This document shows positions 1 through 64,000 of a stretch of DNA of 64,000 nucleotides, in pieces. The notes below the pieces were generated by a model. It was not told where the DNA came from. It saw only the letters and a program-made list of their open reading frames with translations, and did not search any database. The position numbers and the translations under genes were made by a program. The DNA comes from Geosiphon pyriformis uo1 (lineage: Eukaryota; Fungi; Glomeromycota). Where the stretch lies: contig JAAOMT010000617.1 of NCBI GenBank assembly GCA_016748015.1, positions 248,001-312,000 of the forward strand, given 5' to 3'. The stretch's first letter is position 1. Each line of letters starts with the position of its first letter.

Positions 1-402
1 TATCTTTAGTTAAACAATAAAAAGTTCATTTCGATAACAATTAAATTAATATATTAAAGAGAGATAAGAGAAATAAACATAAATATATATTAGGAAAAAC
101 TGACTCTATTTTAAGTTTTAGGTCTTTTTTTGTTGATTAAAGCTTCTTGAAATTTACTTTATTTTTGATTTTGGGATTAGTTACCCATTATTAATAGTCA
201 ATACAACAGTGTTTTTATCATAAAAAAAGATGATCCAATAATTTTTCAATTTTACATTGGTCTCATATTCTTGATTCCTTAAAAAAAAATTTCTGGAACG
301 GTTCTAAAAACCTTTAGTTCTTTAAAGAAATACTTAATATTTGGGATAAATTTATTATTAAAGTCTATCGTGATGCAATATTACAGAATGAAGTTTTCGG
401 CA

Positions 403-1947
403 CTAATTTTCCTGTTGATCTTCCGACAATAAAGGTTCCCTTGAGGAGGAGCGTTCAAGCCTTGGATACTGAGGCCTAGAAATTCCAAGCCCCGTGATAA
501 TCATCCCTTCTTCGTTCGATGTCTGAATACCTGATGTTGGCTGGATAAAATCTTTAGGCTGGTCGGTTAAATAAGAATCAATAATTACCGTAGGAGTTGG
601 TATTTCAAAGTAATGTCCATTTTTCTGGCCTCTAGTGATATTGATTCCAAGGTTTAATTCTTCATAATCGGATAAATTTTCGAACTTAATTTTTGATATT
701 TCTGGTTGAATTTGTTCGCGTGTTGGTGGTTCTTCCTCTGGCAATGGCTCTGTTCTGATGTTGCGACGCGTAATGATATAAATTATTCCATGAATTAAAC
801 CTAATGAGGCAAATAAACAGGCTGTTATTGTGAGCCTGACACAAAAAAAGAGGGTGAAAATTTTTTAGAATGGCTGTCAGTTTTCTTTCAAGTGGAAAAA
901 AATTTAATTGTAAAACTTTTTTGCTTACAATGCATTTGGAATTGGTTTGTTTATTTTCTTTGACATCATTTGGGCTTTATCAGAAAAAGAAAGTGCGAGA
1001 AATGATTACCAACGAGTTAATTATAAAAAAGTCATTCAAAAAGGAAAATTCAATCAACTCACCAAATTTAATCGGCAAAAAAGCACATATAAAAGTCACC
1101 TGATAAAGAATCATTTGTTTGGTCCATTTTCGACGTAGACATTCCTGTTTTGTTGTCTTATCGGCGAGAATATTTTTAGTCCGTTGACCAAATAATAAAA
1201 TTATACAACTTGTACTGATAAAAAACATTATTAAAAAGAAAGTGATCCATAGAAAAGATTTGTGTATTTGATAAATGATTTCGTATTTTTCATTTAATGT
1301 ACACCATAGTGTATCCACGACATCGTAGAATGGTTTGAGGGGTTGTTGAATGAAAATACCGGCGATTGGAAAACAGAAGTTGATGAATGTTATTATCATT
1401 AATGATACTGAAGCATACCAATGTGAGTCGTAGGAATGGACTAGTGAAAGATATGTTTGCAGTGAAAGTGCGAGTACTGATAATGCTTTATTTAAAAATT
1501 TATTTTTAAAAAAAGAAAATTCTCATATTATTAATAGAGAAAAACCCTTTTTTTTCATTTTTTTTCATTTTTTCATTTTTTTATTTTTTTTGTTGTTGAT
1601 AAAAACAATTAAATTGAATTACCTGTCCCCATGATACCTATATTCATCAATACTCCTTGGAAATTACAAAATAAACCCATTTTAATCTCACCCTCCGATA
1701 TCCAGTAAAAACTTAAAATCAACGACAAACTTTGCCACCAATCCGACACTAAAAGTCCTACCAACAATCGATTTACCCTATAATTAGGATCCTTTCTTGC
1801 CAATGTCCATAAAATTGCAAATGTTGCAGCACCATTGCTTAAAATGCTTATTAAAGAAATTAAGAATGGCTGAAAAGTAAGTAAACGCTCGTTTGAAAGT
1901 TGGTGGGGTTGTTTCATACTAATGTTAATAGATCGTGCGTCTGCCAT
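403..1947 (-). CDS. Git3/cAMP-receptor-like 7TM G-protein-coupled receptor (4 exons)
   Basis: Exons 1947-1623, 1485-1063, 974-929 and ~835-403 join in frame through GT-AG introns. Hydrophobic helices; motifs LLVSDWWQSLS, FCNFQG, WC, MILYQVTFICAFLP, LFASLGLIHGIIYIITRR; polar C-tail. Confidence 0.8.
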
Positions 1948-4082
1948 TCTCTTAGGGTTGATGGTTTTTCACAACCAATTAAGGTAGAAATAGAATTAGA
2001 AAAAAATTGAAGAGAAAACAACAAAAAAATTTGAAATCGAATTGTTTTTTTCATCTTTTCATTCGTTGTCAATTTATATATCATCATAAAAAGTTGCAGA
2101 CATTTGCATTAATCATTCATAATTTCTATTGATTTAATCAAGGGGTGAACTGAAGATTATACTTATGATGATCATTGTAAACATTGTTCAACGAGTTGTG
2201 ACCCTGTTTCGAGGACAATTCTGAAACAGTATGGCATATCATAAGAGGAGCATAAAATTTTTTTAATAATGTGATGAATTATTCTTTTTATTTAAGGCTC
2301 TATGAGCCTTTTTGTTTCTTTATTCAAAAATTGAGGGTTCAAAAAAAAAAAAAAAGAAAATTTTTGTAATTTTGAAAAGATACTATAGTTGCCAAAAGCT
2401 TTTTTATTCAGCCACTGAATCACAATTGTTATCATATTTTTAAAATTATTTTTTATTTCAAATTTTAATTTTTCCGTCAATCGCTAGAAAGGTTTCATGG
2501 AAAAAGTTCACCAAAATCTGTTAGAGGGCTTTTTACTTATTACTATGATCATTCATAATTATTAAGGATTTTTAACTTTAATTATTTTAAATTAAAAGCA
2601 GAATGAATGAATGAATGAATGAGTAATTTCTCGAAAAGAAAAGAAAAAAAAAAAAAAAACTTTTTAGTATCTTCTATAAACTTTACTTGTAAACTTTTTT
2701 CAATTCTTAATGTTCTAAGGAATTCTTTATAGTCGAAGCAAAAAATTGTCTTCGAAATTTGCTTATCTTTGATTTGAAAAATGATTACTTTTTCACTCAA
2801 TTCGTAAAAGATTCTCACAATTTTATATTTTTAGAAAGAATAAATTTAGATTTAAATTATATTTAAAACATAATGATCAACTACTGTTTTGCTTTTTAAC
2901 ATATATTTGTTTTATTTCTTTTTGATCACTATACTTTATTTGAATTGACAAAACGGAATAACAGTGAAAAAAATATAAATAAACTAAGACAATAGACAAA
3001 GACCATAGAAATTTCTATAAATTATTAGGAGAGAAGGGGGAGGGGGGTAGAGATTTTATGTGCACCTTACCCAGTTAACAATTTAATAATATAGACAGAT
3101 TTGGGTAATTTATAATTTGTGGAAATTACTTACAGATGATACTTTTAAAGAATTGAGCAACAGTACCGAGAATGAAAACGGTTTAATGAAATCTAATTTT
3201 TCCTTTTAATTTATATGACATGCTTTTTAATTCACTATTAAATTTATTTTTAAGAAAAAAAACCCCCAAATTATGTATCTCATTAATTTCTTTTTCTTTT
3301 TTTTGTTTCCTTTCATGCTTAAAAATAAAAAGCTTTTTCAGAACGTTTAGACTTCATATATTTATGCTTTCATTTACTTGTCTCATAATAATAATAATAT
3401 AATTTTTACATTTTTAATAAAACCATATTAAAACTAAATTTCAAATTATCTTATTTGAACATATGATATATATTCAAATTCATTTTTGGCATTATTCATA
3501 GTTGATATAATTAATTCTCTGTCAAACAGCAGTTTTCCATTTTTCTATTTACATTAACCTGATCAAATATAACCAACAAAGATACAATCTCTTCTTAATT
3601 AAAAAAATTTCAAAGATGAATGATAGAATAATGAGAATTCAGTTTTAATTGTTTTAAAGGTAAAAAAAAAATTTAAATTTAAAATATCTATTTTAATCAA
3701 CTGGCTCTTTAGTTATTAGATTTCAAGTTTTGAATTCACTTTTGTAAAAAATGAATTTTGTGGTCGTTTGGTTGGGATTTAAGCTTAATAAAAAAGAATT
3801 CTTTGAAATTTCTTTAACCGTTTCATTCCTGATTTTAAATTTAGATTTTTTTTTTTTTTTTGAAGGTTATCTGTTTTGAATAATATCTCCTACCAAGAAT
3901 TCTTTTTGAAAAAGATCTTCAGAAAGCTTTATCTAAAAACAATAATGTAAAACTATTTTCGTCTTTTTCTTATCTTTTTAACAAAGTTTTAAAATTTCAT
4001 TTACATGAACAATTTCCTAAAATTGAAAGAGAAATCTAAAATTTTCATTTTTTGCATTACAATTCATAAGCATTGAATCAAA

Positions 4083-4106
4083 TGTATGTATGTATGTATG
4101 TATGTA
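4083..4106. repeat. (TGTA)n microsatellite
   Basis: About 6 perfect 4-bp units. Confidence 0.9.
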
Positions 4107-5168
4107 ATGATGGAAATTAAGAAAAACTTCATTGATTCCCCTATATGATTCTACAAAATTTGATGCAGGTTGAATATTTTTGAGAATGTTCCATGCTTTT
4201 TGTTTCGATCAACATTTTTTTAGTGTATCAGTGAATTTTTCTCTATCAAAACACACACACATCCCTCCCCCGATAAGTTTTTTACTATCCCAAAAATTAA
4301 AAATAATGAAAGAAAAACATGTATATATATATATATATATGCTAACTAAATTTACAGGTAAAAAATTGCGAGATTGGAAAATCTTTTTTTAAAAAAGAAA
4401 AAAAAAAGTTATGATCCCACAATTCACATCCCAGTCCACCAATCAGATTTCTTTCCTCTTTCTTACCCCCTTTTTTCCGGATTTTCTTTATAATGAAAGT
4501 TGAAAATCCTGACTTTTGAAATTTGCGACTCATTTGACTCTTTCATCAAATTAGTTTTTTCGTGAATATGTTAGGTAGATTGACAAAACTGGTTACCTTC
4601 CAAGATCAAGGCGTTAAAAAATTATATAAACATGTTCTTGACCCGTTGGGTAACTACATTTATCTTTTTAAATTTCTTATGATATACAGGAAAAAAAAAC
4701 CTCGACTTATTGAATTTTAATTGGTTATGTAATTTAAATATCAAATTAGACATTTCCTCCATTAGTAAAACGAGCTTTGACTTTAGCAAATATTTGGCAT
4801 CTCAATTGTTCCACAAATATTAACTATGCATATCTCGCTCGCTTTTTGAACAGACATCCATTCAAAGTGAACAAGCCTTTTAAGCATTTCTTCAAGTACG
4901 CGCGGACTGAAAACAGCGAAAATAACATGTGTTACGGCCGACATGATCACATGCTAATAATATTGTTAAAAATCGGTTATTACATATGCCAAATAGGATC
5001 AAATTTTTTACTTTAACTCAATATAGAGATGCAGCGAATTTAAAAATATAAATATCAGTTTTTCCCAAGAGCAAAGTAAAGTTTCTCATCAACCTTCTTT
5101 TAAATCCAGATACTATTTATTAGTGTCTGATTTAAAGGATAAAATTTTTTCGATTTATTATTTCCAAT

Positions 5169-5993
5169 ATGAAATCATTGTTTCTTTGTTTATCCCTTAT
5201 TTCTTCATCCACCTTCTTAATCTCGAAAAGCTATGCGTGGGGAAGTGAGGGTCACGTCACAATTGGAAACATAGCCCAAAACATTCTCACGCCAGACGTA
5301 GCAATTCAGGTGAAAAATCTCTTGCAGGACAAGGGCTTCGACGGACTATTAGGGCCGGCTTCACTATGGGCAGATAGAGTCAAACACGAAAAAAATGGCG
5401 AATTCGCTGGCTGGAGTGCACCATTACATTATATGGATACTCACGATGAACCTGGAAAGGGTTGTGCTGTTAATCAGGTAAAAAATAACTCTTTGGGTAG
5501 CTCAATCTTGAATTTTACCATCAATTTTTTGACAAATTTGTATGAATTTCATATCTTTACCTTTAGAAAGCTGATTGTCCCGAAGGTCAATGTATTGTTG
5601 GTGGTAAGTAGTATTATATTAGAAAATTCAAAAGAATGAATTCATCTGAAAGTTTACCTTGAAATCATTTTATTGATATTAATACGGTAAATCTTAACAT
5701 TTTTGAAAATTTGAAGCAATTGCCAACTACACGACGCAATTGGACTGTGCTAACGGAGGAAGTCTTCGTACCCGTGATATTGCTCTACGATTCTTGGCTC
5801 ATTTCTTTGGGGATATTACTCAACGTTTGTATTAATTTAAAATAATTCTTTTGATATTGAAAAGTAAATTGAATTGATCATGAGGCTTTACCTCCTTGAT
5901 AATAATTCACAGCCCTTCATGTATGCGGTCGGGAAGTGGGTGGGAATAAACATGAAGTCAAATTCAATGGAGGAAAGAAAAAGTATGTATTGA

Positions 5994-6047
<54 letters not shown>

Positions 6048-6768
6048 TTTAATGATGATCCTTTTGCTCATTCATCTTTTTCCAAAATTGATTCCATTTT
6101 ACAGCCTCCACTCGGTTTGGGATACTGGATTGGTGGTAAAACGTCTCGCAGATTTCGAAAATAGTGAAGATAAATATGCTGAATTTCTCACCAACGAGGT
6201 TTTAAAAGGTTCTTTTACGAGTAACTCATCAGATTGGATCGCGTGTGATGGACGTTCAGCGCGTCGTCGACGTGGTCTCGATGGATTGATACAAAAACGT
6301 GCTGAATCCACAACCCGATGCCCATTCATCTGGGCCACAGATACCAATGGGATTAATTGTGAAGTTGTCTGGGAATATGTGGATGCCAATCCCGATGCTG
6401 ATTTAGGTAAAATAAAACTGGAAAATTTTTAATCGATTTCAAATTTTTTTTGTTCATCCGAATGACGCTAACTATTTCAATTTTTTTTTTCGGTAGCTGG
6501 AGAATATTATAAATTGGTAAAGCCTTATATCGATGTACAAATTGCTAAAGGTGGATATCGTCTCGGAACTTTTTTAAATAATATTTTAGGCGGTAATAAC
6601 AAGACGTGTTCAAACGATCAGACTGATGGTGGCAAAAATAATCCCAGTGATAGTAGCGATGACAACAATAACACTCCAACCCCAAAACGAGGGAAAAAGA
6701 AGGGTGATAAAAAGAAAAAGGGTAGAAAAAGTAGCAGTAAAAATTCGTTACAGGTTAACGATATTTAA
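5169..6768 (+). CDS. Secreted S1/P1 nuclease (about 6 exons)
   Basis: Signal peptide followed by mature N-terminus WGSEGH. Motifs WADRVK, PLHYMD, FLAHFFGDITQP-LH, GGN, LHSVWD, QIAKGGYRLG. GT-AG introns. Confidence 0.95.
5994..6045. repeat. (ATT)n microsatellite in nuclease intron
   Basis: About 17 ATT units, one interruption. Confidence 0.9.
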
Positions 6769-8084
6769 TGTTAATTATGAAGAATCTTCTTTGAAATTAT
6801 CTGAAAATTCTTTTATCCGAAAATATAGTGTATTTTATCTTTGAGACTGTATTAAGTTTGTGCTTTAATACGACTACTAATAAAGAACAGATAAAGTTTT
6901 GAATATTTGAATTATGATATTTTATAAGGTTCAAGTGAAGAATTTTGTCAACTATTTTTTTTTAATCTTGTTTTCATTACTATTTGCGAATTTGGATCGA
7001 GTCTGCTCAATATAAAACACTAAATTTTAAAAATACAAGTCGAAACCAAACGCGTAAATTTGATAAGCCTTTTAGCGGGGGGTCTACAAATAATAATAAT
7101 AATATTATTATTATTATTAATAAATTGCATCAGAATGTAATCATTAGAAAATTTAAAGTTGAAGTTAAAAATCCCTGTGATAACTTTACCCAACTAAATA
7201 CAATAATTGATTAATGAACCATTATAATGTAAGAATGTGCAATTTTTTTTTAGTCTATAGAAAATTTTCATATTGTTTCCTTTATGTCTTTTGTGAAATA
7301 AATGATTAAAAAATAAGAGTAGAAATATTTAGAGTTCCCGAAATGAAAGAAAAATATTTATGTTTTCTTTTCTATCAATTCTATCACGGAGAAAAAAAAC
7401 AAAGTAAAAAGTACCGCCCAAGTAACTTTTCATTTTTCCGAATTTTCCGAATTTTCTGTTTTTTTTTGTTTGTGACATATCACGTCAAATATAATTTTTC
7501 ATGAGAGCTTCTTTCGAATCGATATAAAAATTACTCTCATCATTGTTTATTTGTATCTCGTAAAAATTTAAAGGAGATAAAGTTTAGTTTTAAAAGAGAA
7601 TATACAAGTTATTTCCTTTGATCATTGGCTCCTCTGGATGGTTGAATGCTACAACTACAGATTTATTTATTTCTAATTATGCTTTATATTCAAAAAAAAT
7701 GATATTAAGCACGCAATCAATTCGATTAATTTCTTATAAAAACCATTCTTACTAATCTAATCGTGTCATTATCCTTGTCAATTGAAAATAGAGATCTCTT
7801 CGCTTTTTTTTATCCTTCTATAGTGTATCGTTTTGGCGATTAATAAATTAGCCAAATCTAGTCATTGAGAATCTTATTGCAAAATCAATCCTCTGATTTT
7901 TTTATTTGGATAGCCGCATTATTTCAATACTTTTTATCAGCTAAAGACTGACCAGTCTTTTATAACGCGTCCAAAAGGAGAGATAATAAAGGATATATTG
8001 GTAAAAATAATCTACACGCTGAAATAAATTTGCAGCTGATATTCACACCTATAATGAGAAGTCTTGGGGGAATTATTCCTCTTT

Positions 8085-9701
8085 CTATTCCGCCGAATGA
8101 CTCTGTTGTTTTTTGGTTAAATGAGTTGGTACTCTTGGGAAATTACGGCGACTTAGTAATATTCCTTTTAAACCTCTGACCTCACTCTTGATTTGGGTCA
8201 CTGAAGAATTTCGATCATGAGAAGTTTTTGACAGATAAGAATTGAACTCGGCCAATGTGCTAAGCAGTTCAGAAATTAAAATTGGCTCGACTTTTTCTTT
8301 TGCGAATAAATCTAGATGTTGTAAAATTTCCTTTATTGTATTGTTAACGGGCAAGAGTGGTTCATATGGCATGGAGGTGATTGAATGAGTAGCTGAGGAG
8401 CTATCATCGTCGACCGGGATTTGCGTTGATTCGGTAGCACGATTAAAAAACCGAAATGAATCGAGCCTCTCATTCAATTTTTTCATCAAGTTTAATTGAT
8501 GCCCATATAATTCTCGCTGAGCCGAAATTATCAACTGAGTCGTAGGTATTATATATTTCTATAAACAAAGGCGTATTTTAGGTAACAAGAAGGCGTTTAA
8601 TGAAACAATGCTATTTGGTAGGCTGAAGGTACCTTGATAGCAGCCATTAATGCTGCTGTTAAGGAGCCGGTTAGGAGAAAGGCGACGAACAACTTTTTCC
8701 AGGCTTCATTTCTGGAAAGAGGTTGCCAAAAACTTTGTGCCACTCGATTTGGAGAATGGTGGGCAACTGGGACAAACTCCTCAAGAGCATAGGTACGAGG
8801 AGGCAGGCTTGGTGGGACTAAAGTTGGGTTTAATTCAGTTAATGTCGAGGGTAAAATATTGGTGCTTGAGGATTCCTACACAATAATATTTCAACCATTA
8901 CAATGAATAGCCGCAGAAAATTTAAAACCATTTCTGGACGTATATATAACTCACGCCTTTCATAGACCTATCCATTGCGATTTCAATTTCCTTCTCTGTC
9001 AACCCTTTTTGCTTTAAAAATTGAAGTTTTTTCGATATGCTCGCTTGGGTGGTTCGGTCAGCGAGAAAATTAGTTGCCGATGAAATCAAAACCTCTCGGT
9101 TGTTATCAATAAGATTGTCTGATTGTTCTTTACCCGAAGGAACTGGTCTCTCAGCAAAAGTTGAAGGGTTTTTGCTTGTTAAAGAAGGTGATTGTCTTTT
9201 ATTAATTTCATGTGCACGTCCATGAGCTTCACGTTGCTTTATTACTAGCTCTTTGTGCTTCCGCTCACGATCTTCCGCTGTCATTTTCGGGTGTCCTAGA
9301 AGCTCACGAACAGGATCTTGAACAGGTTCCGGTTCCACTTCAGACTTTGCTTCTAGGCTCACTGGCAATATTCCTTCATTGGGAAGTTCTGTTAGGGACT
9401 TGGCCTGGATCGGATCCTCACTTTTTACTGGGCATGTTTGTAATGTTACTGCATTTTTCTCTTGTGCTGACTTTATAGTAACTATCTTCGAGTTTTCCCC
9501 AGCTTTTTCAGAGACTTCTTCACTGGGTAATTGCAGTGGTGTTTCTGTTCTGACTTCTATGTTTTTTGTTTCTTCTATTTCAGAAAACGTTTCACTGGGT
9601 TGTTGTGGTGGTTTTGCTTCTATTACGCTTTCTTTGACTTGTTTGGGCAAAATTGTTTCGTCAACACCCAGTTTTACTTCTCTCGAGCCTTCGTCTGACA
9701 T
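8085..9701 (-). CDS. PEX14: Peroxin PEX14 / PEX14-17(PEX33)-like with N-terminal extension (3 exons)
   Basis: Pex14_N domain REVLISSATNFLAD...KKLQFLKQKGLTEKEIEIAM. Exon 2 (~8875-8633) has PPSLPPR and TM WKKLFVAFLLTGSLTAALMAAIK-KYIIP. C-terminal KSEVRGLKGILLSRRNFP. Confidence 0.85.
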
Positions 9702-10019
9702 GACTACGATTGTCTCTTGGTCAACCTTAGAAGCGGTGAATTAAATTCCAAATTGGCGCTATAGTTCTCTTATCTAGGATGGTTTATGTCATAATGAGCT
9801 AGCAGTCACAAAAAAATTATCTTAGTCGTTATCTATATTTAAATATGAAAAATCATGTGAGCACAATATTACAGAAAAGATGAAAACTTAAAAAATGTCA
9901 ATTTTTAAATAAACTATATGTAAAAATATAAAGTTTCATATAAGAATTTTTTGGAAATTGAAACAACGGTAGGTGCAGACCGCTAGTCAAAGGACAATAA
10001 AATTTATTCGATAATTCTT

Positions 10020-13000
10020 GTTGAAGAGAGTGTGGTCGACAAATAGTAGCGCTTTAGCTTTTATATTATTATATGTCCACATCTTTCAATCTGTTTTATT
10101 ATCTAAGCATCTACAATTTTTTACATACATTTTCATTATTTTTCACACTTTTAGTTATAATTTATACAATATTTATTATTATATAAACACCAAATTTTAA
10201 TTTTCCATTTTTGTTATTAGATTAATAATTATTTAATAAAATTATTATAGTTTTTTAATAAATTATATAAAAAAGTAATAATTAATATAAAAATTAAAAA
10301 TATTTAAAACAAAATTAATAATCATATATTAAAATAAAAATAAAATATCATTATATTAATTTTATTTTTTAAATAATAATTTTGTTAAAAATAAATAATA
10401 TATAAATTAGATTAATAACAAATTTTTTTATTATTGTTTTTATAGTTTTTACAAGCAAAATTTTTTATAAAAAAAGCAAAAAATACATTTAATCTTAAAT
10501 TTAAAAAAAGTTTTTATTAAAAAATTTGATTTATAACTGAATTTATTATAAATTTTTACTATTTATTATTTTAATTAAAAATGTAATTAATTTCTGAAAT
10601 TTGTTTTTTAAGTTATAATAAATAATTAATGTATTAAAAAATTTTATCTATTTTAATAATATTAATATAAATAAAATGTAAAAATTTAAAATATTTTATT
10701 TATATTATTATTAAAATAAATAATATACAATAAATTAAAATAAAAAAACTTCTTTTTTCTGTTTATTCCAAATTCATTAAAAAATTAATAATGAAAGTGA
10801 AGTTTTTTTTAGTTTTATTTTTTTACTATTGTTTTATCACAATTTTACAAAAAACCAATCTTTTTATAATAAATTTGGTAGTTGTTTCTAATAATAATAT
10901 GTTAAAAAAATACTTAAAAGAGTATTTTATGGTCTAACAAGTGGTTTTTTCTTTCAAAAAAAAGTGTTTCAATTAATAATATTAAACACTTTAATAATAA
11001 AAAAGATGTTTTTTTGAACAAATTTTTATCTAATTTTAATATGTTTTTGAATAAAAATAATAAATTTAGTAATAGTAATAACAGTATTTTTTTAATTAGT
11101 AATAGCTTCAAATTTAATAATGCTAATAAAACTTTTAAACAAAAAAAATTAATATTAATATAATAAATAATGTACTTTTTGGCTCTTTTAACTTTAATAT
11201 AAATAAAAATGCAGAGTTTTTTTCTCTATTTTTTTTTAAACTCAATATAAATGTATTTATTAAGAAATTTTTATTTTAAACATTAATTTTTTAGTTATTA
11301 AAAAAAATTTATCTTAGAACAAATTAAAATTAAATAAAAATTTTTTTTAAATATAAATAATTAAAAGAGCTTTTACCTTTTTAAAATTTAGTAAAATTAT
11401 TTATACAACTTTTATATTAAAAAAAACTGTATTTAGGACATCAAATTTGGCAAAAAACAATAAAATAGATATAAATATCAATCTTAAAAAATCTATAAAT
11501 AATTAATTAAATAGTAATAATTAAAAAAATTTTAATAAAAATATTTAAAATAACTCTATATATTGTGTTACCTAAATTTAAAAAAATTAAGTCAATTAAA
11601 ATACAATTAATTAAATTGTGACAAAAGACATTAGTTAAATATGTTGATCATAATTAAGCTAAACTTTTGGTTTTTAAATAGTTTATTTTAATTAGAAAAA
11701 ATACAATCAGAATAATCAGAACTAATATTAACAAAATATCATAAAATTTTAAAGATATGTATATGGTTTTGTTTTATACTTTGTCAATAAAAATAATAAC
11801 ACATAATTTGTAAGATTTTATAAGTTTTATTAATAAAAAAACCTGTATAATTAATTATTATTTTGTTTCATATATATAAACTAAATATATAACTATTTGT
11901 TTTAATTTTAAAAATAGTATAATATCTGTTTTAGTTTTTATTTTGGTTTTTAAATATTTTTATCTAAAATAAACAAAGTTAAGTTTATTTTTTTGCTTCA
12001 TATATAAAAATTTTAATCTTGCTTTTTTTGTATATTTTTTTAGTATATTCTTAGTTTCTAAAATTAAGTTCAATTTTTGTTTATTAAAATTAAATAAATA
12101 CAGACTTATGATTATGTCAAAAAAGCAGCTTAATTGCTCATTTAATTTTTTTTGATAAGTTATTTTGGGCTTAAATTATTAATTATAATAATTCTGATTT
12201 TTTTTCTAAATTTTTGTTTTATAGTGCTATTTTTTTGGTCTAATATTTGTTTTTTTTGTCTGTTTTTATTTTAGATGTTTATTTAAATACTTTTTAAAAT
12301 TTCTGTCTAATTAAATTTTTATGGTTTTTGTTAAATTAAAGTTAATCTTGGCAAATTTTTTGGATTTCTTAATTTTTGTGTTTACTAATAATTATATTAA
12401 TTGTAATTACTTTTAATAAAAATATAAATGTTTTAAATTCATTTTTTTTCTCTTTTTTTAATATTATAAATGGTTTTCTTACTTTTAAGTTTTAATAGTT
12501 ATAAAATTTTTACTGTCAAAATTAATGATTTAAAAACCAAAATATTAATATTAAAAATTTTAATTAATACTATTTTAATTAGATTAAATTTTTTGGTTTT
12601 TGATTTTGATTTTTTTTATTTTAGTTTCTTAATAATTAATCTTATTTAAAAAATAAAGTATGGTATTTAAGTTTACACTTCTGGTTTAAATTTTAGTTAC
12701 TTAGGTTCTAAAGTTATAATTATTATAAATAATGTTTTGGCTAAATATATATACAAAGTTTTAAAATTGCTAATTAGTTTTTGTTAATTAAATTGCTTTT
12801 TAAGAACAAATTTTTGATTTTAATTTTAGAATTATATGCTAATACTACTTTAATAACATGTTTAATTTAAGCTAAAAAAATTAATTTATTAATTGCTAAA
12901 ACTATAAATAAATTTTTATTTATGATTTTAAATAATAATTTCAATAAAAATAATTCTTAAAAATATATTAGTTTTAAAAAATATTTTAATTTAAATTTAG

Positions 13001-13700
13001 TTAATTTTTTAATAAAAAGTTTATTTGTTAAGACTATTATATAAAATAATTTTAAAAGTATTAAAAAAATAATTAATTATATATTTATTTTTACTGATTT
13101 TATCAATACAATAATTAGTTAGAAAGTTTTAGAAGTTAAAAAGTATTTTTAATATTGATTATTAAACTGTTTCTGTTTATGTTAATTTAAATAGTCTATT
13201 AAATATACAATTAAGTTTTTTTTATAAATAAATTAACAAAAATTAATAGAAGTTTAATATTAAAAATATTAATAATTCTAAGTAAACTTGGTTTAAGAAT
13301 GCTATATTGGTTAATATTGCAATATATTTTAATATATTTGTTGTTTTAAAAAAGTTTTTAGATTTAAATATAATATAAATTATTATTTAAAAGATTATAT
13401 ATATCTTAACTAATAAAATTTTTATCAAGATTTTTTCTAGGTTTTAAAAATAAAAATTTTAGTGTTTAAGATTATTAAAATATTATGTACAGAGCTAAGT
13501 AATAAAATTGTTTTTTTAATATGTTGTTGAATATTTTTTTATAATATTAAAGCTTTAAATATTCAGGTTTTGTTTAATTTGAATACTAATTATAATAATA
13601 TTAGATTTATTTTATCTAATATAAAGAAGTTTTATTATGTATTTAAGTTTGTTAATTTCAAAAAACCAAAAAATTAAAAATTAAGTTTGTTTTACCAAAT
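10020..13700 (+). mobile_element. Degenerate non-LTR retrotransposon (LINE): ORF1 plus APE endonuclease; RT half missing
   Basis: Reverting A>G/T>C recovers ORF1-like text (KFKKIKSIKIQLIKL*QKTLVKY at ~11575, from EFGEIKSIKIQLIGLWQKALVE). APE motifs: ILNNNFN (=ILGGDFN, ~12925), IINYIF (=TIDYIF, ~13070), IDY (=TDH, ~13155). Many stops; almost no CpG. Confidence 0.75.
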
Positions 13701-15700
13701 AAATAGAAAATTTTGTTATTAATAAAAATTATACTATTATAAATAAAACTTTTACTTTTTAAATCTTGTCTATTTATTTAGCTATAATTAACTATTTATA
13801 TTAATTACTTATATTATATAATTAGCCAATCTATTTTTAAAATAAGTTATTAATGTAATTATTAACTTGATTATTGACTTAATTATTAATCTGATTATTG
13901 ACTAAATTACTAATATGATTATTAATTTCTTTTTGATTATATAAATAAGATATTTTAAGAATTGTAAAAAGTATTTATACTTAAATTATACTTAGATTAA
14001 TACAACAATATTAACTTTTTTATTTTTCTTTTACTATTTTTTTTTTTTTATTTGTATAATTATTAGTTTTTGTAAAGTATATTAAATAAATATTTATTGA
14101 AAAATACAACTAATACCTAATATTGAATTTTAAAAGTATTAACATAAAACATAGAATTATATTAGTATATTATTTTTTGTTAACAGTATAGACTATCTCT
14201 TTACTTTCAAATTCTCTTGTTATCTTTTGAAAAGAATAGTAATTGAAATATTTATAAAACTGATCTTATACATTAAATTTTTACTAATTTAATTTACTTA
14301 TTAAAGTTAAATTACTCTTTTTATTATTTTATTTGCCATACAATACTGTTTTTTTTTTGCTATTCATTAGCTTATTAATTTAACTATAATAATATATTAT
14401 ATACTGTTTATATAAAAGTATTATTTTAAAGAATAATATCTAAAAGTTTTGTTTATTTTTAGTAATGTTAAGATTTTTATTGGTAAATTATGAATTTTGT
14501 ACATAATTAAAGATAATTTACCATAAAAAGATATAATTAGTTAAGTTTAAGTTTAAAAAGTTTTAGAAAAAAGTAGTTTAGTATTGGTTTTAATTTGTGT
14601 ATATTATGCATATTTTTTTCTAATATTAATAATATTATTTTTATTAAAATAGATCTATAGTGTTGTTTTAATTGGCTCGAATAACTGGTCATATGTAAAA
14701 AATATGTAATTCACATCTAATTTATCTTACTTAATTTGATATATTGTGTTAAATAATATTTAAATCTTACTTATTAAAACAATAATAAATAAATTACAAT
14801 TTTTATTATTTATATAATTTATGTTTGATAAAATTAGATTAAAAAAATATTTTTAAATTAAATAATTGGTTTTATTTTATATGTTTAAGCTATAATTAAT
14901 CTGTTGTATTATTTATAATTATTTTTATAAATTTAATAAAAATAAAACAAAAGTTTGTTTTATTAAAAACACAAGTTCAAAATTTGGATTTAGTAATATT
15001 GCTAAAAAAAATAAAAAAATATAGAAAATAAATATATTTTTGAACTGTATTAATATATTTAAAAGTACAGTTATACAAACTTTAAAATAATAAAAATGTT
15101 TAAAATATTATAAATATTAAAAATTTGATTTTAGATTTTATGTAGTTAAAAATACCTTAGATACAGCTATAGTATATTAAAATAGTAAAAAAAACTTTTA
15201 CACAAAATTTTTGAAAAGTTTTTGATTTGTAAGATAAAAGTAAATAATATATTGAATTTTAAAAAAAATACATTGTTATAAAATAGGTTTAATTGGTCCA
15301 AATAATTATTTATATGTAAAAAGTACATGGTTTACATTTATATTTAAATATGTATATGTATTATTATAATAAATGCTTAAAAAAATTTTTGTCAATTTTT
15401 TTATAATTATTAGATTTTAATCAAATAAATAATTAAAAAATGTTGTTTATTTTTTTAAACTAATAATATATTATACTTTTAGATTATAATTTAAAGTTTT
15501 TATAATTAACAAATTCTTTTTTTAATATTGTACAAGTTTAAAAGATAAATTTTTTTTGTTTAAATTTTTTAGTATAAAAGCAATAAATCATAAATGAATA
15601 ATTCAAATTGGAATAGTTTATTAAAAATTCATTTCAATTCACTTAATTTCTTGTTTAAAATTTAATAATGTTTAGCTTATTTTAGCTTGAGTTAAAAACT
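13700..15700. mobile_element. Unidentified hypermutated repeat relic(s)
   Basis: Same extreme AT-richness and CpG loss. No domain recognised. Confidence 0.45.
13845..13926. repeat. Degenerate 12-bp tandem repeat (~TTATTGACYTGA)
   Basis: About 6-7 units differing mainly by transitions. Confidence 0.65.
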
Positions 15701-16446
15701 TTGGAATCTTTTCATAAATATATTAAAAAACATTAATCATTCTTAAGATATTGGGAAAAAATTAGGATTCATAATCAATAATTTGATCTGTTATAAAACA
15801 TTAAGATATTATGTCAATATTACAAAATCAATTGATTTTTGAGGAAATATATGATCTATTAGAAAATAACATTAAAAATAACCAATTTCTAGTTTCGATC
15901 TTTGGAAGCCATTGATGAATGGTGAGTACATCTTTAAACAATTGAAATCTCATTAAATCCTGATACACACATTAAAACAAACAAAATTTTGACAGCGGGA
16001 AGAAACAAAAAAGTATAAATTTATAGGTTCCTTTAAGGGTATAGTGTTTTGGTCTTAAAAGTCTAGACCTTCCTCAAGGATGATCGGGATACACGCAAAG
16101 GAAGATAACGTTTTTTAATTGTAGTTTTCATTTGTACCAAAATTTTCTTAAGTCATTGGCCTATTTTAGATTTGATAATCTTCTGAAATGGACCATATAT
16201 TTTCTTTCGGGATTAGACTTGGTTGATAAAAGTAATTTTCTCACAAAATGCCTCAGCCCGTGAAGCTCCCATAAATGACTCACAGTATTTTAAGAAATTA
16301 AATTTGCACTTAACACGCGGTGATGTTAAAAGGTTACTTCAAAAACGGTTTTTGTCAAATCTTAGCATTCAATAATAGACTAGAACCCTTGAGTTTAAAA
16401 GCCTTTAATTTAAAATCGATCTTTTAATGACACCAAATTTGATGTC

Positions 16447-16513
16447 TTTTCTTTTCTTTTCTTTCTCTTTTCTTTCTCTTTTCTTTCTCTTTTCTTTCTC
16501 TTTTCTTTCTCTT
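16447..16513. repeat. Polypyrimidine minisatellite (TTTTCTTTCTC)x5
   Basis: Direct reading. Confidence 0.9.
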
Positions 16514-17820
16514 GCTTAGTCACGTTCAACATGGAAATTCTTGGTATTTATTTAATATGCACAAACATTTGAAAATTAGAATTTCCCTAGCATTTGAATA
16601 AACAATCTATTAGAAGTTTTTGTGAAATTGATTCTGAGATTCCGATTCACCAATTCTTACAAAAAATAAACTTTATGGGTAATAGACTATCTTTAAACTA
16701 TGTGAAAAATCAATCTATTATTCCTTAGTTGTTTGATTCAATGTACTTTGTTACTAAAAGGAAAATTTTGACAGCTCTCGTGTTTGCCTCGGTATGAACG
16801 TTTCACTATTAGGATCACTGCCGAATCTCTTTTTAAAGTAACAATCCTGTTTATCAATAACAGCTAATTTAAGACATTGACACAGGATTGATGCAAAAGT
16901 GACAATCAATACAATAGCAGATACCTGTCAGGGACTACCATTTTACCAAAGACAATGCGATCGTCTTTATGACTTTTTTTCACTTGTTTTTCCTAGTCAT
17001 GAGCTTTTGCTTTTGGTGGTAGTGACTATCCCTGTTTTTTTACCCGTGTTTTCTTTGATCTAGCTTTTTTTTCATGTACAATTATGAGACATATCTTAAA
17101 ACCGTTAACAATTGTATTTTGACAAGTATTTATATATGAGTACATTATTTCCGATTGTTATCTTATTACACTCAAAAAATCACGAGCAACTACAGTTTAG
17201 AATCCCATTTTGCAGAATAAATAGGACACATCTACTGCATACACAGACCTACACAGACCTACACAAACTCAAAGTCAAAAAAAACAAAAAACACAAAGCA
17301 GATTTCCTTGATACACACAAAGCAGAATCAAAGATACAGTAGGTACGTGCCTTAAATGTATATCTTATATCGATGGCGTTTTTTTGCAAAAAAAAGCTTT
17401 AAATAAGAAGCGAAATGTGCCATTCTTTTGGATATTTTGGCAACCATTAATGACCACAATAATATCAAACCCAGCCTGCAACTGATTGTTGTTCGCCCTT
17501 CTCCTTTTCTAAACGACACTTGAATTTTAATTCACTGTTCCTCCTTTTTTTTTTATGACATTTACGAATTTGGATTATTTATACCATTTTTTTAATATAG
17601 CTGTTAAAAACTTTATTTTGACAAACCATATAAATTCACAATTGCCATCATCATTTTTGCTTTCCTACACAGAAACTCAGCCTAGTCTAAATAAAAACAA
17701 ACAATCGAGCTGACTAGAAAAAAAAAATATAATTAAAAGAACAGCAAACCCATCGTTGAAAAACTTTACGAAACCCTTTTTAACAAACCAACACTCAAGA
17801 ACCTATATCATACATTTAAA

Positions 17821-19032
17821 ATGGTTTTACTTGTTTTAACTGAACGTATTCGACGAGCCGTCTTTCTTGCTATCGAGTCACCAGAATTTGATGATTGTGC
17901 GAAAGACAGGCTCAGGTCCTATCTTCAAGGAAAAGTTTATTTACCACTTGACTTGGTGAAGCAAGTCTCAAAATTTTTGGTAAATCGTGATGGGAAACTT
18001 GGTAAAGAAATTGGTAAGAAAAAATTTCTTTAGATATTTTCAATCGCGCGTTATCTTTTCGTTCCCAACTTCCTTTCGCCTAAAGAGGCGATAAGCCAAT
18101 CCTTAAAATTTTGCTTTTGCCCTCCTGCATATTGTTTGTTTTGAACAACATTGCGGACCCTAAAACGGGAGGATTCTTTGATGATCCGTCAAACTTTGAT
18201 CATCCGATTACCCTCTTATTGGTGTTTTTTAATAATAATAATAATAATTTTTGTTTTCTTATTCAGGCCTTTCCAATTATTGGCTACATGAATTACTTAC
18301 CGGCAGTGGTGTTTATGTCGAACCAAAAAAAGAGAAAGTTAAGGTATTTTATCGACATACTTATTCCATATCATATTTAATATCGCAAGGTTCACCAAAC
18401 CTTTCATTATTAACAATTTCAATATCTCTCCAATTAGAATCCTAAATTGATGGCTCGTCTCGAAGAAATTTTAGCTGGTCAGGCTAACAAGGAATATGCT
18501 CGTATGATTGCTCGCGTTGCATCCTCATATGATGTTGAAACCTTTAAATTGCTCGATACCGAGGAATTTGGCACAATTCGAGGACAGCTCACTGCTATTA
18601 TCAACATCACTTTCACTGTTGTCGCCGTCTTTGCTGCCGTCTATCATGTCTCTCAGAGTATTACAGGCGATATCGGAATGGTTAGCATGATTGAATTTTG
18701 ATGATTCAGATGATAATTAAATTTAATGAATATATAACTAATCTAAATATTTTGATACATAATTATTACAGCGTGTTCTACTTGCCAGCGTTGGAAGCTT
18801 GGTAATTGGTGTCGCTGAAACATTTTTATATATGAGATACCTGACAGGTTATGAAAATGAAAAGAAAAAGAAGGAAGCAACCAAACAACGAAAACCACTT
18901 CATCGGCGAGCCACCTTTATTTCTACTACGACATATTCAAAACCTAAGGATTTCCCAAATTTCAATAGTGCCAATGAAAAATACACATCTTACAAAAGTC
19001 ATCACCATCCAAAAAGAACACATTCAATATAA
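17821..19032 (+). CDS. VMA12: V-ATPase assembly factor Vma12/TMEM199 (about 4 exons)
   Basis: Motifs WLHELLTGSGVYVEP, NPKLMARLEEI...NKEYARM, two TMs (QLTAIINITFTVVAVFAAVY; RVLLASVGSLVIGVAETFLY). Confidence 0.9.
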
Positions 19033-21219
19033 ATATCAGCTACCTCAAAAAAAATAAACAATTCATAATGGCCTAACCACCCTATAAAAAGCTATTCAAG
19101 CATATCGCGAAAGGGCACTTTTTTTTGGTTATAACAATGGCTGATTTTCTATTGTAAATATTAGTTGGTTCTGAATATTTTGGGTTTGCTTCATCTGCCA
19201 TGTAGTATATAGTAAAAAAAAAACATTTGACATTCAAAAATTGATCCTATTAGTTTCCCTTTTTGTTCTTTCTAAATTTGTATAGCTGTCATTTCATATT
19301 CCTCAATATCATCTCAATCAAAGTTTTTCCTTTTACAATCAATACTCTTCTTAATAGGCTTTAGAATCTTCTTTAAACAAAAGAGAAAAAAATAAAAAAC
19401 GTCATCTTATGGTTTATGAATAAATATTATATAATTATGTTTAGTTGAATTTGGGAAATTTTGTGTCATGAGCTCCCTTGTTAAATGTTCCTCAAAACTT
19501 TGCGTCACTTTTACAACGCCATGGACGAAAAATTTTGAAAAATAAAATCACATCTGATATTTGTCGTACAATTTGAGTTTTTATGATCATTTTGTGGTTT
19601 ATTCAACAAAATAATTTAACTTCCAAAAATATTAATCCCTAAAAGAATTTTTTCTATTTTGAAAAACTTGATCCGAGTGATAATACTATACTTTTAAGCT
19701 CATAATATAAAATTTATATTTTTAAAAATCAGTTTTAAAGCCCAAATAGTGATTTTAAATAATAGTAATATATATTTCTTGTAGATAAAAAACTGAAGTG
19801 CGATTTTTTTTTGTTTGAAATATAAATAAATGATGAATATCTTGGGGGTAAAAAAAAAAACAAACTTCAAAAATTCTATGCTTTTTGCGTAATTTTTTTT
19901 TTTTACATGTAAAAAACTTATTCTTAATCCTACAAAAGGGATGAAAATAATCTTTTGGTAGAATTATGAAAAAAAAGGTTTCATTACATTTAAAAAAACT
20001 CGAATATTTTTGCTTTCCTTTGACAAATCACCAATCAGTTTAGATTACACAATCTTTTTTCTTTCACAATGTAAAGGTTTGTATGGTCTTTGTAGAAAAT
20101 CATGCAGCAGTCACAAGTATTTGAAAACTTAAATTTAGAATAATGCATAAACAGCAAGAATCCCAACAATGAAATTTCTCAACTTTTGTTAGATTGCATG
20201 AAAAACATGGAATATTCGCTGCACGACTGCTTCTTAAATGAAAATGATAGGAGACGAAACAAAATATGCCAACTCCGAATCTTTTAGCGCATAGACAGAT
20301 GATTTTTTTCCCAAAAAACGTGGGCATAGAGGAGATCTTGATCCTGTGTTTGTTTTTTTTGTTGCATTGTTTTTTTGTCAATTGCTTTTAGGGTGTGAGT
20401 AATGCCTCTTGATGATATCACAACTTTTGAAACTGCCTGAGAAATCATTGATTCGCATGAGAACTCTTGAGTATTTAATAGTATTGTGAAGACACATGCT
20501 TGAATTGAAATTCGGATTCAAGTTCGAGTATATAACTTGCCTGCATCAAAAATCACGTCTGCAGCTCAGGTTATTCAAAAATGGTATATGAACTGCTTCA
20601 TATTTTTGCCCTTTAATTATCCTAGAGTACATTCAAATCTGAATATTCTACTAAATGAAAAACATTGAAACTTACTAACCTATATTACAAGAAAAGCTTG
20701 CGCGCACCATCGATTTTTAACCAATCAAATCATTGATTCTGAATTTTTGTGATACGATAATTTTCTGATAAAGCATTTTGGATTTCGTGCATCGATAAAA
20801 TCTTTTAAGTTTCCAAACTCTCATGTCAGAGCAGAAAAACGATGGGAAAATCTGGAGCCTATGATAAGATCGCTCGGATCGTAGCGTATCGTTTCAAAAA
20901 AAGGATGTGTATTCATAAATACCATTTCTTCTACACAAAATTTAGCTGTTATCGTTTTCGACTGTCCATAAAGGTTTATTCTGTACAATACCTTATGATA
21001 TTCATGTTTGATCCTTTTTCATACTATTATAACCTGTCGAAAAAATTGATTTTGAGAAAGTGTGTTCCGATTGGAAAGCACTTTCACAAGTAACAAAATT
21101 TATTTTAAAGCAGAATGTATTTTGATATTCCATGCTTTTTTATTATAAATTTAATATAAATTTAATATTGAATTCTGTTTTCCCAAGGCTGCAAAATCAA
21201 TGTCAATATTTGCAAGAAT

Positions 21220-24200
21220 TCATGCCTCTCGTTCAATAGCTTGGTTATCTTCCAATTGACCATGACGACTAACAAAACTGATAATCCGTGACTTGAGGGT
21301 ATCATTTAACCACTGCATTCGGCGCATTGATTGGCTTTCAAATAAGTGATTAATCCTTCTTTCTTCTCGCTGAGGTGTTCTATAAAGCTCTTCTTGAACT
21401 GGATCAATGTTTTCTCCGGCTGAACCAGCGTTTTCTTCCTCGAGATGCAAAGGATGTTGCGAAAGAACGCTAGCATTTGCACCCGTAAGACTTCTCTTAA
21501 CCAAGTTTTCGTGCAACGGTGAAAGCCCAGGTAAAAATTTGATCTTGAATTCAAGATGTCCCCTTACTCGCGGTGAATTGCTAAATTGGGGGCTTTGCTG
21601 CACCTCATCATCATTTTGGGGATCCTTATTTGGAATCTTCTCATATATCGGAAGATTATAAATAGTTTGTTCGTCAAGATCTATTATACCTCGAAGCCAG
21701 ATTTTGGCTATCCCGGCTGTGCGAGAAACTCCAAGAAAATTTCTACGCCTGACTTTGAATATCAAACAAGTTTTATAACGTTCAAGTATGGGGAATAAAA
21801 TTACATTAGGCCATGATGGTGGGCGTTCTGTTGAGCTCTCTGTATGATGGGGATGACTCGGAGTTGTGTTGAGTTCCAGATTAACAAAATAATTGCGGCC
21901 TAATGAATGAATATATTATGCACAAGATTTCATCGATTTGAAATATTTGAACGATTTCATCATGCGTGTTAAATAAAATCCATACCTTTGAAATATTTTT
22001 CCAAATCTCGAGCTATCAGATTTTTTACTTCTAGAGTCCCAACATCATATCCTTTTTCTTGTGGTTTCAATTTCAAGGTGACAGTTTTAAACAAAAAACT
22101 TATCCGCACCTTGCCACAACCAATCCCATCACGAAGAGGAAACCATTTGGTTACATCTTTCTATATTTGACGGAATTTATTAGAAGGAATACAGTATTAA
22201 AGGAAAATTAAACGAGCGTAACTACCTCGGGTTTTTCTTCAAATATATTTTTTAACGAGACATTCACCATTCCAATAACGGGATCATCCTCAAGATCTTT
22301 TTGATTTTTGATGACTATGCGCAATGTTGCAGTCGACCAGTCACGTACGAATTGTTCAGTAGATGCGTTCCAATAGGGTGCCACACTATCGATAAAAGGG
22401 TAAAAAAATTTTGATACAGGTGAAAAAACTGTATTGTGGCGGTAGTTATTGATAAAATTATTAACTCACTTATTGAGCTTTGTTCTCGTGCGGTAAACTA
22501 GAAAAGAAAGTAATCAAAAAAATTACTAATATTCTAATCGTTAACTTGGTCATTATTGAGTGTAGCACAAACCTTGTATATCATTCAAAAATACTGAAGC
22601 ATATGGATTAGGGAAGTTCGAGCCACTAAAGTGGTCTAATAAAGGAATACTAGATTTATGATGGGTAAAGGCTGGCGCAGTTACTTGAATATTCATTGCC
22701 TGGTGTATTTGAAGGGCGAGGATTCCTGCTGTAATTTGAGTAAAAAGATTAATTTCATTATTTAAAACAGAAAATTAAAAGTTGAAATAACATACACGTT
22801 TGATTTTCTTGTATTGTACTTTCATCATAAATTTTAGGGGAATAAAGAACGCGACAATTTAGGGAGCCGCGGCGGGTATGCTGTTGCTGGTTAAGCCATA
22901 TATCTGTCCAGCTGTGGAAAATATTGAATAAAAATCAAAAACATCCAACTACAAAGATTATGAAACAAAAATTTTGATTCGCACCCATCATGAATTATGC
23001 ATTCCTCTTTTCCGTCTCTTATTTTTTCTTTGATGTCGAACCAGACTGAACCAATATGATCATCGTTACTGAAACGGTCCCAATCCCATACACTCAATCG
23101 AATTTTAATATTGTCAGAGACTATATCCAATTCTGGTATTTTATGGAAATGCGTTTCTTGCCAAACTGGATGCGCCTCATTTTCAATTACTCGGGTTTTG
23201 GTTTCGGTTGGATATGGTGGAGGATCAAGAGCTGTTACCACGTATGGATCATTGTCTCCTAAAAACGGAATGTAAAACAGATGTAAAAACCACAAATTAT
23301 TGTTAAAATACATTGCAAAATTGATTTACCTCTGATATCTGCTTGGGCCAAATCTTTAGCTTCATAAATATCTATCCTCACCACACCGATAGACTGCGTA
23401 TCTGGGAATAAATTTGCAGAAATTTGCGATAACTGTTTGACAAAACTGAACAGATTTGATAATAGTTTGGAATTACCATGTTTAACATCGTCCCCAGAAA
23501 GCAATTGAGCAAGGTCGAGATCAAGGAATTTAGGATAGGTAAATTCTTGCAGCACAAGATTTACGCTGGCCTTTAAAAAGTCTTTTACTATGGGTAACTT
23601 TTAAATTGAAAATGGTAAAGCAATATTTTTTAAAAAATTTGAGAAAAATGCAATTTGAAGGGTCTGTAATAAATTGAACTTACTTGAGCAATATTAATAG
23701 GGACTAGGCTGACAATACTGGTTTCATACACAGGGGTGTTGAGGATACTGAATCTGCCCTTTGAAACGAATGGAGGGGTACCAAGAAGTTGAATTTCGAA
23801 ACGAATCATGGCCGAAAAACCGAGAATCTCCACTTTCACTGGTATTATGGCTTTAAATCCGGTTTTAATCGAGACTACTACATGTGGAGGGGCGTGCTGG
23901 GCTTCAGGCGAAGGTGCTAAGGCGCCAAACGAAAAGTGAGCTTCACCAATCTTTCAAAAAATGTAAAGCTTAGCTATTTTTTAAATGATTACTGCTTAAT
24001 TTATTCAGTTAGGTAGTTCCCAACTTACAAATAATTCATCGCCCCCATCTATTTCTCGCTGGCCAATAATCTTGATCCTATAAAAAACATATTTTATTAA
24101 ACCAAGAACATTTTGAGGACATTAAACCTTCTACATACTTTTCAACACGAGGAGCTATAATTCCCAATTCTAAGGTTTCAACGTTTGCGGCTTGCTAGAA

Positions 24201-25306
24201 GTAAAATGGAATCAAAAATTATTTATCCGCCATAAAAATGAGGAATTCTTTATAAAAGTTGAGCTCACAATAAAATAGGGTGCGATACGATTCATAGTGT
24301 CTTCCAACATGTCGGTCACAGATACAAGAAGGTCAGGATTAAAGCCCTTCCAAATTTGCTGAATAACAGAGTTCAGCCTGGAAAAGAATAAAGCAATTAA
24401 ATTAAACGAAAAACCGTCAAATTTGGTTTCCTTTAAAATTTACCATTCGACAGTTTCCCCATCTTGCTGTTGAAGCTTTAAAAAGCCAGGTCGGTTTAAA
24501 AAAAAAGAATTTTAGAGGTTTTGAAGAATAAAAAATTTGAGCAGAGAAAAAATTTACTCTTTCAATCCCCAATTCCCGTTGTACAAGCCATTTGACATGT
24601 TGGTTTATTTGTCGCTTTCGATAGTTATACCAAGAGTTAAATTGAGAGATAAAAATCCAAAGCAAGACAGTCGAAAACCCAAAGCGTCCAACTATATAGC
24701 ACATCACACATATGACAGTATGTGCCACAAACACTTGAATACGAAATTGGGTTTCCCATTTTTCCAAATCATCAATCTTTGTAACTTTGTCTTCATTATG
24801 AATATTCCTTTCACTATAAGGTCTTTTTAATTTTAACTGAGATTTGTCTTGAGAGGAAGCTTGCAAAGACAAAAGCGATGAATCAAATTTTTGTTGCTTT
24901 GAACCACAGCTTGACGGGTTTCTCTGTTCCTGATATGACATTAATTGCTGAGTTAAAGTTGAATCATGTTGAGGCCTAAAAGTTTGTTCCGGCCGCCGGC
25001 TTGATGAAGGATCAGACGAACGTCGAGTTTGGGCAATTGACGAATCACCACGATTATTTGTGGGGCGTTCTAATAAGTTTGAAAGAGCTTTGGATGCGGA
25101 GGGTAAATTACTCGATATGGTACGAGTAGGTAGGATTGGATAAAGATTGGTTGAACTTGTTGCTGTAAAATTCGAACAAGGAGTTTTAATTTTGAAAATA
25201 ATAAACAGAAACCAATCCTTTCCTGATACAGACCAGATGGTCTTTCTAATTTTCTGGTACCAGATTTTTGCATGGGGCCATTGGGCAGATCCTCTTTCTG
25301 AGCCAT
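21220..25306 (-). CDS. Mug190-like SMP-domain plus multiple C2-domain membrane-tether protein (many exons)
   Basis: ETVEWLNSVIQQIW...DMLEDTM (SMP), YPKFLDLDLAQLLSGDD, C2 DNDPYV...HPVWQE...VWDWDRFSNDDHIG, AGILALQIHQA, TEQFVRDW, VTKWFPLRDGIGCGKVRIS, C-terminus IEREA. Start at 25306 inferred from a phase-1 intron. Confidence 0.85.
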
Positions 25307-25925
25307 TTTTTACCAATGATAAGTAAAAAGGCCAAAGATTTTGGTGGGAAAGCAAGAGTTTAAGTGAAAAATTTTCGGAGACATCCATCAATAGCCAAGA
25401 AGATAAATAGTCAATTGTATATTAGTCGTCGTAATTACGTCAAAATCATTACAAGGAATGACGCAAAATTATTTTAGTCAATAAAATCAGTGATGCTTTA
25501 CTAGGGCAGAAAGTAATCCAAGCTTAATTGTGAGGGACTATTGAATTACTTAGTTTACATAAATTATAAGCCCAGGAATCAGGCACTATCGGATCTCATT
25601 AACCCCTTCCCAGGTGTAAATATTTGTAAATTCAATTATATAAAACAGAAGCTTCCAAATTTGTAAATATTGGAAGTATAGCAAGTTTTGGTTTTGTCAC
25701 GAATCTTTTTTTCGTGGTAAAATTACACAAATTGCTCACGTAGCACGAACCTATATCATTTTGAACAGTCTTCAAATTCGGACACATTTTCGTCAAATTT
25801 GATCATATGCTATTTGAGATAGTAAAAAGGATAACATGTTTGATGAACCTATATAAAACTTGGTTTCGACTCTAGAAACACAATTTATCTTCGGCGAAAA
25901 AATAAAACGGAACTCAATTGCATAA

Positions 25926-28900
25926 TTATTCATCAGGTGTAACTTTAGTTCGATATTTTGCTAAGAGGCAACTCTCTAAAGTTTGAAGAAGATCAGCTTT
26001 CTTTTGTCCAGAGATGTCAATCCCAGCAGCATTAAGATAAGCTTTTAGCTCACGAACAGTCGCCTAGCAATAATAAGTTTGTGAACGCAGAGATGACAGT
26101 CAATTCTAGTTGCAAAGAAAAAAATTTTTTACTCACCTTTGAAGCCTGAAGAAGGAATGGAAAGAAAGTGAGAAAACGAATTAATCAAATATACCATCAA
26201 TATAAATGTCTTATACAGACCTTTCCTTCATTCCAGAGGGCTTCAACATCTGCTTCGCCTTTTGCAGTATCTTTGGATTTCGAAGCGCCGGTCTTTGGCT
26301 TGGATGGTTCAGGACTCAGTTCGTCACGCTTCACCTTTATTTCAGAAACTTTGAGAAGTACTTCATGATTAAATTCCTTTAGTTGTTCCCCACAATGCTT
26401 TGAAAGTTAAGATGAAAAGAAAGTTAAAATCCATAAAATGAAGATTCATCGAAAATTTTCTGAATAGTACCTTTCGAATAGCGATGTTTTTGGGCATGGT
26501 ACAATCATTCCCTATTTCAGGGAGTTGTTCTTCAAGGGCGATTGCTTGTAAAACTTCATAGAACCGATTCAAGGCTGTATAAAAAAGTTTAACAGGGCTT
26601 TAAATTCCCAAGAAATAAAGTCATATCAAAGTCCTAAGTTTACCTGGGTTTTTCATTTTTTCAGGAATGAAACCTCCCTTAATATTCAAGCCTCCAACAA
26701 CTGGAACCAATTTTTCATATAACTCCTTGGGAGCTTTTTAGACTTAATTATTGTCAAAAATTCAGGCACTCATAAAATGTTCAACTTGAAAAATGCTGAA
26801 AGTTTCAATACCAGCTGTAAGACTTTCTAGTCCTTCCGGTAGTGATCTGATGTCGTTAGCGTATGGTAAATAATGTAATTGCAGCCCGGGGGGATGAATT
26901 TGTACATCATTTTCATCGAGCTCCTCTTCCTTGATTTATAATATTTTATTGAGAATCGTATTATCACGAAAAAATTCATTTACAAACCTGCGGGATGAGC
27001 ACCCCAAATCGAGGAACGGATCCTTTCCGGTATCTGAAGAAACATATAGCAATTTTTTCCATCTCGAGCATTTTTTTGTGTAATGCAGCAAATGTACGTG
27101 TACTTCCTTCAAATTGCTATAAAGAAGAAAAATTCCAAATAAAAGTTGTAAATTTAGAAGGAGTTCGCACACTATAGCCTACCTCCTCGTCCGGATACAA
27201 AAAGTAAGGATGCGTGATATGATGATGAAATTTGAATCTGTTCGCAGGTTTAAATCCAAGCAGCGTTATTCCTACGTATGAAATTATGAATCACATTTGT
27301 GCTGAAAACTCACTATAAAACTTCATCATATTTAATGTATTCACTTACCTAATTCACCGAATTGCCGCAAATCGGCGATCTCTTCCGCTGTGAAGACAAC
27401 CTTCATTTACAATAAATTGTTTCAAAACATGTCCAATTCAAAAATAAAATGTTTCAATATGAGATAGCTCCATACCTTTGTACCGCCATAAGGAAAATAA
27501 TATTTAATGTCACAGTTTTCTAAAGGCGTTTCAGTATCCTATAGGTGCAATATAAAAACCTTAGAATAGGTCCCAAGCGCAAAATCAGAAAGAATTGATT
27601 GACTTACCGCACAAATATGAGTAGTTTTTGGTTTGGCCAATTTAATTACTTCAGCCTTCATGTGAGCCCAATGATGATAAGGCCTTTTCTTTTCGATACA
27701 TAGCGCATATCTGAGTTTTAAATTTAAATGAGTAGGCTAAAAAGCGAATTCAAACAAATTTATTATACTGACCCTTTCACTGAAATCAACAGGTCTTCGT
27801 CAGGAGCTAATCTCAAGACCGTGGAGAAAATAGAGCGTCGCGGGAATTCTTTAGCCATTATTCGTTTAACTAAAGAATCAAAACTTGGAGAGGTGCAAAT
27901 GTATTTTTTCTCCGAGAACTCATCATCGACCATGATCTCCTTTTATTAACACCCAGAATCAGCCAAATGATGCACATATATAATATTTTCGAAAGGATGA
28001 CTTACACTATAAAATTTGTAAAAATTAAATTTTTTATCCACGCGATTGACACTAAATAAATTGATCTGAATACCAAGTTCAGCCAAATCCTGTAAATAAA
28101 GATATTCAATAATATGTAAAATGAATTTGAAAAATTGATTGAGATTTCTTCTAAGCAAAAAATATTGTAGCTTGAATTCATACCTTGGCCCTTGTAATTG
28201 TGGCAGTGCGCAAGAAAAGGTTGTTTGGATGAGGGTTATCTTCATCAGTGATAAGAAATATCCGCTTTGTTTTAAATGAAGCGGATCTAAGTGGAAAACG
28301 GAATTTGAATGAAAAGCGCGGGTGGTAATTCAATCACTAGCTAAGCATACTCACAATTCTACGAGGGATTCTCTGCAAGAATTAAGGACATCACTGAGAT
28401 GAAATTCAGCAATATCAGATGATCCATAAACTTGTTCAAAATCAATTTCCCCTGTAGAAGATAAATAAAGATTAAGTTTAAAGTGATCTCTGTATTTCAT
28501 GCGAAATTCCGAATCCTATCATTAGTTACCTGCTGCAATCTCATTCAACTCCCGTATCTTATCTACATCAGGATAGTCAATATCCTGAAGCATGTAAATA
28601 TTTTTTGCGTCTATTTTATTTTTGGATACCCTCTACGAATTTAATGGATGATTCCCAAAGGATTACTAACTTTGAAGATACTTGAATGAAAATTCCAAAT
28701 ATTTCTTACCGTGTTGAAAAGCAAAACGCCTACATAGTCTTGAGTATGATCTATTATTTTATTTAAGTAGACCGTAGATGCACAGCGAATAGCTGAATGA
28801 AATGGTGTATCACCCGTTTCACCTTCTTCCAACATGGATGGAGAACAATCAATTGCAAAAAAGACCGCATCCCGATTTGTAGTATTGATTTTCTGTGATT

Positions 28901-29028
28901 GGATGGTATTCCATGAATGTATAATTTGAACACTAAAATCAAAGTAATGAGCCATAAATCAAAAGAGGGTAAACCTCAATATTTTGTGCCTCCATATAAT
29001 CATCCTCGTCAAGTTCGTTGTTTTCCAT
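25926..29028 (-). CDS. KU70: Ku70 (NHEJ DNA end-binding), about 18 exons
   Basis: vWA RDAVFFAIDCSPSML and KRIFLITDEDNP; core HPYFLYPDE, FEGSTRTFAAL, HYLPYANDIR; C-terminal SAP TVRELKAYL...KKADLL. Confidence 0.97.
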
Positions 29029-29518
29029 TGTCCAATATTTGTTTTGTATGAATTGTTTTGAATAAGACCTTTTTGTAAAATGGAGAAGAGGAGAATTTGA
29101 TGTGATTGATGACGATCAGCTGTTTACCGTATTTATCAGAAACTTCAGTCATTATGTTTTTGATGTGAGAAATTTGGCTAAAATAATTAGCATCTTTTAA
29201 AAGTTAAAATATTAGGTCTAATCATTGCACGTCCTAATATACTTAAACTTCCTAATAGGCATAAAATTCGATATTTTTAAGGGCTAAAGTATATATTCAG
29301 TATTTTTGCATGATATACTTGTGATCGTGATGTTGAATTGGGTTCAAAAGTATCTATTTATTTAAAGAAAATTTTAAAAATCAATCATTCTATCTAGCAA
29401 CTTGATTGACAACTAATTAACTGTTTTTCTGGTTCCGAATTCCAAGTTTGCTTTTGATAAATGTTATATTTAAACAAGTCGTATCTCCATTCCGTTTTCC
29501 AATGTAATTTCTTGAATC

Positions 29519-31333
29519 ATGAATGTTTTCAACTCCATGACGAAAAAGCAGAAGAAAGCGGCTAAAAGTCAACAAAATCAACAGCCTCAAGATGGTAAAA
29601 GGGATATTTCGTCATCTAAAAATATTGCTTCACCACTTAGTCCAAAATCCAAACGAACAAATGAAAACTTCCCGTCAAGTGAATCACAGGCTGCATTGAG
29701 TCCTTACTTGCTGTCAACAGCGATAAAAAAAGACAAGGAATCATATAAACCTGATCGAGATCTCGCGATCAAAGATTCCGGTGACCTTGGTGATTTCATA
29801 TCGCAAAAACCTCCGGCGACTTCAAATGGTTTAAAAACTACAATCGTGAATGACCGACCTCCATTAACACTAGCCGAAATAAACTCTAGGTCTAATGGTT
29901 TATCTTCAGCTCCAAATTCTTCTGTTACAATTGACATACATTTACCTGCTGAAGAGGACAAAAAACCAGTTCCCAAATCCCCGAGAGCGCTAAGCAATCA
30001 TGATATTGACCATCTTAATTTGGAAATTAAAAAGGAATTGCCTAGTGAAGGAAATGTCTCACCTCCAAGTTTTGATTTTGTATCGACTAAAGAAAAAAAT
30101 CACGAAATTCCATTACCGAAGTCACAAGAAGACTTGTTACCTAGTGCAGGAAGCAAGCTTGAAGAGCATCAGGAAGATTCTCAGGGCCAATTCGAGCAAA
30201 AAAAGTCTGACTCTAAAACAGAAGAGGTGGATAATAATGGATCCACTGTAGAAAAACTCTGGGCTAACACAGGGGATGGAGTGGGTGACGTTGAACCCTC
30301 AAATGACCAGTCTTGGGGTGAAAGCTTGGAAAATTCAAAAGTTTCTGAAAATCAGATAGGGAGAATAAATGAGAGTGCGCAGAGCAACGAAGCCTCTGAA
30401 TACGAATCTGGAGAAGACGGATCTACGAAGGAACAAAGGGTTGTCGATTTGCCTGAAAATTTTGAATCGCCAGCTTCCTTTATTCATGATCCTGAGAATT
30501 TTGAATTAGGTAAGGATAAGTCTAAAAAATTCAAAAGTTTGAAATATGGTCGAAATTTGTTAATTTTTACGTTGAGGATGAACATAAGCAAAGATGTACA
30601 AAGGCCAAAAATTCCACAATCTCTTCTATAATTTTTTTGGGATATAGATCGTGAAAAAGCTCTCCCAAATTTCACTCAAACCATAGTCACATCTGAGCCT
30701 ACGTCTGTCACGGATGACGATATCCCTTTTTTTGCAGACCCGTACCCTTTCACAGAAGAAAATGAAGTCGATGATGATCCCGGATCTTTGAGTAAAAAAG
30801 GTGAAAATTCTAAAATTACCTTACGTTTAATAGAGCCGTTCTATTTCTTAGGTAAAGAAGGAAGCATTTTTCAATTAAACAAGATGTTTCTTACCTTGAT
30901 GGAATGGTTTCTTGTCATTCTTTTTCGATATCACAGTAAGGTCAAAGAACCAAAGAGAATTTTGGCCCCGCATAAAACTTCCCCAAGATGAGGCAAATGG
31001 GCTACCCCCAAGTAATTGGGGTGGTGATGATGATGAAACATGTAAGCTTCTTTTGACTTTTGAAAAATTTTATGCTTATTAATCTCTGATTAAACACCAG
31101 GGGCAAATTATCCTGAAGGGAAGAAAAGAAAAAAGGAGAACATAAACGATTCACGATTAGTTAAACTGGAACCTCGTGCAGTTATCCTTTCTCAAATAGC
31201 TTATTATACGGATGAGATTGTACGCGCGGCAAGTGAAACCATTGAGAAATATATTGACGACGTTATTGGGTTGCCAGTCAGTAGGTGGCTCTTGTACTGG
31301 TTTACTTTGGCTAGTTGGTATTCAGTTGAGTAG
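29519..31333 (+). CDS. Hypothetical low-complexity S/E/K-rich protein with a folded-looking hydrophobic C-terminus
   Basis: Long first exon (donor ~30509), further GT-AG exons. Last exon reads WANYPEGKK...AVILSQIAYYTDEIV...RWLLYWFTLASWYSVE*. Middle exon borders uncertain. Confidence 0.7.
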
Positions 31334-31999
31334 GGTCGGGAAATAAAATTTCGCGAGCTAGCATAATATAATACCAATGTCTATAAGAGTCAATTTTTAT
31401 GAATCTTTATAGTTAATCTCCTAAGACGATAAATTATATTATTGAGTTTGTGATATTTAAAATGGATTTTTCTTTAGAAAAATTATCCATCATGATTAGA
31501 CATAAGCCCTTCAAAACATGTTAGATGTCAAATATTGAAACTGGATTGAGGTAAAAGCAGCTAATTTATGCTTTGAAATCTCTAGGATTATAAACGTAGC
31601 AATAAAAATTTCAATTTCTTGAAAAAATATAATTTAGTACTCGGTTTGAGAAACTAAATTTATGTAGCTTTTTTAGTTTTTAAAGATGAAAATTCTAAAG
31701 AGAAATTATTAAGTTAAACGATAATTAGTTCACCAGGATGATAGAACACGAATTTGAAAACTTAAAGATCGATAGGGGAAAATAGAACATATACAACTTA
31801 TCTAAATCAAATTGGTTTGTTATTCTCAATTGCGACCAGCATAGGAAAAATCGAATATTTTTGAATTTTAAACTAAAAATGAAATGAAATTTTTTTCAAA
31901 TAAGACAAATCACTGTATTTTTTGATAAAATTAGATTAATTCAAAAAAAAAGTTTGCTTAAAAATTCAAGGAAAATCAAGTGTCAATTTTCTTATTTTG

Positions 32000-33500
32000 A
32001 CTTTATTGAATGGCTTACTTGATAAAATTAGTTATTCATAAAATTTTTTTAAAAAAAAGAAACTTGACAAATTATATAAGTAATTACATTAATTAGATTT
32101 TAATTTTTTCTTTTAATGTGCATTTTATAACTTTCAAAAAATTGTGGTTTAAAAAAAAGTGCAAACATTTATGTCTTTAAATTAAAGCCAAATTTTGCAT
32201 TTTTTTCTTTTTCTTAATTTATAGTTGTTAAAATTAAGAATTTTTTATTATTTATTAATTTGTTATTTTGTTTTGTAATATAAATGAGGTGTTTTCTGTA
32301 AATTTGTTAAAATTTATTTCTAATGCATATTTTAAAAAAAATTAAACAAAAATTTAAAATTGGTTTTTTTTACAAACATTTACTTAAAACTTATATTATT
32401 GATTTTAATTTATCTTTTCAATTATATCTATTTGAAAACAACAAGAAAACAAAATAATTGCATAAATTAACTACTTTATTCAATTATTTTTAATCAAATT
32501 CCAATTTTAAATAAAATTTAAAATTTCCAAAAAAAAACAGTTATTAAACAGTTTTTATTTTAAAAAAAAAATTATTATTATCAAAAATTATTACAAATTC
32601 AACTAATAATAACAACATATTATTAGCTTTTTAAAACATTTAAACTGTTTTTAATTAATATGATAAGACACATTTTTTAATATATTTATAAAAAATTTAA
32701 AATTTTCCAGCAACATATTTAACAAAAAAATATCTATTTTTAACTTATTAGTAAAAAATTAAGAGTGTATTCCAAATGCTTTTCTTTTTATTATTTTTTA
32801 AACAAATAAATTAAATATTTTCATGATTTTTTGTATACAAAATTGTTAATTATAATATAACAAATTACAAATTTTTTTTATTAGTTATATAAGTAAAATT
32901 TTTTAAAGCTGTAAAAAAGCATTTATCAATATCTAAACACATTTAAATATTTTAAAATAAAGAATTAATTACTTTTTTAATATTATGTTAAATAAAATAA
33001 CTATTAAAGATATTTTAATTAGCTGTTATCAAATTTTAAGAGTGCTAACTAAAGCATAAATTATAATAGTTGTATTATTTTTATTGACAATAATAAACTA
33101 TTTTTCAATTTTCAATTTTTTTTGAAATGATTAATGACTGTGATTTTGAAACTGACACATATTAATTGAATCATTTACAAATTTGATTTGCTCTCTTATT
33201 AAGATTTATTTTTGTTAAATTTATATTATTTTTAGTTACTTTTTTTTGTACTATCTATTAACTATTTACTCTAATCTGTAGCAATATTAAAAATTAGGTT
33301 AAATTTAAAAAACAATAAAAATTCAATTAAAGTTAATTACATTATTAATAAAATAAAAGGTTTAAAAATTTCAAGTTTATTTTTTGAATTTTGGACTTTT
33401 TCTGTTTAAATATATAAAATAATAAATTTTAATTATTTTCAAAAACATTTGTATCATAAACTAATACAAATTCAAATTTGAAATAATAAATCTATCAAAA
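32000..33500. mobile_element. Hypermutated AT-rich repeat relic, unclassified
   Basis: Virtually no CpG; composition like the other relics. Confidence 0.4.
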
Positions 33501-34148
33501 ATCCTAATCATCGATAAATTAAATAATTGCTGGTAAAATCAAAAATTCCTTATTAATAATTTATAACTTTATTTTTGATTACTATAGTTAAAAGCTATAT
33601 AATTTACTGAATGTCATCAAATATTATTTTAATTCATATATTTGATAATTGCTAGTTCCGAAAATCGATTAATAATTGTAAAATTCAAGATTAATTGTAA
33701 TTATGGAAAAAGCCAATTAAATTTATTAAATGGCAAAATGTAAAATTTTATTTTTAATATTTATACACACGCAATTTTTCAAAACCACAATAGTTCGAAA
33801 TAGATTTGAAGAGCTACATTTTTGATTTCCAAAATACCAAATCATGAGCATATTGAAAAAAATGTTAATTAAGTTTTCACAAGAAAATTTATAAACTAAG
33901 AAAGAAAAAATGATGATATATCGATGTAATAATAAACTTAAACAGTTTAAATCGATTTTTGGCCCATAATAAGAAATCCACTCCACCTGACCTTCTGTGG
34001 ATAAGAATTTTTGCTGGAAAATAGGCTATGTGCATAGGAAGTACAGGTGGGAATTATTATTTTAAATCTTTGTGTTACTTATGTAATCATAAAAATTATA
34101 AATGCATCAGTTTTCAATAATGATCCACATTTTTTTATTTTAGTTACC

Positions 34149-34911
34149 ATGTCCACCGTTACTTTCACATCTCTACCCAACGAAATTTTGCTAGAAATAT
34201 TTAAAAAATGTTTGGTTGACCCAGAGTAAGTATTTAGTACCTGAAGAATCGAACTTGAAAATTTTTGCCACGGATTCGTTCTCTACCAAATTCAACTCTT
34301 TTATCCGCATCTTTGTTAATGAAAACATTCTGAATTTCAACAGTGGATATTTAGAATTATGGAGGCTTCAAACCGTATCGAAGAAATGGCGCAACTTGAT
34401 TCGGTTGGTCGTGGCCGAAACTCTATTAGAGAAGCAAACATGGCAAATTAAAATTTTGGTAACATAAAAATCTTTTAATTTAAATAAAAAGTTGTTTTGA
34501 TATAAAAACTGCAAGTTTCACCAATTTTACAAATCAAAGGATAGAATCGCTCCAAATCAAAAAAATGGTGGTCCTTTTTCACTTCAAACAATATATTCAT
34601 TAACTGACGCCCAAGGTTACTTCACATTCATACCAAAACCCCCTAATACCGTAGTAAAATATGAAACTAGCAATCTGAATTGGTCTGTGGCTTTGAGATT
34701 CTCAAGGTCACCTACTGATATAGCTTATTTTTACTTGTCGGATTTGCAACATTGTCCATGGCGTATTCCACTAGAGATGAAATGTGCAAATAGGCATAAA
34801 GGCGCCATGTTGAATTATATTTACGAAAAAGGAATTACTCAAGACAAGTTTGAATTTCACTCGATTAAAGTGAGGCCGGATGTTCTTTTTCGGTTTCCAA
34901 GACATGGATGA
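34149..34911 (+). CDS. F-box domain protein (3 exons)
   Basis: FTSLPNEILLEIFKK...LWRLQTVSKKWRNLI across GT-AG introns. Confidence 0.85.
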
Positions 34912-36140
34912 AATTCGATCCAAATTTGAGCTTCTATAAGATTGTTTCAGGAAAGTAGGATCACGATCTGGTTGACGTCAACAAAAAATTGCAAAATTTG
35001 GCTCACAATTACGATCATCTTTTGGGTTTCTCATTTGAAGAACTGAAAGCCGATATTTCATAATATTACATTATATGTGAGGTAAGAGGCTCTTAAGATT
35101 TCAACTCTTCTTTTTTACTTGATTAAGTAATAATGAAAAAAAAAATTTTTTTCTCAAGATTTTGGAGTAACAAGAATACAATAGATATAGATAATTTAAA
35201 CAGAGGGCTAGGATGATGTGGCTCAAATAGTGCAGGTCACAAAAACCAAATCTTATGCGATACTTTTATTACTATATGGTGAAGGTTTTGTATTGAATTA
35301 TTTTTATAATCAGCATTATATGTTGAAAACAAAAATTTTATATTAAACAATAGTCATCTAATTAAGCACGGTTTTCAAATAAAATTGGGGGTTCTGTTAT
35401 TTTCAAATTGTTGGTAGAACAGGTGAAAAAAGTCGGGGGTTTTCCTTTAATCGCTTTTTCAAACTTGAGTTTTCACATAGAAATAAACCATCAATTTATA
35501 TTCGGTTACAAATTTATAATGAGCAACAATTTTCCTATTTTATGCGTAGTCGTCCACAGATCAAAATTTTATTTTCATCTCGATATAGAATTTAATTTAT
35601 TGAGATGTAGAATTCTATCAGGATGAAAAGAAAAATATTCGATAGCTGGAATGATCTGATGAGAAAGCAAAAATATAAGTTGTTTGAGAGTCAAAAGTAC
35701 CGTTAAAACACGATAAAATCTTTTTATTTTTGAGTTTTATGATGGCTAACAGAATTGCTTTTGATTTCACTCAATTCATGAACATTTAATTGACAGAGAC
35801 AAAAAAATCATACTCTTTGATCTTAGTTACAATTCTCAGTATCAAAAAGATCCACCAATATACTCTACAAAATATGTGTAATTTGGGAAAATTTTCAAGA
35901 ATTCATGTAGCCAAAAATATTTTACAATTTGGAAAGATTTTTTTTTTAATTAAATTCTAATTTTATTACTAATAAATAAGATAATCAAAATTAGAAAAAA
36001 ATGATTTGTGTTTAAAAATTGCGATTTGTGAAGTATTCTTTTATTCGAATTTAAATAAAATAAATTCTGAATCAAAAGTCAAACTTTAATGGAAAAAAAC
36101 TATAACTCCCAAATTTAAATAATTTTATACAGTAAGTTAA

Positions 36141-36423
36141 GTTAATGAATGTTTGGGATTTTTACCACAGGATAAAAAAAAGTATGGCGAAAATCCGGTA
36201 TGTTTGATTTTTATTTTTTAAAAAAGCTTTTATAGAGAATCCTAATTTATTATATTACTTTAAGTGCTGTTTAGTAAATATAAAATAATTTTATTTCATT
36301 AATCTTCCTTTCTAGGAATGTAATTTAGCCACTAATGGTAAAGGAACAAGAGTTCATTTCGGCCCTTATTTTGAAGTGACATTTGGAAATTGTGAATATC
36401 ATTATCTTATTGTTAGAAATTAG
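36141..36423 (+). pseudogene. 3' fragment of a class-3 lipase paralogue
   Basis: VNECLGF...YGENP, then an intron, then ECNLATNG...HFGPYFEVTFGNC. Matches the C-terminus of the neighbouring lipase (CNG...HNGPYFGYRMGIC). No upstream exons seen. Confidence 0.65.
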
Positions 36424-38179
36424 ATGTAAAATTTTGCAAAAAGTTTAGAAACTGTGAAGAAGAGAAAATATCTTGAATAATTCTAAATCAAAGAAAAATT
36501 TCATATTGTATTTTGAATAAATGTGTTTACTCTTTTTAGTTTTGAAATGGAATAAGTTTGCGACGATTTTATTACAAAAATACTTTTAGTTTCTTTAACG
36601 ATCCAAATTAGATATTATAATATATTCTGTATGGTTTTTGACTTTTCTCATATTGATATAAAAATTTATCTTCTTTCTCAAAGAGATATAAAAATTTTTT
36701 TATACACAATTGTAGTTTATGATACACTTTGCTAATGAATCATTGATCTAATTCACGAGATATGTCTCTAAAAAACATTTTAACATTCTTATAGAAAAAA
36801 TTCTAGAAAATTCCATTGAAATGAAAGCAAACAAATTAATTTCATATAAAACATAAAGCAAATTGTTGAAAAAGTTAAATTAAAAATAGCTTAACCCTAG
36901 TACTAGTGAAGAAAAGCCAGAAAAGTTCTTTTTTGCTAAAGGATCAAGTTTTCTTAAAATTGATGATGAATATAGTTAAATTAGAGAGTTACCTTAAAAA
37001 TTTTACAAACTCTGTCACATTTTCTTTTCTACATATTCCTTCAAGTTCTTTTGCTTTTTATAAAGGATATTGAGAATCTCTTTTCATTTTTTCAAAATTT
37101 GAAACAGTGTTTATGGCCCTATAAAAGTACATTTGTCTGAGCAAAGAATTGCTTTCATTTCTGGGGATAAAATGTTTAAATGGGTCAAAAAACATTTTCC
37201 ATATTATTTAATGAACAATTGTTTAAGTATAAAAATTCTGACTTTAAATTCCAAAAGAGAGTTTTTTTTTTTGAATAATTGATGCGTTATTATTATTATT
37301 ATATACAGTATGTACATCTAGATCAAAAATATATCTTAATATGGCTTTTTTTAATTTTAAATTTTTTGCTTATAATATTATAATAAATTTAGAGAGGAGA
37401 TTTCTAGTAGTTGAGCCAATTCAGGTGTAAAAAAAAGTTTTTAAAGCTAATTTATAAAAAATTTCATTTAATGAAGAAAAAATAAGATTAATTTAATACT
37501 TATCTCTAGTAGGTGATATAAAAACTACTAATTAAAGAGATTTATCTTATTTTCAATTTAGAAATTTATTTGATCATTCGACTGTATGTCTAAAAAAATT
37601 TTTGAATCTAAAAGCATGGGGAGTGAAGAATTCTCACTATTAAAAATAATAATTATGCAATTTTGTATGTTTAAAGGGGGATGGTGGGGGGGAGGTCTAC
37701 AGAAAATTTATGTTAGGCCGAGAAATTTCAAGCTGGAATGGTGTCATCATAACACGACATAGACTTTTTATTTTAAAGAATCACCAAAATGGAAAGGTTC
37801 TAGAATATAGAGTATGTATTCAATAATTAAATCGAAAGATCTCTTCCTTAAACTCATCCAGCTGTATTGCTAAAGAACTTATAGTTTGTTACTTCTCCTT
37901 TGAATATTTAAAAATTTGGAATTTGACTTTTTCTATTTTTGTTGAAAAAAAAAACAATTATATAGTTTCTTTGAAAAAAGATTATTATTCGGTTTAAAAG
38001 AATAATTAAACAACAAATTTTTGAACTTTTAGTGAGAATACTAAACCATCTCATTGGAAAGGGAATTTCCTTCAAATAATGAAAATATTTTATTTATTTT
38101 AAAAATAAGTACTTTTAATAGCTGCTACTTGATTAATATTTTGGTGAAAAAAAAATTTGAACTATGAAATTCCTTGAAA

Positions 38180-39309
38180 CTAGGTTTGGCAAATTCCCAT
38201 TCGATATCCAAAGTAAGGACCATTATGCGCAGTACTTTCCATATCCCAATGATTAGTGAGACCATTACAATTCTATGAAAAAAGTAATTTCCCTCTTATC
38301 AAATAATTTTTTTAAGATAATTTTATAAAGAAAATACATTCACTTACCGATCCTGCGTTTAATTCAGTGGAACATAGATATACTTTCTCAATATCTGGAC
38401 AGTCACAATCGATTGAAATCCAAATTTCAGGCCTTGGATGAACCCATATAGAGGTGTAGTCACTTTTAGGCAACCGAGGTATATAGTCGTCCGTGTGAGT
38501 AATGCGATAGTAATTTAAGTTTTCCTCTTTTAATTTTTCAACCGTTAAAGCAAACTGAAAATCACCAATATGCGGTTGTCCAAAAGTGAAAACTTGATAT
38601 TTAAAATAATTAATTTTCTGGGCCAGAAAAAATCCCGCCATTAATGCGTAGGCTAAATTTAAGAATGAAACTATTAAAATAAAGACCTTTGAATTGAAGA
38701 ACTTGAAGCTAAGAATTCAATCTTACCCCCTCCAATACTATGTCCAATAAAGTTTATTTTGTCTAATTTTTTTTTATATTTACTAAAATTATAAATATTT
38801 CTAAGAATGATTGTGACTAAAGGGTCATAAATAATTGAAAATTGTTTATAAAAAACCCTATCAACTTCTATATTGGGATAATTTCGTAGTCTACTCATAG
38901 AATAGGTTTTATCCAACCATTGCTTTTTTGTAAACTCGATTCCACTGAATGAAACCCAAGCTTCTAATTTACCAGAATGATTGGGTAATATATAAGTTTG
39001 ACCTATAATATTTAAAAGAGATTTAGTTTTAATTTTTTTTTTCTAGAATGAAGAATAACATCTTAAAAAAAAGAAAATCAATGATAATTCACTATATATT
39101 CCCAGACTAATTTCTTCCATTTGGTTATGACAATAAGATATACTTGTCAATTCTGCTGCTTTATGAAAATAAAAAAATAGTCCAGGATTAGTTTTTGCTG
39201 ACAAGAGAACTTTTATACTAGTTGATTGAACTATAAAAAGAAATGCTAATATTAAAATAGTTTTATTAGTGAATATTGGGAAAAAGTATATTTTTTGACA
39301 AGAAAACAT
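38180..39309 (-). CDS. Class-3 lipase, probably secreted (4 exons)
   Basis: GHSIGGAYA nucleophile elbow, FTFGQPHIGD, YRITHTDDYIPRLP, HPRPEIWI, HNGPYFG; hydrophobic N-terminus. Confidence 0.92.
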
Positions 39310-40059
39310 TTTCTTTAAAATTAATAGTAATATTTTTAAGTTTTAATAATTCTTTTAAAGCCGAAATAATTATATATGTATATATATATAAATATTCTGG
39401 GAAACGCGAAAGGTAAGCTAAAACTCATTTTTCAATGTATACAAAATCGGATAAACCTATTTTATATACTGTTAATTGTATATAAACAAAGTATCCTATA
39501 AAATTTAAACTGTTATTCGTAACCGGTTATTAATTGAAACACTATAGGTCAATTTTACAAAAAATTTTTACGGAATAATTTAATACACTCTTTTTTAAAC
39601 TTTTTTTTTTCATTAATAAAACAAGTTAATACAAAGAAAATATATAAAAAATGTTTAAAAACTTGAATACAAAAATATTTTTTAAATTGTTAAAAACAGT
39701 AAAATTTCTTATTTAATGAATCATAAGTGAGAAGAAAGTTTTCAAATTTATTTTTTTATTTATTTTTATAAAGAAAATTAAATGTGTATCCCTTCAACCA
39801 AAATCACATTTAATAAAATTATTTTACTTTGTACATTTTAAAATATATTCTTTTTTATAATTTTAAATTTTAATAATTAAAAAATTGAAATCTCATTCAT
39901 AATTTATTTCGTAAAAAAAACTTTTTATATATTAAACAATTCTCTTTTACTACTCATTTTGCCTAAATCAAAATGAAATGGTTTTTTTTTGGTAAGATTA
40001 ATAATAAACATATTATTTCCCGAATTTATAGGCGAATAAAAATGGTCTAATTGAATTCG

Positions 40060-40420
40060 TAATATTCCCAAGGTATTTTACCACCACCAAAAAGCTATGA
40101 TGAATTTCATTGATATGGCAAAATCATCTGATTGATAATATTTATATCTGATAAAATAAAATGAATATAAACATAAAAAACAAAGATAATTCCGAATATT
40201 ATTCTTTGGGATATTTATCAGAAATCCTTCCACAATAAAATTTTTTTTATGGATCTAAAACAAGAAAATTCAATATCTCAAAAAGGAACAAGTTTATTAC
40301 CTGATTCTTTATATTATCGATATCTTATTTTTCTCTTGCTAATCCTTAAAAGAATTCAAAAAAAAGAGAAATTCCTGAAAAATAAGACGTATCTCAAACT
40401 CAACAATTGGGTAAAGCTCT
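40060..40420 (+). pseudogene. Possible decayed HMG-box (MATA-HMG-like) gene
   Basis: LPPPKSYDEF/IDMAKS (frameshift), then KIIPNIILWDIYQKSFHNK...LKQENSISQK. Weak resemblance only. Confidence 0.25.
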
Positions 40421-41966
40421 TTTAAAAATCAATCAAATCATTGAGCGTTTACAATTATATCTTAAAATACAACTAACTTCACTATGAAATGAACTTTTTT
40501 TTACGATTCAATTGATGACTAAAGAGATGGGGAGATCTTTTATGGCAATATTTCTAGTGGTCTTTGAAAGGTACCAGTAAAATTTAATTTTTTTCTAATT
40601 AATCTTATACGAAAACACACAGAATCTTAAAGATTACAAAGACCCTTTTTGTAGAAATTTTACCAAAAAAAAAATGTCCTTATATGAATTCAGTACAAGT
40701 GGTATTCAAAGTGGAGGCATCTAAAACTGCTCGTATTAATAAGTCTTTGTTGCAGGATATAGAATACATTTTTCTCATTAATAGCATTATTTTCATTGGT
40801 TGGCAGAGGTATAACGAAAAAAACTTTTAAATTTAACATTGGGAGTATCCGATGTACAGCATGTTTGAACTATATAATACTGAACAAAATAAATCTTTAG
40901 GATTGATCTCAAGAAAATAGAATACTTACAGAAATAGTTAAGTCCCGGATTTTCCTTTATTTTCAATGAATTGGAAATATTTTGGTTTGAAATTTGTATT
41001 GAGTTATTGGGATTTTTATACTTAATTCATATTATTCCATTAATATTATGATATTTGATTGTTTTTATTGCTATCTTGACCTTTTATGTAAACCTAATGT
41101 TTGTAGTTTTGAAAATTATAAATTCTTTCTCTCAATTCTAAAATAAAATTGAGCTTTAGAATCTTCTTAAGAAATCTCTCTTTTATTTATAATGCTAAAT
41201 TTTTTAAAAAAAAATTATTTCAAAACTAAGAATTATTATGTTTTAGGCAAAATATTGTTGATAATATTTTTTTTTATTTTAACTATATATATCTTATTTT
41301 TAGAAATAAATACACATTATCGCCTATAAATATTTTTAGGATTGCGTTATCCTAAAGTTTTAAAATATTTCAACTCATTCTAAAAAATTCTATCAACATA
41401 AAATGCAAATATTTTATAATTTAATAATTGAAATTTTTTTATTAGTTATTCGAGCCTAAATTTATTCTTTCTTAATGCAAGAAGTTTGAGTTAAATGTTA
41501 GATTGCATAGGTTTATGAATATGGATTTTCTAGCAAGAGAAATTGGTTTCAATTGATAAAACAATTTAATTTTAAGATTTTAAAAAATTTTTGATCTTGG
41601 CTTCGCAATTTATAATTTAAGTATGTTTTAAAGTTTAACCGAAATTCATTTTCTCAAAGAAAATTTGTAATCTATCGTCTTAAGTTTTTGGGACTAAAAA
41701 TTAATCGAGAATTCTTCTCTAATTGACACCATAAAGACTTTAGAATCTTTATTAAAACAAATAGGATTGGAAAAACTTGCAAAGAATTACTGTTTTCCCA
41801 ATTTTGAATTAGCATTTTCTTGTAAAAATATCTCTATACCCAACACTCTTCGAAATTGAGTCGTTTAGCCCCATTAGCTCGTCTTTGGAGATTACATACC
41901 ATATAATAGTTATAGAACTAGAACCAAAAAGCACATTTGATATCACTTTTAGGGAGAATTTTTTAC

Positions 41967-43222
41967 TCATGCTAAGTAATCTTCTTCAAAGAACTTGACA
42001 ATATTTTGTGTAGTCTCGCGATCTAACGAACAGTCTAGCAACTGTGGTTCTGTTGCGGCTGAGATATTGTAGATCGTCTGAAGTCCTTCTTGAAGAACAT
42101 AACAATCTAAAAGATTTTTTAACGAAGCATTGAAAGTTTATTATAACAGTAACAAAATAACTTGCAAGCTGAAACTTTCGTTACCGTGTAGCTTGAGTTT
42201 TTCAGTACCGGCTGACATTTGCGAGACGAGATGAACCCATTTGTTTCTATTAGTCAAATTGGTTGTATCATTATCACTTTGTTTTTGCCACTTTTGGGAA
42301 ATTAAAGCTCATGTTTGGATATTACTATTCTCATTTGATTCGAAATTGTTCCTTTGAATGTATAAATTAAAATTTTCCTTACTTTTGCAAGATTTTCTTG
42401 AATGATCGGCTGTGTATCGGGGTGAAGTGCGTTGGAAACTTTTCCAGTAAAATTTATTATTTCTTGAGAATTATGGACAGGAATAGTTGTAATAGTTGTA
42501 GATGACGCGAGTAACCTAGAATTTATTTAAAATACTGTATATTAAAACAATCCAAAAATGTTATTATTACATTTTTGACCTTCGCCAAGACTTGCCGTCC
42601 TTGAATTTCATACAAAGGCTGAGCATTTCCCGATATTAGATATAGTAATAAGTAGACTTTAGAATATCGTTGATTTGAAAGTTGAATTCTTTAAAATAAA
42701 AATAGAAAAATATTAGCATCACAATCCTTTATCCTTTAACTTTCTAATCAAAATCAAATTAAAAAAAAAAAAGATTTCATTTCAACGGTGAATATTCTGA
42801 ACTTTACCTCTTAACACACTGACGAATTAGTTCTTGCTTCTGTCCATCTAAAGTTAATAACTCCCAATTTTTACTAGTGAGGCATAGAAAGGTAATATTG
42901 GATTTCGTGAAAGTAATATCCTATTCAAATAGATTTACAAATTAGTATTCAAAAATGATTGAGAAACTTAATGCCCATAGAAAAAATACCCCGGGAGTCG
43001 CCTGTGTGCTTTCCACATCTAAAGAAAGCACACGAAATAATCGGTTTTAAGAAAAATCGGAAAGATGAGAAAATTTTTTTACCAGATCTTTAACTTGACA
43101 AAAAAATTATGGAAAATTTTCTCACATCTAACACGCCATTCTTCTTTTTTCATATCCTCAGCGATACGTTTCCATTCATCAGCCAAATTCTTATTGAATA
43201 AAACAACTGGTTGTTGAGACAT
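41967..43222 (-). CDS. SPO16: SPO16/SCRE (C1orf146)-like ERCC1-fold meiotic ZMM protein with C-terminal HhH-like region, 236 aa, 7 exons
   Basis: Exons 43222-43126, 43018-42990, 42920-42808, 42688-42596, 42515-42383, 42290-42185 and 42106-41967 join without stops. RVRYVES...GDITFTKSNITFLCL and YEIQGRLL...IPVHNSQEIINF align by eye with C1orf146 (KVRYSDS..GSIIFSLSGVAFLL; FRIQQRFL..LPVHNTVNAINL). Confidence 0.8.
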
Positions 43223-43674
43223 GAAAACTAACAAAGAAAAAACTTTTAAATTTAATGAAAGAAAACCTCCAATTTAAAATTCAAGGCAAAATTGTGGAAG
43301 ATGCATTATTTGATCAGGATCATTCTGCATAATTAGATCACATTTGCTTAGCTTGAGTTTTAGGTTGCTTCACCGGTTGAGAAATTGAAGATATATACAT
43401 CCAGCTTCTAAGTAGTAAAGATTGTTCCCAAAATTATTTTTTAAAATTTTAATTTTAATTTCAATATTAATATTACAAGTACTATATTTCAAATAATAAA
43501 AATATATTTATGTTACATATTTTTAAATTTTCTAAAACAGATAAGAATTAAAAATAATATATATTTTTAAAATATTAATCTTTTATGAGTTCAATCTAAA
43601 GATCATGTAATTTAAAATATATAATATGAGTGAATTATATCCATTAAAAGTTTTCTAAATGTAAAATTTCTAAG

Positions 43675-45238
43675 TTATGGAAGGTAAATAAGTTCTATTT
43701 CGAAAGTATTTGAAAAAATAAGAAAGTTTAGCATATCAAATTAAAGAATTAATCAATATAAAATTTAATAACTAACCTTTAGAAAAATCAATCATTTGCA
43801 AAGTTAAAACACGACTTGTATAAACTGCTCCCGGATGGATGCTCGTTGTCGTTGGATCATTTTTTATCGATTCGTTCTTCGATATTTCTTTTACATATTC
43901 ATCTGATTCTAAAAACTGTACTACTTCAGGACTCTTAGTTTTAGGTTCTTCACCTGTAGACTCCTCATCTGTAAAGTTCTTATTTCTAGGCTTTTCATAT
44001 ATCTGGTAAAGTTCTTCCAACTTCTCGTAAACCTCATGAGCAGTAGGACGACTCAATGGATTAGCATCCCAACACTTTTCAATTATTTCGGCAATATAAG
44101 ATGGAATGAGAGGGGAAGTGATTTCAGGTCTAGCACCATTTAAAATAGCCATCACGAGAAGATGATCATGGGAACGATCATAAAAGGGAGGCTTTCCTGT
44201 TGCTAATTGCCATAATAACATGGCAAAACTATAAATATCACCAGCCATTGTAAACTTTTCTCCTCTTAAAACTTCTGGTGGAATGTATGGAACTACTCCA
44301 TAGATTTCTTTTTTCTTCTCCGTTGCTTTTTCTGTTGTTGGGAGGTTGTTTGTAGGTTGACATAATCCAAGATCTCCAATCCTTAACAAACTTTTTTGAT
44401 GTTGTAAGATGTTGCCTGAGTGAAGGTTATGATGAATCATACCAGAAGAATGAATATTATCAAGTCCAGAAATTAAATTTCGCGCGATACTTAATTTATC
44501 TTCCCAACTCGTAGAATGAAAATTCGTTGATAAATAGTTTCGTATATTCCCATCTTTGGCAAAATCCATCACAATTCCATATTCGAGTGTTTCAGCGTTT
44601 TTTGTAATTCCGTATATTTTAGAGATATAGTATAGATAATTACCGTTGTTATTCATAAACATAGTTCTTTGAGTATATAACTATCAAAAATGAAAAATAA
44701 ATAAATAAATAGATAATATAAATAAGTAAATAAATAAATAAATAATAGCTAAATAAGAATTAAATAATAAAAATAATTTGATTACCTCTTTAAGCACTTC
44801 TTCACTATTCTTCATAAATTTTATTGCTACTTCCATCCCTTCTTCATTCCTTTTATATCTTTCATATTCCATTTCACCATGATGCTTTAGGCTAGATAGA
44901 TCAATCTTTCCATCAATCCATGTTGCTTTATAAATTACACTGAACCCTCCTCTAGCAATTTCGTTGATATTCGATAAACGCTCCCATGGAATCCATTCAT
45001 AATAATTTAAAATACCAGAATAATGATTTTTAGCAGGTGGATAATAGATTGGATTCTTAATTATTTTATCAACTACTTTATTGCCACTTGATAAGTCCCG
45101 GTAAAGTTTTTCAAAAAATATAAACCAGCATGCTCTACAATAATTATTTTTATCGTATTGAATGCTCTCTTGACAGAAAGAACACAGGTTACAATCATGA
45201 ACTTCTGGGCGAGTTTTTTTAATTTCAACGTTTTCCAT
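43675..45238 (-). CDS. AMF-type tyrosine-kinase-like protein kinase, probable pseudokinase
   Basis: N-terminal CxxC...CxxC, EWIPWERL, IARGGFSVIYKA, VAIK, IHHNLHSGNIL, IGDLG, YGVVPYIPPE, CWDANPLSRP, IHPGAVYTSR. Short last exon (ELIYLP*) inferred. Confidence 0.9.
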
Positions 45239-46339
45239 GGTGTGGATAAAGGACAAAGGATAAGTGCGAATAAATGTGAATAGGGTATTATTCGAAGAGG
45301 CTTTTTTATAAGCTTTTATTAATACTACGTTTGGAAAGCAGTATTTTATTGTTTTTCTATGTTCACATAGTTTGACATGTGAATCAATCAAATCATCGAC
45401 CCTTTAACCTTAAATAGTTATAGTGCATAAAGACGCCAAACAAGTTTTCTATTGTTACCTAAACGAGTAGTTTTGGGCTTTGTAGGCTTCGTGTGAACCA
45501 TGAGAAATACCATATGATTCAATCATAAGCTATTGCCTACTAAACGAGAGCTTTTTAAACATGTTAGTTAACATTTATTATATAACCTATCACTTCCATA
45601 TTAATCACTGGAAACACTTTTACCAATAAATGAACAGGTGAACTTAAAGGATCTATTTTTTTAACATAAAATATTTTAAGGTTATGCTTTAATAATAGAT
45701 ATCTTTATTAAATGTTTATTTCTCCGTTATTTTAGTTTGCCTAACACTAAACAAAAAGGTTTTATTAATGACTGCTTTTCATTTTTTATTTTGTTAACTT
45801 TCAATTTCTTTTAAACTATTTAACTTTCAGATTATTAATTATTCGATTAAAGCATCCTAAAAGAATTTTTCTTTTGGGAATGCCTAAAAATTTTTAATAA
45901 ACGAACTAATTAAAGAATATCAAATAAGGGTGGTTTGAATTTCAAATTGGTTAAGCTAAGATAAATCAATAACTCTAAATAGCAAAATGATTTCCACAAC
46001 TGCTATAATCAATAAATTCAGTGCTAATATACAATAAATTTTGAAAAAAAAGTTTAATGTTTCAATTAAAAATTTTAAATTTGTAGATTTTCTTTTATTT
46101 CAAAAAATAATCAAACATTATAATTAGAAAATTAATTTTTGGAATTTAAAACACTTGATTATACATATAAGTTAAAATAATTCAATATTTCTTGATTAAA
46201 AATAAGATCTTCAAAACATGTTATAAAATAAAATATATGTAATTAAATGTTTGATTTAATTAATTCATAGTTTTCATAGACTGATTCTTTATAAATTTTG
46301 TATAAAAAGCTTTTAAGTTTCCAACGTCTCAAAAGAATA

Positions 46340-46800
46340 TTAAAATAGTGGAAGTAACTACTGCAATGCTTGCCGTTTTATATTTTTTGAAAAACCTTAC
46401 CGGGGCCTTTTCAAGCGGCAATAAAATAGTTGATGAAATGATTAAGAATCTAATCTAAATTCCACCTACTAAACATTCTTCCATTATCATGAATCGATTT
46501 CATGAAAACGTTTGTAAAATATCAACAAAATTGGTGAGAAAGGTTTCAGTACAATTTATAAAGCAAGAAGTTGAATGAGCTTTGAAAGATGTATCTGTGG
46601 TGTAAATTACTAGTTGAAGAGACTAAAACTGAAATAGAATAGTTTTTAAAATCAGAGAAATACATAAAAAGAACGACTCGATAAAAAATAATTCAACTAA
46701 AACGATAAAAAAAACTTCAAGCATTGATCTAGGAGCAGTTTATATAAGTCATCTTTTAACTTCGCAAATAATTGATTTTTCTAAAGGTCAGTTAATCTGA
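46340..46800 (+). pseudogene. Inverted, internally deleted copy of the kinase gene
   Basis: 46381-46450 matches the kinase N-terminus (FFEK..SSGNKIVDE.IKN). 46725-46795 matches its C-terminus (GAVY.S..LT.Q.IDFSK plus donor site). Confidence 0.8.
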
Positions 46801-47009
46801 TTTATAAGTGATAAACTTTTAAATTGATTAATTCTTTGATTTAATTATTATATATTAAAATTTTGCCTTAAATTATATTAGTTATAATGTTTATTAAATT
46901 TATTTCAAAATTTTAAAATATGTATACTTTATTAATTTATTATAAATAGTATTTTCTCTCATATAAAATATTGCCCAAATGTAAATCATATGAGCTATAC
47001 CAAATCTTT

Positions 47010-47050
47010 CTTTTGCAATTTCGTTGATATTTGACAAACGCTCCTATGGA
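47010..47050 (-). pseudogene. Short second kinase fragment
   Basis: GCAATTTCGTTGATATTTGACAAACGCTCCTATGGA is near-identical to 44955-44990. Confidence 0.7.
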
Positions 47051-47399
47051 CCCAAGAATAATAAAAAACTTCTTATTGATTTTATTATTAGGTAGAATAT
47101 AGAGTAGGTTCTAAATTATTTAATTGTTTCATATTTTGTGAGCTATTACAATCCAGGAATTCTCAAAAAATTTTACAAAATAAAAATTTAATGTTAACTT
47201 GATTAAAATTGATAAATTCAGGCTATCTTTTGTATAAATTTAAAAAGTAACATTTCATATAAAAGATTATTTTGAAGTTGAATAATTAAAAATAAAAATA
47301 AAAAAGAAGTCATTAAATGAATTCATTTAAAAGTTTTTTCAAAGATGTTTTAAGTCTAAGATGAAAACAAACTAATCAATTTCAAAGCTATTAAATTAT

Positions 47400-49340
47400 A
47401 ATGTAATAAAATAGAATTCAAAAAAATAATTGGGTTTTTATTAATTATTGTGTATTCAAAATAAAAAATATATTATTAAATGTTGTAATTAATTTTAAGC
47501 TATTAATTATTCTAGCTAAAATACTGTTACCAGTTGAATTTGAATTAAAATTAGCATAAAATTATCTTTCTAATTCTTATTATTAATTAGTATTAATTAT
47601 TTAATTTAAAATTGGGTTTTAAAATTTAAAATTTAAAATTACTAAATACTAATCTTTGGCTTATGAAATTAACAAAGTTTGAAGTTTAATAATAATTGTC
47701 TCAATAATAATAATTATTTTATTAAGAAATTTATTATTATTATTAACTAATGAGTGAAGCCCAATTACTATCTACTATGGTACAATAAGATATATGTTAT
47801 AATATAAATATGGCTTATGTACTTTCTTTATATGACTAACCACTTGGCCGATTAAGACATTTAGTGCAATTGAAACATCTCTCATTAAATCTGAAAAAGT
47901 TATATTTTTAAAATAATATCTCAAAATTTTAAAAATTTAATTAATAACTTTAAATTTATCTAAAATGTTTTTTTATTAAAATTTATGTAATATTAAATAA
48001 ATTTTAGTATTATTAAATTTGGTAAATTTCTTTAAAATTAATGTAAATTTTACTTAAACTGTTTAATATTTATTTAAACTTTACTTGAACTGCTTAAAAT
48101 TTATCTGAATTATTTGAATTTTACTATAAACTACCAATCTTAATAAATAAAAATAATTCTTTAATGTTTTGAATTTTAATTTTTAATTAATAACAATAAT
48201 TTTAGCAGTATAAAGTTTTTGATTAATAAAGTTTTATTCTTAAGATATAATTAATATTAATCAAAAAATGTATTGTTTAAATTTAAAAAAAACCTAAAAA
48301 GTTTTATACATTTTGGCAAATACTTTTTGAAAACTTTGAATAAGCAATCACAATTATAGTCTATTTTTAAAAATTTATAATAATATATTTTTATATACAA
48401 TTTGTCTAATTTTTTAATATTATTAAAAATTAATTATTATACATAAAAACAGTCATATCAACTAAAATATATTAAGCTTATCTATATTAAATTAATCAAA
48501 AAATTGCTTTCGGGTTTTTAAAATATCTGATAACAAGTCTATTAAGAAATATTTAAATAAAAAAAATCATTAAAAATCCAAAAAAATAGCCAAAAAATGA
48601 ATATTTTTAAATGCTTATTAAGAACTAAAAAAAACCAAAAATATTAAAAATAAATTACTTATTTTATATAAAAATAATTTTATATTATTTTAATATATAA
48701 AATTTTTTTATTTAAGTTTTATTTAATAATGTATATCTATAATAATACTTATATAAATATACTTATTTTTATAATTAAGATTTCTTTTAAATTATATTAT
48801 AAGTTATAAACATCTAATATACTATAAAAATATTGTAGATACTAAGATATAAACAATTTATAAATATTTAATATAAGATAAAAATGTTAATATCTTTAAA
48901 ATAACACTTTTTTTTGATATTTATTTGGAGTTAACATCTATTTTATAAAGTATATAAGAATATATCTGTTTTTAACAGCCATAATAATGTGTTTTTATAA
49001 ATTATTATTTCTTTTTTTACTAATTTAGTTGTTTAAAACTTTTAAATCATAAAAAAATTGTGATTTATTCTTTATAATAGTCTTTAAATATGTCTTAAGC
49101 TGTTTTATTATATTTTTTATAACAGTATTAATAGTTATTAATACTGGTTTCTTTTGTTTTTTTACTAATATATATATTTTTTGGCCAGTAATCTATTATT
49201 ATTTTTCTTAATAACTTTTTTAACAAATCTTTAAAAATTTTTATAACTATATAAAACTTTCTGATTATTTATTAAATCTTTTAAAAAACACAATAATATA
49301 ATATTTTTTAATCTTAAAATAATACTAAAAGTTTTTTCAT
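47400..49340. mobile_element. Hypermutated repeat relics, unclassified
   Basis: AT-rich and CpG-poor. A possible integrase-like YWP remnant near 49180 (-). Confidence 0.4.
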
Positions 49341-50068
49341 TATTATTAGCCAAAATTTAAAATATTATTTAATATAAAATTATCTTTATAATTCTTATTA
49401 TCAATTAGCATATCTTATAGTTTCAATTTATTACTTATTATTTTATCAAATTATTCGAATTAATATTTAATTAATAACTCAATTTGTATAAAATACAAAT
49501 ATAATCAAATTATACAATATATCGAACCATATAATATTTAAAATTTGCCAAAATATTTAATAGTTTATCAAAATAATCCATAAATTTACAGAAATAACTT
49601 GTAATTCAACAAAATATATCTTTAGTTTGCTAAAATATTAGAAAAAAAAAAGTGTTAAATTATAGAATAGTATTATAACAAATTATATAAAAAAAAAGCT
49701 TTTTTTTTTAAGAAAATATATTTTGTACAAAATATTTTAGCTAGAATCATATTTCTTATAAATTAATTTCAATAAAAACTCATTTTGAAAAACATAAAAT
49801 TCTTAATTATTATTGTTTAAAATTATCTATTTTATACTAACAGTTTGAAATTAATTAACTATTAATTTTAGTAATTATTAGTAACTTTTTTAACTTATTT
49901 TCTTATTTTTTTTTATTATAAGCCCAATAGCATATATAATTCAAAGTATAAAAAATACTTTGAAAAAAAATTAGCTTATTAAAAGTTTACTAATTTTTAT
50001 TAATAATAAAATTAACAGCAAAACAGTATTAATAATATCAAAAAAAAAGTAAAAAAACCTTAGTAATA
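49341..50068 (+). repeat. 5' LTR of element A
   Basis: Colinear with 59518-60496. Termini TATTATTA...TAGTAATA (mutated TGTTATTA/TAATAACA). Confidence 0.7.
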
Positions 50069-50786
50069 TTTAGTGTTCTTCTAAAAATAACACAGCAATA
50101 ATTAAATTAAAATAGTGATTGTATTTAACATAAAAACTTTAAAGTATTATTAGTTAATTTACATCTACTACAAATAACAATTTGAAAATTTAAAATAAAA
50201 TTACAGCTTTTAAAAAAACTTTTTTTAATACATTAAAAATTAAATTAATAACTATTTTTTTGGAAATTACAATATTACAAAAGTCCAAAAAAAATCTTCT
50301 TAAAAACTTAATTTACTATTTAAATGAAGATCCAAAAGCTATTAATACTAATACTTATATTATTTACTTTAAAAAACTTAACTATAATATCATCAAGTTT
50401 TGTAAAAAAAATATTCTGTTGATTTATAATTTGTTTTTAAATTTGAATTAAAACTAGAAACAAGCAGCAAAGACAAACAAAAAAACACCAAATTTGTTTA
50501 CATAACTTCTGATACATTAAAAACAATATTTAAACAATTATATACATTTAAACAAAGAACCAATACTAAACTATTACTTTTAATCACATTTTTTTTTAGC
50601 TTTACTTGCTCAAACACAAATGCTAAACTTATTTTTTAACCAATTTTTAAGACCAGAAGACTTTATTAAAAGCTTTATTTAACAGTCAGAATTAATTTAT
50701 ACTAGTATTAACCTTTTTAATTATTTAGCAAAAAACCAAAATAAACATTCAAAAACATTAGCCAATGAAAAAAATATTTCTGAGTC

Positions 50787-50828
<42 letters not shown>

Positions 50829-53800
50829 ATAAATAATTAAGAAAACAAAAAAATAGCCACTGTTTATATTGCAAAAATTTCCAATTTTTCTGAAAAAAAT
50901 ACTGAAACCAGTTTTCAAAAATAGCTTAACCAAATTACTAAAGCAGAAGATATAAACAGATAGAATACAATAAAAATATTAAAAGCAATTTCTTGCTTTC
51001 TTAAAAAAACTGCAAGTAAATAGTTTAAAACCTTGGTCAATATTTTAATTACTTTTTAAAACCACTTTTAAAATATTAAACAAAAATTATCAAAATTAAT
51101 TATAACTTATATTAGGAATTTCAACAAACTTTTCAAAAAAATTTAACAACTAGAAACAAATACTTATTATTCTAAACTTAAATTTTAGATCAATTTATTA
51201 CTGGTTTAAAAAATTAATTAATTTAAAAATCTTAGCCTAATTATTATTAATCTGTTTTATTATAACAACAGTATTATCAACTATTATTAGTTTAAAGTTA
51301 TTAATTATTAACAAAAAATTGGTTTAACTTAATTAATTTATATCATAAAACTGTTTTCAGTTAAACAACAACAAATTTGGTTCCAATAATTAATTAATAT
51401 TTTGTAATAATTATCAATAGTTATTTAAATACTTTTATATACAATTCAGTTATTTTATTATACCTGAAAACCAAAATTTTTATTATATTAAACTCTTAAA
51501 AAATAAAACTATAGCACAACAACAAATTTTTTTTTTAACAATATTATAATTTTACTAGTAAAAATAACCAAAAATACAAATATTTTAAACATATTTTTAT
51601 TTAAATTTAAAGTCAATAAATTATTTTTTCTACTTAATAATGCTATTACTTTAGAACAAAAAGCCACTACAATAATATATATTAAAGCAAAAGTTAAAAA
51701 AAAATCAATTTGATTGATTCTAAAAAATAAATTTGTCAAAAACATTATTATTTATCAACTAATATAATAATTAAAAAAAAATATTGACCAATTGGCTTAA
51801 ACAATGATTATTATTGCTAATAGTATAAAAAAGACATCTGTAGAAAAAGTTGACAATTTTTTTTTTATAATTAATAAAATTACTATTTTAGTTAAAATTC
51901 TTATTATAAATGTACTTTAATATTAAGCTTTTATCAGAAATAATTGGCTTTGAGAAGCCAATACAAGTTTAATTTAAAAAACCCAAAAATTAAAAATTTT
52001 ATATCAAAAAAATATATTAAAGTATTTGTTATTTATAATATTTTTAATATATAATTTGAAAAAGTCTCAGTTTTCGAATTTAAAAAAAGACCAATTAGCA
52101 AAACTTATATGGCTCTTAATTTTTGGTTTGATTGGAGTAAAAAAACAGAACAATTATTTAAAACATTTATACTACAATTAATATTATTATAATTTAAAGA
52201 TACTAATCAACAATCTATATTAATAAATAAATAAATCAATAATTAATATATTTTTTATTCTAAACTTTAACTTAGAAAACAACCAGTTTATATTTTACTC
52301 AAATATAAAAATTGTAATAAAAAGCTTTTATCTATAAAAATCTATATTGTAAAATTTGTTACAAAAAATAATTTAATAATTTTAAATAAAATAAAAAATA
52401 AGACAATACACTTTGTTTTACATATAAAAAACTATTACTTTAAGAATACAACTAAATTAATATTGTAATAAAAAGAAAATTTTGTGACCAAATTTGTTAA
52501 TATGCTCTTTTTATTTTTTAAAAAGTAAAAAAAATAACATTATTTACAGTAATTTATAATAATACTGTTAACAAACTCTATTACTACTTATATAATACTA
52601 AGATAATTTACAAACTAACTATAGTTCTTATTAATAAAAGAACTTAAAAAGACACTTACCAAATAAAAAAAATAAAAAAAATTAAATATATTATAAAATT
52701 AGCTAGATTTAACTATAAAAATAAAGTTGAACTTTACTATTTAAATTTCAATTATGTTTATTTTTCTAAAAAAACCCAAATTTAATAATTAAAGCAAATA
52801 AATATTCAATTATGTAAAAAATACATTATGTTTTATAATAATATGTAATGTTCTGAATATTTTGTTTTTAGCATATTATTATTTACTAAAAATAACCAAG
52901 AATAAATTAAATTTAGAACACAAAAAAAACAGCCAAAAATTTCAACAATTTTAATCTATCTTATTAAAAACCAATTTGCTTTACCACTTAAATATTTTAA
53001 TAATAATAAACAAAGAATTAAATCAAAAAAAGCTTATAAAACTGATGCAAAATTTAATTTTTATTTTAAAACCAAAATTATTTACAAAAATTAATCTCAA
53101 AATTGCTTTCAAAATTCTATTAGAAGCAATAGTACAAATTGCTTTTTAATTATTATTGTCAAGCAAAAAAATCAATATTAAAGAAAAAATTATTAATACA
53201 AGATATATAAGAAATATTACAATAATGTTTTAAAATAAAACTAAAAAGTTATTTAAAATTAAACATATTAAAAAAATTGTTTAAGCTATTTATCTATTCT
53301 TAATTAATATTTCAGGTTTTTAATTTGTTAAAAATCAAGAAAAACTTGACAAAAGCAAAAAAGAAATTCAAGAATTTGAATTAACTAAATAATTTATAGT
53401 TTTAGTAAATATAACTTTTAATATATAAAATAAATTTTATTAGATTTTTAGATTACCAAAAACAATTATTATTTTATCTTTTAGAGAAATTTATAAAGCA
53501 TATATATGTCCAATATTTATTATTAATTAACAAATTTTTGAATTCAACAAAATATTTACAAAAAATATGAAATTTTAATTTCTAATATTTATTTACCAGA
53601 AGAAATTATAGAATTCAATATTATATTTTACAATTTTAATAACCATCTTATTACATTAGATAATTATTTAGAAATTAAATTTATTTACAATAACATTTTT
53701 TAGCAAGAGTTATTCTAAATAGTTTCAAATTTTACAAAAATAATTGAATATTTTTTTTCAAAATTCAACTTAACTTTTATTATTAAGAAATTATTTCAAA

Positions 53801-54954
53801 TCAACATAAAACAATTAAAATCACAACAACAAAACCAATTTAAACAACTAATTATTAAAAATGCAAACATATTTGCAAAAAGCAATAATAATTTAGAAAA
53901 AAACTAATCTAGTTTAGCATTAAATTTATACTGGGAATACAAAACTAAAACACTAACAAGTCTACCAAGTCTTATTTAAAAGTCATTAATTTATCTAAAA
54001 AAAAGTCCAATACATGCTTAACAATAAACTTATTCAATTATTAATAAGTTTTTAAACTTTATTAGTAGTTTTTATTAAAAAAAAAAGAGAAAAATCCATT
54101 TTTGTGTTGACTATTACCAATTAAATAGTATTACAATTAAAGATGTTTATTTTTTATCTTAAATTAATAGTATATTAGATGTTCTTAACAAGTCAAATAC
54201 TTCTTAATCTTAAATCTAAAAAATAAATATTAACAAGTTGCTATAAATCTCAAAGACTACTCAAAAACAGCTTTTATTATTCAAAAAAAAATTATAAGTC
54301 CAATATAATGTTTTTTAGATTATGCAATATATTAACAATATTTTAGAAACTATGAATATTGTTTATGTTAAAGTTTTTTGAAAGTCAATAATTGTCTACT
54401 TAAATAATACTGATATTTATTTGTAAAAAGTTTTTTAACAATTATAAAAAGCAAAATTAAAATTAAATATCGAAAAATATTATTTTGAAAAAACCAACTT
54501 GGTTTTTCTAAATTACATTGTTAATAAAAAAGAAGTCAAATCTAATTCAAAAAAATAAGTATTGTTAAAAATTTCAAAGTTTTTTAAAATATTACTGAAT
54601 TAAAAAAATTTACAAAATTAGTATTTTATTATTAAAAATTCATCAAAAGATTTACCAAATTACTGAATTATCTAATCAACAAAAATATTAAATATAAATA
54701 AACTTTAAAACAACAAAAAATCTTCAATATTTTTTAAAAAAAACTAATAATAGCTTTAATTTTAGCTTATTTCAACTTCAATAAAAGATTTTAACTAGTT
54801 ATAAATACTTTATATATAGTTTTTAATACCATTTTATTTTAGCTAAATAAAAATAAAAATGAGCAAATAATTGCTTATGCCAGCAAAAAATTAAAGTTAG
54901 CAAAAAAAAATTATTTTGTTACTAAATTAAAAACAGTAATAATAATTTGAATTC
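49341..54954 (+). mobile_element. Ty3/gypsy LTR retrotransposon A (5'LTR-gag-PR-dUTPase-RT-RNaseH), truncated by nested insertion
   Basis: LTR 49341-50068 then PBS-like TTAGTGTTC. Protease remnant ~51650-52050 (LILKNKFVKNII = LILDSGSAGSII). dUTPase ~52990-53380. RT FCVDY (~54100) and IVYLNNT (=YLDD, 54391). RNase H IAYASKKL (~54870). Confidence 0.9.
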
Positions 54955-57427
54955 TGTTATAGATAATTATTTGCAGTATTAAAATAAATAACAAACTTAT
55001 AACTTGATACTTAATAGTTAATTATGCTGTTAATAATTTCTAAAGGTTTTTAATCTAAAAGTTTTGGTTGAGTTTTTTTGTATAATAGACAAAAATTTAC
55101 TTGATAATTGTTTTTCTAAATTTTTTTCTTCAATATAAAAGCCAATTTAATTTGATAGTTATGTTCTTATAATAAGTTATTTTAAAGTTTTCATTCTTGT
55201 TTCATAGATTTTTTACTAAGCTATTCTTAATATTAATATCTTAATGTTTAATTCTTAAATTACCTAGTATACAACAAAAAACAAAATAATACAAAATAAA
55301 AGAAAAATAAAAAAAATAAAAAAAGAAATAAAAAATTAGTATTCTGTCAATAGCTATAATCAAGAGCTATTGGTTTAATATAATTAAGTAACAAATTTTA
55401 TCAATATAAGTTGCTAATAGAATCGAAAAATAATAATTTTAATCCAATGATAAAAATAATATAAATTGGATGATAAAGCAATAATTTTATTTTAATATTT
55501 AAATAATTCTACTTCAAAATATAGAAAACTATTTTTTAAAAAAAAAGTATGTTATGAATAATTATTGTTAACTAATTAAAAACTTGTCTAAATTTGAATG
55601 TTTTTTTTACTTTTAATATTACTATTATATATAAATAATTTTTATTATATAAGATTTTACATATTTTTATTCTTTTATATACTATTTTCTAAAACTGTGC
55701 TTATTTTTGAACAATATATCATGATTTTTTAAAAATATGTTATGATTTCTTGACAATATGTTTATTTTTTATAAATATATACATTTCTAAAAATACACAT
55801 ATATATTAAATATTATTTCTTATTAGGCTATTTTTCTAATTTATTTTCTTTATTTTTTAATATTGAGCTTTATCAAAATTTTTATTTTAAATTAATTTTA
55901 TTACTTTTTTTTTAATATTGTGTATTTAATTTTGATTTTTAAATCATTAAATTAGAAGTTAGTCATCTTTTTTTATTGGTTAACAGTTATTGTTTCTATT
56001 TCTAAATACAATAATATTTTTGGGTAATCTTAAAATATGGTTTGTAATTAATAAATTGTTTTAATATATAATATAAAACTTGTTTTTTTTAATAAAGTCT
56101 TCAATTTGTTATACTATTTATTAATTAAATGTTTTTTTGAATTTGTTTGTGTATAATTCTTAAATATTTAATTTTTGTTCTAGCTAATAGTAACAATATA
56201 TTCTTGAAAGTTGTTTTATTTATAACTTTTAATTTTTTTTAGTCAATTTTTTTAAAAGTGGTTTTTACTTTTTTTATAATTTTATTTGATTAATAATTTG
56301 GTTATTTTTGTGATTATTAGTATAAACTGCTCTTTGTTTTTTTTTTTGTTTGTATTTTTATAACAAATTGTTTAGTAATTAATAATTATTTTTATGTTTA
56401 ATTATTGTTAATTTATTGTTTAAAATAATTGTTATGTCAATATGTAAATATAATTAGAAATTTCTATTTTTCTGATTACTTTTGTTATATATATTGGTTT
56501 TTTATATATTATTTTGGTAGTTCAAATTTTGTAAGATTTTATTAGATTTAATTACTATTTATTATTTTTCTAATTGTGAAATATTATTGATAGATGATGA
56601 TATTATATTATAATATGATGTTAGTTAATTACTATATACTACTTTAATTAAGATTTTGTTGTTTTATTTTAACTTATATTTTCTATTTTTCAAAAATTTT
56701 CAATATGAAATAGATTATCTTATTTGGAATCAAATTTTCTATTCCATTGTTTTTTTGCTTGATATAATATAAAAGCACTTTGTTTTTAATCTTAAATTTA
56801 ACTGGTTTGTTTAATAACTAGTTGTCATGTTGTTTTTTTTTGTTTTTTTCATATCATTAACTGTTTTTATTTTTTTATTTTTAGTGTTTCTATTAAGTAA
56901 TAGATTTTTTGCAACAGTATTTTTTGATAATTAGTTTCTGTTATTGGTTTTATTGGATATATGTAAATATTTATCTTTATTGGTAGTGTTGTTGTTTTAC
57001 TATATATTAATTCAAATAATGTTATTTGTGTAGTATTTTGCTTCATTATTTGATAAGCAAATAATACTGATAATATAAACAAATTCTATTTGTTCTGGTT
57101 TTTTTGGCTGATTTTGGCTATTGTTTTACACAATATTCTATTAAATTTTTTAACTAAGCTATTGGTTTATAGATAATATAGAAATAATAATGGTTTTTTA
57201 ATTCCAAATTTCGGATTTAATTTTGTTAATGTTTTGTTTATAAAGTGAGTTTTTTGGTCTAATAACAATTTTTTTGAACATTTGTGTTAACAAATTAAAT
57301 CTTGGTATACAACTTCAGTTACAAATTTTGCATCTGCTTTTTAAATGGCTTTAACTTCTAACTATTTTGTAAAATAGTCTATGACAATTGCTATATATTA
57401 GTTGTTTTTGCTAATAATTATTAATGA
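54955..57427 (-). mobile_element. Ty3/gypsy element B: 3' part (integrase C-half, extra ORF, PPT, 3'LTR ~54955-55840)
   Basis: Integrase remnants DYFTK, LFAYQ, TLFELIYSK. LTR homologous to 57428-58401. Confidence 0.8.
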
Positions 57428-58194
57428 TATTACAAATGCTTATTTGGGGTATTGGTATAAATAACAAACTCATAACTTGGTGCTCAATAGCTAACTAATG
57501 TTGATAAATTTGAAGATTTTTATGATTTAAAGGTTTTGGTATTTAAAAATTTTGGTTAAGTTCTTTGTATAATGAACAGAAATTCAATGGTGATATTCTT
57601 TGGTAATGTTTCTAGTTTCTTTTTTAACTCTCGAGTTGGTATAATTTGGTATTTATAGTCTTCCAAAATGTTTTATTCTGTCAATTTCTTTCTTAGTTTG
57701 GTGGTTGGTTTCCTGATAAGCTATCCTTAAATTCCGAATTGTCTACCCTTATTTTTGGGTTTTTTACCAGTTTTTTTAATGTTAATTGCTTAGTGCTTAA
57801 TTCCTTTAATCTATTAGTAAATCAATACAACAAAAGAAAATAAAAAATAAAAATAAAAAAAAATAAAAAAAAATAAGAAATTAGTATTTTGTCAATAGCT
57901 ATAATCAAAAACTATTATTCCAGTATAGTTAAGTATTAGATGTTATCAACATAAAGTGTTAATAAATAAAAGAGTGATTAGATTCTTAAACAAATAATGA
58001 CAACATAGATTAGATAATAATATGTATGTTTTATTTGATATTTTGTTAATAAATTCACTTTGGTAAATATTAACTATTTATAAAGTAAGAATTAATTAAT
58101 AGATAAAAAAAAGAATGCTAAACTAAAACTGAATCGAATTTTGTATTTCTTGCTTCTAATACTACTGCTATATATATAGTTAGTATTATATAAA

Positions 58195-58330
58195 ATTCCT
58201 GGAATTTTGCAATTTTTTTAAAGGAATTCTGAAATTTTGAAATTCTGGAATCCTGCAATTCCTTACAAAAAATCCTAGAATTCTGGGATTTTAGAATTTT
58301 GCAATTCTCTTAGAAAAATCCTGAAATTTC
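58195..58330. repeat. 8-bp (GGAATYCT-like) tandem array inside element C LTR
   Basis: Degenerate 8-bp units in ~45-bp higher-order blocks. Confidence 0.7.
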
Positions 58331-59517
58331 TCTGTTACTATGCCTATTTCTAATTGGCTATTTTTTTAACTATATAATACTCCTACTTTTTATGAGTAAC
58401 ATTATTCTTTCCTTTTAATATTAAACTTCATTAAAATCTTTTAAACTTTTTAGATTTTTTTCTTGGATTAACTTCATAACTTCTTTTTTTAGAATTGCTT
58501 TTGTAATTTTGGTCTGTAATTTTTTAAATTGGGCATTAGTTAATTTTTCCAATTGATTAATTGTTACTGTATCCATTGTTGGATATAGTAATATTTCTGG
58601 TCTGTCTCAAAATCCTATTCATAGTTGGTAAATAGCTTTTACATGTATGAATAAATTGTTTTTTTTAACAAGTTATTTAATTTGTTGTAGTCAAATTGGA
58701 TCAAATTTTTTTTTTGTTTTGTCAGTATATAAGTTTTTAATACTTAATTATTGTCCTAATTGATAGTAATAAAAGTTTTTTGAATTTTATTGTATTTATT
58801 GGTTCTAATTTTCTAAGATTTATTCTTTTTCTGATATTAGTATTCTTGAATCTTCTAATGTCTTTTCTATCTTTCTTATTATCTTATCTATAGTGTTCTC
58901 AAAAATGTGATGTTTAAAATATTGCTCTTTGTTTTGGTCTTTTCACATTATTTTTTTGTTCTTGTATTGAATTATGTGTTTATTGATAGTAATTTCTAAG
59001 CTTGATTTCTGTTGTTAAATTAGTTGTAATAGTTGTTGTGTAAATAAATAGATGTTATTAGTAATTTCCATCTTTTCTTGTTGTTTTTGTTATGTATGCT
59101 TATTCTTTATATACTGTTATAGTATATCACTTCAATGTGTTTGCTTCAATAATAATAATTGGTTCTAGATTTCATAGAATCTTATTTGGTTTAACTGGTA
59201 TTTTTTGTATTTCCAGTTGTAGAATATTATTGGTGAATAATAATAATATATTGTGATATGATTTTAGTCAATCTTTATGTGCTGCTTTAGCTAAGATTTT
59301 GTTGTTCTATTTTAGTTTATAAGCTCTATTCCCTAGAATTTCTTTAATGTCTATCCTATTTGGAATTAAATTTTTTACTCCATTGTTTTTCCACTTTGGT
59401 ATAATATAAAAGTATTTTGTTTCCAATTCTGAATTTAACTGGTTTATTTGATAATTGGTTATTATGTTATTTTTTTTGTTTTTTTGTAACGTTTGAATGT
59501 TGTTAATCACTCTTCAT

Positions 59518-60496
59518 TGTTATTAGTAGAATTCTAGCTATTAATTAGCATGAAATTATTCTTTTAATTCCTAGTATTAATTAGTATATATTATTATTAT
59601 TTCAATTATTACTTATTAGTTAATCAAATTATCAAAAATCATTATTCAATTAATAATCCAATTTGTATCATAAAAATTAAGATGATCAAATTACACAATA
59701 TTTTAAACTATTTAATATTCAAAAATTTGCCGAAATTAGTAGAAATTGGCCGAAATAATCAATAGTTTGTAGAAATAATTTGTAGTTTGCCGAAATGTAT
59801 TTTTAATTTACAGAAATTATAGCAAAAAAGAAAGTGCAAGTTCAAAGACTAGTACTATAACAAATTATATAAAAAAAGAGCTTTTCTCTTCAAAAAAATA
59901 TATTTAACTTTAGATATCTTAATTAGAACAAATCATCTCTTACACATCCTTACAAAATCAAATAAAAATTAAATATTTGAAAACCAAATCTTTAATTATT
60001 ATACTTAAAATTCATAAAAGAAAACACAATTAACGTTTTAAAATTGACTAGTTACCAATTTCAATAGTCTGTTAGTAACTTTAGGCCTAAATAAAAAATG
60101 TTTTCCTTAACACAATTCTATTTTTTTTACATTTCTTTTATTTTATTTTATTTTATTTTATTTTATTTTATTTTTTTTATTACAATCATTAAAGTAGTCT
60201 ACAGACAAGATTTCTGTAGAAAAGTTGACTTTTACAGCAAAGTAATTACACATTTTTTAGTAAGCTTCCAGACAAGCAATTCCTAGAAAAGAGTTGATGT
60301 TTACTACAATATAACTACATAAAGTAACTGGCATAAAATTGGTCATTTCACTTATAAGCTCAGCAGTTTAAATTATAGAAGATAATTTGAAAATAAATTT
60401 AATTATCAAAGATTCAACTACTTTCAGAAAATGTAAATTCACAACAAACAGACATTAACAACATTCAAGAAAAGAGACCAAAAACCTCTAATAACA
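59518..60496 (+). mobile_element. Solo LTR of the element-A family inserted in element C integrase tail
   Basis: Perfect 8-bp terminal inverted repeats TGTTATTA...TAATAACA. Flanks TCAT/TCAA (imperfect 4-bp TSD). Internal 20-bp-period TTTGCCGAAAT repeats at 59721-59820. Confidence 0.8.
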
Positions 60497-63400
60497 TCAA
60501 CTTTTGTTTTTTAACATTTCTATTAGTTCATACATTTTTTTTAGCAATATTCTTTAGAAATTAGTTTCTGTTATTAGTTCTGTTAATATGTATTAATGTT
60601 TATCTCAACTAGTAATATTGCTGTTTTGTTATAAACAAGTTCAAATGATGTTGCTTATGTGATATCTTGCTTTATGTTTAATAAACAAATAATACTGATA
60701 GTATAAACAAATCTTATTTGTCCTGGTTTTTTTGGCTGATTTTTGCTATTGCTTTATACAATATTCTGTTGAATCTTTTAACTAAGCCATTTGTTTGTAG
60801 ATTATATGATAATAATAATAGTCTTTTGATTCCAAATTTTTAACTTAGTTCTGTTAATGTTCTGTTTACAAAATAAGTTCCTTAATCTAATAGTAATTTT
60901 TTTAGACATCTATGTTAACAAATTAAATCTTGGTAGACAAATTTGGCTATGAATTCTGCATTTGCTTTTTGGATTGCTTTTGCTTTTGGCCATTTTGTAA
61001 GATAATTTATAGCTATTGTTATATAATAATTGCCTCTGCTGGTTATTATTAATAGTTCGACTAAGTTAATTCCAATTTAATCAAATAATTGTCTCACTTT
61101 AATTAGTCTTAGTGGTTTACTAAGTCTTATTCCTCCTTTTCTTTGACAAACATCACAATTTTAAACATATTGAATAATGTTTAGATACATTAATAGCCAA
61201 TAGTATCTTTTTCTGGTTCTTTTTATGGTTACTTCTTTATGGAAATATTCTGTTGTTAGATCTAAATGTATATTAAATAGTATTGTTTCTTTTTTTGGTT
61301 TCATAATAATTTTGAGTGGCTTATCTGGATATTTTTTGTTCTTTTAATATAATATATTTTAATAAGTGATAAAATATTTTGATTGTTGTTTTATGTTGTT
61401 TTGTTTTTTTTGAGATAATTTTATCTTAAACTGCTAAGTATTAATATAATATTAGAGTTGTTGATATTTTTGTGTATTCATTTTTTGTTATATTTTTGGG
61501 TTAAAATGTTCTTAGATTTGTTTTATTTGTGACAAACTGTTGGCATTTCTGTTTTTTTTTTTTTTTTATAATATACTGTATAATTAAATAGTGATAATTC
61601 TATTTTCTATCTTGCATGGTAGTTATTTTTAAATTTTTGCTTCTGGATTGATGTCAACTCTTTGTGGTTAGTGTACACATCAAACTTTTGACTTAAATAT
61701 TTTTTTCATTTGATGACAGCCCAATAGATAACCAAATATTCTAATGCTGGAGTTCCATAGTTCTTTTTGGCTGGGCTTAAGCTTTGGTTAGCATATGCTA
61801 CTAAGTGTTTTTTTCTATCTGGTTTTTTTTGTAATAGTATGGCTCTCAATGTTTAACTTGATGTATCAGTAATAATGATAAATAGTTTGCTGTGATTTAG
61901 ATAAATTAGTACTGGTGCTTGAATAAGTTTTTTTCTTAAGATGTCAAAAGCTTTTTATTAAGTTTCAATATATTCATATTTTACATTCTTTGCTTAAAAC
62001 TAGTGAAATAGTTAAGCCAGTTTAGAGAAGTTTTAAATAAAACAGTAATAGTATTCAGCAAATTTTAAAAATGTTTTTAATTCTGTGAGATTTGTTAATA
62101 CTGAAAAGTTTTTGACAATTTTAATCTTATTTGAATCTATTTTGATGCTATTTTTGCTTACAATATGTTTCAAAAACTTGAGTTTAGTTTTACCAAAAAA
62201 ACATTTGGTTGTGTTTAATTTCAATCCGACTCTTTTTAATCTTTTAAACACTTGCTAAAAATGATAGAGATAATCATCAAATATTTTAGAGAATACATTG
62301 GTGTTAATTAAGTAGACTACTATTGATTTTCATAATAATTCTGTATAGACAATTTCTATTAGCCATTGAAAGATGAATGAAGCATTTATTAAGCTAAAAG
62401 GCATAATATTAAATTTAGAGTTTTCTTCTCTGGTGGTAAATGCTGTTTTTTTTTGTCAGCTGGATTTATGGCTACTTGCCAGTAATTACTATTTAGATCT
62501 AATATTGAAAACCATTTTTTTCCTCCAAATACATTGAATAATTCTTGATCTGTGAAGTTGGATAATTGTTTTTATAAATCATACTGTAATCTACACAAAA
62601 GCAAATTTTCTTATTTTTCTTTTAGACAAGTACTATTAATAATGACTATAAACTCATTAATGGTTAAATTAACTTATTGTCTAACATTCTGTTGATTTTT
62701 TGTCAAATGATTTCATGGCTTGCTGGTAGTATTCAGTATGTTTGTTGTTTAATTGGCATAGTATTTCCAGTTTTAATCTAATACTAGATAATGTTAATTC
62801 TGTTAAATTCATTTTCATTGGCAAAGATGTTGATGAAATTGTTAAGAAACATTTTGAGTTGCATATGTTGAAATAAGTCTAAGTTTCTCAAGTTCATTTG
62901 GTTCAATTGTTCTGGTTGAAGTAAATAACATTTTTCTTGTCCATGTATTGTTTGTAATATAATATTCACATATTTACAAAGCTGTAAAAAATTTGAAATA
63001 GTATTTGGTAGTTGGCTTTTAACTTTAGTGCTTAAGTATCTAATAGTAGTTTCACTTGGTATTTTAATGGTGTTTTCAGTTGTGTTGTAAATAAAAATTT
63101 GATGTATTTATTGTTCTTAACCAGTATATAGAAATTGATAATTCCAATTTTCCCTGATTTACATATAGTTGGTTCTGCTTTAAAAATTTGGGACTGGTTC
63201 TTTATTTTTTTCTTTATTACTAATATATACTAATTATATAGTGGAATAAAAACTGATTGATGGGTGAAAATAATTTCTTCTTTATTAATAATTTCTTTCT
63301 TTGTCATATTGATTAATATGTTTATTCTACTCATTAATCCAAATCTATTTTTCTTTCTGGCTGTGATCCCTAATTCTTCTTTTGTTCTCATTGGCACTAA

Positions 63401-64000
63401 TTAAGCTATTTTTATCAAAGATAAGAATATTGTCTATGCTATCTTTTTATTTGGTTTAATTATATATGATTTTTTTAAATCATTTTGTAGTATTACAATA
63501 ATATTTTCTACATATTTTGTGTCAATTATTCTTCCTCTAATGGTGATTCTCTTTTTTGCTAAATTAGATCTAAATACTAATTGAATTATTGTTGTTGCCA
63601 AAATTTTCAGTGCTATTTTCAGATTAATGCTGATACATAAATGTGATTTCAATTTAATGGCTGTTTTTTCTGAGTATCTAAGATCAAACTCTATATGAGT
63701 ATCATGTACATATTCTGACATAATATCTTCCTTATTATTACTGAACCATTTAGTTCTTGCTCTATTAACAGATCTGAAAGTACAATATATTGTTTAGAGT
63801 TATAATTAGAGTTTGAATTGTTGTTGTTATTGTCATATTGAATAAAGTTAAAACTATTGTTGTTGTTATTATTAGAGTTTGAATTACAATTGAATTTTGA
63901 TTTTGATTCCATTGTACACTCACTAATTGGTTTTTTTTCTTTGAAAATTGAATAAATTATGCATGATAGTAGATTGTAAATAAGCTTACAATTATTACAA

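Follow-up and report, generated by a model that had tools for sequence, protein, structure and literature searches.

The window analysed here, a 64,000-nt stretch of Geosiphon pyriformis DNA, is AT-rich (GC 0.13-0.38); at positions 10001-16000 and 48001-56000 it has two strongly skewed blocks whose GC is extremely low (0.13-0.17). Between positions 39309 and 43772 the ORF listing of the window contains no open reading frame of at least 70 aa. Within this interval a gene of seven short exons (29-140 nt) lies on the minus strand at 43222-41967, and the exons join into 711 nt of intact frame, in which 236 codons without an internal stop are followed by TGA. This model was assembled from the three-frame translation of the minus strand and bears out two claims of the initial annotation, namely that all exons fall below the cut-off of the ORF track and that they splice into an uninterrupted frame of exactly 236 aa. 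The exons have a GC content of 0.37 and the introns one of 0.21-0.28. Directly upstream, two long open frames on the same strand (43772-45391) carry kinase catalytic motifs recognisable by eye and may constitute a protein kinase gene. Open frames with a GHSIGG-type serine-hydrolase motif (lipase class 3-like) lie on the minus strand at 38312-38916, apparently belonging to a split or intron-containing gene.

Exon 1 (43126-43222, 97 nt) opens with the ATG at 43222 and begins an ERCC1-like central domain. Its product is 73% identical to residues 3-32 of an unnamed protein of Ambispora gerdemannii (CAG8482018.1, here P0003; 237 aa), which served as the principal reference for this gene. The central domain continues through a micro-exon of 29 nt (exon 2, 42990-43018), exon 3 (42808-42920, 113 nt) and exon 4 (42596-42688, 93 nt), and ends in exon 5 (42383-42515, 133 nt), which carries an invariant LP.HN motif. 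Exon 6 (42185-42290, 106 nt) encodes a linker and the first helices of a tandem helix-hairpin-helix (HhH) domain predicted at the C-terminus, whose remainder is encoded by exon 7 (41967-42106, 140 nt including the TGA at 41967-41969). The latter is the most conserved exon, with 84% identity to Ambispora. The C-terminal segment quoted in the initial annotation is present and spans the junction of exons 6 and 7 together with exon 7 itself.

All introns have an AG acceptor, and five have a GT donor. The sixth, intron 4 (42516-42595, 80 nt), is of the GC-AG type with the donor gcaagt, at a position where the orthologues have GT. Donors of the GC type usually read GCAAGT. Exon 4 was extended by 18 nt to this donor because the Ambispora orthologue aligns through that stretch, and the extended exon retains a motif conserved in all orthologues. 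A GT-only version of exon 4, using a donor 18 nt upstream and giving a protein of 230 aa, was rejected since it loses this motif and breaks the 93-nt length common to the Ambispora gene and two Rhizophagus genes. When P0003 was aligned to the window with tblastn, its residues 3-237 were recovered in order over the full set of seven exons (summed E 1.5e-73), a coverage that is far beyond chance.

The Ambispora protein had been found by an exhaustive protein search with exon 5 (44 aa), over which the two are 64% identical; aligned globally, P0003 and the window model are 70.6% identical. Orthologues were recovered by word searches, with P0003 or family profiles as the query, in about 16 Glomeromycotina species (from the genera Rhizophagus, Funneliformis, Glomus, Gigaspora, Dentiscutata, Scutellospora, Cetraspora, Racocetra, Acaulospora, Diversispora and Paraglomus) and in one chytrid, Borealophlyctis, at 34% identity. 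Profile word searches for distant relatives returned nothing outside Glomeromycotina except this chytrid. The close relatives all come from that subphylum, which fits the Glomeromycotina origin assigned to the DNA by the initial annotation. Every orthologue record bears the label hypothetical or unnamed, and a precomputed tag for the Pfam family PF15162 is attached to several. No entry from the genome of the window itself appeared among the matches of the protein searches; it is therefore probable that the gene lacks a model in that genome or that no protein set of the genome is public. Two unlike family records are present per species in Glomus cerebriforme (P0009 and P0017) and Rhizophagus irregularis (P0008 and P0015). 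P0017 and P0015 are shorter, with internal segments missing, and may represent a second gene copy or else a gene model that is alternative or mis-called.

Exon structure is closely conserved between the window gene (97, 29, 113, 93, 133, 106 and 140 nt) and its counterparts in Ambispora (97, 32, 113, 93, 133, 106 and 140 nt), R. irregularis (91, 29, 113, 93, 133, 106 and 143 nt) and Rhizophagus clarus (91, 29, 113, 93, 133, 103 and 143 nt), with exons 3 and 4 identical in length in all four genes. Other than the gene itself, no synteny with the Ambispora locus was found. Summed exon by exon, the comparison of the window gene with Ambispora gives a pN of 0.16 and a pS of 0.83, at which synonymous sites are saturated. 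Between R. irregularis and R. clarus, dS is 0.37 and dN is 0.06; this comparison across relatives, which the initial annotation had suggested as a check, yields a dN/dS of 0.16. Purifying selection acts on the family, and the window copy shows no defect. About 68.6 kb past the end of the window, on the same contig (C607:380636-381268, plus strand), lies a truncated and inverted duplicate of the 5' part of the gene. It extends over 641 bp at 95.6% identity and comprises 87 nt of upstream sequence and exons 1-3 with their introns, and breaks off 20 nt into exon 4; nothing of exons 5-7 is present. This duplicate is probably a recent gene fragment.

The initial annotation had assigned the gene to the SPO16/SCRE family, and this assignment is supported by several lines of evidence. 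The Pfam model PF15162 (SCRE, "Protein SPO16 homolog") matches P0003 at residues 24-156 with 33.9 bits and a second orthologue, P0018, with 30.8 bits, both above the cut-off of 27, although these scores exceed it by only 4-7 bits and use orthologues as a proxy for the window protein. Among 14 Glomeromycotina orthologues, ten match PF15162 at E <= 1 (best E 9e-9), and none matches the Rad10 model of ERCC1 (PF03834) or the FAAP24 pseudonuclease model (PF17949, PND) at that threshold. Searched singly, the exon pieces of the window gave no match to Pfam or to solved structures, and PF15162 likewise found nothing when run against the six-frame translation of the genome, an outcome to be expected with exons of 10-45 codons. 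A family-profile search of PDB sequences with the whole protein also returned nothing, and sequence similarity to yeast Spo16 was not detectable. In the ESM Atlas, ranking by features places first a SCRE-bearing cluster (0.93, with 201 of 256 features shared) and two plant PARTING DANCERS (PTD) clusters (0.91 and 0.89), with FAAP24 (0.84) and ERCC1 (0.81) lower. A search of the Atlas by structure lists C1orf146 and PTD near the top, each with a TM of about 0.5. The Atlas does discriminate between the subfamilies, placing SCRE and PTD over FAAP24 and ERCC1.

The genome has a separate Rad10/ERCC1 gene on another contig (C692), represented by three exon matches with 60.7 bits summed. The identification of the window gene as ERCC1/Rad10 itself was rejected on the basis of this gene and the absence of Rad10 matches from the 14 orthologues. 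A scan of the genome for ERCC4 domains found only XPF, MUS81 and EME1, as confirmed by Pfam, and no FANCM-type ERCC4 domain was present among the matches. Given a separate ERCC1 together with XPF, MUS81 and EME1, the window gene would therefore encode an additional ERCC1-like subunit. Taking the Pfam, Atlas, fold and genome evidence together, the locus is most readily explained as the Glomeromycotina orthologue of SPO16/PARTING DANCERS/SCRE (C1orf146 in humans), the small, catalytically inert and ERCC1-like member of a meiotic heterodimer of the XPF:ERCC1 type in which Zip2/SHOC1 is the other subunit, a reading to which we assign a probability of about 0.78.

No part of the family is more conserved than the C-terminal segment (about 80 residues with five predicted helices in the fungal protein), which the chytrid protein has as well. 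By sequence, it matches no HhH family in Pfam, and a PDB search returned only spurious summed matches to designed armadillo repeats. Structural comparison was more informative with the Atlas model (residues 157-237), for which each of the ten structural matches is a tandem HhH domain (TM 0.63-0.71), among them those of PTD (0.71), ERCC1 (0.70), UvrC, stand-alone HhH2 proteins and Hef, than with a low-confidence AlphaFold model of the isolated C-terminus, which gave Foldseek E-values of 3.5 or more and VIA-wide Z-scores below 4. Even so, HhH chains of FAAP24, ERCC1 and XPF were among the weak Foldseek rows. The initial annotation had described this region as an HhH-like segment that is extra with respect to human C1orf146. 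The Atlas comparison points to a longer HhH segment, as proposed; however, it would not be wholly extra, since mouse SPO16 is reported to possess a short HhH domain of its own, with three helices (PMC6357729). Judged from these models, the fungal protein looks like a fuller version of the PTD/ERCC1-type tandem HhH architecture, not a unique addition.

By analogy with yeast, plant and mouse (PMC5859969, PMC6411835, PMC6357729), a SPO16-type protein in these fungi would pair through both of its domains with an inactive XPF-like partner of the Zip2/SHOC1 type and bind branched recombination intermediates without cutting them. Together with Zip4/TEX11, it would then stabilise crossover-designated intermediates and so promote class I crossovers. 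Elsewhere in the genome, a candidate Zip4/TEX11 gene for the same complex, TPR-like and multi-exon, lies on the minus strand at C726:177000-186500, where one exon matches SPO22/ZIP4 (E 9.5e-5, profile positions 30-74), and MutS_V loci number five. A profile search of the genome for SHOC1/Zip2 gave no candidate with PF17825, a chordate-built model that does not provide a fair test, and the ERCC4 scan added no further candidate to XPF, MUS81 and EME1.

To our knowledge, sex has never been observed in arbuscular mycorrhizal fungi. Whether they undergo meiosis is a long-standing question. The initial annotation took an intact copy of the gene as a sign that the ZMM pathway has been retained. The gene is indeed intact and under selection, but the presence of ZMM genes in these fungi has been known since 2011, when an inventory reported MSH4, MSH5 and Zip4 in Glomus (PMC3184777). 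In the text of that inventory, a search turned up neither SPO16 nor ZMM and, under "zip", nothing but Zip4/Spo22 (PMC3184777). Among the papers covered by a literature search, none linked SPO16 with mycorrhizal fungi.

A true SPO16/PTD gene could also have been kept for work outside meiosis, for example in DNA repair or in recombination of a mitotic or parasexual kind within the multinucleate hyphae, in which case its conservation would say little about meiosis. In somatic cell lines, human C1orf146 was reported to be retained on chromatin following DNA damage (PMC11377751), and this finding, together with the lack of a SHOC1 match to the chordate-built PF17825, lends the idea some substance. 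However, the yeast, plant and mouse members are described as factors specific to crossovers in meiotic recombination (PMC5859969, PMC6357729), and other meiosis-specific genes coexist in these fungi (PMC3184777), so that an exclusively non-meiotic function is unlikely.

The fold of the N-terminal domain bears on a different explanation, that the gene is a FAAP24-like or other ERCC1-family paralogue, whose partner is of the FANCM/Mph1 type or an unknown XPF-like protein, and that it was drawn into SCRE by general resemblance. In the AlphaFold model of P0003, an alpha/beta N-terminal domain is predicted with a pLDDT of 70-90 and is followed by a helical C-terminus of low confidence. The central domain of this model has the XPF/ERCC4 fold and is ERCC1-like, as a SPO16/PTD/SCRE protein should be. 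Residues 1-146 score VIA Z-values of 11-13.6 against XPF, FANCM, ERCC1, Zip2, EME1 and FAAP24, compared with at most 8.3 for unrelated folds. The structural comparison proposed in the initial annotation thus recovered the XPF/ERCC1 fold, but SPO16 was not the best match. In Foldseek searches against solved structures FANCM:FAAP24 came first (E about 6e-6), and FANCM, FAAP24, XPF and ERCC1 all ranked above yeast Zip2:Spo16 (E 5e-4 to 1e-3). This order favours a FAAP24-like identity, as does the closeness of the Pfam SCRE scores to the cut-off. However, for the predicted model the six proteins are tied by structure and the fold does not separate subfamilies; because of this tie the best structural match cannot decide between FAAP24 or ERCC1 and SPO16, and the Foldseek rank carries little weight. 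With no PND or Rad10 match in any of the 14 orthologues, Atlas features that put SCRE and PTD over FAAP24, and no FANCM-type domain in the ERCC4 scan of the genome, such a paralogue is a distinctly improbable source of the gene.

That the window copy is decaying or unexpressed, its open frame reflecting only recent history, is least credible of all, for although it has one non-GT donor, a truncated 5' duplicate on its own contig at a distance of about 90 kb and no protein from its own genome in the searches, there are zero stops or frameshifts over seven exons, exon lengths and phases are conserved, pN lies far below pS in the comparison with Ambispora and the unusual donor has the usual GC-donor form.

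The SPO16 orthologue identified here is an unnamed addition to a known family and not a new kind of system. The gain is incremental, since the public proteomes of other species already contain gene models for it, several with an automatic SCRE tag. Its value lies in what it adds to the debate on meiosis in these fungi. A crossover-specific factor with few reported non-meiotic functions, whose sequence is under purifying selection and whose exon structure is kept across all major orders, adds weight to the view that a class I crossover pathway is at work. The gene also provides a small and specific marker for studies of expression and localisation, and a bait for the missing SHOC1-like partner. 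We give about even odds to a broader proposal, in which an ancestral full-length SPO16, with a complete tandem HhH like that of plant PTD, survives in arbuscular mycorrhizal fungi and in one or more chytrids and joins animal SCRE and plant PTD in one orthologous family. If this is true, a lineage without observed sex would possess a still unrecognised SHOC1/Zip2 partner and, with it, a complete Zip2-Zip4-Spo16 complex and an interfering-crossover pathway.

Compared with known systems, the fungal protein shares its fold and domain order with ERCC1/Rad10 and FAAP24, with comparable Z-scores, but differs from them in having no Pfam Rad10 or PND match and in its lower Atlas feature scores against them (0.81-0.84). 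Saccharomyces cerevisiae Spo16, known from the Zip2:Spo16 complex (PDB 6BZF and 6BZG), is likewise a two-domain and nuclease-dead ERCC1-like subunit, and both entries were recovered by the fold search. However, yeast Spo16 carries just one HhH motif (PMC6411835), and the best VIA chain of the two entries is Zip2 and not Spo16. The resemblance to animal SPO16/SCRE/C1orf146 lies in the central domain, which in the fungal orthologues exceeds the PF15162 cut-off, and in overall shape, where the Atlas search lists the C1orf146 cluster first, with an rmsd of 3.1 over 133 residues and a TM of 0.47 by query or 0.62 by target. With 176-186 aa the animal proteins are the shorter ones, and the three-helix HhH reported for the mouse protein (PMC6357729) contrasts with the five helices predicted for the fungal C-terminus. 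Plant PTD, the partner of SHOC1, differs in that the C-terminus of PTD clusters matches the Pfam model HHH_5, whereas that of the fungal protein matches no HhH model and its likeness to PTD is one of Atlas features and structure. In other respects PTD appears similar, with cluster members of 243-250 aa against the 236 aa of the window protein, the same predicted order of an ERCC1-like central domain followed by tandem HhH, Atlas feature scores among the highest and the closest structural match to the fungal C-terminus.
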